DNA of 32,000 nt, from the NCBI GenBank assembly GCA_047651235.1, contig CP178758.1, positions 2,190,001 through 2,222,000 on the forward strand, read 5' to 3'. Origin of the DNA: Candidatus Electrothrix yaqonensis. GTDB taxonomy: Bacteria > Desulfobacterota > Desulfobulbia > Desulfobulbales > Desulfobulbaceae. Position 1 is the first letter of the stretch. Every line of letters begins with the position of its first letter. This document shows positions 1 to 32,000 of this stretch, one piece after another. Position numbers and translations under genes: made by a program. Below the pieces are notes generated by a model, which did not search any database, was not told the origin of the DNA, and saw only the letters and a program-made list of their open reading frames with translations.

Positions 1-170
1 CTGCGGAAGATATCTCAGGGAGTCAGCATTTACAGTCTATCAGAAATAAAGTATAAATCAAATGGTTGTATGCGTTCCCCGTTCTCTATAGCTCTTCGGC
101 AGAATTCCTGCAATAAGATTATGTATCTCCGACCGCATTTCTCCGATAATGAATCACTACTGCACGACTG

Positions 171-2324
171 ATGAAGATTTCATTTTCGCTCCGCCTTAAG
201 CTCGCCCTTCTTTCCCTGCTGCTCCTGCTTTTCCCTTTCCTGGGTATGCGCTTGAACGATTCCCTGAAAAACAGCCTGATCACCAGTCAGCAGGATACGC
301 TCTCTCTGACTGCCCAGGCTGTCTCAGCTGCCCTGACCGACCGGCACGACCTTTTTGTCCGGGAACAGTTCCATGAGCTGAATCAGGACCGTGACCTGTA
401 TCTGTTTCAGCTTTCCAATACGATCAGACTGAACGGCAATCTGGATGACTGGCGTCCGGAACTGAGCGAAGCCGAAGAGTTTGCCAGCGAGCATCTGATC
501 AGTTCGGACGGCAGCTATACCCTGCGGACCCTCAACTTCCGCCATCTTGCCGGAAAGCAGGACAAATATCTGTATGCCCTGTTTGATGTGCAGGACGATC
601 ATGTGGTGTACAGAAGCAGAAATTCGCTGCGTCTTGATCGGTCAGATCATCTGCAGGTTGTGATCGGCGATGAAACAGAACAACGAAAATACTTCATCAC
701 AGCCCATGCCCAGGGCTGGGTCAACGGGTTCCTGATGCCGAACAATCCGATCAAATTTCCTGTCAGTGAACAGAGGATTCAGGGGGTATGGAAGCAGAAC
801 GATAAAGGCTATATTATTGAAATACGGATTCCGCTGGAACTGCTTGATGATAAGCTAGCCTTTACCGTTGCGGATGTGGATGATGAAAAAAGCCGGAAGA
901 TCAAAACTTTGATCGGGACATCCAACCTGAATGAAAACAAGGCACCCGGCTGGCTGCTTTCCACCTCCACTTCCATCGAAGAGCTGCTCAAATCGCTTGA
1001 CCGTCCTTATGCGCGAATCAGGATTGTTGACCGTAATCAGCGGGTCAGAGCTCAGGTCGGCAGCCTGCGGACCTCCAAAGAAATTCGCACAGAACCGGAC
1101 AGCTTCTCTTCCCGCATCAATGAGTTCCTTCACCCTTTGTATCGTTTCTTCATTGATCCTTTTCTTATCGAATTCCAGGATCAGGCTTCCCAGCCCACGG
1201 AACTTGATCTGCAGGGCATTAAAGAAGGGCTTGAAGGCCGCCATTCCATTACCAGCTACCTGATGGAGGACGGGCAGGTGGAGGTCATGGCAGCAATTAC
1301 CCCCCTGTATGAACAGGAAAAGATCATCGGCGCAGTGGTGGTGGAGCAGACCACCAACTCTATCCTCTCCCTGAGCAACCGCTTGATCGAAGAAACGATC
1401 TCCCTGTCCGTGATCGCCTTTCTGTTCGGCGGCGGGATACTGCTTCTGTTCGCCTTCCGTATTTCAGCCAGAATCCGCCGGCTGCGCAATCAGGCCGCCT
1501 CCGCAATCACCCCGGACGGCCGTATCCGTAACACCGTCAACAGAGACGGATCCGGTGATGAAATCGGTGATCTGGGCAGGACCCTGGATTCCATGCTCAA
1601 CCAGCTGCAGCAGCAGATTGAACATCGGGAGCAGATGGCGGATAACTTGGAACACGAGATGCGCACCCCGCTGGCCGGAATTGCCGCATCCCTGAAAAAT
1701 TTACACCAGGAACAGCTTACGGAAAATCCTGCGGACAATATTATAGAGTATATCCAATGGGCAGAGCGCGATGTCATGCGGATGGAGGAGCTGCTGACCT
1801 CAATCCGGGAAGCAACCAGCCTGAAAAACGCTCTGGTGCAGGAAAGTATGGAAGAGCTGGATCTCGGCAGGGCAATTTCCATGTGGCTTGAACATGGATG
1901 GCGGCTCAGCTTCAGCGGAGTTAACTTGGTGTATCAGGGCCCTGAGCAAGAGATTCCGGTCAAAGGCGACCCGGTCAGGCTGCGTCAGGCTCTGGACAAA
2001 CTTGTGGAAAATGCGGTTTCTTTCCATACTCCCGGCACTCCCATCGAACTGAAACTGGTACAGCACACGGACAGCGTGTCCATAGAGGTTATCAATCAGG
2101 GCAGCACCATTGAGCCGGACATGCAGCAGCAGATCTTCAATTCAATGGTATCGAACCGACCGGTTAAAGACGATCGGCCGCATATGGGCCTGGGACTGTA
2201 CATTGTCCGCACCGTATCGGAACACCACGGCGGCACGGTAAGCGTCCGGAATCTGGAGGACGGCAGGGAAGGGGTCATCTTCACCGTCACGCTGCCCACT
2301 GTACATCGTTCCAAACGGGGCTGA
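171..2324 (+). CDS. Membrane sensor histidine kinase (large periplasmic sensor domain, HAMP, HisKA, HATPase_c)
   Basis: 717-aa ORF. N-terminal TM (LALLSLLLLLFPFLG), then a ~380-aa extracytoplasmic region with an 'NGNLDDW' motif. Second TM (ISLSVIAFLFGGGILLLFAF). H-box 'EHEMRTPLAGI', N-box 'LVENAVSF', G-boxes 'RPHMGLGLYIV' and 'HHGGTVSV'. No response-regulator gene lies downstream in the window. Confidence 0.9.
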   Translation: MKISFSLRLKLALLSLLLLLFPFLGMRLNDSLKNSLITSQQDTLSLTAQAVSAALTDRHDLFVREQFHELNQDRDLYLFQLSNTIRLNGNLDDWRPELSEAEEFASEHLISSDGSYTLRTLNFRHLAGKQDKYLYALFDVQDDHVVYRSRNSLRLDRSDHLQVVIGDETEQRKYFITAHAQGWVNGFLMPNNPIKFPVSEQRIQGVWKQNDKGYIIEIRIPLELLDDKLAFTVADVDDEKSRKIKTLIGTSNLNENKAPGWLLSTSTSIEELLKSLDRPYARIRIVDRNQRVRAQVGSLRTSKEIRTEPDSFSSRINEFLHPLYRFFIDPFLIEFQDQASQPTELDLQGIKEGLEGRHSITSYLMEDGQVEVMAAITPLYEQEKIIGAVVVEQTTNSILSLSNRLIEETISLSVIAFLFGGGILLLFAFRISARIRRLRNQAASAITPDGRIRNTVNRDGSGDEIGDLGRTLDSMLNQLQQQIEHREQMADNLEHEMRTPLAGIAASLKNLHQEQLTENPADNIIEYIQWAERDVMRMEELLTSIREATSLKNALVQESMEELDLGRAISMWLEHGWRLSFSGVNLVYQGPEQEIPVKGDPVRLRQALDKLVENAVSFHTPGTPIELKLVQHTDSVSIEVINQGSTIEPDMQQQIFNSMVSNRPVKDDRPHMGLGLYIVRTVSEHHGGTVSVRNLEDGREGVIFTVTLPTVHRSKRG

Positions 2325-2332
2325 TGATAAAC

Positions 2333-2365
2333 AAAAAAAGGGGAGACCAAAATGGCCTCCCCTTT
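2333..2365. terminator. Bidirectional intrinsic terminator between convergent genes
   Basis: A7 tract (2333-2339). Stem GGGGAGACC (2340-2348), loop AAAAT, then GGCCTCCCC (2354-2362, one mismatch), then TTT. On the minus strand the same hairpin is followed by T7. It sits between the stop codons at 2324 (+) and 2426 (-). Confidence 0.75.
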
Positions 2366-2425
2366 CTGCATCTTGCGAAATCGTTCTGTGAAATCGCCTG
2401 ACAGCTCTATTTCATCTTAATAGAC

Positions 2426-3682
2426 TTAATAGATGCCCAAAGCCTCAAGGGTTTCGAGTGTCAGACCGCCTCCCATGGGCAGATTGTTCTGCTCCTGGAA
2501 CTTCCTGACCGCCTCATTGGTCTGCGAATTCAGCGTACCGTCAATCATCCCGTTATAAAAACCTTCCCGGGACAGAGCACTCTGCACTTCTCTGACCTTG
2601 GCATTGTCTGCCTCATCTTTACACAGAGCAGGCCGCCAGACGATCTTACTGTCGCTGACCTTAACCTTCTTGATAATGGTTTTATACTCCGGCGGAACTG
2701 TGACGACTCTTTCTTCTGCCGGTTTCACGAGCTTTTTCACCCTGACAGTGTCGTATTCAGCCGGGACCGGAATAACCCGCTCCTGCGGTGGTGTGACCAT
2801 AACTTTCTTTCTGACCATCTTGGTCACCGGAGGAATCGGAATAACCTCGGTCCGGGCAGGCTCAACCATGACCTGCTTCCTGATCGTCCTTGTTTCGCCA
2901 GGAATCGGCACAACCTCGGTCCGGGCAGGCTCGGCAACAACCTTCTTTCTCACGGTTGTGTACTCAGCAGGGATCACAACTTCCTCACGTGTTCCCGGGC
3001 CATCAGGTACTTTTTTGATCACAGTCTTGTACATCGCCGGTACAGCCACATAGCAGAGCGTGTCACAGTCGGTCAGTCCCATTTCCATATCTTCAGGAGT
3101 ACAATGAACTGCCTTTTTGATCCATTTTGCAGACGGCGCCTGAACCAGAACCTGCTCCTTGACTTCTCTGAAGCTCGGATCGGTTATGGTCACCGTGATA
3201 ACCTCCGGTGAAACCATGACCTGTTCCTCGACCCAGTCATACACAGCCGGAATGGCTTTCAGTTCCTCAGAAGGCTCTTTGACAACAACTTCTTCTTCCA
3301 CCCACTCATACCTGGGCGGTATAACTTTAACTTCTTCAGATGCTTCCTTGATAACGACCTCTTCCTCACGCCAATCATACTGGGCCGGAACCGTCTCTAT
3401 TCTTTCAGAAGCCTCCTGTACTACCACCTGCTCGTCAACCCATTCATATTCAGCCGGGATGACCTCGATCCGTTCCATGGCCGGAGCTACTTCCACCTGC
3501 TCTTCAACATCCTCATACACAGCCGGAGCGAGACAGCGGGAGTAACACTCACCCGGCTGGACATTACTCGGCAATCCCTCCTGAACATACTGAGACGGAT
3601 CAACCTGCCCGTACTGAGCCATAGCCGGAGCAGACAGACCGAACAGCAACGCTGCCGCCATAACAAACTGTTTATTCTTCAT
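2426..3682 (-). CDS. Secreted repeat protein with C-terminal peptidoglycan-binding (PG_binding_1-like) domain
   Basis: 418 aa. Signal peptide MKNKQFVMAAALLFGLSAPAMA|Q. Acidic ~19-aa repeats ('IPAEYEWVDEQVVVQEASE'-type), then basic repeats ('EPARTEVVPIPGETRTIRKQVMV'-type). C-terminus 'VREVQSALSREGFYNGMIDGTLNSQTNEAVRKFQEQNNLPMGGGLTLETLEALG' fits the PG_binding_1 pattern. Paralog of 3819..5309. Confidence 0.8.
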   Translation of the reverse strand: MKNKQFVMAAALLFGLSAPAMAQYGQVDPSQYVQEGLPSNVQPGECYSRCLAPAVYEDVEEQVEVAPAMERIEVIPAEYEWVDEQVVVQEASERIETVPAQYDWREEEVVIKEASEEVKVIPPRYEWVEEEVVVKEPSEELKAIPAVYDWVEEQVMVSPEVITVTITDPSFREVKEQVLVQAPSAKWIKKAVHCTPEDMEMGLTDCDTLCYVAVPAMYKTVIKKVPDGPGTREEVVIPAEYTTVRKKVVAEPARTEVVPIPGETRTIRKQVMVEPARTEVIPIPPVTKMVRKKVMVTPPQERVIPVPAEYDTVRVKKLVKPAEERVVTVPPEYKTIIKKVKVSDSKIVWRPALCKDEADNAKVREVQSALSREGFYNGMIDGTLNSQTNEAVRKFQEQNNLPMGGGLTLETLEALGIY

Positions 3683-3765
3683 CTTTCACCCTATCGAGTT
3701 GAACTGTTTTTACGGAAGAATGCCTCCCCCCGCATTCTCTTTCACCCAAAAAACACTATACAGTG

Positions 3766-3802
3766 AAAAACAGAGACAACCGGAACCCGCCCGATCGTCT
3801 CC
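3766..3802 (-). terminator. Possible intrinsic terminator of the 3819..5309 gene
   Basis: Minus strand reads GGAGAC, a 19-nt loop, GUCUC(U), then GUUUUU. It lies 17 nt after the stop. The stem is short and the loop long. Confidence 0.35.
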
Positions 3803-3818
3803 GTTTTATCCACAATGA

Positions 3819-5309
3819 TTAATAAATCCCCAAGGAATCAAGGGTCTCAAGAGTCAGCCCTCCTCCCATGGGAAGACCTTTGTCCATCTGATATGTCCTA
3901 ATCGCCTCGTTGGTTTCCTGGTCCAGCATTCCGTTGATTTCACCGGAATAAAAGCCCTGCTGCATCAAAGCCTGCTGCACCTGCTGCACTTTTGATCCCG
4001 TTGCCTCGTCTTCACAAACCGCAGGCCGCCAGACGATTTTGCTGTCGCTGACTTTAACCTTCTTGGTAACCGTTTTATATTCAGGCGGCACCGTGACGAC
4101 TCTTTCCTCTGCCGGTTTGACGAGCTTCTTCACTCTGACAGTTTTGTATTCCGGAGGAATCGGCACAACTTCACTCCTGGCAGGTTCAACCAGCACGTTT
4201 TTCCTGACCGTTCTTGTTTCCGGAGGAATCGGCACAACTTCCGTTCTGGCAGGTTCAACCATGACCTGCTTCCGGATCATCCTCGTCTCGGGAGGAATGG
4301 GCAGCACCTCTGTTCTGGCAGGCTCAACCACCACCTTTGTCCTGACAGTCTTGTACTCGGCCGGAATGACGACCTCGTGCCGCTCACCACCGGTTCCGTC
4401 CGGAACCTTTTTGATGACGGTCTTATACAAGGCAGGCACTTCCACGTAACACAAGGTATCACAGTCGGTCAGGCCCATTTCAAGATCTTCGGGAGTACAA
4501 TGTACTGCCTTTTTGATCCACTTGGCAGACGGCGCCTGCACCAGCACCTGTTCCTTTACCTCGGTAAAACCGGGATCCGTGATGGTCACGTTGATCACTT
4601 CAGGCGAAACCATAACCTGTCCTTCCCGCCAGGCATAGACGGCAGGAACGACTTTCAGCTCCTCGGAAGCCTCCTTGATTATCACTTCCTCATCACGCCA
4701 TTCGTATTTGGCCGGAATGACTTTGACATCCTCAGATGCCTCTTTGATCACCACTTCCTCATCTTGCCATTCATATTTCGGCGGAATGGTTCTGATTTCT
4801 TCAGAAGCTTCCTGAATAAGCACCTGCTCCTCGGCCCATTCATACTCAGCCGGAATGACTTCAACCTTTTCTGAAGCAGGTTTTACCTCGATCTGCTCTT
4901 CAATCTCATCATAGACAGCCGGAGCAATACACCTGGAAAAACACTCGCCGGGCTGAACATTCATAGGCAGCCCTTCGCCAAGATCCTGATCTACCGGAGC
5001 CTGGCCTACCGGAGCCTGGCCTACTGGTGCCTGACCGACCGGAGCCTGCTGATATACCGGCGCCTGAGTTGCCGGTGCTTGGCCTACCGGAGCCTGCTGA
5101 TATACCGGGGCTTTCGCTGCTGGCGCCTGACCTGCCGGTGCCTGCTGATATACCGGGGCAACTTTCTGCTGCACCGGCTGATCACAGGGGTCCTGAACAC
5201 AATCTTGGGAACCGGAATCCTGCGGAACGTAAGCAACCTCTGTCACACAGCCGGTCAGGGCAAAGAGAGCAGCAGCTCCTATCACCGTTCCGTTCTTCAT
5301 TTTTTTCAT
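3819..5309 (-). CDS. Lipoprotein paralog of the repeat / peptidoglycan-binding protein, with an added Q/P/A-rich N-terminal spacer
   Basis: 496 aa. Strong SD (GGAGGAG, 7 nt upstream of the ATG). Lipobox 'ALFALTG|C' (Cys21). 'APVYQQAPxGQAPxxx' x3 followed by 'APVGQ' repeats. The rest has the same acidic-repeat, Cys-cluster, basic-repeat and PG-binding architecture as 2426..3682. Confidence 0.85.
   Translation of the reverse strand: MKKMKNGTVIGAAALFALTGCVTEVAYVPQDSGSQDCVQDPCDQPVQQKVAPVYQQAPAGQAPAAKAPVYQQAPVGQAPATQAPVYQQAPVGQAPVGQAPVGQAPVDQDLGEGLPMNVQPGECFSRCIAPAVYDEIEEQIEVKPASEKVEVIPAEYEWAEEQVLIQEASEEIRTIPPKYEWQDEEVVIKEASEDVKVIPAKYEWRDEEVIIKEASEELKVVPAVYAWREGQVMVSPEVINVTITDPGFTEVKEQVLVQAPSAKWIKKAVHCTPEDLEMGLTDCDTLCYVEVPALYKTVIKKVPDGTGGERHEVVIPAEYKTVRTKVVVEPARTEVLPIPPETRMIRKQVMVEPARTEVVPIPPETRTVRKNVLVEPARSEVVPIPPEYKTVRVKKLVKPAEERVVTVPPEYKTVTKKVKVSDSKIVWRPAVCEDEATGSKVQQVQQALMQQGFYSGEINGMLDQETNEAIRTYQMDKGLPMGGGLTLETLDSLGIY
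4986..5159 (-). repeat. In-frame tandem coding repeat (16-aa APVYQQAPxGQAPxxx x3, then 5-aa APVGQ x3)
   Basis: On the plus strand this is near-identical iterations of 'ccggagcctgctgatataccgg...' and 'ctaccggagcctggc'. It encodes aa 51-108 of the 496-aa lipoprotein. Confidence 0.85.
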
Positions 5310-5646
5310 CGCATTACTCCTCCACCTTTTCGCTTATCCGCATAAACACAGATTCGCAAAAAAGTATTCAAGATAAACAATTAATCTGAAATTATAAACA
5401 GGAACGCATAAGTCCCCTAACCACATACTTTAAGATAAACTGTTTCAGTGATACCATCCTCGCGAAAAAATGGCAATCCAAAAAAATGTACATGGCAAAA
5501 ATCCTCCTTTCCCGACAAATTGTCCAACCCGGAGATTCCTCCGGAAAGCAAAAAGACAGCCAAGTTAAAATTTCTTTTGCTACCGAGGACTGTACTGCGA
5601 TTCAGGGCAAAGTTCAATAAAAAAAATTGTACTTTTGAGAAAAAAA

Positions 5647-7620
5647 CTAAACCACCCTTTCGTTACCGCCGTCAACCGGTATCTGCGCTCCTGTTGTGCA
5701 GGCAAATAACGGCCCGCACAATTCTGCTGCCAATTCAGCAACCTGTCGGCTTGAAATTTCCACGCCCAGCAGGTTTTCTTTTTTATACTCCTGCACTGTC
5801 AGGCCGTAATGCCCCGCCCGGGCCTGCAAGACCTCCTCGGTCCAAATTCCTGTATCAAAAACCGCGTTGGGATGCAGGGCATTCAGGCGGATGCCGTCAG
5901 CCGCCCATTCCAGGGCAGCAACCCGCATGAGCTGGGTCAGAGCAGCCTTGGAAGCTGAATACGCTGCAGCTCCCGGACCGGGCGCCGGTACATTTTTTGA
6001 ACCGATCATCACTACCCTTCCCCTGCCCGGAGCCAATTTCAGCAGGGGATGCGTTTCCCGCAGCAGGACCATATCGGCATCAAGATTGACCCGCATCACC
6101 CGGTGCCATTCCTCGATGGATAATTCCGCCACCGGACGGCTGGCCGGAAAAATTCCCGCATTCAGCACCAGCATATCCAGGCCGCCGAAACGGCGCACTG
6201 CCCGATCCAGCGCTTCCCGGATCTGCAACTCATCAGTAATATCACAGCGCAGGCCCAGAAAACCGGAAGCCCCGGATACATCGGCAACGCGGTCGTCAAT
6301 GTCCAGCCCGACCACAGCTGCTCCTCTCTGCAGAAACGAATCCACGCAGGCCCTGCCGATGCCGGAAGCCGTCCCGGTGATCAGGGCCACCTCACCGCTG
6401 AACAACGGCGCCGGACCGCTCCGGGCCAGTTTGGCCTGCTCCAGATCCCAGTATTCTACGGCAAACAGATCCGCTGCCGGTAATGCCTGCCAGCCTCCGA
6501 GTTTTTCCGCCCGCAGTATGCAGTGTATGGTGCGCGCATAAATATCCCGGACAACAGCTGCCTCCTCTGCCGATTTTCCGGCACAGCACAGGCCCAGCTC
6601 CTGATCCAGAATGACCCTCGGAGCCGGATCAAGCATGGTCTTGCGCTCCGTGGCCGCAGGTTCATGGGCCTCAAAATATTGACGGTACTCCTGCCTATAA
6701 TGATCCACGTCGCGACCGAGCATGGGCACGGCCTTGGTCCGGAGAACATGATCCGGTGTTGCCGGGCCCTGCTGGGAAATACGGCCGATATCAGCACGCC
6801 GGGCAAAATCTTTTCCCTGCGTGCTCTCCGTCACATGCAGAATCATGGGACGGCCCGCTTTCCCTGAAACCGCCCGGCGCAACTCCGCAATCTCCACCCG
6901 GTTACATTGCATCCCGTCTTCTGCAGCAGGCGCATCAAGTTTCCAGGCATGGTGTTCCGCCAGATAGCGTTCCGCCATATCCACCAGCTGAATCATCCGC
7001 TCGTAGGATTCCTGCGCGGTTGCGCCAAAGGAAAAGACCCCGTGATTCATCAGGACCAGACCGATGGTCCGGGGCCCGGCCTGTTCAGCAAACAGACAGG
7101 CAACAGCGCGGGCCAGATCAAAACCGGGCATTACATACGGCACAATGATGACTGAATCGCCGTACAGTGCTTCAATCCGTCCGCGTCCGTCCGCCGTATT
7201 GGTTATAGTCACCACGGCATCGGCATGAGTATGATCCACATAGCGGAACGGCAGAACAGCATGGAGAATGGTCTCCACAGAAGGAGCAGGCGCGTCGGCA
7301 CGGGTCACCTGCGTTTTCAGCTCGTTGATCATCTGCGGATCAGAAAGCGCCTCCAATTCTGCCAGCCTGAGCATGGGCTGCAGACGCACCGGTGCAAAAC
7401 CTGCTGCTTCAATAGATTCCAGGTCCCAGCCGCTCCCTTTAATATAGAGAATCTCCTCCTCGTCACCGACCGCGTTCTTTTCCCGGATCTTCACCGAGGT
7501 ATTGCCGCCGCCATGCAGCACCAGCGCCGGATCACGGCCCAGCAGACGGGAAGAATAGACCCGCAGTTCAAGTTCGGTTGTACATGCCGCAGCGTCCTGC
7601 GTATTCCATAAACTCAACAT
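5647..7620 (-). CDS. Bifunctional class II aldolase/adducin-domain plus short-chain dehydrogenase (rhamnulose-1-phosphate aldolase/alcohol dehydrogenase-like)
   Basis: 657 aa. The N-terminal two-thirds carry class II aldolase features ('LHGGGNTS', 'VDHTHAD', 'GVFSFG'). The C-terminal SDR has 'TGTASGIGRA' (TGxxxGIG), 'NAG' and 'YSASKAA' (YxxxK). Confidence 0.85.
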   Translation of the reverse strand: MLSLWNTQDAAACTTELELRVYSSRLLGRDPALVLHGGGNTSVKIREKNAVGDEEEILYIKGSGWDLESIEAAGFAPVRLQPMLRLAELEALSDPQMINELKTQVTRADAPAPSVETILHAVLPFRYVDHTHADAVVTITNTADGRGRIEALYGDSVIIVPYVMPGFDLARAVACLFAEQAGPRTIGLVLMNHGVFSFGATAQESYERMIQLVDMAERYLAEHHAWKLDAPAAEDGMQCNRVEIAELRRAVSGKAGRPMILHVTESTQGKDFARRADIGRISQQGPATPDHVLRTKAVPMLGRDVDHYRQEYRQYFEAHEPAATERKTMLDPAPRVILDQELGLCCAGKSAEEAAVVRDIYARTIHCILRAEKLGGWQALPAADLFAVEYWDLEQAKLARSGPAPLFSGEVALITGTASGIGRACVDSFLQRGAAVVGLDIDDRVADVSGASGFLGLRCDITDELQIREALDRAVRRFGGLDMLVLNAGIFPASRPVAELSIEEWHRVMRVNLDADMVLLRETHPLLKLAPGRGRVVMIGSKNVPAPGPGAAAYSASKAALTQLMRVAALEWAADGIRLNALHPNAVFDTGIWTEEVLQARAGHYGLTVQEYKKENLLGVEISSRQVAELAAELCGPLFACTTGAQIPVDGGNERVV

Positions 7621-7844
7621 AAATACCTGATGTGCAGTTTTTGAAAAAGTGTCTGATCCATTATAGTGATTCTGTAGAATAATAGTAGCCGAAATTTATT
7701 CCCAAGGAGTGCATCATGGATCGGGACGATAAAATTCATCGACGGAAAAAAATTGACTTTCTCCTGCTTTCAGGATAAGCAAAACAGGTTTATTGTGTCG
7801 CACCGTGTGGCACGGTTATCATCCTAAAATAAAAGGAGGAAGAA

Positions 7845-8192
7845 ATGTCCGGATTACAATCACTGACTGGTACGGTTGCATTGTTGCTTTCGTTGACCGC
7901 CTTTGCATTTTCGGCCAGCACCGTCTCTGCGGTCGATGTCCCTATAAAGATAGGCGATCCTCAGATCTCCAGTGCGATGGGGACGGTTGCGTCATCCTCT
8001 GCTGTAAAGAATGTGATGGCAGCGAAACGGGATGAAGTTGTTGCGCAAAAAATCAATGCCAAGCCCTTGATGAACGAGTTCATGCCCAAAGTTGAAGCCG
8101 TCATGCTGACTGCGGTGAAGGAAAACGTATTGCCTGAAAAAATGAAGGTCTTGCAGAATGAGATGGCGCAGAAGATTGCACCGAAATTCTGA
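7845..8192 (+). CDS. Small secreted protein, function unknown (Met/Lys-rich)
   Basis: 115 aa. SD AGGAGG lies 5 nt upstream. Signal peptide '...LLLSLTAFAFSASTVSA|VD'. A terminator follows. Confidence 0.6.
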   Translation: MSGLQSLTGTVALLLSLTAFAFSASTVSAVDVPIKIGDPQISSAMGTVASSSAVKNVMAAKRDEVVAQKINAKPLMNEFMPKVEAVMLTAVKENVLPEKMKVLQNEMAQKIAPKF

Positions 8193-8237
8193 GAGGTAAA
8201 TCGTCTTTCTTTACAAACGGAAAAATTGGTGTTGTTC

Positions 8238-8284
8238 AGCCGGGTGCGTGCCTAATAGTGCTTGGCGCGTGGCCCGGTTTTTTT
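8238..8284 (+). terminator. Intrinsic terminator
   Basis: A GC-rich interrupted stem (AGCCGGG...CCCGG, with inner CGTGCC/GGCGCG pairing) is followed directly by T7 (8278-8284). Confidence 0.7.
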
Positions 8285-8444
8285 GCCTTGACTTTGGGAT
8301 TCGTACCTGCACACCGCCTCCCTATGCCCCGTTGTTGCGCGGTCTGAAAATGGATAGTGATACCGGAGGGGGATTTTTTATCCAACAGTGTGTACTTTTC
8401 TCTTTACTTTTTGAAATCAGTATGGTCAGAAATGAACTCTGAAG

Positions 8445-8506
8445 TATCAGAGCAGCATTCCTGATATTGCCAATATCATCTGTTATCAGAGAAGGTCGCC
8501 TGATAA
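8445..8506. promoter_or_regulatory. Cluster of palindromic putative operator sites upstream of the 8534 gene
   Basis: TATCAG-N10-CTGATA (8445-8466). GATATTG-c-CAATATC (8463-8477). TTATCAG-N10-CTGATAA (8483-8506). A further half-site TTATCtCAGAG lies at ~8513-8523. Confidence 0.4.
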
Positions 8507-8533
8507 TCAATGGTTATCTCAGAGGAATAGACC

Positions 8534-9031
8534 GTGCCGATGATGGACAATGTTCTTGCGCTCTACATTGAATTGATCGCGAAGATTCTGAAGCGTCTTC
8601 GCTTTCGGATCCGGGGCGGAGCGATCGAGGTTAGCTTTGACCGGAAGGTTGAGGAGAACATCGATGAACGCATTCGCAAGATTGATGTCGCCCGTGCAAA
8701 CTTGGTTGACGGCTTATCGGCGATCGACGAACTGCGACAGTCTGCCGAAGACAACAAGAAGGAAGTTCAGGCGGCTCTTGAGCAACTCGCCGTGCTGGAG
8801 AAGGACAAAGCGCACCTACAAGAGAAGCTGCAGTCGGTCCGGCAAGTGATCAGCAGCGACGTACAGGCGTTCCGTGAGGTCGCCGGGATTCCTTCGCAGT
8901 CCGACATTCGCAGGGAGCGCGTAGTGGGGTTCGTCAGTGGCGTTATCGCCTCAATAGTGGCATCCGGAGTCATCTACGCTATTGCCAAGACTGTCCAGAA
9001 TTGGGAAAAGATAACGAATTGGTTCACCTGA
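8534..9031 (+). CDS. Hypothetical coiled-coil protein with C-terminal transmembrane anchor
   Basis: 165 aa. GTG start 8 nt after GAGG; ATG alternatives at 8540/8543. The central region is heptad-like and charged ('LRQSAEDNKKEVQAALEQLAVLEKDKAHLQEKLQSVRQV'). C-terminal TM 'VVGFVSGVIASIVASGVIYAIA'. No family recognised. Confidence 0.55.
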   Translation: MPMMDNVLALYIELIAKILKRLRFRIRGGAIEVSFDRKVEENIDERIRKIDVARANLVDGLSAIDELRQSAEDNKKEVQAALEQLAVLEKDKAHLQEKLQSVRQVISSDVQAFREVAGIPSQSDIRRERVVGFVSGVIASIVASGVIYAIAKTVQNWEKITNWFT

Positions 9032-9204
9032 CCGGTGATCCGCTGGCGCTACTCACCGGCAGGTGACCATAGCGTTATTAAATTTTCATTCCATACCGGC
9101 TTTGAAGGACTGAAGGTGAGTGAGCGGATTCCCCTGCCGGACGACCCAACGATCAGCGTTGCCTATCCTATAAAACTCTACTCAACTACGCGGAACAGGA
9201 GGGC

Positions 9205-9456
9205 ATGGAAAAGATTATCCCGGAAGGCACTAACAAAAAATACAGTGTGCGAGAGTTGCTCGCTGGTGTGCATTTCGATGATCCGAGCGAGGGCGAACGG
9301 ATGCTTGCTCTGGCTGAGGGAGAACGAAAGGACGGAGCAATGAACCAGACCGGCTCGGCCCTGAACACCATCTTTAAACTGGAGCCTTCATTCCTTGGTG
9401 TGGGAATCAACCTGAACGCAGTGTTCGACGCTATACTGAAATGGCAGAGAAAGTAG
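9205..9456 (+). CDS. Hypothetical small protein
   Basis: 83 aa. SD AGGAGGG lies immediately upstream of the ATG. The C-terminus is an amphipathic segment, 'LNTIFKLEPSFLGVGINLNAVFDAILKW'. No family recognised. Confidence 0.45.
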   Translation: MEKIIPEGTNKKYSVRELLAGVHFDDPSEGERMLALAEGERKDGAMNQTGSALNTIFKLEPSFLGVGINLNAVFDAILKWQRK

Positions 9457-9623
9457 CCATGAACAGGTCTGATTCCTGAATATCAAAGCTGCTTCAGTCT
9501 TCCCCTACTGACGGAGAAATAATCATGTCCTCTACATTCCCGTATCCCGCTGAAGAAAAAGGTTATCTCACCGCTCACATCCACCTGCTGCAGAGCATGG
9601 TCACTAGGCCGAGGTAGATGACT

Positions 9624-12600
9624 TCAGAACAGGCTCAACTGCTTCCCGACATTCTTTTTCCTCCGCTTCTTCTTTACCTCCACCGGATTATGCAGTAACT
9701 CCGGCGGTACTTCAGCTAGAAAACGGGACGGGATACGCTGCTCAACCCCGGCAAATCCCCGCCGCTCTTTGGCTCCGGTGAGATACAGCACTTCGGCAGC
9801 GCGGGTCATGCCGACAAAAAAGAGCCGCCGTTCTTCGGCAAGATGCTCTTGCTCCGCCTCCGGGGCAAGTTCGCTACGCGGGGTCAGCGGCAGCAGGCCC
9901 TCTTCACAGCCCACCATAAACACAGCCCGGAACTCCAACCCCTTGGCCGCATGGAGGGTGGCCAGCAGCACGGCCTCGGCCCGGTCATCGTAGATAACGC
10001 TGTCCTGGTGTCTGCGCAGGTGCTCGGCAAAGGCAGGCAGGGAGGCGGCTGAGGCGGCCATCTGCCGGAAGCGGAGCAGCTCAGGATCTTCCCGGTCAAA
10101 GCCGTACTGTTCGATGAGAAAGTCAACAGCCCTGATGACGGATTCCTGTCCGGCCAGCCGGGATGCAAGATTGTTCAATTCGCTGACGCGCTTCTGCAGC
10201 GTTTCCGGCAAAGCAGCTTCAGCAAGGGCCGTCAGCGGCCGCCTGCTTTTCTCCTCACTCAGCACCTGTTCAGCAGCGGCCAGAGCGTTGGCACCGATCC
10301 CCTTTTCCTGGCCGAGCAGGAAAAGCAGTTCCGCTGGATCAATCCGGTCGGCAGCCAGCAGAAGATGGTAATAGAGGTGCTTGACCTCGCCGCGCAGATA
10401 AAAGGGCTGCACATCAACCACTTGACAGGGGATGGTCCGGTCGGTCAGGGCCCGTGTGATGGTTTCAGCCTGACGGGAGGTGCGGTAAAGCACTGCAATC
10501 TCGGACAGAGCCAAGCTGCCCTCCCCTGCTCCGCTGAGCCAGTCGATCTCCCGGTGCGAAGTGCCACCGATGAGCTGCTGAATCTGCCCGGCAATGAAAC
10601 TCGCCTCCGCCTTGGCTGTGGGGGAGAGATGCCGATAAATGACACCGGGGCTGTCCGAAGCCGCCTGCGCGCGGCGTTCTTCCCCTGCCTCATGCCCAGT
10701 ATCATGATTGGCCGCAATGACCTCCCTCGCGGCCTTGAGGATATCGGCCCCGCTGCGGTAATTGGTCGCCAAGTGATGGAACTCCGGTTCCTGTTCCGTA
10801 ACAAAACGGTGGAACCAAGCCGGGTTGGAACCCCGGAATCCGTAGATCGCCTGATCCGGGTCACCAATAGCAAAGACGGTGCCGGTCTTAGCAAGCAGGC
10901 GGACCAGCTCGTACTGCGCAGCATTGAGATCCTGAAATTCATCCACCAGCAAATGCGCTGCCGCTGTCCGGATTTCTTCGGCAAAACCCTTGTCCTTCTG
11001 CATCAGAGCAGTGCAGGCCGGGACGATCTCATCCAGTTCCATCAGATGCTGCTCCCGGAGATACTGAAAATAAGGCCGCAGGGCTTCCGGACAGGCAGAC
11101 AGATCGGGCAATACAGCTTGCCCGGAGAGAAACAGCCCAGTCTCCCGCTGTAGCTGTTTCCGCTCCCGCTCGGCAAGCTGCAGGTACTGTTTCCGGAATA
11201 TCCAAGTCCGCATTTCCGGTCCGGCCAGCTGGAGGTCCGGATTTTGGCGGCGCAGCCAGTGCAGACAAAAGCCGTGGAAGGTATCCACCCGAACGATCTG
11301 TTTCGCATCATCATCCTGCACAGCGGCCAGCCGTTGCCGGATTTCCTCAGCCGCCTTATTGGTAAAGGTGATCACCGTAATCGGCCCCTGCTTCTGCGCC
11401 AGCAGGCGGAGAACCCGCTGCACCAGAGTATGGGTCTTGCCTGTACCCGGCCCGGCTTGGACAATAATTCGGGCAGCGTTGCTGTCCACGGCCGCCTGCT
11501 GTTCCGGGTTGAGTTCTTTTTTCTCCTCCAGTCGGCCGATCTTCTTTTTCCTGCTGATCACCGTCTGTTTCCTTTTTTTCTGCCGGGGCTTGGCCGGGGT
11601 TATCCCGAAAAGATTGAGCTGCCCGGCGAGCTGCTCCCGTTCATCCTCCGCAAAGACCTGAATCACCCCGAACTGGCCGTCAAAGCCAGGCCTGCGGATG
11701 ACCTTGTTCTCCCGCACCCGCTCAATGGCTTTGGCCAGCAGAGGCGAGACAGGAGCAATTTCCGCAATGGGCGTGTCCAGCAGGATATTGAATTCCGAAC
11801 CGAAGGTATTGATCAAATTGCCGTAGACCGTGTTCACCTTCTTGGTCGCCGAGCCGCAGTTAAACAGCTCGCCCAGCAGTTCCGGCAGGGGAATCAGGCT
11901 GTGCATAGCCGGAGCGCCTTCCGACCAGACAGCAGCTTCCCGATCAGCCAGCTCCATGACCCGGTAGAGCACCCCGATGGTCAGTGGTCTGCCGCATTCC
12001 GGGCAGATGCCGTTGGCCTCCACGGTTTGGGCCGGTTCAAAACAGACCCCGCATTTGCGGTGGCCGTCGCAATGGTACTTGCCCTCTTCCGGGTAAAATT
12101 CAATCGTGGCCTGAAAACGCTGCTGACCATCTGCATCCTGCGGATGACGCAGGGCCTCCTGCAGGACGAAAAAATCCAAATCGGTGTTGAAGATATTGCA
12201 GTTCCGGCCCAGCTTGGCCGGAGAATGACAGTCGGAGTTGGAGATCAGGGAAAAACGGTCCAGAGCAGAAATGTGGCGGTTCATCTCAGGGTCGGAAGAC
12301 AGACCGGTTTCCAGAGCAAAGATCTCGCTGCTCAGCCCGTCAAAGCACTCCTCAATGCTGTCAAATCCAGACTTGGAGCCGAATAGGGAAAACCAGGGCG
12401 TCCAGATATGGGCCGGGACCAAAAATCCTTGGGGCGCGTGTTCCAGCAGAATTTCCAGCAGGATTTTGGAGTCCAGTCCAAGAATGGGCCGTCCGTCCGA
12501 CTCCAAGTTGCCGATCCCGGCCAAGGCGGTGTTAATCCGGCGCACAGCATCAAAATCAGGGGCATAAAGAATATTATGTACCTTGCGCACCTTGCCGCCC

Positions 12601-12911
12601 CTTTTGTAAATGGAGCTGATCTCTGAGCTGAGGAGAAACCGGATCTTTGAGCAGTCCGGCTGCACGCCCGGCGGCAGGATCGGAACCAGTTCATCCAGGG
12701 AAGGCGCTTCCTTGAGGCGGAATAACCCCGGCTCTGCCGGTTCCAGTTTTTCCGTCAGATGGGCAAACCAACCCGGATGGGTGAAATCGCCGGTGGCGAC
12801 AAGGTCAATGCCCTTAATGGCTGCCCAGGCTGCCAGTCCGTCCAGGTTGCTGGCCTTGCTGGTGGCGCGGGAGTAATGGGAGTGAATGTGGAGGTCGGCG
12901 ATATAGGGCAT
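9624..12911 (-). CDS. Fusion protein: EndoQ-like PHP-domain/Zn-ribbon endonuclease (aa 1-~420) plus UvrD/PcrA-type SF1 helicase (aa ~467-1095)
   Basis: 1095 aa.
N-terminal nuclease part: 'DLHIHSHYSRATS', 'PAHIWTPWFS', 'LETGLSSD', 'NSDCHSP', and a Zn ribbon 'CDGHRKCGVC...CPECG'.
Linker: basic, 'KPRQKKRKQTVISRKKKIGRLEEKKE'.
Helicase motifs: 'LNPEQQAAV', 'AGPGTGKTHT' (I), 'TFTNKAAEE' (Ia), 'LLVDEFQDLN' (II), 'GDPDQAIYGFRGS' (III), 'LATNYRS' (IV), 'TLHAAKGLEF' (V), 'RRLFFVGMTRA' (VI). Confidence 0.9.
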   Translation of the reverse strand: MPYIADLHIHSHYSRATSKASNLDGLAAWAAIKGIDLVATGDFTHPGWFAHLTEKLEPAEPGLFRLKEAPSLDELVPILPPGVQPDCSKIRFLLSSEISSIYKRGGKVRKVHNILYAPDFDAVRRINTALAGIGNLESDGRPILGLDSKILLEILLEHAPQGFLVPAHIWTPWFSLFGSKSGFDSIEECFDGLSSEIFALETGLSSDPEMNRHISALDRFSLISNSDCHSPAKLGRNCNIFNTDLDFFVLQEALRHPQDADGQQRFQATIEFYPEEGKYHCDGHRKCGVCFEPAQTVEANGICPECGRPLTIGVLYRVMELADREAAVWSEGAPAMHSLIPLPELLGELFNCGSATKKVNTVYGNLINTFGSEFNILLDTPIAEIAPVSPLLAKAIERVRENKVIRRPGFDGQFGVIQVFAEDEREQLAGQLNLFGITPAKPRQKKRKQTVISRKKKIGRLEEKKELNPEQQAAVDSNAARIIVQAGPGTGKTHTLVQRVLRLLAQKQGPITVITFTNKAAEEIRQRLAAVQDDDAKQIVRVDTFHGFCLHWLRRQNPDLQLAGPEMRTWIFRKQYLQLAERERKQLQRETGLFLSGQAVLPDLSACPEALRPYFQYLREQHLMELDEIVPACTALMQKDKGFAEEIRTAAAHLLVDEFQDLNAAQYELVRLLAKTGTVFAIGDPDQAIYGFRGSNPAWFHRFVTEQEPEFHHLATNYRSGADILKAAREVIAANHDTGHEAGEERRAQAASDSPGVIYRHLSPTAKAEASFIAGQIQQLIGGTSHREIDWLSGAGEGSLALSEIAVLYRTSRQAETITRALTDRTIPCQVVDVQPFYLRGEVKHLYYHLLLAADRIDPAELLFLLGQEKGIGANALAAAEQVLSEEKSRRPLTALAEAALPETLQKRVSELNNLASRLAGQESVIRAVDFLIEQYGFDREDPELLRFRQMAASAASLPAFAEHLRRHQDSVIYDDRAEAVLLATLHAAKGLEFRAVFMVGCEEGLLPLTPRSELAPEAEQEHLAEERRLFFVGMTRAAEVLYLTGAKERRGFAGVEQRIPSRFLAEVPPELLHNPVEVKKKRRKKNVGKQLSLF

Positions 12912-12967
12912 GGGCTATGCTGCTGGCTGTGGTTGGTCGGCCTGGTGCAGGGTGATTGCGAGGGCGC

Positions 12968-12996
12968 AGCTTAAAGGCATGTGCAGGGGATGTCAA
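12968..12996 (-). promoter_or_regulatory. Sigma70-like promoter for the EndoQ-UvrD gene
   Basis: Minus strand reads TTGACA (12996-12991), a 17-nt spacer, then TAAGCT (12973-12968). This is ~55 nt upstream of the ATG at 12911. Confidence 0.45.
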
Positions 12997-13056
12997 GGGA
13001 AAGGGGAGGAAGGATAGCTCATTTATATGCAGGACATGGGGCGCATACACGGTACA

Positions 13057-13455
13057 TTACAGCCAATTTTCGACCCGCAACCCGGCAACTCGCTCAAACT
13101 CCCTCAGATTATTCGTGACAACAATTAAGCCCTCGCTCCGGGCATGTCCGGAGATATGCAAATCATTCACCCCGATCGGTGTCCCGCGCCGTTCCAGGTC
13201 GGTGCGAATATCACCGTAATGTTCAGCTGCTTTTCTGCCGTACTCCAGGATTTCCAGCCGTGAAGCAAAATCCTCCACCTGACGCAGGTTATGTTCCGGC
13301 TTGGCAGATTTTTCCACCCCGTGCATCAACTCGGCAAAAGTGATTGAGCTGATGCACATCTGACCGGCATGGCGATTAAACGTGTCCAGCACTTCCAATG
13401 GACGCCGTTTGATCACATAAATAGCAATGTTGGTATCCAGCATGTATTTCAGCAT
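13057..13455 (-). CDS. vapC: VapC PIN-domain toxin (tRNA(fMet)-cleaving VapC/MvpT type)
   Basis: 132 aa. 'MLKYMLDTNIAIYVIKRRP...MCISSITFAELMHGVEKS...HARSEGLIVVTNNLREFERVAGLRVENW' is collinear with enteric VapC/MvpT as I recall it. The start overlaps the vapB stop (ATGA). Confidence 0.95.
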   Translation of the reverse strand: MLKYMLDTNIAIYVIKRRPLEVLDTFNRHAGQMCISSITFAELMHGVEKSAKPEHNLRQVEDFASRLEILEYGRKAAEHYGDIRTDLERRGTPIGVNDLHISGHARSEGLIVVTNNLREFERVAGLRVENWL

Positions 13456-13688
13456 CAGAACGCTTCCCGTTCCTGCTGTTCCTGGGAAGCGCGTTCTGTC
13501 ATGAAATCATCCGTCACTTGTTCCTCGGACTTGAAAAAACTGTCCCAAGCCTCCCCCACCGGAGAAAGTACGCGATCTTTCCCCACAATACGCACGATAA
13601 CCTTTTTCACAGAGTTCGGAAAACGGGTTTCCAAGGGCAGCCTGACCGCCTGCGTTCGATTATTAATAAAAACTGATCCGATACGCAT
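13455..13688 (-). CDS. vapB: VapB antitoxin (AbrB/SpoVT-type)
   Basis: 77 aa, from the internal ATG at 13688 (the ORF-track ORF extends to 13808). SD GGAGG lies 7 nt upstream. 'MRIGSVFINNRTQAVRLPLETRFPNSVKKVIVRIVGKDRVLSPVGEAWDSFF' matches the VapB/MvpA pattern. Confidence 0.9.
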   Translation of the reverse strand: MRIGSVFINNRTQAVRLPLETRFPNSVKKVIVRIVGKDRVLSPVGEAWDSFFKSEEQVTDDFMTERASQEQQEREAF

Positions 13689-13712
13689 GAAGCACCTCCT
13701 TTCAGATGAAAG

Positions 13713-13752
13713 TATATACCGGAAGTATATAGCGTGCCGCCGCAAGCGACAA
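13713..13752 (-). promoter_or_regulatory. vapBC promoter with overlapping palindromic operator
   Basis: Minus strand reads TTGTCG (13752-13747), 17 nt, then TATACT (13729-13724). The palindrome TATATAC-cggaa-GTATATA (13713-13731) overlaps the -10 element and the expected transcription start. Confidence 0.5.
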
Positions 13753-13974
13753 GTGCAAATCACCGGTGTGTGCAAATTATCGGCCCTGTTAAGAGGATGT
13801 GCAAACAATATCGGCAGCCAGTACTGCCTCTACTGAGGCACCTTCTGTATAAGAAGCTGTTTTGAAAACCGCTGGCCAGAAAAGGGCGTATTGAAAATCT
13901 CTTCGGATACAGTCGGTTAAGATTTCCTTCTCTCCAATATAGCTGAAGCAGAATAAAAAGAGTATAATATCGAC

Positions 13975-14067
13975 ATGACATATTCAATAGATTTTCGCCG
14001 TAAGGTATTGGAGGTCAAAAAGCAGGACGGCCTGAGTTCCGAAAAACCCGCAGCCTTAACTGGTTAG
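13975..14067 (+). pseudogene. N-terminal stub of an IS630-family transposase (only ~21 aa of homology)
   Basis: 'MTYSIDFRRKVLEVKKQDGLS' resembles the conserved N-terminus 'M.YS.DFR.KVL' of IS630-family transposases. The reading frame then runs into a terminator hairpin and stops after 30 codons. Confidence 0.45.
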
Positions 14068-14090
14068 CGGGTTTTCTTTTGCTTTTTTTC
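14043..14090 (+). terminator. Intrinsic terminator
   Basis: Stem AAAACCCGC (14043-14051), a 15-nt loop, then GCGGGTTTT (14067-14075). This is followed by CTTTTGCTTTTTTT. Confidence 0.65.
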
Positions 14091-14134
14091 ACCCGCTTTT
14101 TCCGGAGGCTGCTTTCATATGGAACTCCTGAGTT

Positions 14135-15012
14135 ATGCCCCTGTCATGGAATGAAATACGCAACCGGGCCTTTGCCTTTGCTGCGGAATGGAAGGACGAA
14201 AGCAGCGAACATGCTGAAGCCAAATCGTTCTGGGATGATTTTTTCAATGTGTTCGGCATTTCCCGGAGGCGGGTCGCCAGCTTTGAGCAACATATAAAAA
14301 AAGGCGACGGCAAAGCCGGGTTTATTGATCTGCTCTGGAAAGGCACCCTGTTGATTGAACATAAATCCAAGGGCCGTGACTTGGACCGCGCCCATGAGCA
14401 GGCCACAGATTATTTTTCCGGTCTGACCGAAAAAGAGCTGCCCAAGTTCATTCTGGTTTCCGATTTTGAACAATTCCGGCTCTATGACTATGATCAGGGC
14501 GGGAAAATCGTTGCCGAGTTTCGGCTTGCGGACCTGCCCGCCCATATCAAGCATTTCGCCTTTATGGCGGGCTATACAGCAACGGAAGTTCGCCCGGAAG
14601 ATCCGGTCAACATCAAGGCGGCGGAAAAAATGGGCCGCCTGCATGATGAGCTCAAGGCTATCGGCTATACGGGCCATGATCTGGAGCGGTATCTTGTCCG
14701 CCTGCTCTTCTGTCTCTTTGCCGAAGATACAGGGATTTTCGAGAGAAATTTGCTCCGCGACCTGATTCGGCTGCATACCGCTGAAGACGGTTCCGACCTT
14801 GCCGACCGCCTGAACCATCTTTTTCAGGTGCTCAACACGCCTCATGAAAAACGGCTGCAAACCCTGCCGGAACATTTAGCGGCCTTTGAATATATCAACG
14901 GCGACCTGTTCGCTGAATCCCTGCCCGTGGCCGGTTTCAATGCTGACATGCGCAACATGCCTGCGAGCTGAATTGGGCCGGAATCTCTCCGGCTATTTTC
15001 GGCAGCCTGTTC
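14135..15012 (+). pseudogene. Frameshifted, 3'-truncated MmeI-family type IIG (IIL) restriction-modification enzyme; only the nuclease and helical-spacer region remains
   Basis: 'MPLSWNEIRNRAFAFAAEWKDESSEHAEAKSFWDDFFNVFGISRRRVASFE...GFIDLLWKGTLLIEHKSKGRDLDRAHEQATDYF...LVSDFEQFRLYD' is collinear with the MmeI N-terminus as I recall it. The D-x9-E-x-K nuclease motif is intact. The frame breaks near 14958. 'ACELNWAGISPAIFGSLF' continues in another frame to 15012. After that no methyltransferase or target-recognition sequence follows. Intact enzymes are ~900+ aa. Confidence 0.8.
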
Positions 15013-15248
15013 CTGCCGATGCGCTTGATGTTCTTAGCGGCACTACCGGTATCGATGCTGTCCTTCGCCGCATCTCCCTTGTGCCGGTATATTACCTACT
15101 GTTAATCAAGAAGGATGCCCCAGCTCCCTGACTAATTTTCGAGGTATCGGTTCTCTGTGCGTGAGTCAGGGCCGAATCCCGGAGCTGCTCCGATATTTTG
15201 TCTGTATGATGCAGCAGGCGGAATCGAAAAAATGCACTTGGTTGTCAG

Positions 15249-15267
15249 GCCCCGCATGATGCGGGGC
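15249..15267. terminator. GC-rich hairpin downstream of the M64-like gene (possible terminator)
   Basis: GCCCCGC-ATGAT-GCGGGGC, 34 nt past the stop at 15301. There is no immediate T-run on either strand. T6 lies 14 nt further on the minus strand. Confidence 0.35.
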
Positions 15268-15300
15268 TGTTCGGGATTTCTTCTGAGCGTTCAGGGACGA

Positions 15301-17616
15301 TCAGTTGTCCTTCCTGTATTTGGTGCTGTTTCTGCTGTCCTGTCGGGTCCAATCGCCGGTGTTGGTGTAGTTTGTATCACCGATCTCAAGACTCACCGTC
15401 ATGTTTCCGGGGAGGAGATTATTCAGGGCTTCTCCGTCAAAATCAACATATCTGATTTTGACGGTACAGGTTTCCTTACTGAAGATACACCGCACCATAT
15501 TGCCGTTATCGTCGCTGTAGATCATTCGGTTGCCTGACGCATCAAAGCTGGCTCCCGCAAAGTGGTATCCCGGAAACTCGAAAGTTAGGGGCGTTCCGTT
15601 TTCCGCAGCAGCCTTAGCTACTGTTTCAATATCAGTCACGCCTGTCATTTTAAACGCGGCAACGTCTCTGTGCCCTTGTGTTTTGTCAATGATCTGGCCA
15701 GTTGTATTTACTGGTACCATATAAGGCCTAACTGTTACAGTTGCTGCACAGGCAGCAGGAGCTCCCTCTTCATCCGTTACAGTCAATGTGACCTTGTTCT
15801 CTCCCAAATCGGCAGAGGTAAAATCTGACTTATCGATACTGAGTTCGATGGGACGACCTTCAGGACCGGATGATCCGCCGTCAATATCCTCGGCAGAAAT
15901 AGTAGCGTGCCGGTTTTCATCCAAAGCAACTTCTATATCTTGACATACAGCTTCTGGTGCCAGCACTGTGGCATAGCTGGATATGTCTACTGACAGCTCA
16001 ACGTTGCCAGTCGCAGATTCAATTAAGTCAACCCTTCCGCAATACGGAAAATACGGCACAACCAATTGGAAGTTCGCCTCATCTAGCCATGTCGGCCCTT
16101 CATAGCCTTGCTCAGCTTGTACTCTTCTCGGATCGGGAATTACAAACTCTTTCAGTACTGCGTTGCCATTCGAAACGACTTTTACCGTAAATGTGTCGTC
16201 TCCAGGGAGATATTCAGGTGGAGAGTCTACTACATAACTCTCTTTCAATAGGCTGAATTCTCCTGCTGATACTTGTATGTCCAACCATATTGATTTACCC
16301 GCTTCACCTGAAAATTCTGCTTCTGCAGATGCGGTGCCGGGGTTATTATCTAAGATCCATTGAATTCTTCTTGAAGCCGGTTGTCCCCATCCGTTAGTAA
16401 AGAAATTTCCGTCTCGCATGATGAAGTCGGTAGTAGTAAATTTCCACCAATCAGTAGTGCAGGTTGTAAACATATAACAATCATTGGGATCGCCCCATCC
16501 TTCGTCGGTTACATCAGCCCGACAATCGTCTTCCAAATCCCAAACATTCGGCATTGGATTAGGCTCAAAGCGATGTGTGGTACAATCAGGAGCGTCGTCA
16601 TATTCATCCGCCAGTCGGAATAATCCATGTCCTGCCTCATGAATAAATGACCTCCCAACAGCCCCTTCCGCACTGAATGTGCGTGGTATACCGTTAGTCC
16701 AATCACTGAATGTTTCGGTATGTAAGATACTAAAGGCTTCCACCCAAGGGGCAACTCGAGTTATGTCAGCGGGAAGGATGTGATTAGGTCTAATTGAATC
16801 TCCCTGCATTCTGGTGTAGTAGAAATTGAAGCTGTCAAGATTGCCGGTTACCGGAGTTGCTGCACCTAGTCTTTGATCAATCTGATCTTGAATGTCGTCG
16901 ATGAAATCCGGTAGCCATGTATCGATATCTGCCGGTGCTCCATAGTCCTCATCCGGTACAAATACTAAATCAATCCTGTCGTCATGTCTTCCAATATCTC
17001 TTCCTGGCACAGGGAGAACGGCCTTATTGGCATCTGTGCAAAGATCATCTACCACCCAGAAGTTGCCTGTATCATGAATCATGACATAGGCGATAGTTTC
17101 TCCTGCAGGAGCCTCAACAGTCAAACGAGTGAAGGTTCTCGTATTTAAATTGTTTTCAGCCCAACCACTGGTCGCTATTAATGTCCCATCATTATCATAG
17201 GCATCTAAAATCAGACCAGACCCTGTGCTGACAAGAACGGAGCAATAACTAGCCCCTCCCCCAAGGAAATCAATCCGCCCGGCATCTCCTAATGTTCCTA
17301 GCCAAGCAAAAAAATTTCCATTAGTTTCATAATACGCAGACCCGTAAGGATAAATGTTATATCGTTCAGTCCGAATATCCGCGTATTTCCAGTTAAATTC
17401 ATCTGTTGTAGTGAACTGGAGACTGGGAATTGTGCTTTCTATTTCGATATCGTCAATTCCCGCTTCAAAATCCATAAAAAAATCATCTGCATTTCTGCAT
17501 GAATTCGGGGTGCCAGCTGGCCAACCTTCTTCGACCTCAGCCTGAAGAGTCGGCACTCCTGTAATAAAAAACGTACTTGCCATGAATAATAACGTGGTGG
17601 GTAATAGGTATCTCAT
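15301..17616 (-). CDS. Secreted M64-type (IgA-peptidase-like) zinc metallopeptidase with C-terminal Ig/HYR-like domains
   Basis: 771 aa from the ATG at 17616 (GGAGG 5 nt upstream; the ORF track begins at GTG 17619). Signal peptide 'LLPTTLLFMASTFFITGVPTLQA|E'. Zinc motif 'FIHEAGHGLFRLADEYD' (HExxHx6DEY, characteristic of M64). The C-terminal 'CQDIEVALDENRHATISAEDIDGGSSG...VTLTVTDEEGAPAACAATVTV' is an Ig-like module. Confidence 0.8.
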   Translation of the reverse strand: MRYLLPTTLLFMASTFFITGVPTLQAEVEEGWPAGTPNSCRNADDFFMDFEAGIDDIEIESTIPSLQFTTTDEFNWKYADIRTERYNIYPYGSAYYETNGNFFAWLGTLGDAGRIDFLGGGASYCSVLVSTGSGLILDAYDNDGTLIATSGWAENNLNTRTFTRLTVEAPAGETIAYVMIHDTGNFWVVDDLCTDANKAVLPVPGRDIGRHDDRIDLVFVPDEDYGAPADIDTWLPDFIDDIQDQIDQRLGAATPVTGNLDSFNFYYTRMQGDSIRPNHILPADITRVAPWVEAFSILHTETFSDWTNGIPRTFSAEGAVGRSFIHEAGHGLFRLADEYDDAPDCTTHRFEPNPMPNVWDLEDDCRADVTDEGWGDPNDCYMFTTCTTDWWKFTTTDFIMRDGNFFTNGWGQPASRRIQWILDNNPGTASAEAEFSGEAGKSIWLDIQVSAGEFSLLKESYVVDSPPEYLPGDDTFTVKVVSNGNAVLKEFVIPDPRRVQAEQGYEGPTWLDEANFQLVVPYFPYCGRVDLIESATGNVELSVDISSYATVLAPEAVCQDIEVALDENRHATISAEDIDGGSSGPEGRPIELSIDKSDFTSADLGENKVTLTVTDEEGAPAACAATVTVRPYMVPVNTTGQIIDKTQGHRDVAAFKMTGVTDIETVAKAAAENGTPLTFEFPGYHFAGASFDASGNRMIYSDDNGNMVRCIFSKETCTVKIRYVDFDGEALNNLLPGNMTVSLEIGDTNYTNTGDWTRQDSRNSTKYRKDN

Positions 17617-17672
17617 CACATCCTCCCTAGTTGAATAATTTGCAGCAGAAAAATTCTGTCAGCGTACTCCAA

Positions 17673-18242
17673 CTACTCCAAAACAAATTCATTGGAGTAA
17701 ACTATATGTGCCTCACCTAATTCAATGGGCCTTTTCCACGGTTCAGATTCAACGTCTTCTGTTTTAACGGTATGCAAACTGTATCTGAATGCAAACCTGT
17801 ATTTTCCTCGTTCAATACTGTCAGGTGGAACAGACGCAAATCCCCCTTTGGATGAGCATATTTTCTGATTCCACTCGTAAACAAGGCTATCGTCTGCTTT
17901 CAACCCCGTTATAAACCCGATGGGCTGTTCATAAAGTGTCATGCGGCAGATTTCAATATCACCTTCCTGAAATGGCAGCCAAAAATTCATTCTTTTCCAT
18001 TCGTTGTTCTGGTACTTCTCGATCTTCCAGAAAACTAAATCAGGTTGTGGATAGCCTATATACCAAATAGGAATATCTAAATTGTTTGTTATTTTTAGAC
18101 TGACAATTTCATTCCAAATATATTGCGTTCTGTCTGTGGTTATGGCAATGGACAAGGATGTGGTTCTTCCGCTTTGCACGAAGAATTCTACTGACAGTAT
18201 AATCAGGAAACCAATAAGTAGACCAAAATTGATACCTTTCAT
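17673..18242 (-). CDS. Hypothetical membrane-anchored or secreted protein, beta-sandwich-like; co-oriented upstream partner of the M64 peptidase
   Basis: 189 aa. SD GGGGGA lies 6 nt upstream. N-terminal hydrophobic anchor 'INFGLLIGFLIILSVEFFV'. 'SLSIAITTDRTQYIWNEIVSLKITNN' resembles the first strands of BsuPI/DUF4352-type Ig folds (weak). It is 53 nt upstream of the peptidase gene. Confidence 0.6.
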   Translation of the reverse strand: MKGINFGLLIGFLIILSVEFFVQSGRTTSLSIAITTDRTQYIWNEIVSLKITNNLDIPIWYIGYPQPDLVFWKIEKYQNNEWKRMNFWLPFQEGDIEICRMTLYEQPIGFITGLKADDSLVYEWNQKICSSKGGFASVPPDSIERGKYRFAFRYSLHTVKTEDVESEPWKRPIELGEAHIVYSNEFVLE

Positions 18243-18407
18243 ATTATTTCCCCCTAATTCAGATTATACGCTATTCCTTTTTTATACAAGTTTTTTCAAC
18301 CTAATCTATTGATTAATCGTGAATAATTATCAATCCCGAAACTCGCAACCATCATCACCCGCCATTTACACAGGAACTGTTCTATTTCCCCGCCCCCCTT
18401 GAATCGC

Positions 18408-18436
18408 TTGACACCGAACATATTTTTGTTCATAGT
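18408..18436 (+). promoter_or_regulatory. Sigma70-like promoter of the five-gene cluster
   Basis: TTGACA (18408-18413), a 17-nt spacer, then CATAGT (18431-18436). This is ~33 nt upstream of the ATG at 18469. Confidence 0.45.
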
Positions 18437-18468
18437 ACCGCATTCGATCTCAACAGCAGGAACGTACT

Positions 18469-19332
18469 ATGCAGCCAGGCCCGGACCGCAGCTCCCGGAT
18501 AATGGGAGACGGACATGTTCATATTCACGATTCGTTTGACTGCGGCGAGCTGTTTGCCGCTGCGCTGAAAAATTTCACGCGGTATGCGCAATCGCTGCAG
18601 CTGACAGGGATGGTGCATTTTTTTCTCCTGCTCACCGAATCTGCCGGAACAGAGGCGTTTATCCGCCTGCGGGATGCTCACCCCGGACAGCACAACGGCT
18701 CCGGCGGATCTAATGGCTTCACTGTCCGGCCGACCGGTGATGCAAACTGCCTGCGCGTCGCCCTGAACAGCGGGAGCGGGGACGAACTCTTTGTTGTTGC
18801 CGGACGGCAGATTGTCACGGCAGAGTCCTTGGAAGTCTTGGCGCTCGGTCTGGATGCTCCCTATCCGGACGGCAGACCAATCCGCAAAATCCTGGAGGAG
18901 CTGCAGAAAAAGGACTGTCTGCTGGCCCTGCCTTGGGGGGCAGGTAAGTGGTTGGGAAAACGGGGTCGCATTGTCGAAGAAATCGTGACATCATTTCGGA
19001 GTCCGGCTTTTTTTCTCGGCGACAACGGCAACCGGCCCTTTTTCTGGCCAGGACCTGCTGTTTTCTCGCAGGCTGCCGCCGCAGGAATCTGGAATCTGCA
19101 GGGCAGTGATCCGCTTCCCTTTGCCGGACAGGAGCAGCGGGCAGGCAGTTTCGGTTTTCACTTTCCCGGAACCCTATATTCGGAGCATCCCTTTCAATCC
19201 CTCCGGCAGCAGCTCATTGACCCGGAAACTAACATCCACTCCTTTGGCAGACCGGAACGGGCCCTGCCTTTTTTTCATCTCCAGATCAGCATGCAGCTGA
19301 GCAAACATTTTTCCCGGAATTCCTCAAAGTAA
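18469..19332 (+). CDS. Hypothetical protein with weak PHP-like N-terminal metal motif
   Basis: 287 aa. 'GDGHVHIHDSFD' is reminiscent of the PHP/CpsB-type H-x-H motif, and there is a late 'GSDP'. The other PHP motifs are not evident. The stop is 3 nt before the GT4 start. Confidence 0.55.
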   Translation: MQPGPDRSSRIMGDGHVHIHDSFDCGELFAAALKNFTRYAQSLQLTGMVHFFLLLTESAGTEAFIRLRDAHPGQHNGSGGSNGFTVRPTGDANCLRVALNSGSGDELFVVAGRQIVTAESLEVLALGLDAPYPDGRPIRKILEELQKKDCLLALPWGAGKWLGKRGRIVEEIVTSFRSPAFFLGDNGNRPFFWPGPAVFSQAAAAGIWNLQGSDPLPFAGQEQRAGSFGFHFPGTLYSEHPFQSLRQQLIDPETNIHSFGRPERALPFFHLQISMQLSKHFSRNSSK

Positions 19333-19335
19333 ACT

Positions 19336-20514
19336 ATGAAAACGCTTGTCATCTCCCCTCAGCCCTTTTTCTCTCCCAGAGGGACACCGTTTTCCGTCTA
19401 TTACCGGACCATGATCAGTGCGGAGCTGGGTGAAGAAATCGATTTCCTCACCTACGGCCAAGGGCAGGATGTGCGCATTCCGGGCGTACGTTTTTTCCGG
19501 ACACCTGCGTTTTCCTTTCTCGGTGCAATCAAAATCGGCCCGTCCGCGCTCAAGCTGTTTCACGATATTTTTATTTTCATCAGGATAGTTGAGTTATTAC
19601 TGCGCAATAGCTATGACTGCGTTCATGCGCATGAGGAGGCGATTTTTCCGGCTGTCCTGCTCAAGCCGCTCTTCCGGTTCCGGCTGATCTACGATATGCA
19701 CTCCAGCCTGCCGCAGCAGCTGACCAATTTTAAATTTACCGAGTCAAAGCTGCTCATCAACCTGTTTACCTGGCTGGAGAACAAAAGCCTGGCAGCAAGT
19801 GATGCGGTCATTACCATTTGCCCGGATCTGTACAACTATGTTGAGTCAGAGCTTCCGGACAACAACAAGAATTTTCTCATTGAGAATTCAATTTTTGATC
19901 CTGTCCGTCTGGCCGATGCCCCTGCCACCCCAGATGGAAAAAAAGAGCTGCCTGTGCCTATCCCGGAGTCTTTTGTCCATCGGGTGGTGTATGCCGGAAC
20001 GCTGGAGAGTTATCAGGGCATTGATCTGCTGATCCAGTCTGTTGCCCACGTTATCAGGGAGAACCAGGAGGTCGGCTTTATCATTGTCGGCGGCACAGAA
20101 GAACAGGTGGAGCAATACAGCGAACTGGCTGCATCCTGCGGAGGCAGTCAGCATGTTCTGTTCACCGGACGGGTGCCGCAGGCAACAGCCAGAGCATACA
20201 CTGGACAGGCATCTGTGCTGGTTTCCCCCCGGAGCAGCGGAACCAATACCCCGCTGAAGATTTATGAACAACTGGCCTCGGGTATTCCGCTGGTCGCCAC
20301 CTCGATTTATTCTCATACTCAAGTGCTGAACGATGAGGTCGCCTTTATGGTGCAAGCTGATCCTGAAGGACTGGCACACGGTGTTCTCCGGGCAGTTGCC
20401 GGGAACGGAGAAGGACAGCGTAGAGCGGCAAATGCCAGGGCCCTGTACGATAAGCAGTATTCCAGGACTGCCTATATCAGTAAACTCCGCAGCGTGCTGG
20501 AGCGCGTGTCCTGA
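19336..20514 (+). CDS. GT4-family (GT-B) glycosyltransferase
   Basis: 392 aa. 'MKTLVISPQPFFSPRGTPFSV' is a typical GT4 N-terminus. C-terminal 'LVSPRSSGTNTPLKIYEQLASGIPLVAT' is the GT4 nucleotide-sugar binding region. The stop overlaps the next start (TGATG). Confidence 0.85.
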   Translation: MKTLVISPQPFFSPRGTPFSVYYRTMISAELGEEIDFLTYGQGQDVRIPGVRFFRTPAFSFLGAIKIGPSALKLFHDIFIFIRIVELLLRNSYDCVHAHEEAIFPAVLLKPLFRFRLIYDMHSSLPQQLTNFKFTESKLLINLFTWLENKSLAASDAVITICPDLYNYVESELPDNNKNFLIENSIFDPVRLADAPATPDGKKELPVPIPESFVHRVVYAGTLESYQGIDLLIQSVAHVIRENQEVGFIIVGGTEEQVEQYSELAASCGGSQHVLFTGRVPQATARAYTGQASVLVSPRSSGTNTPLKIYEQLASGIPLVATSIYSHTQVLNDEVAFMVQADPEGLAHGVLRAVAGNGEGQRRAANARALYDKQYSRTAYISKLRSVLERVS

Positions 20515-22412
20515 TGTGCGGCATCTGCGGTTTTGTCCGCTTCAAGGAACAGCAGTCGCCTGAGGCGGAGCAGCAACGGCTGGAGAGTATGGTCCAGACC
20601 CTGTATCACCGGGGGCCTGATGAAGCCGGTCTGGCGGTGCATGACGGGGTTGCCCTGGGAATGCGGCGTCTGGCCATTATTGATCTGGGCGGCGGCACTC
20701 AGCCGATCTACAATGAAGACCGTACCATCTGGACGGTCTTCAACGGCGAGATCTATAACTACCCGGAGCTCAAACACGACCTGCAGCAGCATGGACATAT
20801 CTTTACCACGAATTCCGATACTGAAGTCATTGTTCACGGTTATGAGCAGTACGGCGCGGATTTCCCAAAATACCTCAACGGCATGTTTGCCATTGCCCTA
20901 CATGACCGGAAGCAACGGCGCCTTATCCTAGCCAGAGATCATCTGGGCATCAAACCGCTCTATTACAGCTGCACGGATAGCCAGCTGATCTTCGGCTCCG
21001 AGATCAAAGCAATCCTGGCCGCTGACCTGACTGAGCGTTCCTTGGACGTAAACAGTCTGGCAGCTTTTCTCTCCTGGGAATATATTCCGGGGCAGGCCAC
21101 CCTGTTTGCTGGAATCCATAAACTGCTGCCTGGTGAGATGGCGATTGTTGACCTGGATCAGCCCCGATTCAATCCGAAACAGTACTGGGATATCCCGGTT
21201 CCGGCTTCTGAGGCAGAAAAGGATGTAACAGGCGCGGAGTGGGAAGATCGCATTCACGCCCAGCTCATGCAGTCCGCCCAGATGCAGATGCTCAGTGATG
21301 TGCCGCTGGGCGCTTTTCTTTCCGGCGGGGTTGACTCCTCGCTCATCGTCGCTGCCATGCGAAAAACCGGGCCGGTCCAGACCTTCAGCATCGGTTTTGA
21401 CGACCCGACCTATAATGAACTGGGCTGGGCCCGAAAAGCGGCGCAGCATCTGGGGGCAGATCATCAGGACGAAATCATCCGGCCGGATGTCCATTCTCTG
21501 TTTAACGAGCTGATGCGGTACATGGAAGATCCCATTGGGGATTTTTCCATCTTTCCCACCTTTCTTGTCTCCCGGCTTGCCCGGCAGCACGTCACGGTTG
21601 TCCTGAGCGGTGACGGCGGCGACGAGCTGTTCGGCGGCTATGAGACCTATCTTGCCCAGCAGACCTGTCGTCTCTATCAGCGGCTTCCCCGCTTCATGCG
21701 GAACGGAGCAATAGAACCCTTGGTGCGCCTCCTGCCTCCGACCGCCAAAAAAAAAGGGCTGATCAACAAGGCACGCCGGTTTGTTGAGGGGGCTGCTTAT
21801 CCGGAGGCAATGGAACACACCCGCTGGCGTATCTTTGTCGGCGAGCAAATGCGTTCTCAGCTGTTTTCTGCAGAGGCAGGGCAGGCAATAACCTCACCCG
21901 CTGCTGAACACATCAACCGGCTTTTTGAGCAGGCCGGAGGCCGGGAGGCCCTGCAGCGGCAACTCTATGTTGATGTCAAAAGTTATCTCTGCGATAATAT
22001 CCTGACCAAGGTGGACAGGATGTCTATGGCAGTTTCTCTGGAAGCCCGTGTGCCGTATCTGGACCGTGACCTTGTGGAACTGGCCTTCCGGGTGCCTGAA
22101 CAATACAAGCTGGAAGGCGGAGAGACCAAGGCGATCCTGAAACGGGTGGCGGCCCGCCACATCCCGAAAGACTGTGTTTACCGTCCCAAGGAGGGCTTCA
22201 GCATTCCTATCAAGCACTGGCTCAACAATGAATTCCGGCCTCTGCTTGAAGAATATCTGAGTAAGGATGCCGTACAAAAGAACGGTCTGTTTCAATGGCA
22301 GACAATCAGGCGCCTGAAGGAGGAGCATCAGAACGGCCGGGAGAATCACAGCCATATCCTCTGGTCACTGATTGTCTTTCATGACTGGCAGCGGCGCTGG
22401 TTAGCCGGTTAA
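20514..22412 (+). CDS. Asparagine synthase (glutamine-hydrolysing) family amidotransferase
   Basis: 632 aa. The N-terminus 'MCGICG' carries the Ntn Cys2 nucleophile. PP-loop 'FLSGGVDSS'. Also 'LSGDGGDELFGGY' and 'DRMSMAVSLEARVPYLD'. Confidence 0.9.
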   Translation: MCGICGFVRFKEQQSPEAEQQRLESMVQTLYHRGPDEAGLAVHDGVALGMRRLAIIDLGGGTQPIYNEDRTIWTVFNGEIYNYPELKHDLQQHGHIFTTNSDTEVIVHGYEQYGADFPKYLNGMFAIALHDRKQRRLILARDHLGIKPLYYSCTDSQLIFGSEIKAILAADLTERSLDVNSLAAFLSWEYIPGQATLFAGIHKLLPGEMAIVDLDQPRFNPKQYWDIPVPASEAEKDVTGAEWEDRIHAQLMQSAQMQMLSDVPLGAFLSGGVDSSLIVAAMRKTGPVQTFSIGFDDPTYNELGWARKAAQHLGADHQDEIIRPDVHSLFNELMRYMEDPIGDFSIFPTFLVSRLARQHVTVVLSGDGGDELFGGYETYLAQQTCRLYQRLPRFMRNGAIEPLVRLLPPTAKKKGLINKARRFVEGAAYPEAMEHTRWRIFVGEQMRSQLFSAEAGQAITSPAAEHINRLFEQAGGREALQRQLYVDVKSYLCDNILTKVDRMSMAVSLEARVPYLDRDLVELAFRVPEQYKLEGGETKAILKRVAARHIPKDCVYRPKEGFSIPIKHWLNNEFRPLLEEYLSKDAVQKNGLFQWQTIRRLKEEHQNGRENHSHILWSLIVFHDWQRRWLAG

Positions 22413-22429
22413 GCTGAATAGGGCATAAT

Positions 22430-23959
22430 ATGACCTTAATTAAACGTGACCATACGCAGGCGGAACAGGAGCAGTATGACCTCCTGATTATCGGGGGAGG
22501 GGTGTATGGAATTGCCCTTTCCCTGGTTGCCGCTCAGACTGGATTGCGCAGCCTGCTGGTGGAAAAACGGGATTTCGGTTGGGCAACCTCCTACAACTCG
22601 CTGCGGACAATCCACGGCGGTCTGCGCTATCTCCAGAAGCTGGATCTCAGCCGTTTTTTTGAGTCAGTGGCGGAACGCCGCTGGTTTATGCGGGAATTTC
22701 CCGGACTGGTCACCCCGCTGCCCTGCCTGATGCCGCTGTACGGCAACGGTCCATTCCGACCGTCTGTCTTCCGGGTAGCGCTGCAGCTCAACGATCTGCT
22801 TTCCACACAACGCAACTGCAGTGTACGACCGGAGCAAAAGCTGCATAACGGCCGGGTCATCAGCGCGGAAGAGGTGGTCCGGCTTTTCCCCCAGGTCGAT
22901 CGACAGGGCCTGAAAGGAGGCGCAATCTGGTATGACGGCGGGATGCCAGACTCCCAGCTCGTGGTTATGGAGATGCTACAGCAGGCATGCCGGAAGGGAG
23001 CCACGGCTCTGAATTATACAGAGGCGGAACGTCTGCTGCTGGAAAACAACAGCGTACAGGGACTCCGGTGCATTGATCTGGAAACCGGAACTAGGCATAC
23101 TTTCCGGGCCAAGGCGGTTGTCAATGCGGCCGGACCGTGGTGCCGCACATTAGCCGCCTCCTTTGACCGCGATGATCCGGCCCTGTTCAGATACTCCATT
23201 GCCTGGAATATCCTGCTGAATAAACCGGTGTTATCTACGCACTCGGTTGCGGTGAAACCAAAGGCTGCGGATGCCAACATGTATTTTATCCATGCCTGGC
23301 ACGGCCGGATGCTGGCCGGTACGGTGCATGCTCCCTGGAGCAGGGTTGAGGACACCCCTATGCCGACCCAGGAGGATATCGACAAGTATCTTGCTGATCT
23401 CAATTGCGCTGTTCCCGGCCTTCATGCGCAGCGGCAAGATATTCTTCATATTTACAGCGGCCTGCTGCCGGTGCAGGAACAGGGGACAAATCTTCTCTCC
23501 GACCGGGAAGTCATCAAGGATCACGGCAGGGCAAACGGGCCACAGGGTCTGTACAGCATATCCGGGGTCAAATTCACCACAGCGCGAAGGGTGGCAGAGA
23601 AGACGATCAAAATAGTCTTTCCGGAAAAGACGCCGTTTTCCGCCGACTGCACCCGCAGGCAACACGCCCCGATGCTCGATCATTTGGAGACGAAATTCGC
23701 CTATGACTGGCAGCCGGATGATACATCAGGAGAGAAAGATGATTCAGGTTGGCAGGAAACGCTTTCCGCCATCATTGGGGAGCAGGCAGTCTGTCATCTC
23801 GATGATCTGATTATCCGGAGAACCACCATCGGCGATAATCCGTCGCGGGCCATGCAGGCTGCTCCGACGATCAGCAGGCTTTTTCCGTGGGACGAAGAAC
23901 GACGTAATCAGGAGATCGCCCGGTTGCGGGAGTATTTCCTATCCAGGACTCCGGGGTGA
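22430..23959 (+). CDS. FAD-dependent oxidoreductase of the glycerol-3-phosphate dehydrogenase/oxidase (GlpD) family
   Basis: 509 aa. 'YDLLIIGGGVYGIALSL' (GxGxxG). 'ATSYNSLRTIHGGLRYL', 'VVNAAGPW', 'IYSGLLPV' and 'ISGVKFTTARRVAEK' are collinear with E. coli GlpD as I recall it. Confidence 0.8.
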   Translation: MTLIKRDHTQAEQEQYDLLIIGGGVYGIALSLVAAQTGLRSLLVEKRDFGWATSYNSLRTIHGGLRYLQKLDLSRFFESVAERRWFMREFPGLVTPLPCLMPLYGNGPFRPSVFRVALQLNDLLSTQRNCSVRPEQKLHNGRVISAEEVVRLFPQVDRQGLKGGAIWYDGGMPDSQLVVMEMLQQACRKGATALNYTEAERLLLENNSVQGLRCIDLETGTRHTFRAKAVVNAAGPWCRTLAASFDRDDPALFRYSIAWNILLNKPVLSTHSVAVKPKAADANMYFIHAWHGRMLAGTVHAPWSRVEDTPMPTQEDIDKYLADLNCAVPGLHAQRQDILHIYSGLLPVQEQGTNLLSDREVIKDHGRANGPQGLYSISGVKFTTARRVAEKTIKIVFPEKTPFSADCTRRQHAPMLDHLETKFAYDWQPDDTSGEKDDSGWQETLSAIIGEQAVCHLDDLIIRRTTIGDNPSRAMQAAPTISRLFPWDEERRNQEIARLREYFLSRTPG

Positions 23960-24102
23960 TCTCGTTGGACGGAAGAGGAGCGACGGAGCAGTCCAAACCC
24001 GCTACCAAAGGCGGTGGAGCCGAAAAAAGAGGAGGTAAACAACAAAACACCCTGCGCGGCAAGGCAATAAACGATAACCTTTATCTGCTAAGGAGTAATG
24101 CT

Positions 24103-25056
24103 ATGAAAACCCTGCAGTTTGACAACGGTGATCAAATGCCCGTCCTCGGCCTGGGCACCTGGAAATCCAAACCGGGCGAGGTCTACGAAGCAGTCAAAGC
24201 GGCCCTGCGCATAGGCTACCGCCATATTGACTGCGCGCCTATCTACGGCAATGAATCCGAGGTGGGCAGGGCTCTGGCTGAGTCCGTTGAGGAAGGTGTT
24301 GTGACGAGAGATCAGTTATGGATCACCTCCAAGTTATGGAACGACCGCCATGCACCCGAAGATGTGCAGTCTGCCCTGGAAAAGACCTTGGCTGATCTCC
24401 GGCTGGATTACCTTGATCTCTACCTGATCCATTGGCCGGTGGTGCATAAAAAAGGATTCCTTTTTGCCCGGACCGGCAAGGATATGATCGCATTGGATGA
24501 CCTGCCGCCTGCCCGGACCTGGGAGGCTATGGAAGCCCTGAAGGACAAGGGACTGTGCCGCCATATCGGGGTAAGCAATTTCAATATCGCCAAACTGAAA
24601 GAGCTGCTGGCTCATGCACGACTGCAGCCGGAGATGAATCAGATTGAACTGCATCCCTACCTGCAGCAGCCTGAGATGCTTTCCTTTTGCCGGGAGAACA
24701 GAATTTCCCTTACGGCCTACTCCCCCCTGGGTTCACCGGACCGGCCTGCTGACCTGAAGGAACAGGACGAACCGCTGCTCCTAGGGGATCCGACGGTTGT
24801 CAGAATAGCCGACCGCCACGGCTGCAGCCCGGCTCAGATACTCATCAGCTGGGCGATTCACCGGCAGACAGCGGTTATTCCCAAGTCGGTGAACTCGGCC
24901 AGGATACAGGAAAATCTGGCTGCAGCCGAACTGACGCTCTCTCAGGAGGAGATGCTGGAGATAGCCGGGCTTGACCGGAACCGTCGCTATGTGAGCGGGG
25001 CATTCTGGGCTCTGAAAGACGGACCGTACACCGTGGCCAACCTCTGGAACGAGTAA
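24103..25056 (+). CDS. Aldo/keto reductase (DkgA / aldehyde reductase-like)
   Basis: 317 aa from the ATG at 24103 (SD AGGAG 7 nt upstream; the ORF-track ORF starts at 23956). 'MPVLGLGTWK', the catalytic tetrad context 'HIDCAPIYGNE', 'ITSKLW' and 'LIHWP', plus 'IPKSVNSARIQEN'. Confidence 0.9.
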   Translation: MKTLQFDNGDQMPVLGLGTWKSKPGEVYEAVKAALRIGYRHIDCAPIYGNESEVGRALAESVEEGVVTRDQLWITSKLWNDRHAPEDVQSALEKTLADLRLDYLDLYLIHWPVVHKKGFLFARTGKDMIALDDLPPARTWEAMEALKDKGLCRHIGVSNFNIAKLKELLAHARLQPEMNQIELHPYLQQPEMLSFCRENRISLTAYSPLGSPDRPADLKEQDEPLLLGDPTVVRIADRHGCSPAQILISWAIHRQTAVIPKSVNSARIQENLAAAELTLSQEEMLEIAGLDRNRRYVSGAFWALKDGPYTVANLWNE

Positions 25057-25104
25057 GGTTCTTCTTCAGTTACAGGAAAACCAACTGCCACAGCTGCCCA
25101 ATGG

Positions 25105-25146
25105 ATAAGTATCCGGTTCCTCAATCAACCGGCACCGGATACTTAT
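25105..25146 (+). terminator. Possible terminator hairpin after the AKR gene
   Basis: ATAAGTATCCGGT (25105-25117), a 16-nt loop, then ACCGGATACTTAT (25134-25146), followed by TATT. The loop itself can form CCGGTT/AACCGG. Confidence 0.4.
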
Positions 25147-25334
25147 TATTCGTTAATCCATGAACATCGCTGACATCTTCTGACTTTTTTTATAGTTTTG
25201 TTTATAGAGGGAGAGGGGTCTGAAGAGGAGACGGAATGTCTTTTTGAAAGATTGAAATTCAAGTATCCGAAAAGAAATAGAAAAAAGAGACCTGCTCCTA
25301 AGAACGATATTTTTTGATAAAATAGTTTGTTCAT
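25146..25334 (-). CDS. Candidate small membrane protein
   Basis: 62 aa. SD AAGGAG lies 8 nt upstream. One TM ('ISFLGAGLFFLFLFGYL'). AT-rich. No homology recognised. Confidence 0.3.
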   Translation of the reverse strand: MNKLFYQKISFLGAGLFFLFLFGYLNFNLSKRHSVSSSDPSPSINKTIKKVRRCQRCSWINE

Positions 25335-25438
25335 TTTTAATCTCCTTTTTTATTACGTTATCACCTGGTTTGTACCTCTCTGTTATGAAAGCAAAAAAAG
25401 TACCTGTTTGTTTAGCTGAAAGAGTAATAGTATATATC

Positions 25439-25512
25439 TTGTTAAAATAATTAAGATTGCTACTTAAAATACAAAAAGCAGCCTGATCCAAATAGTTTAA
25501 TTATTTTAACAA
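25439..25512. repeat. 16-bp perfect inverted repeat in AT-rich non-coding DNA
   Basis: TTGTTAAAATAATTAA (25439-25454) and TTAATTATTTTAACAA (25497-25512) are exact reverse complements, 42 nt apart. Confidence 0.7.
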
Positions 25513-25665
25513 TTTAACTGAAGATGAAGTTTAATGGGTAACAGCAGAAAAGCAGCAAGTTACGATATAACAAAAAACTGCTGTTAAATTACCGGAGCGA
25601 AAAAACAACAAGTTAATTCTATAAGTTATTATTTGAACCGATATAATACGAAATAAAAAATCGTA

Positions 25666-26043
25666 TTACCTGAGGATAAAAAAAAAGAACCAGCTTCTGT
25701 CTATCATTAATGCCATGATATCATATCTCTGCCGCCCGGACAACGAGTCATCCGCCGCATTTCTGCAGGCTGAATTTCCCGGAATCCGGGAGACAGAAAA
25801 TATACCAGATATCAGGCTGCTTCGGCAAAGGTATCTGTCAGATGCGGTTTGCTGACACCTCCCTGAGATGTGCCACCCAGTATTGCCAGGGGCGATATCC
25901 TCGCTGCAGGTGTATGGACAGCCGGAAAAGTTCTTTTCCCGCAGCGGGCAGAGACCGTATTTCAATCCGCAGATGATCTTTGCTGCATGCTCCAGAGCCA
26001 ACTCGCTGATGTTCCGCTCCCTATATCGTTTTTCGGTCTGCAT
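25666..26043 (-). CDS. Hypothetical Cys-rich protein (3' part may be frame-corrupted)
   Basis: 125 aa. SD GGAGGAG lies 6 nt upstream. 'LEHAAKIICGLKYGLCPLREKNFSGCPYTCSEDI'. The last ~60 aa are S/R-rich and run into AT-rich DNA, which suggests decay. Confidence 0.35.
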   Translation of the reverse strand: MQTEKRYRERNISELALEHAAKIICGLKYGLCPLREKNFSGCPYTCSEDIAPGNTGWHISGRCQQTASDRYLCRSSLISGIFSVSRIPGNSACRNAADDSLSGRQRYDIMALMIDRSWFFFFILR

Positions 26044-26213
26044 GGTTTTCTCCTCCTTTTGTACAGCAGGGACAGAAAGACGAAATCCGGTGACAGTTCA
26101 GCGTCACTTTCCCTTCCGCTTCAATCTGTCCGATATGATCCTTACGGTACTGCAAAAGAAACCATCGTCAGTTACGCATATTCACAGCCTGAATACCCCA
26201 GGGCTGTTCAATT

Positions 26214-26772
26214 CTAGAAAATCCCGGCGTAATCAAACAGACGATTTATATCCATACAGTTCCTGAAAAGCTCCCGGCTGACATTTTTCACCTTGTTCTT
26301 ACGAAGAATATTGAGAGCGAAGCTTCTCAGTTTCGCAAATATGTGCGGATTGCAACGAATTCGGGAGCGGTCAAATGCGGTCGGATAAACCGAGTTCTTT
26401 CATCAGTTTCCGCGCCGCCGGGATTTCATTGCTTTTCTCCCTGATTTCTTCATGGCCGAGAACGACGGCGCGGTCGCCAGCAAAAGCACTCAATATCTGA
26501 AGCTGATTAATATCCTTCATGTTATCGAAACTTCCCCGGAGAGTTTTGCCGTCGCAACGAATAAATTCTCCGTCCGGTTCCTCTTCCGCGAGAGCTTTGC
26601 CGTGCTCCCTGAAAATCCGCTCAAGTTCCGAACCGCTCAGGATCGCCATGATCGAAAACAGAAGAATATGCGTAAGCTCATATCGCCGGCCCTGCCCGCG
26701 TCGATGATCTTTGATTGTGTTCAGCAAAAAAACAGCATGCAGAATCCTCGTGTAAAGTTTTTCTGTATCAAT
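26214..26772 (-). mobile_element. ISAs1-family transposase remnant (internal deletion of the DDE core, frames disrupted)
   Basis: N-terminal part, inside ORF 26371..26991: 'FLLNTIKDHRRGQGRRYELTHILLFSIMAILSG...IRCDGKTLRGSFD...ILSAFAGDRAVVLGHEEIREKSNEIPAARKLMKELGLS'. C-terminal tail, in another frame (26214-26339): 'FAKLRSFALNILRKNKVKNVSRELFRNCMDINRLFDYAGIF*'. The ~200 aa between them are missing. Confidence 0.7.
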
Positions 26773-27357
26773 TACTGCATACGTCTTGAAAATACAAGCT
26801 CTTATAGAATTGAACAGCCCTGCCTCAAAGATGAACTTGACTGAGATCCAGATCGGCAGGCCCCCGACGAAAGCGCCGACGACCATAAAGAAGATTCCTA
26901 AGTACTTATGAGGTGGCTCCTCGTACCTGAACGGGAACTGACTAAAATCCCATTCTATAGCTGGAGCAACATAATTTGAATATGCCCACAAGAGGCATAA
27001 GTTTTGCCTTCACGCCTTTCAGATAGCTGATCCTGTATTCAGTTTATACTGCTCCAGCTATAGTATCTTTCGGCAGAACTCAGGTGCTTGTAGCTCATTT
27101 GTAACTAAGGAAGGACTGTTTGATGCCAGGGGGGTTAACGTCCTCTGGCGGCGGGTTGACGAGGTGCTGCTGGATGCGGTCATTGCCCCGGATGAACGGG
27201 TGATTGTCAGCCGACTGCAGTCGCCGGTGCCGGTGCCGGGGATGAAGGTGCAGGAGGAATGATATATCCTGGAAGTTGTCGTATTTTCAGTTGTTTTTTT
27301 GCCGTAATACCTGGATAAAAGAATGAAGTACAAGTTAATTTTAAGGAACGGCTATGG

Positions 27358-27939
27358 CTAAATATATTTACACACTGTCCGTTGAATATCCTGCTGCACC
27401 TGTTCGGGCGGCCAGGCAGCGTCAATCCGCACTATGCTGGGATCGCTGAAGGAGGCAAAATGCTTTGCCACTTTGCGGAGCTGATCAAGCTGCTCAAAAT
27501 CGTTGAGTGCCTCACCCCTGCCTTCCCGGATACGGGCAATGGAAAGCTCCGGGTTCATAGTCAGCAGGACAACCAGATCCGGCGTCGGAGCAAAGCTGTT
27601 GCGGGCAAAGATGTCCGTCGGGTCCAGGCCTGCAGCCCCTTGGTACGCCGCTGTTGAATAATAGTACCGATCCGTAAGGACGATTTTTCCAGCTGTCAGT
27701 TCCGGCCTGATAAACTCCTGCACATGAAGGCGCCGATCTTCAATAAAGAGGTTCAGCTCCTCTTCCGGGGTGCAGCTGCCCCGATCCTGATATAATTCCC
27801 GGATACGTCGGCCGTACCTGCTGTTCGTGGGCTCATAGGTCGTGATCACCGGCAAGCCCTGTTCCCGGAGAAACTCGGCCAGCAGACGCAGCTGGGTTGA
27901 TTTGCCTGTGCCGTCAATCCCCTCAAAGGCAATCAGCAT
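27358..27939 (-). CDS. tmk: Thymidylate (dTMP) kinase
   Basis: 193 aa from the ATG at 27939 ('MLIAFEGIDGTGKSTQ' P-loop). The ORF-track start at 27996 would overlap pdxA. Also 'LTDRYYYSTAAYQG' (DRY motif). Confidence 0.9.
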   Translation of the reverse strand: MLIAFEGIDGTGKSTQLRLLAEFLREQGLPVITTYEPTNSRYGRRIRELYQDRGSCTPEEELNLFIEDRRLHVQEFIRPELTAGKIVLTDRYYYSTAAYQGAAGLDPTDIFARNSFAPTPDLVVLLTMNPELSIARIREGRGEALNDFEQLDQLRKVAKHFASFSDPSIVRIDAAWPPEQVQQDIQRTVCKYI

Positions 27940-27947
27940 CCCTTTTT

Positions 27948-28955
27948 TCACACCTGTTCCCCTCTGTTCCTGGCAATCTCCGCTGCCATCTGCCAAGCCG
28001 CCCGCAAGCTGGCCGGGTCAGCTTTTCCCTGTCCGGCAATATCATAGGCTGTGCCGTGATCCACTGACGTGCGGACAATGGGCAGGCCCAGGGTCACATT
28101 GACGCCGTCCTGAAAATGGAGGAGCTTGAAGGGGATCAGGCCCTGATCATGGTACATGCAGACCACTGCGTCAAATTCTCCGTTTGCCGCCTTATAAAAG
28201 ACTGTATCCGGCGGCCAGGGACCGGTGATCTCTGCCGCGTTGTCCTCCTGCGTATATCCGGCCAGGGCCGGAGCAATGATCTCGATTTCCTCCCTACCGA
28301 ACATACCCTGCTCACCGCTGTGCGGATTCAGCCCGGCCACGGCAATTCTGGGGCGGCTGACGGCAAAGTCCCGGCGCAGCGAGTTCGCCGTCATACGGAG
28401 ACAGTCCTGAATTTCAGCGATGCTCAGCAGGCGGCTGACCTCTGCCAGCGGCTCGTGAATAGTGACCAGAACGACCCGCAGCCGGGAGCCTGCCATCATC
28501 ATCCGATAATGAGCAGAATCCGTCAGATCCGCAAGCATTTCCGTATGCCCGGGATAATGGATTCCTGCATTATTCAGCGCCTTTTTGGAGATAGGGCAGG
28601 TGACCATAGCAGAAAAATCCCCCTGCAGGGTTCCCTGCACCGCCGCCCGGATATATTCAGCCATAGCGAGCGAGGTCTCCCTGTTCGGCTCCCCCCAGCG
28701 CAGTTCTTCTGTATTCAGATGAGACAGCTCCAGCACCGGCACGGTTCCCGACCTGATCTGCTGACCGGGCTGCCAGGAAACCGGTTCCACCTGCACCCGC
28801 AGCAGTTCAGCCGTCCGGGAAAGCACGGCAAGATCACCGAGCACCACGGTCGGGCATTCTGCTCCGCTTTGCAGTCCGTCAAAAAAACGAATCAAAATTT
28901 CCGGACCGACCCCGACAGGGCAGCCCATAGTTATGGTTATGGCAATAGGTTTCAT
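27948..28955 (-). CDS. pdxA: 4-hydroxythreonine-4-phosphate dehydrogenase (PdxA family)
   Basis: 335 aa. 'IAITITMGCPVGVGPEI', 'YPGHTEMLA', 'VAGLNPHSGEQG', 'MYHDQGLIPFK' and 'VRTSVDHGTAYDIAGQGKA' are collinear with E. coli PdxA. Confidence 0.9.
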   Translation of the reverse strand: MKPIAITITMGCPVGVGPEILIRFFDGLQSGAECPTVVLGDLAVLSRTAELLRVQVEPVSWQPGQQIRSGTVPVLELSHLNTEELRWGEPNRETSLAMAEYIRAAVQGTLQGDFSAMVTCPISKKALNNAGIHYPGHTEMLADLTDSAHYRMMMAGSRLRVVLVTIHEPLAEVSRLLSIAEIQDCLRMTANSLRRDFAVSRPRIAVAGLNPHSGEQGMFGREEIEIIAPALAGYTQEDNAAEITGPWPPDTVFYKAANGEFDAVVCMYHDQGLIPFKLLHFQDGVNVTLGLPIVRTSVDHGTAYDIAGQGKADPASLRAAWQMAAEIARNRGEQV

Positions 28956-29089
28956 TAAATTGCGAATTTATCGTTGAAAAGAGAAAAGGGGATCTGTATG
29001 CTGAAACGCAATATGCCATAAAAACAAAATTCAGTCACATAAAAAGGCGCTGAAGCGATGGAATAAAAGGCGGGGGGATAACAAAGAAA

Positions 29090-29149
29090 AAGAACTTAGA
29101 CAGTACCTTCTTGTTCAAATATGAACAAGAAGGTACTGTCTAAGTTCTT
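29090..29149 (-). terminator. 28-bp perfect palindrome; likely terminator of the 29170..29922 gene
   Basis: AAGAACTTAGACAGTACCTTCTTGTTCA (29090-29117), loop AATA, then the exact reverse complement (29122-29149). On the minus strand it starts 20 nt after the stop and is followed by TTTCTTTGT. Confidence 0.6.
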
Positions 29150-29169
29150 GAACACTAATCTGTCTGGCT

Positions 29170-29922
29170 TTATTCAAAAATTTCCTCATCGACTGATTCT
29201 TCTTCCATAATTTCTTCTTGCAGATCGTCGTCTTCCTGCTCCAGAATCTCGCTGTGAACGGCAGAATCGCGTGTATCCGGCTCTTCAGGAGTGAAAAGAG
29301 CAGCAGTCATCATTTCTATTTCTTCTTCGGGTATTCCATCTTCTCGTAAATCAGCAATAAAGTTATCGCGCATTTCTTCCGGAGTGGATGCAGGCTGATT
29401 ATATGTCTCCAAATTTTCTGTTCTTGCCATCTCCTCTGCCATCCTTTTTATTTCTTCTTCAGGTAATCCGTCATTACGCAAATCGGCAGCAATTATATCT
29501 TTAAATATTAGCTGTTCCGCTGTCAGCTGCTTTTTTCCAGGTGATGAAGAATCTGACTCTTTAAAAGCAGAAGCCATCATTTCTATATCTTCTTCAGGTA
29601 CTCCGTCTTCTCGCAGTTCTTCTTCAGATATCCTGTTTTGTTGTGGTAAGCCACCAAGCTTTTCCTTTGTATTGTTTTTGTTATCATGGATATCCTTCGT
29701 CATTGTCTGTAGTAATTTGGTATCTTCTCCCAAGACCCGTTTTACTCTTTTCTGTTTGGCAGCAACTATTTTGTTTTCAATCGACCGTTTTACTTTTTCT
29801 TGTTCTGCAAAAGAGACTGTCGGTTTTTCGCACGTTTTTATTTTTAAATACTGTTCGTTTCCGATGTAATATCCAGAGAAAAAAATGATGAATGCAAAAA
29901 GAATAAAACGAATATATTTCAT
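29170..29922 (-). CDS. Membrane-anchored acidic repeat protein, function unknown
   Basis: 250 aa from the ATG at 29922, which removes the overlap with the upstream gene. TM 'IRFILFAFIIFFSGYYIG'. Three copies of 'LR(E/N)DG(V/L/I)PEE(D/E)I(E/K)(M/R)M'. Very acidic C-terminus. Confidence 0.6.
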   Translation of the reverse strand: MKYIRFILFAFIIFFSGYYIGNEQYLKIKTCEKPTVSFAEQEKVKRSIENKIVAAKQKRVKRVLGEDTKLLQTMTKDIHDNKNNTKEKLGGLPQQNRISEEELREDGVPEEDIEMMASAFKESDSSSPGKKQLTAEQLIFKDIIAADLRNDGLPEEEIKRMAEEMARTENLETYNQPASTPEEMRDNFIADLREDGIPEEEIEMMTAALFTPEEPDTRDSAVHSEILEQEDDDLQEEIMEEESVDEEIFE

Positions 29923-30005
29923 AGCGATATAAACAAGCTGCGATAGCAGGACAGACAGGTGGAAAATACAGTTGCTACCTGTCTGTCTGAACTGACGGAC
30001 ATAAT

Positions 30006-30356
30006 CTACTGGTTCTGAAACATATCTATGGCGGTGCATTCATAGTTAGTGGCAGGGCAAAGTCTGGAGCTGTCAGTTTGCCAAGTAGATGAACAATACA
30101 GTTCCACTGAAAGATTATTTGCTAAAGCATCACTAAGCTGATCACGCAAGTCATCATCATAGACTCTGCAATAATAATAAGTAGACCCCGCAGTGGTATA
30201 GCTCTTCAGCTGCCCGTATACCCATGCATATGACGTATTCGAGTACATTCTGGTGATTTTAAGCTGTGATGTCCAACCTGCTTCTGCCCTCCCCGCACTC
30301 ATCATTGCTGTTGCTGCAACCAGAAAACATCCAACTAATAATTGAACTTTCTTCAT
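30006..30356 (-). CDS. Small secreted 4-Cys protein, function unknown
   Basis: 116 aa from the ATG at 30356 (SD GGAGG 9 nt upstream). Signal peptide 'LLVGCFLVAATAMMSAGRAEA|GW'. The mature part is Tyr/Ser/Thr-rich with 4 Cys. Confidence 0.6.
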   Translation of the reverse strand: MKKVQLLVGCFLVAATAMMSAGRAEAGWTSQLKITRMYSNTSYAWVYGQLKSYTTAGSTYYYCRVYDDDLRDQLSDALANNLSVELYCSSTWQTDSSRLCPATNYECTAIDMFQNQ

Positions 30357-30672
30357 GATATTAGCCTCCATCCTAAAAAATACTTAACAGTGATTACATT
30401 ACCTATATTCAGGTATACAGTATATTTTAGAGAAAGGTCAAGTTTTTTTTGTGAGTATAATTCCTATGCACATAGTTCAAACATCACAGAGTGGCACCAG
30501 TTGCCCTTTTGACAAAAAAACGATAAAAGGCCGATAAAATAAATAAACAATGCATTCTCTTTTTTGAGAGGATGTGCAGCATAATGTATGCTACAGTTAC
30601 AGTATTCTGCTGTTCAGCAGGACAATAAACGGTACGGACCCACGCTTCCGGCGTATCGGACAAGGAGCGATC

Positions 30673-31659
30673 ATGGCGATCACACTCAGACAATTTGAAA
30701 TATTTATTGCTGTTGCTGAGACCAGACAGGTGACCAGAGCCAGCAAAAAACTCTTTCTGACCCAGTCGGCCGTGAGCATGGCCCTGGCCGAGCTGGAAAA
30801 TCAGCTGGGCGGCCCGTTGTTTGACCGGCACGGCCGCAGCCTCCTGCTCAATGACCGGGGCCGTTACCTGCTGCCCATGGCGAAGGAAATAACCTGTCAG
30901 GTCAGCAATATAGAAGATTTACTGACGGAAGAGAAAGAATCTGTTGCCGGATCACTGGAGATTATTGCCAGCTCCACGATCGGTAATTACGTCCTGCCCT
31001 ATCCTGTCGCCTTTTTCATGCGGATGTATCCGGAGGCGCATATTAATATGCTGGTGTCCAATACCAAGGACTCGGAACGTCTTGTTGCCCAGGGCGTCAT
31101 GGATCTCGGCTTTGTCGAAGGCGGCATCACGGACGAAGCTGTCCGCCTGATTCCCTGGATCGAGGACGAACTGCGGATTATTGTCAGTGCAGCGCATCCG
31201 CTTGCCCGGCACGATTTCTTCAGCCTGCCGGATGATCTTGTCAGAACAGCCTGGGTTCTGCGCGAAGACGGCTCCGGCACAGCGGAAATTTTCAAAAATA
31301 AACTGGGCGAACATGCTCCGCTGCTCAAGGTCGTCACCCGGATCGGCCACACCGAGGCCATCAAAAAGGCGGTGGAGGCCGGTGTGGGCGCAGCCTGTCT
31401 TTCCGAGCTGACCATCTGCCGGGAAGAGGAACAGGGCTGGCTGAAAAGTCTGGCCATCAAAGACGTCAACATGCGGCGCCAACTCTCTATTATTCAGCAC
31501 CGGGATAAAGCCATGACGCGACTGATGGACGAATTTCTGCGCTTCTGCTCCGTGATGGCCGAATGCGGTCTCGGCAGAGAATGCCTGTCGTCCCCGGAAA
31601 AGCTCAATGAGCTGCTGAAGCAGACCTGCAGCAGGCAGGATGCCGAAAAAACAATGTAA
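30673..31659 (+). CDS. LysR-family transcriptional regulator (YeiE-like)
   Basis: 328 aa from the ATG at 30673 (SD AAGGAG 6 nt upstream). HTH 'MAITLRQFEIFIAVAETRQVTRASKKLFLTQSAVSMALAELENQLGGPLFDR'. 'SSTIGNYVLP', 'WVLREDGSGT' and 'GHTEAIKKAVEAGVGAACLS' are collinear with E. coli YeiE as I recall it. Confidence 0.9.
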   Translation: MAITLRQFEIFIAVAETRQVTRASKKLFLTQSAVSMALAELENQLGGPLFDRHGRSLLLNDRGRYLLPMAKEITCQVSNIEDLLTEEKESVAGSLEIIASSTIGNYVLPYPVAFFMRMYPEAHINMLVSNTKDSERLVAQGVMDLGFVEGGITDEAVRLIPWIEDELRIIVSAAHPLARHDFFSLPDDLVRTAWVLREDGSGTAEIFKNKLGEHAPLLKVVTRIGHTEAIKKAVEAGVGAACLSELTICREEEQGWLKSLAIKDVNMRRQLSIIQHRDKAMTRLMDEFLRFCSVMAECGLGRECLSSPEKLNELLKQTCSRQDAEKTM

Positions 31660-32000
31660 TGCGATAGACTGTGCGTCCTCCTTTGCCCGGCTTATACTGC
31701 AGAAAAACTCAAGGATATTTTCTGCTCTCAGGGTAAAATTTGCTCATACCTTTTCACGACAGATATAGCATCAAGTATACCTGTTTGATTGTTCAGATAA
31801 ATCTTCACCCAATGAACATCGGGGATAGGGTGCCACCGCGTAGGTGGCGGGTATGCCGCCACAGAGATGATCTTTCCGGCAGGAATCACCTGTTGGAGTT
31901 GGGTGCGATTACAAGTGCGGTTTTATCAATTACGGGATGCATGAGAGCGTATTTTTCTGTTACTTTGATTTCTTTGAGAAAGAAACAGCAAGTAATCAGG

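Follow-up and report, generated by a model that had tools for sequence, protein, structure and literature searches.

An EndoQ-UvrD helicase fusion in Candidatus Electrothrix yaqonensis: a long-form bacterial EndoQ with a predicted role in clamp-docked excision repair

The window analyzed here, a stretch of 32,000 nucleotides from Candidatus Electrothrix yaqonensis, carries on its minus strand a gene (9624..12911) that runs from ATG to TGA in the ORF list (stop codon at 9624-9626 by direct reading) and encodes an EndoQ-UvrD fusion protein of 1095 aa. In a database protein comparison, this protein was 100% identical to an entry of Candidatus Electrothrix sp. YB6 named "UvrD-helicase domain-containing protein". 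A sequence-only reading had proposed that one polypeptide joins EndoQ to an SF1A helicase of the UvrD/PcrA type; profile, sequence and structure matches bear this out, and the homology scores of both modules exceed chance by far. All the strings quoted in that reading were found again in the ORF, namely DLHIHSHYS (aa 6-14), PAHIWTPW (aa 166-173), LETGLSSD (aa 200-207), NSDCHSP (aa 225-231), CDGHRKCGVC...CPECG (aa 281-307) and RRPGFDGQFGVIQVF (aa 406-420), as were the K/R-rich linker and every SF1A motif that it had named. Its consensus-like promoter held up only in part. Direct reading of the minus strand gave a weak, unverified candidate at 12968..12996, with a perfect -35 box TTGACA (12996-12991), a 17-nt spacer and a weak -10 box TAAGCT (12973-12968) that agrees at 3 of 6 positions, and a consensus promoter scan upstream of the gene gave no match.

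The Endonuclease Q module (aa 1-424; 11640..12911, minus strand), recognized by its match to PfuEndoQ, by Foldseek and by conservation, consists of a PHP-type metal-dependent nuclease barrel, a Zn-binding domain and a C-terminal helical domain that corresponds to Pfam PF27218 (MJ0043_C). Residues 5-422 matched PfuEndoQ (5zb8/7k30/7k31) with an E-value of 1.5e-52 in a phmmer search of the PDB, at an identity of only about 36%, and the N-terminal module matched NCBIfam TIGR00375 with an E-value of 1.7e-51, its 175.8 bits lying below the curated cut-off of 326.6. The profile comparison suggested earlier for aa 1-430 was divided, with TIGR00375 recovered on one side and, on the other, no PHP match for aa 1-440 in the local Pfam copy even at E ≤ 1. 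The structural comparison with the P. furiosus enzyme agreed with the proposal, as Foldseek aligned the AF2 model to 5zb8 with a TM score of 0.82-0.83 and an rmsd of 3.6 Å.

The metal ligands of the module are H8, H10, E97, H112, H168, D227 and H229, the lesion pocket is formed by H168, T171, E201, T202, G203, L204, S205, N225 and D227, and the Zn site by H284, C287, C303 and C306, the residue roles being those described for the pocket and metal site of PfuEndoQ (PMC5961232, PMC8307549). In the alignment of 186 fusions, the Pfu metal ligands H8, H10, E76, H84, H139, D193 and H195 were invariant in all sequences, as were pocket residues T142, E167, G169, L170 and S171. Thus, both the EndoQ match and the ligands on which the identity of the N-terminal domain had been said to depend were found. 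Position 202 (Pfu L168) was Thr in 185 of the 186 and position 225 (Pfu N191) was Asn in 172; the replacement of L168 by Thr, together with a His instead of a Cys among the Zn ligands, characterizes the bacterial clade.

The SF1A helicase core of the UvrD/PcrA/Rep type (aa 466-1070; 9702..11516, minus strand) contains domains 1A, 1B, 2A and 2B according to Pfam, PcrA and Foldseek comparisons. Its motifs are Q (Q471), I (GPGTGKT, with K492), Ia, II (DEFQD, 657-661), III (GDPDQAIYGFRG), IV (NYRS), V and VI (VGMTRA). The Pfam profiles foreseen for this part were both matched (UvrD-helicase, E 4e-52; UvrD_C, E 4e-41), PcrA (1pjr) was colinear with aa 10-619 of the helicase part (E 1e-57), and the fold of the AF2 model resembled UvrD, PcrA and Rep with TM scores of 0.73-0.77 in Foldseek. 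Walker A K492, the DE pair at 657-658 and the arginines of motifs III, IV and VI are kept in 97-100% of the 186 fusions, and both domains of the fusion look catalytically intact. Scores against NCBIfam were nevertheless far under the UvrD, PcrA and Rep equivalog cut-offs (284 bits for a PcrA cut-off of 911, and 260 bits for a UvrD cut-off of 1144), so that this helicase is unlikely to be the general UvrD of the cell. As the TIGR00375 score is also below its cut-off, both halves are divergent members of their subfamilies, and their specificities could differ.

The two modules are separated by a basic, disordered linker (aa 436-465, PAKPRQKKRKQTVISRKKKIGRLEEKKE; 11517..11606, minus strand), with an AF2 pLDDT below 50 over aa 433-463. 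Across fusions, this linker measures 24-149 aa, with a median K/R fraction of 0.17. The AF2 model has a pTM of 0.55 and gives no confidence to the inter-domain geometry or interface; the strand that the motor engages is therefore pure conjecture. Immediately before the linker lies a clamp-binding-like junction motif, G430-Q-L-N-L-F435 (11607..11624, minus strand), noted for its conservation: G430, Q431, L434 and F435 are invariant in a 40-sequence alignment, and Qxx[LMI]F is present at the junction in 98 of 186 fusions compared with 0.5% of control windows. The motif occupies the site of the C-terminal motif of short stand-alone bacterial EndoQs, which carry QxxLF near aa ~401-464 (Shiraishi et al. 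2016 Suppl. Fig. S1). [quoted passage not shown] The 25 residues preceding the terminal motif have a median K/R fraction of 0.24. QLSLF is an exact match to the β-sliding-clamp-binding consensus QL[S/D]LF; the general form of the consensus is Q-phi-x-[LM]-[FL], with QLxLF as its best version (PMC11139829). QLxLF was found within the last 12 aa of 111 of 116 close homologues, 43 of 61 genome-locus fusions and 56 of 124 representatives; a relaxed C-terminal motif was present in 152 of 186 fusions against 7 of 16,631 background windows (0.04%). Judged by sequence, the junction QLNLF and the terminal QLSLF are thus β-clamp-binding-like and conserved family-wide, and both fall in segments of predicted disorder by AF2 pLDDT. 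From these short linear motifs we infer that the fusion may bind the clamp. Neither motif appeared in the sequence-only reading.

At least 593 species genomes contain relatives of the N-terminal domain. The best 80 loci span about ten phyla and 61 of them carry the full fusion; likewise, the long form makes up 124 of the 150 best cluster representatives. The view that EndoQ is a stand-alone enzyme found in few bacteria is thus outdated, the long form being dominant among the close bacterial relatives that we found. Protein identity is about 78% within Electrothrix, 70% to Electronema and 55% to other Desulfobulbaceae (53-79% over the full length for Desulfobulbaceae members), and it drops as taxonomic distance grows. 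Stand-alone short forms are nested among the fusions and arose repeatedly in the clade, which indicates that the nuclease can manage without the helicase. The gene also has a conserved setting. In Desulfobulbaceae it closes the row rplU-rpmA-obg-proB-proA-nadD, with an overlapping start; in six loci of Desulfobacterales it adjoins dnaN and gyrB, and in Electronema gyrB and rdgC are near it.

In our view, the product is probably a genome-maintenance enzyme with a housekeeping role, encoded by a chromosomally inherited gene: a "long form" EndoQ acting in a clamp-docked, nick-then-unwind alternative excision repair. The EndoQ module would flip the damaged position, either a deaminated base (dU, dI or dX) or an AP site, into the conserved pocket and break the phosphodiester bond directly on the 5' side of the lesion, so that the nick has a 3'-OH end and the lesion nucleotide bears a 5'-phosphate. 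Nicks are sites from which UvrD-family helicases unwind. In the fusion, the motor, tethered by a flexible basic linker of about 30 residues, would engage at the EndoQ nick, move 3'→5' along the intact strand and peel off the lesion-bearing strand as a 5' flap. A flap nuclease or 5'-exonuclease could then take off the flap, a polymerase extend the 3'-OH and a ligase seal the nick. The junction and C-terminal QxxLF-type motifs would dock the enzyme on the β sliding clamp, as a bacterial counterpart of the link between the PIP box of archaeal EndoQ and PCNA, and such docking would link both the search for lesions and the hand-over with replication or repair synthesis. The EndoQ pathway model of the Ishino laboratory includes a "removal by helicase activity" (PMC4357722, Fig. 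10 legend). Of the two roles put forward from the sequence, a compact alternative-excision repair enzyme and an immunity protein, the intact domains and core-gene context favor the former.

The immunity role would make the fusion an anti-phage or anti-mobile-element nuclease-helicase comparable to Nhi or Gabija, in which EndoQ would nick incoming DNA with dU or other non-canonical bases and the helicase would process this DNA so that it is destroyed. The gene does adjoin vapBC and an MmeI-type gene cut down to its MmeI_N and MmeI_hel domains, and PIN toxin genes lie upstream of it in two other cable-bacterium genomes. The vapBC pair and the MmeI fragment are local to this rearranged cable-bacterium genome. 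Neighbors differ in other genomes, the housekeeping and replication-gene context is kept outside cable bacteria, and the remainder of the window is ordinary metabolism. The proposed survey for defense islands found no enrichment in this core, syntenic context, as no neighbor family recurred in more than 10 of 60 loci and no PADLOC family was matched by more than 2 of 148 immediate neighbors at 58 fusion loci. In its gross architecture, nuclease plus ATPase or helicase, the fusion resembles Gabija GajA/GajB, Nhi, ppl and "Wukong", the last compared by description: in this single protein of ~1026 aa, a PHP exonuclease stands at the N-terminus and an ATPase at the C-terminus, and it has been reported to act as a DNase against phages (bioRxiv 10.1101/2024.12.27.630466). 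A review (PMC8307549) also passes on the proposal that the Bacillus EndoQ may act against viruses and is unaffected by Ugi, the inhibitor from PBS1. The helicase part does score on PADLOC GajB models, but this reflects generic similarity through shared UvrD ancestry; no GajA/OLD partner is present in the window, and the nuclease domain matched neither PADLOC (E ≤ 1) nor PHROGs. Searches of 50,697 phage genomes, of 2.9 M viral contigs and of PHROGs gave no relatives, and 72,556 plasmids yielded a single distant match, a stand-alone EndoQ with 28% identity that is carried by a replicon of 733 kb. The conserved β-clamp motif, for its part, points toward host replication and repair. We regard a defense function as very unlikely, and a phage-defense identity was rejected on account of taxonomy-tracking identity, housekeeping synteny, absence from phages and viral contigs and lack of PADLOC enrichment. 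What was found instead is a core, syntenic gene without enrichment of defense genes around it, which had been named in advance as part of what would count against immunity.

The modules may also be tethered without the motor working from the nick made by EndoQ. The motor would then be an ATP-driven translocase for lesion search, a turnover factor freeing the nuclease from the product to which it is tightly bound, or the lineage's UvrD-like helicase for other pathways, with EndoQ riding along for clamp co-localization. The long, disordered and variable linker and the lack of a confident inter-domain interface would suit such an arrangement, as would the much faster divergence of the helicase (median pairwise identity 35%, compared with 56% for the nuclease) and the repeated emergence of helicase-less forms, since nicking then needs no motor. 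Against it, the fusion has been kept over about ten phyla with its helicase catalytic motifs, the EndoQ and helicase halves co-diverge (Spearman 0.42, 3000 pairs), and the sub-equivalog NCBIfam scores speak against a general UvrD; we hold this arrangement to be unlikely. A shifted substrate of the long-form EndoQ domain, for example ribonucleotides, mismatches or other base damage, in a pathway different from that of archaeal EndoQ, seems very unlikely. The low TIGR00375 score, the modest identity to PfuEndoQ and the Thr and His substitutions throughout the bacterial clade leave room for it. However, H139, G169 and S171, reported to exclude T and A sterically (PMC8307549), are invariant like the rest of the pocket, and the stand-alone Bacillus pumilus enzyme keeps its dU, dI and AP specificity (PMC6202378, PMC8438529).

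Archaeal EndoQ (PfuEndoQ PF1551/TkoEndoQ; PDB 5ZB8, 7K30-33) shares with the fusion its three-domain nuclease fold (TM 0.82) and all its metal ligands, the lesion pocket is almost the same, and both proteins have a short linear sliding-clamp motif at the C-terminus and a genome-maintenance role, predicted in the case of the fusion (PMC4858679). The archaeal enzyme binds PCNA through its C-terminal PIP box with a KD of 55 nM and is stimulated by PCNA (PMC4858679). It is a stand-alone protein of ~400-425 aa with a C4 Zn site, whereas the fusion has a 640-aa SF1A helicase, two QLxLF-type β-clamp motifs, an H-C-C-C Zn site and a score below the TIGR00375 cut-off. UvrD, PcrA and Rep are SF1A helicases that act at nicks in NER, MMR and rolling-circle replication. 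The fusion has all their helicase motifs and their 1A/1B/2A/2B fold but is not an equivalog, and it brings its own nickase instead of UvrC, MutH, MutL or RepC; also, the C-terminal Tudor region of PcrA (beyond residue ~648) is replaced by the basic tail and clamp motif. The nearest functional analogy that we found is E. coli Lhr (PMC10953399), in which an SF2 helicase carries a uracil-DNA glycosylase domain. In both cases a repair helicase appears covalently joined to an enzyme recognizing DNA uracil, but the folds are unrelated (SF2 Lhr core and AlkZ-like glycosylase) and Lhr removes the base without nicking. To our knowledge, Lhr has no known clamp motif.

The earlier statement that no functional description of the fusion is known stands insofar as our literature search found no biochemical study or reported activity for any long-form protein; the long form itself has, however, been catalogued since Shiraishi et al. 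2016. By its predicted function, the fusion is a widespread bacterial repair enzyme that was already catalogued. The long-form EndoQ homologs are probably one of the two bacterial families in Shiraishi et al. 2017. The word "helicase" occurs nowhere in the text or supplement of Shiraishi et al. 2016, whose Suppl. Fig. S1 already lists long-form proteins together with the clamp motif at their C-terminus, with QLSLF at 1092-1096 in Desulfobulbus japonicus WP_028582461; other long-form "EndoQ homologs" listed there are from Geobacter metallireducens, Desulfovibrio vulgaris and Zymomonas mobilis. The sequence places the fusion gene in this long-form family, from whose members its product differs in no structural respect, being equal in length class and in the position of the terminal QLSLF.

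The open reading frame at 9624-12911 on the minus strand runs from ATG to TGA, encodes 1095 amino acids and contains every motif string from which a sequence-only reading had deduced an EndoQ nuclease and a UvrD-type helicase joined in a single polypeptide. That deduction was borne out. The exact protein belongs to Candidatus Electrothrix sp. YB6, a cable bacterium. Its C-terminal 640 residues matched the Pfam families UvrD-helicase (E 4e-52), UvrD_C (E 4e-41) and also AAA_19, and its N-terminal 420 residues matched NCBIfam TIGR00375 (E 1.7e-51). Residues 5-422 aligned with the crystal-structure sequences of Pyrococcus furiosus Endonuclease Q (PfuEndoQ; 5zb8, 7k30, 7k31) at E about 1e-52. The Pfam search suggested by the sequence-only reading thus worked for the helicase half and failed for the nuclease half, because aa 1-440 gave no match at E<=1, PHP included, in the local Pfam copy used. 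Despite this empty result, the NCBIfam hit, the PDB sequence match and the fold search were decisive in identifying the N-terminal domain as EndoQ.

The AlphaFold2 model of the full-length protein, based on an alignment of 40 homologues, had a mean pLDDT of 77 and a pTM of 0.55, with no confident docking between domains. In Foldseek, the N-terminal half of the model matched 5zb8 (TM-score on the target 0.82-0.83, rmsd 3.6 Å, 32% identity) and 7k30 (TM 0.80), the helicase half matched DNA-bound structures of UvrD, PcrA and Rep (TM 0.73-0.77), and no solved structure spanned both halves. The three-domain EndoQ fold is present, including the C-terminal helical domain, as seen by Foldseek and by PF27218 (MJ0043_C), the family of that helical domain, which is a precomputed annotation on the homologues. 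These homologues are labeled in databases only as "UvrD-helicase domain-containing protein" or "TIGR00375 family".

Residue conservation was assessed on an alignment of 186 full-length fusions, 14 short relatives and PfuEndoQ. The metal ligands of PfuEndoQ (H8, H10, E76, H84, H139, D193 and H195; Miyazono 2018, PMC5961232) correspond to H8, H10, E97, H112, H168, D227 and H229 of the window protein, and show no variation across 186/186 fusions and 14/14 short forms. The lesion pocket, in which the roles of the residues have been described (Miyazono 2018, PMC5961232; Cells 2021 review, PMC8307549), was compared at Pfu positions H139, T142, E167, L168, G169, L170, S171, N191 and D193. All are identical except L168, which is replaced by T202 (threonine in 185/186 fusions); N225, the counterpart of Pfu N191, is an asparagine in 172/186 fusions. 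The zinc site is formed by H284 (97% conserved), C287, C303 and C306 (100% each), in place of C249, C252, C268 and C271 of PfuEndoQ, and the extra cysteines of the window protein, C281 and C290, lack conservation across fusions. The zinc domain of the bacterial clade is a variant H-C-C-C site, predicted to bind metal. Compared with PfuEndoQ, this clade therefore differs in two details, the change of L168 to threonine and an H-C-C-C instead of a C4 zinc site. Also, the score against TIGR00375, a "hypoth_equivalog" model of 374 positions, was 175.8 bits, below the curated cut-off of 326.6 notwithstanding the E-value. The bacterial EndoQ clade of the fusion gene is a divergent subfamily.

In the helicase part, the SF1A motifs Q, I, Ia, II, III, IV, V and VI are all present, and Q471, K492, D657/E658, R693, R719, R810 and R1037 are 97-100% conserved among the 186 fusions. 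Residues 10-619 of this part were colinear with residues 11-648 of PcrA (1pjr) by phmmer (E 1e-57). Scores against the NCBIfam equivalog models all fell below the cut-offs, with 284/911 bits for pcrA, 260/1144 for uvrD and 251/951 for rep. By these profiles, the helicase part is a separate UvrD-like subfamily, and not a UvrD, PcrA or Rep equivalog. UvrD-family motors translocate 3'->5' and start from nicks; by analogy, ATP-dependent 3'->5' unwinding would be expected of the fusion helicase.

In the AlphaFold2 model, disorder is predicted for the linker (aa 433-463) and the tail (aa 1081-1095). At its C-terminal end, ...KKKRRKKNVGKQLSLF, the protein fits the beta-sliding-clamp-binding consensus QL[S/D]LF exactly (review PMC11139829). 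Clamp binding is predicted both for this QLSLF at the extreme C-terminus and for the QLNLF that ends the EndoQ module. The sequence-only reading had the domains right but missed both motifs. A QLxLF within the last 12 residues was found in 111/116 close homologues, 43/61 fusions from species genomes and 56/124 distant representatives, and a relaxed form of the C-terminal motif in 152/186 fusions, against 7/16,631 background windows. The junction motif GQLNLF (aa 430-435) directly follows the EndoQ module, and its G430, Q431, L434 and F435 are invariant among Desulfobulbaceae. The pattern Qxx[LMI]F occurred at the junction in 98/186 fusions versus 0.5% of control windows, and it lies at the position of the C-terminal motif of short bacterial forms.

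A C-terminal PIP box mediates the binding of archaeal EndoQ to PCNA, which stimulates the enzyme, and beta-clamp motifs in bacterial homologues were remarked upon in the same study (Shiraishi et al., 2016, PMC4858679). Its Supplementary Figure S1 places the motif at about aa 401-464 in short forms and at aa 941-1244 in more than 30 long forms, among them Desulfobulbus japonicus (QLSLF, 1092-1096), which is essentially the orthologue of the window gene. The long form with its terminal clamp motif was therefore already catalogued in 2016, and the helicase was not mentioned there. Later, EndoQs were split into three families "based on the domain organization" (Miyazono 2018, PMC5961232). Our literature search for EndoQ with helicase, UvrD or fusion found no functional study of the long form. 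Outside the family, the closest functional analogy is Lhr of Escherichia coli, a helicase fused to a uracil-DNA glycosylase (PMC10953399).

Among full-length homologues, identity is about 78% in Electrothrix, drops to about 70% in Electronema and is down to about 55% in other Desulfobulbaceae. Relatives of the N-domain were detected in at least 593 species by a scan of one genome per species. The best 80 loci came from Thermodesulfobacteriota, Binatia, Nitrospirota, Acidobacteriota, Bacteroidota/Balneolota/Rhodothermota, Planctomycetota, Spirochaetota, Chloroflexota, Elusimicrobiota, Actinomycetota and Melainabacteria. Fusions of at least 950 aa accounted for 61 of these 80 and stand-alone forms of about 413-460 aa for 11; thus, among the close bacterial relatives sampled, EndoQ is usually joined to a UvrD-type motor and clamp-binding tails. 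A split-gene version, with a stand-alone EndoQ beside a UvrD gene, was looked for, and a helicase lay within 6 kb in 0/11 short-form loci. An exhaustive search of 50%-identity cluster representatives returned 1024 matches at E<=1e-30, and 124 of the best 150 were at least 950 aa long.

The two halves of the fusion co-diverge (Spearman 0.42), the nuclease being more conserved, with a median pairwise identity of 56% versus 35% for the helicase. In a neighbor-joining tree of the N-domain, a crude distance tree without support values, the short forms were scattered among the fusions, and for 10/14 the nearest fusion was no farther away than the nearest other short form. Because of this scatter, the tree suggests that short forms arose by repeated loss of the helicase, and an ancestral split is disfavored as their origin. 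The fusion gene is an ordinary member of a widespread and vertically inherited family, which has been catalogued and for which we found no biochemical characterization.

Two of the short forms (L049 and L066, from Desulfobacteraceae/Desulfobacterium MAGs) are 458-460 aa long and share 87-89% identity with the N-domains of nearby fusions. They end shortly past the junction motif and linker, no helicase was found within 6 kb, and they look like recent truncations of a fusion rather than an old stand-alone lineage. Shorter open reading frames of 776-973 aa were also observed at five loci of gut or uncultured lineages such as Candidatus Limenecus avicola (L041, L052, L072, L082, L083). At several of them the helicase similarity resumes in a second tblastn segment, and some residues of the L052 sequence are masked as X. 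Frameshifts or assembly errors may account for the shorter frames, or the helicase may be a compact variant without part of the 2B region.

In two non-cable Desulfobulbaceae (L004, L005), the fusion gene follows rplU-rpmA-obg-proB-proA and a sixth gene, which is nadD-like in L004 and has no assignment in L005, and its start overlaps the preceding gene in both. Downstream lie genes for a histidine kinase, a GGDEF regulator, a CBS protein and YjeF. Clustering of the neighbors of 60 fusion loci placed nadD and proA near the fusion in 6-7 Desulfobulbales loci, and dnaN, gyrB and a lytic transglycosylase in 5-7 Desulfobacterales-type loci. A universal operon partner was ruled out, as the most frequent neighbor family was present in only 10/60 loci. 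In Electronema halotolerans, the fusion gene is near gyrB and rdgC; among cable bacteria, including the window, its neighbors differ in every genome. Two small conserved proteins of about 204 and 174 aa, without Pfam match, are encoded between dnaN and the fusion gene at six Desulfobacterales-type loci (L037, L038, L060, L064, L074, L077; e.g., L060:5200-5814 and L037:4739-5263), about 0.1-1.3 kb upstream of the latter. They may be partners specific to this lineage, or may just belong to the dnaN-gyrB neighborhood.

The sequence-only reading had considered an immunity protein as one option, and had held that a vertically inherited, syntenic core gene with no association to defense or mobile genes and no phage phenotype would speak against it. 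A defense role could be envisaged for the fusion protein; a PHP-ATPase anti-phage DNase, Wukong, exists (bioRxiv 10.1101/2024.12.27.630466). The survey of patchiness and defense islands that had been called for returned the conserved housekeeping context described here, and PADLOC models run on 148 immediate neighbors of fusions gave no family matched by more than 2. The N-domain had no match in PHROG, nor in PADLOC at E<=1 (2023 library, which predates Wukong; ppl models presumed included). Relatives were absent from 50,697 phage genomes and from 2.9 million viral contigs, and 72,556 plasmids yielded one, a stand-alone EndoQ of 28% identity carried by a 733-kb Brevibacillus replicon. In the window, no GajA partner (OLD-type ATPase-TOPRIM nuclease) lies beside the fusion gene, and GajB-model matches of the fusion cover the generic UvrD core only, so fusion genes should not be scored as defense on such matches. 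The immunity option fails because of the housekeeping synteny and the lack of a defense or mobile signal: the fusion gene is very probably not a defense gene.

EndoQ cleaves immediately 5' of dU, dI, dX and AP sites and leaves a 3'-OH. We tentatively propose, with a confidence somewhat short of even, that the long form is the predominant bacterial EndoQ and a self-contained excision machine that docks on the beta clamp, nicks the DNA and goes on to peel off the damaged strand. One polypeptide would recognize a deaminated or abasic nucleotide and nick 5' of the lesion; the tethered motor would then engage the intact strand, move toward and past the lesion and peel off the strand whose 5' end bears the damaged nucleotide, and a flap nuclease or exonuclease, followed by polymerase and ligase, would finish the repair. 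Through its clamp motifs, the enzyme would sit on beta clamps where replication or repair takes place and pass the 3'-OH on to the polymerase; the two motifs, the junction one inherited from the short form and the other at the new C-terminus, may hold it on the dimeric clamp. The order of nicking and unwinding, the choice of strand and the clamp hand-over are what we infer for the fusion protein. The two motifs and the replication-gene neighborhoods point to clamp-coupled repair, and the original drawing of the EndoQ pathway already postulated "removal by helicase activity" (PMC4357722). Alternatively, the motor could act in the search for lesions or in the release of product rather than in strand displacement, or the substrate of the EndoQ-like domain could have shifted, the pocket carrying T202 among otherwise identical tested residues.

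To our knowledge, work on EndoQ-initiated repair has been confined almost entirely to Thermococcales, one methanogen and Bacillus. The steps after the 5' nick are still drawn as a model (PMC4357722), and EndoQ is described as present in a limited number of bacteria (PMC5961232, PMC8438529). Our survey shows how common the long form is, and a natural fusion tells us which activity evolution has joined to the EndoQ nick. Such a fusion is also a natural single-protein system in which the steps after this nick can be dissected, and genetically tractable hosts with the long form appear in the 2016 supplement (Desulfovibrio vulgaris, Geobacter metallireducens and Zymomonas mobilis). If the clamp-docked, nick-and-peel reading is true, it would answer what follows the EndoQ nick, and a glycosylase-independent, replication-coupled pathway of uracil/hypoxanthine repair would exist in more than 10 bacterial phyla.

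Upstream of the fusion gene, the "consensus-like promoter" of the sequence-only reading has a perfect -35 box by eye but a poor -10 box, and a promoter scan reported nothing there. The vapBC pair named as a neighbor held up for the toxin: directly upstream, on the same strand, 13057-13455 (-) encodes a 132-aa PIN-domain (VapC) protein (Pfam PIN, E 3.5e-20). The abutting ORF at 13455-13808 (-) is antitoxin-sized and has no Pfam match, which leaves a toxin-antitoxin-like pair. In Electrothrix Rat3 (L001) and Electronema halotolerans (L003), too, the orthologue has PIN genes upstream; the association is probably a coincidence, provided that toxin-antitoxin modules are as abundant in these genomes as the three loci suggest. 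The MmeI-type restriction-modification gene called dead is indeed what a remnant looks like: the 278-aa ORF at 14135-14971 (+) is truncated to the N-terminal and spacer domains (MmeI_N, E 5e-49; MmeI_hel, E 3e-25), and methyltransferase and target-recognition parts are missing. The other near neighbors in the window are small ORFs without assignment, and the remainder is ordinary chromosomal metabolism. For example, 5647-7620 (-) encodes a 657-aa fusion of class II aldolase/adducin and short-chain dehydrogenase domains, with a rhamnulose-1-phosphate aldolase/SDR-type architecture; as this is ordinary metabolism, the region is not a defense island. Two adjacent ORFs of 418 and 496 aa (2426-3682 and 3819-5309, both -) each carry a C-terminal PG_binding_1 domain, behind N-terminal parts without Pfam match. 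Finally, the 772-aa ORF at 15301-17619 (-), also without Pfam match, shows an N-terminus resembling a signal peptide (MMRYLLPTTLLFMASTFFITGVPTLQA) together with an HExxH motif (FIHEAGHGLF), and could encode a secreted zinc metalloprotease from a family not yet described.
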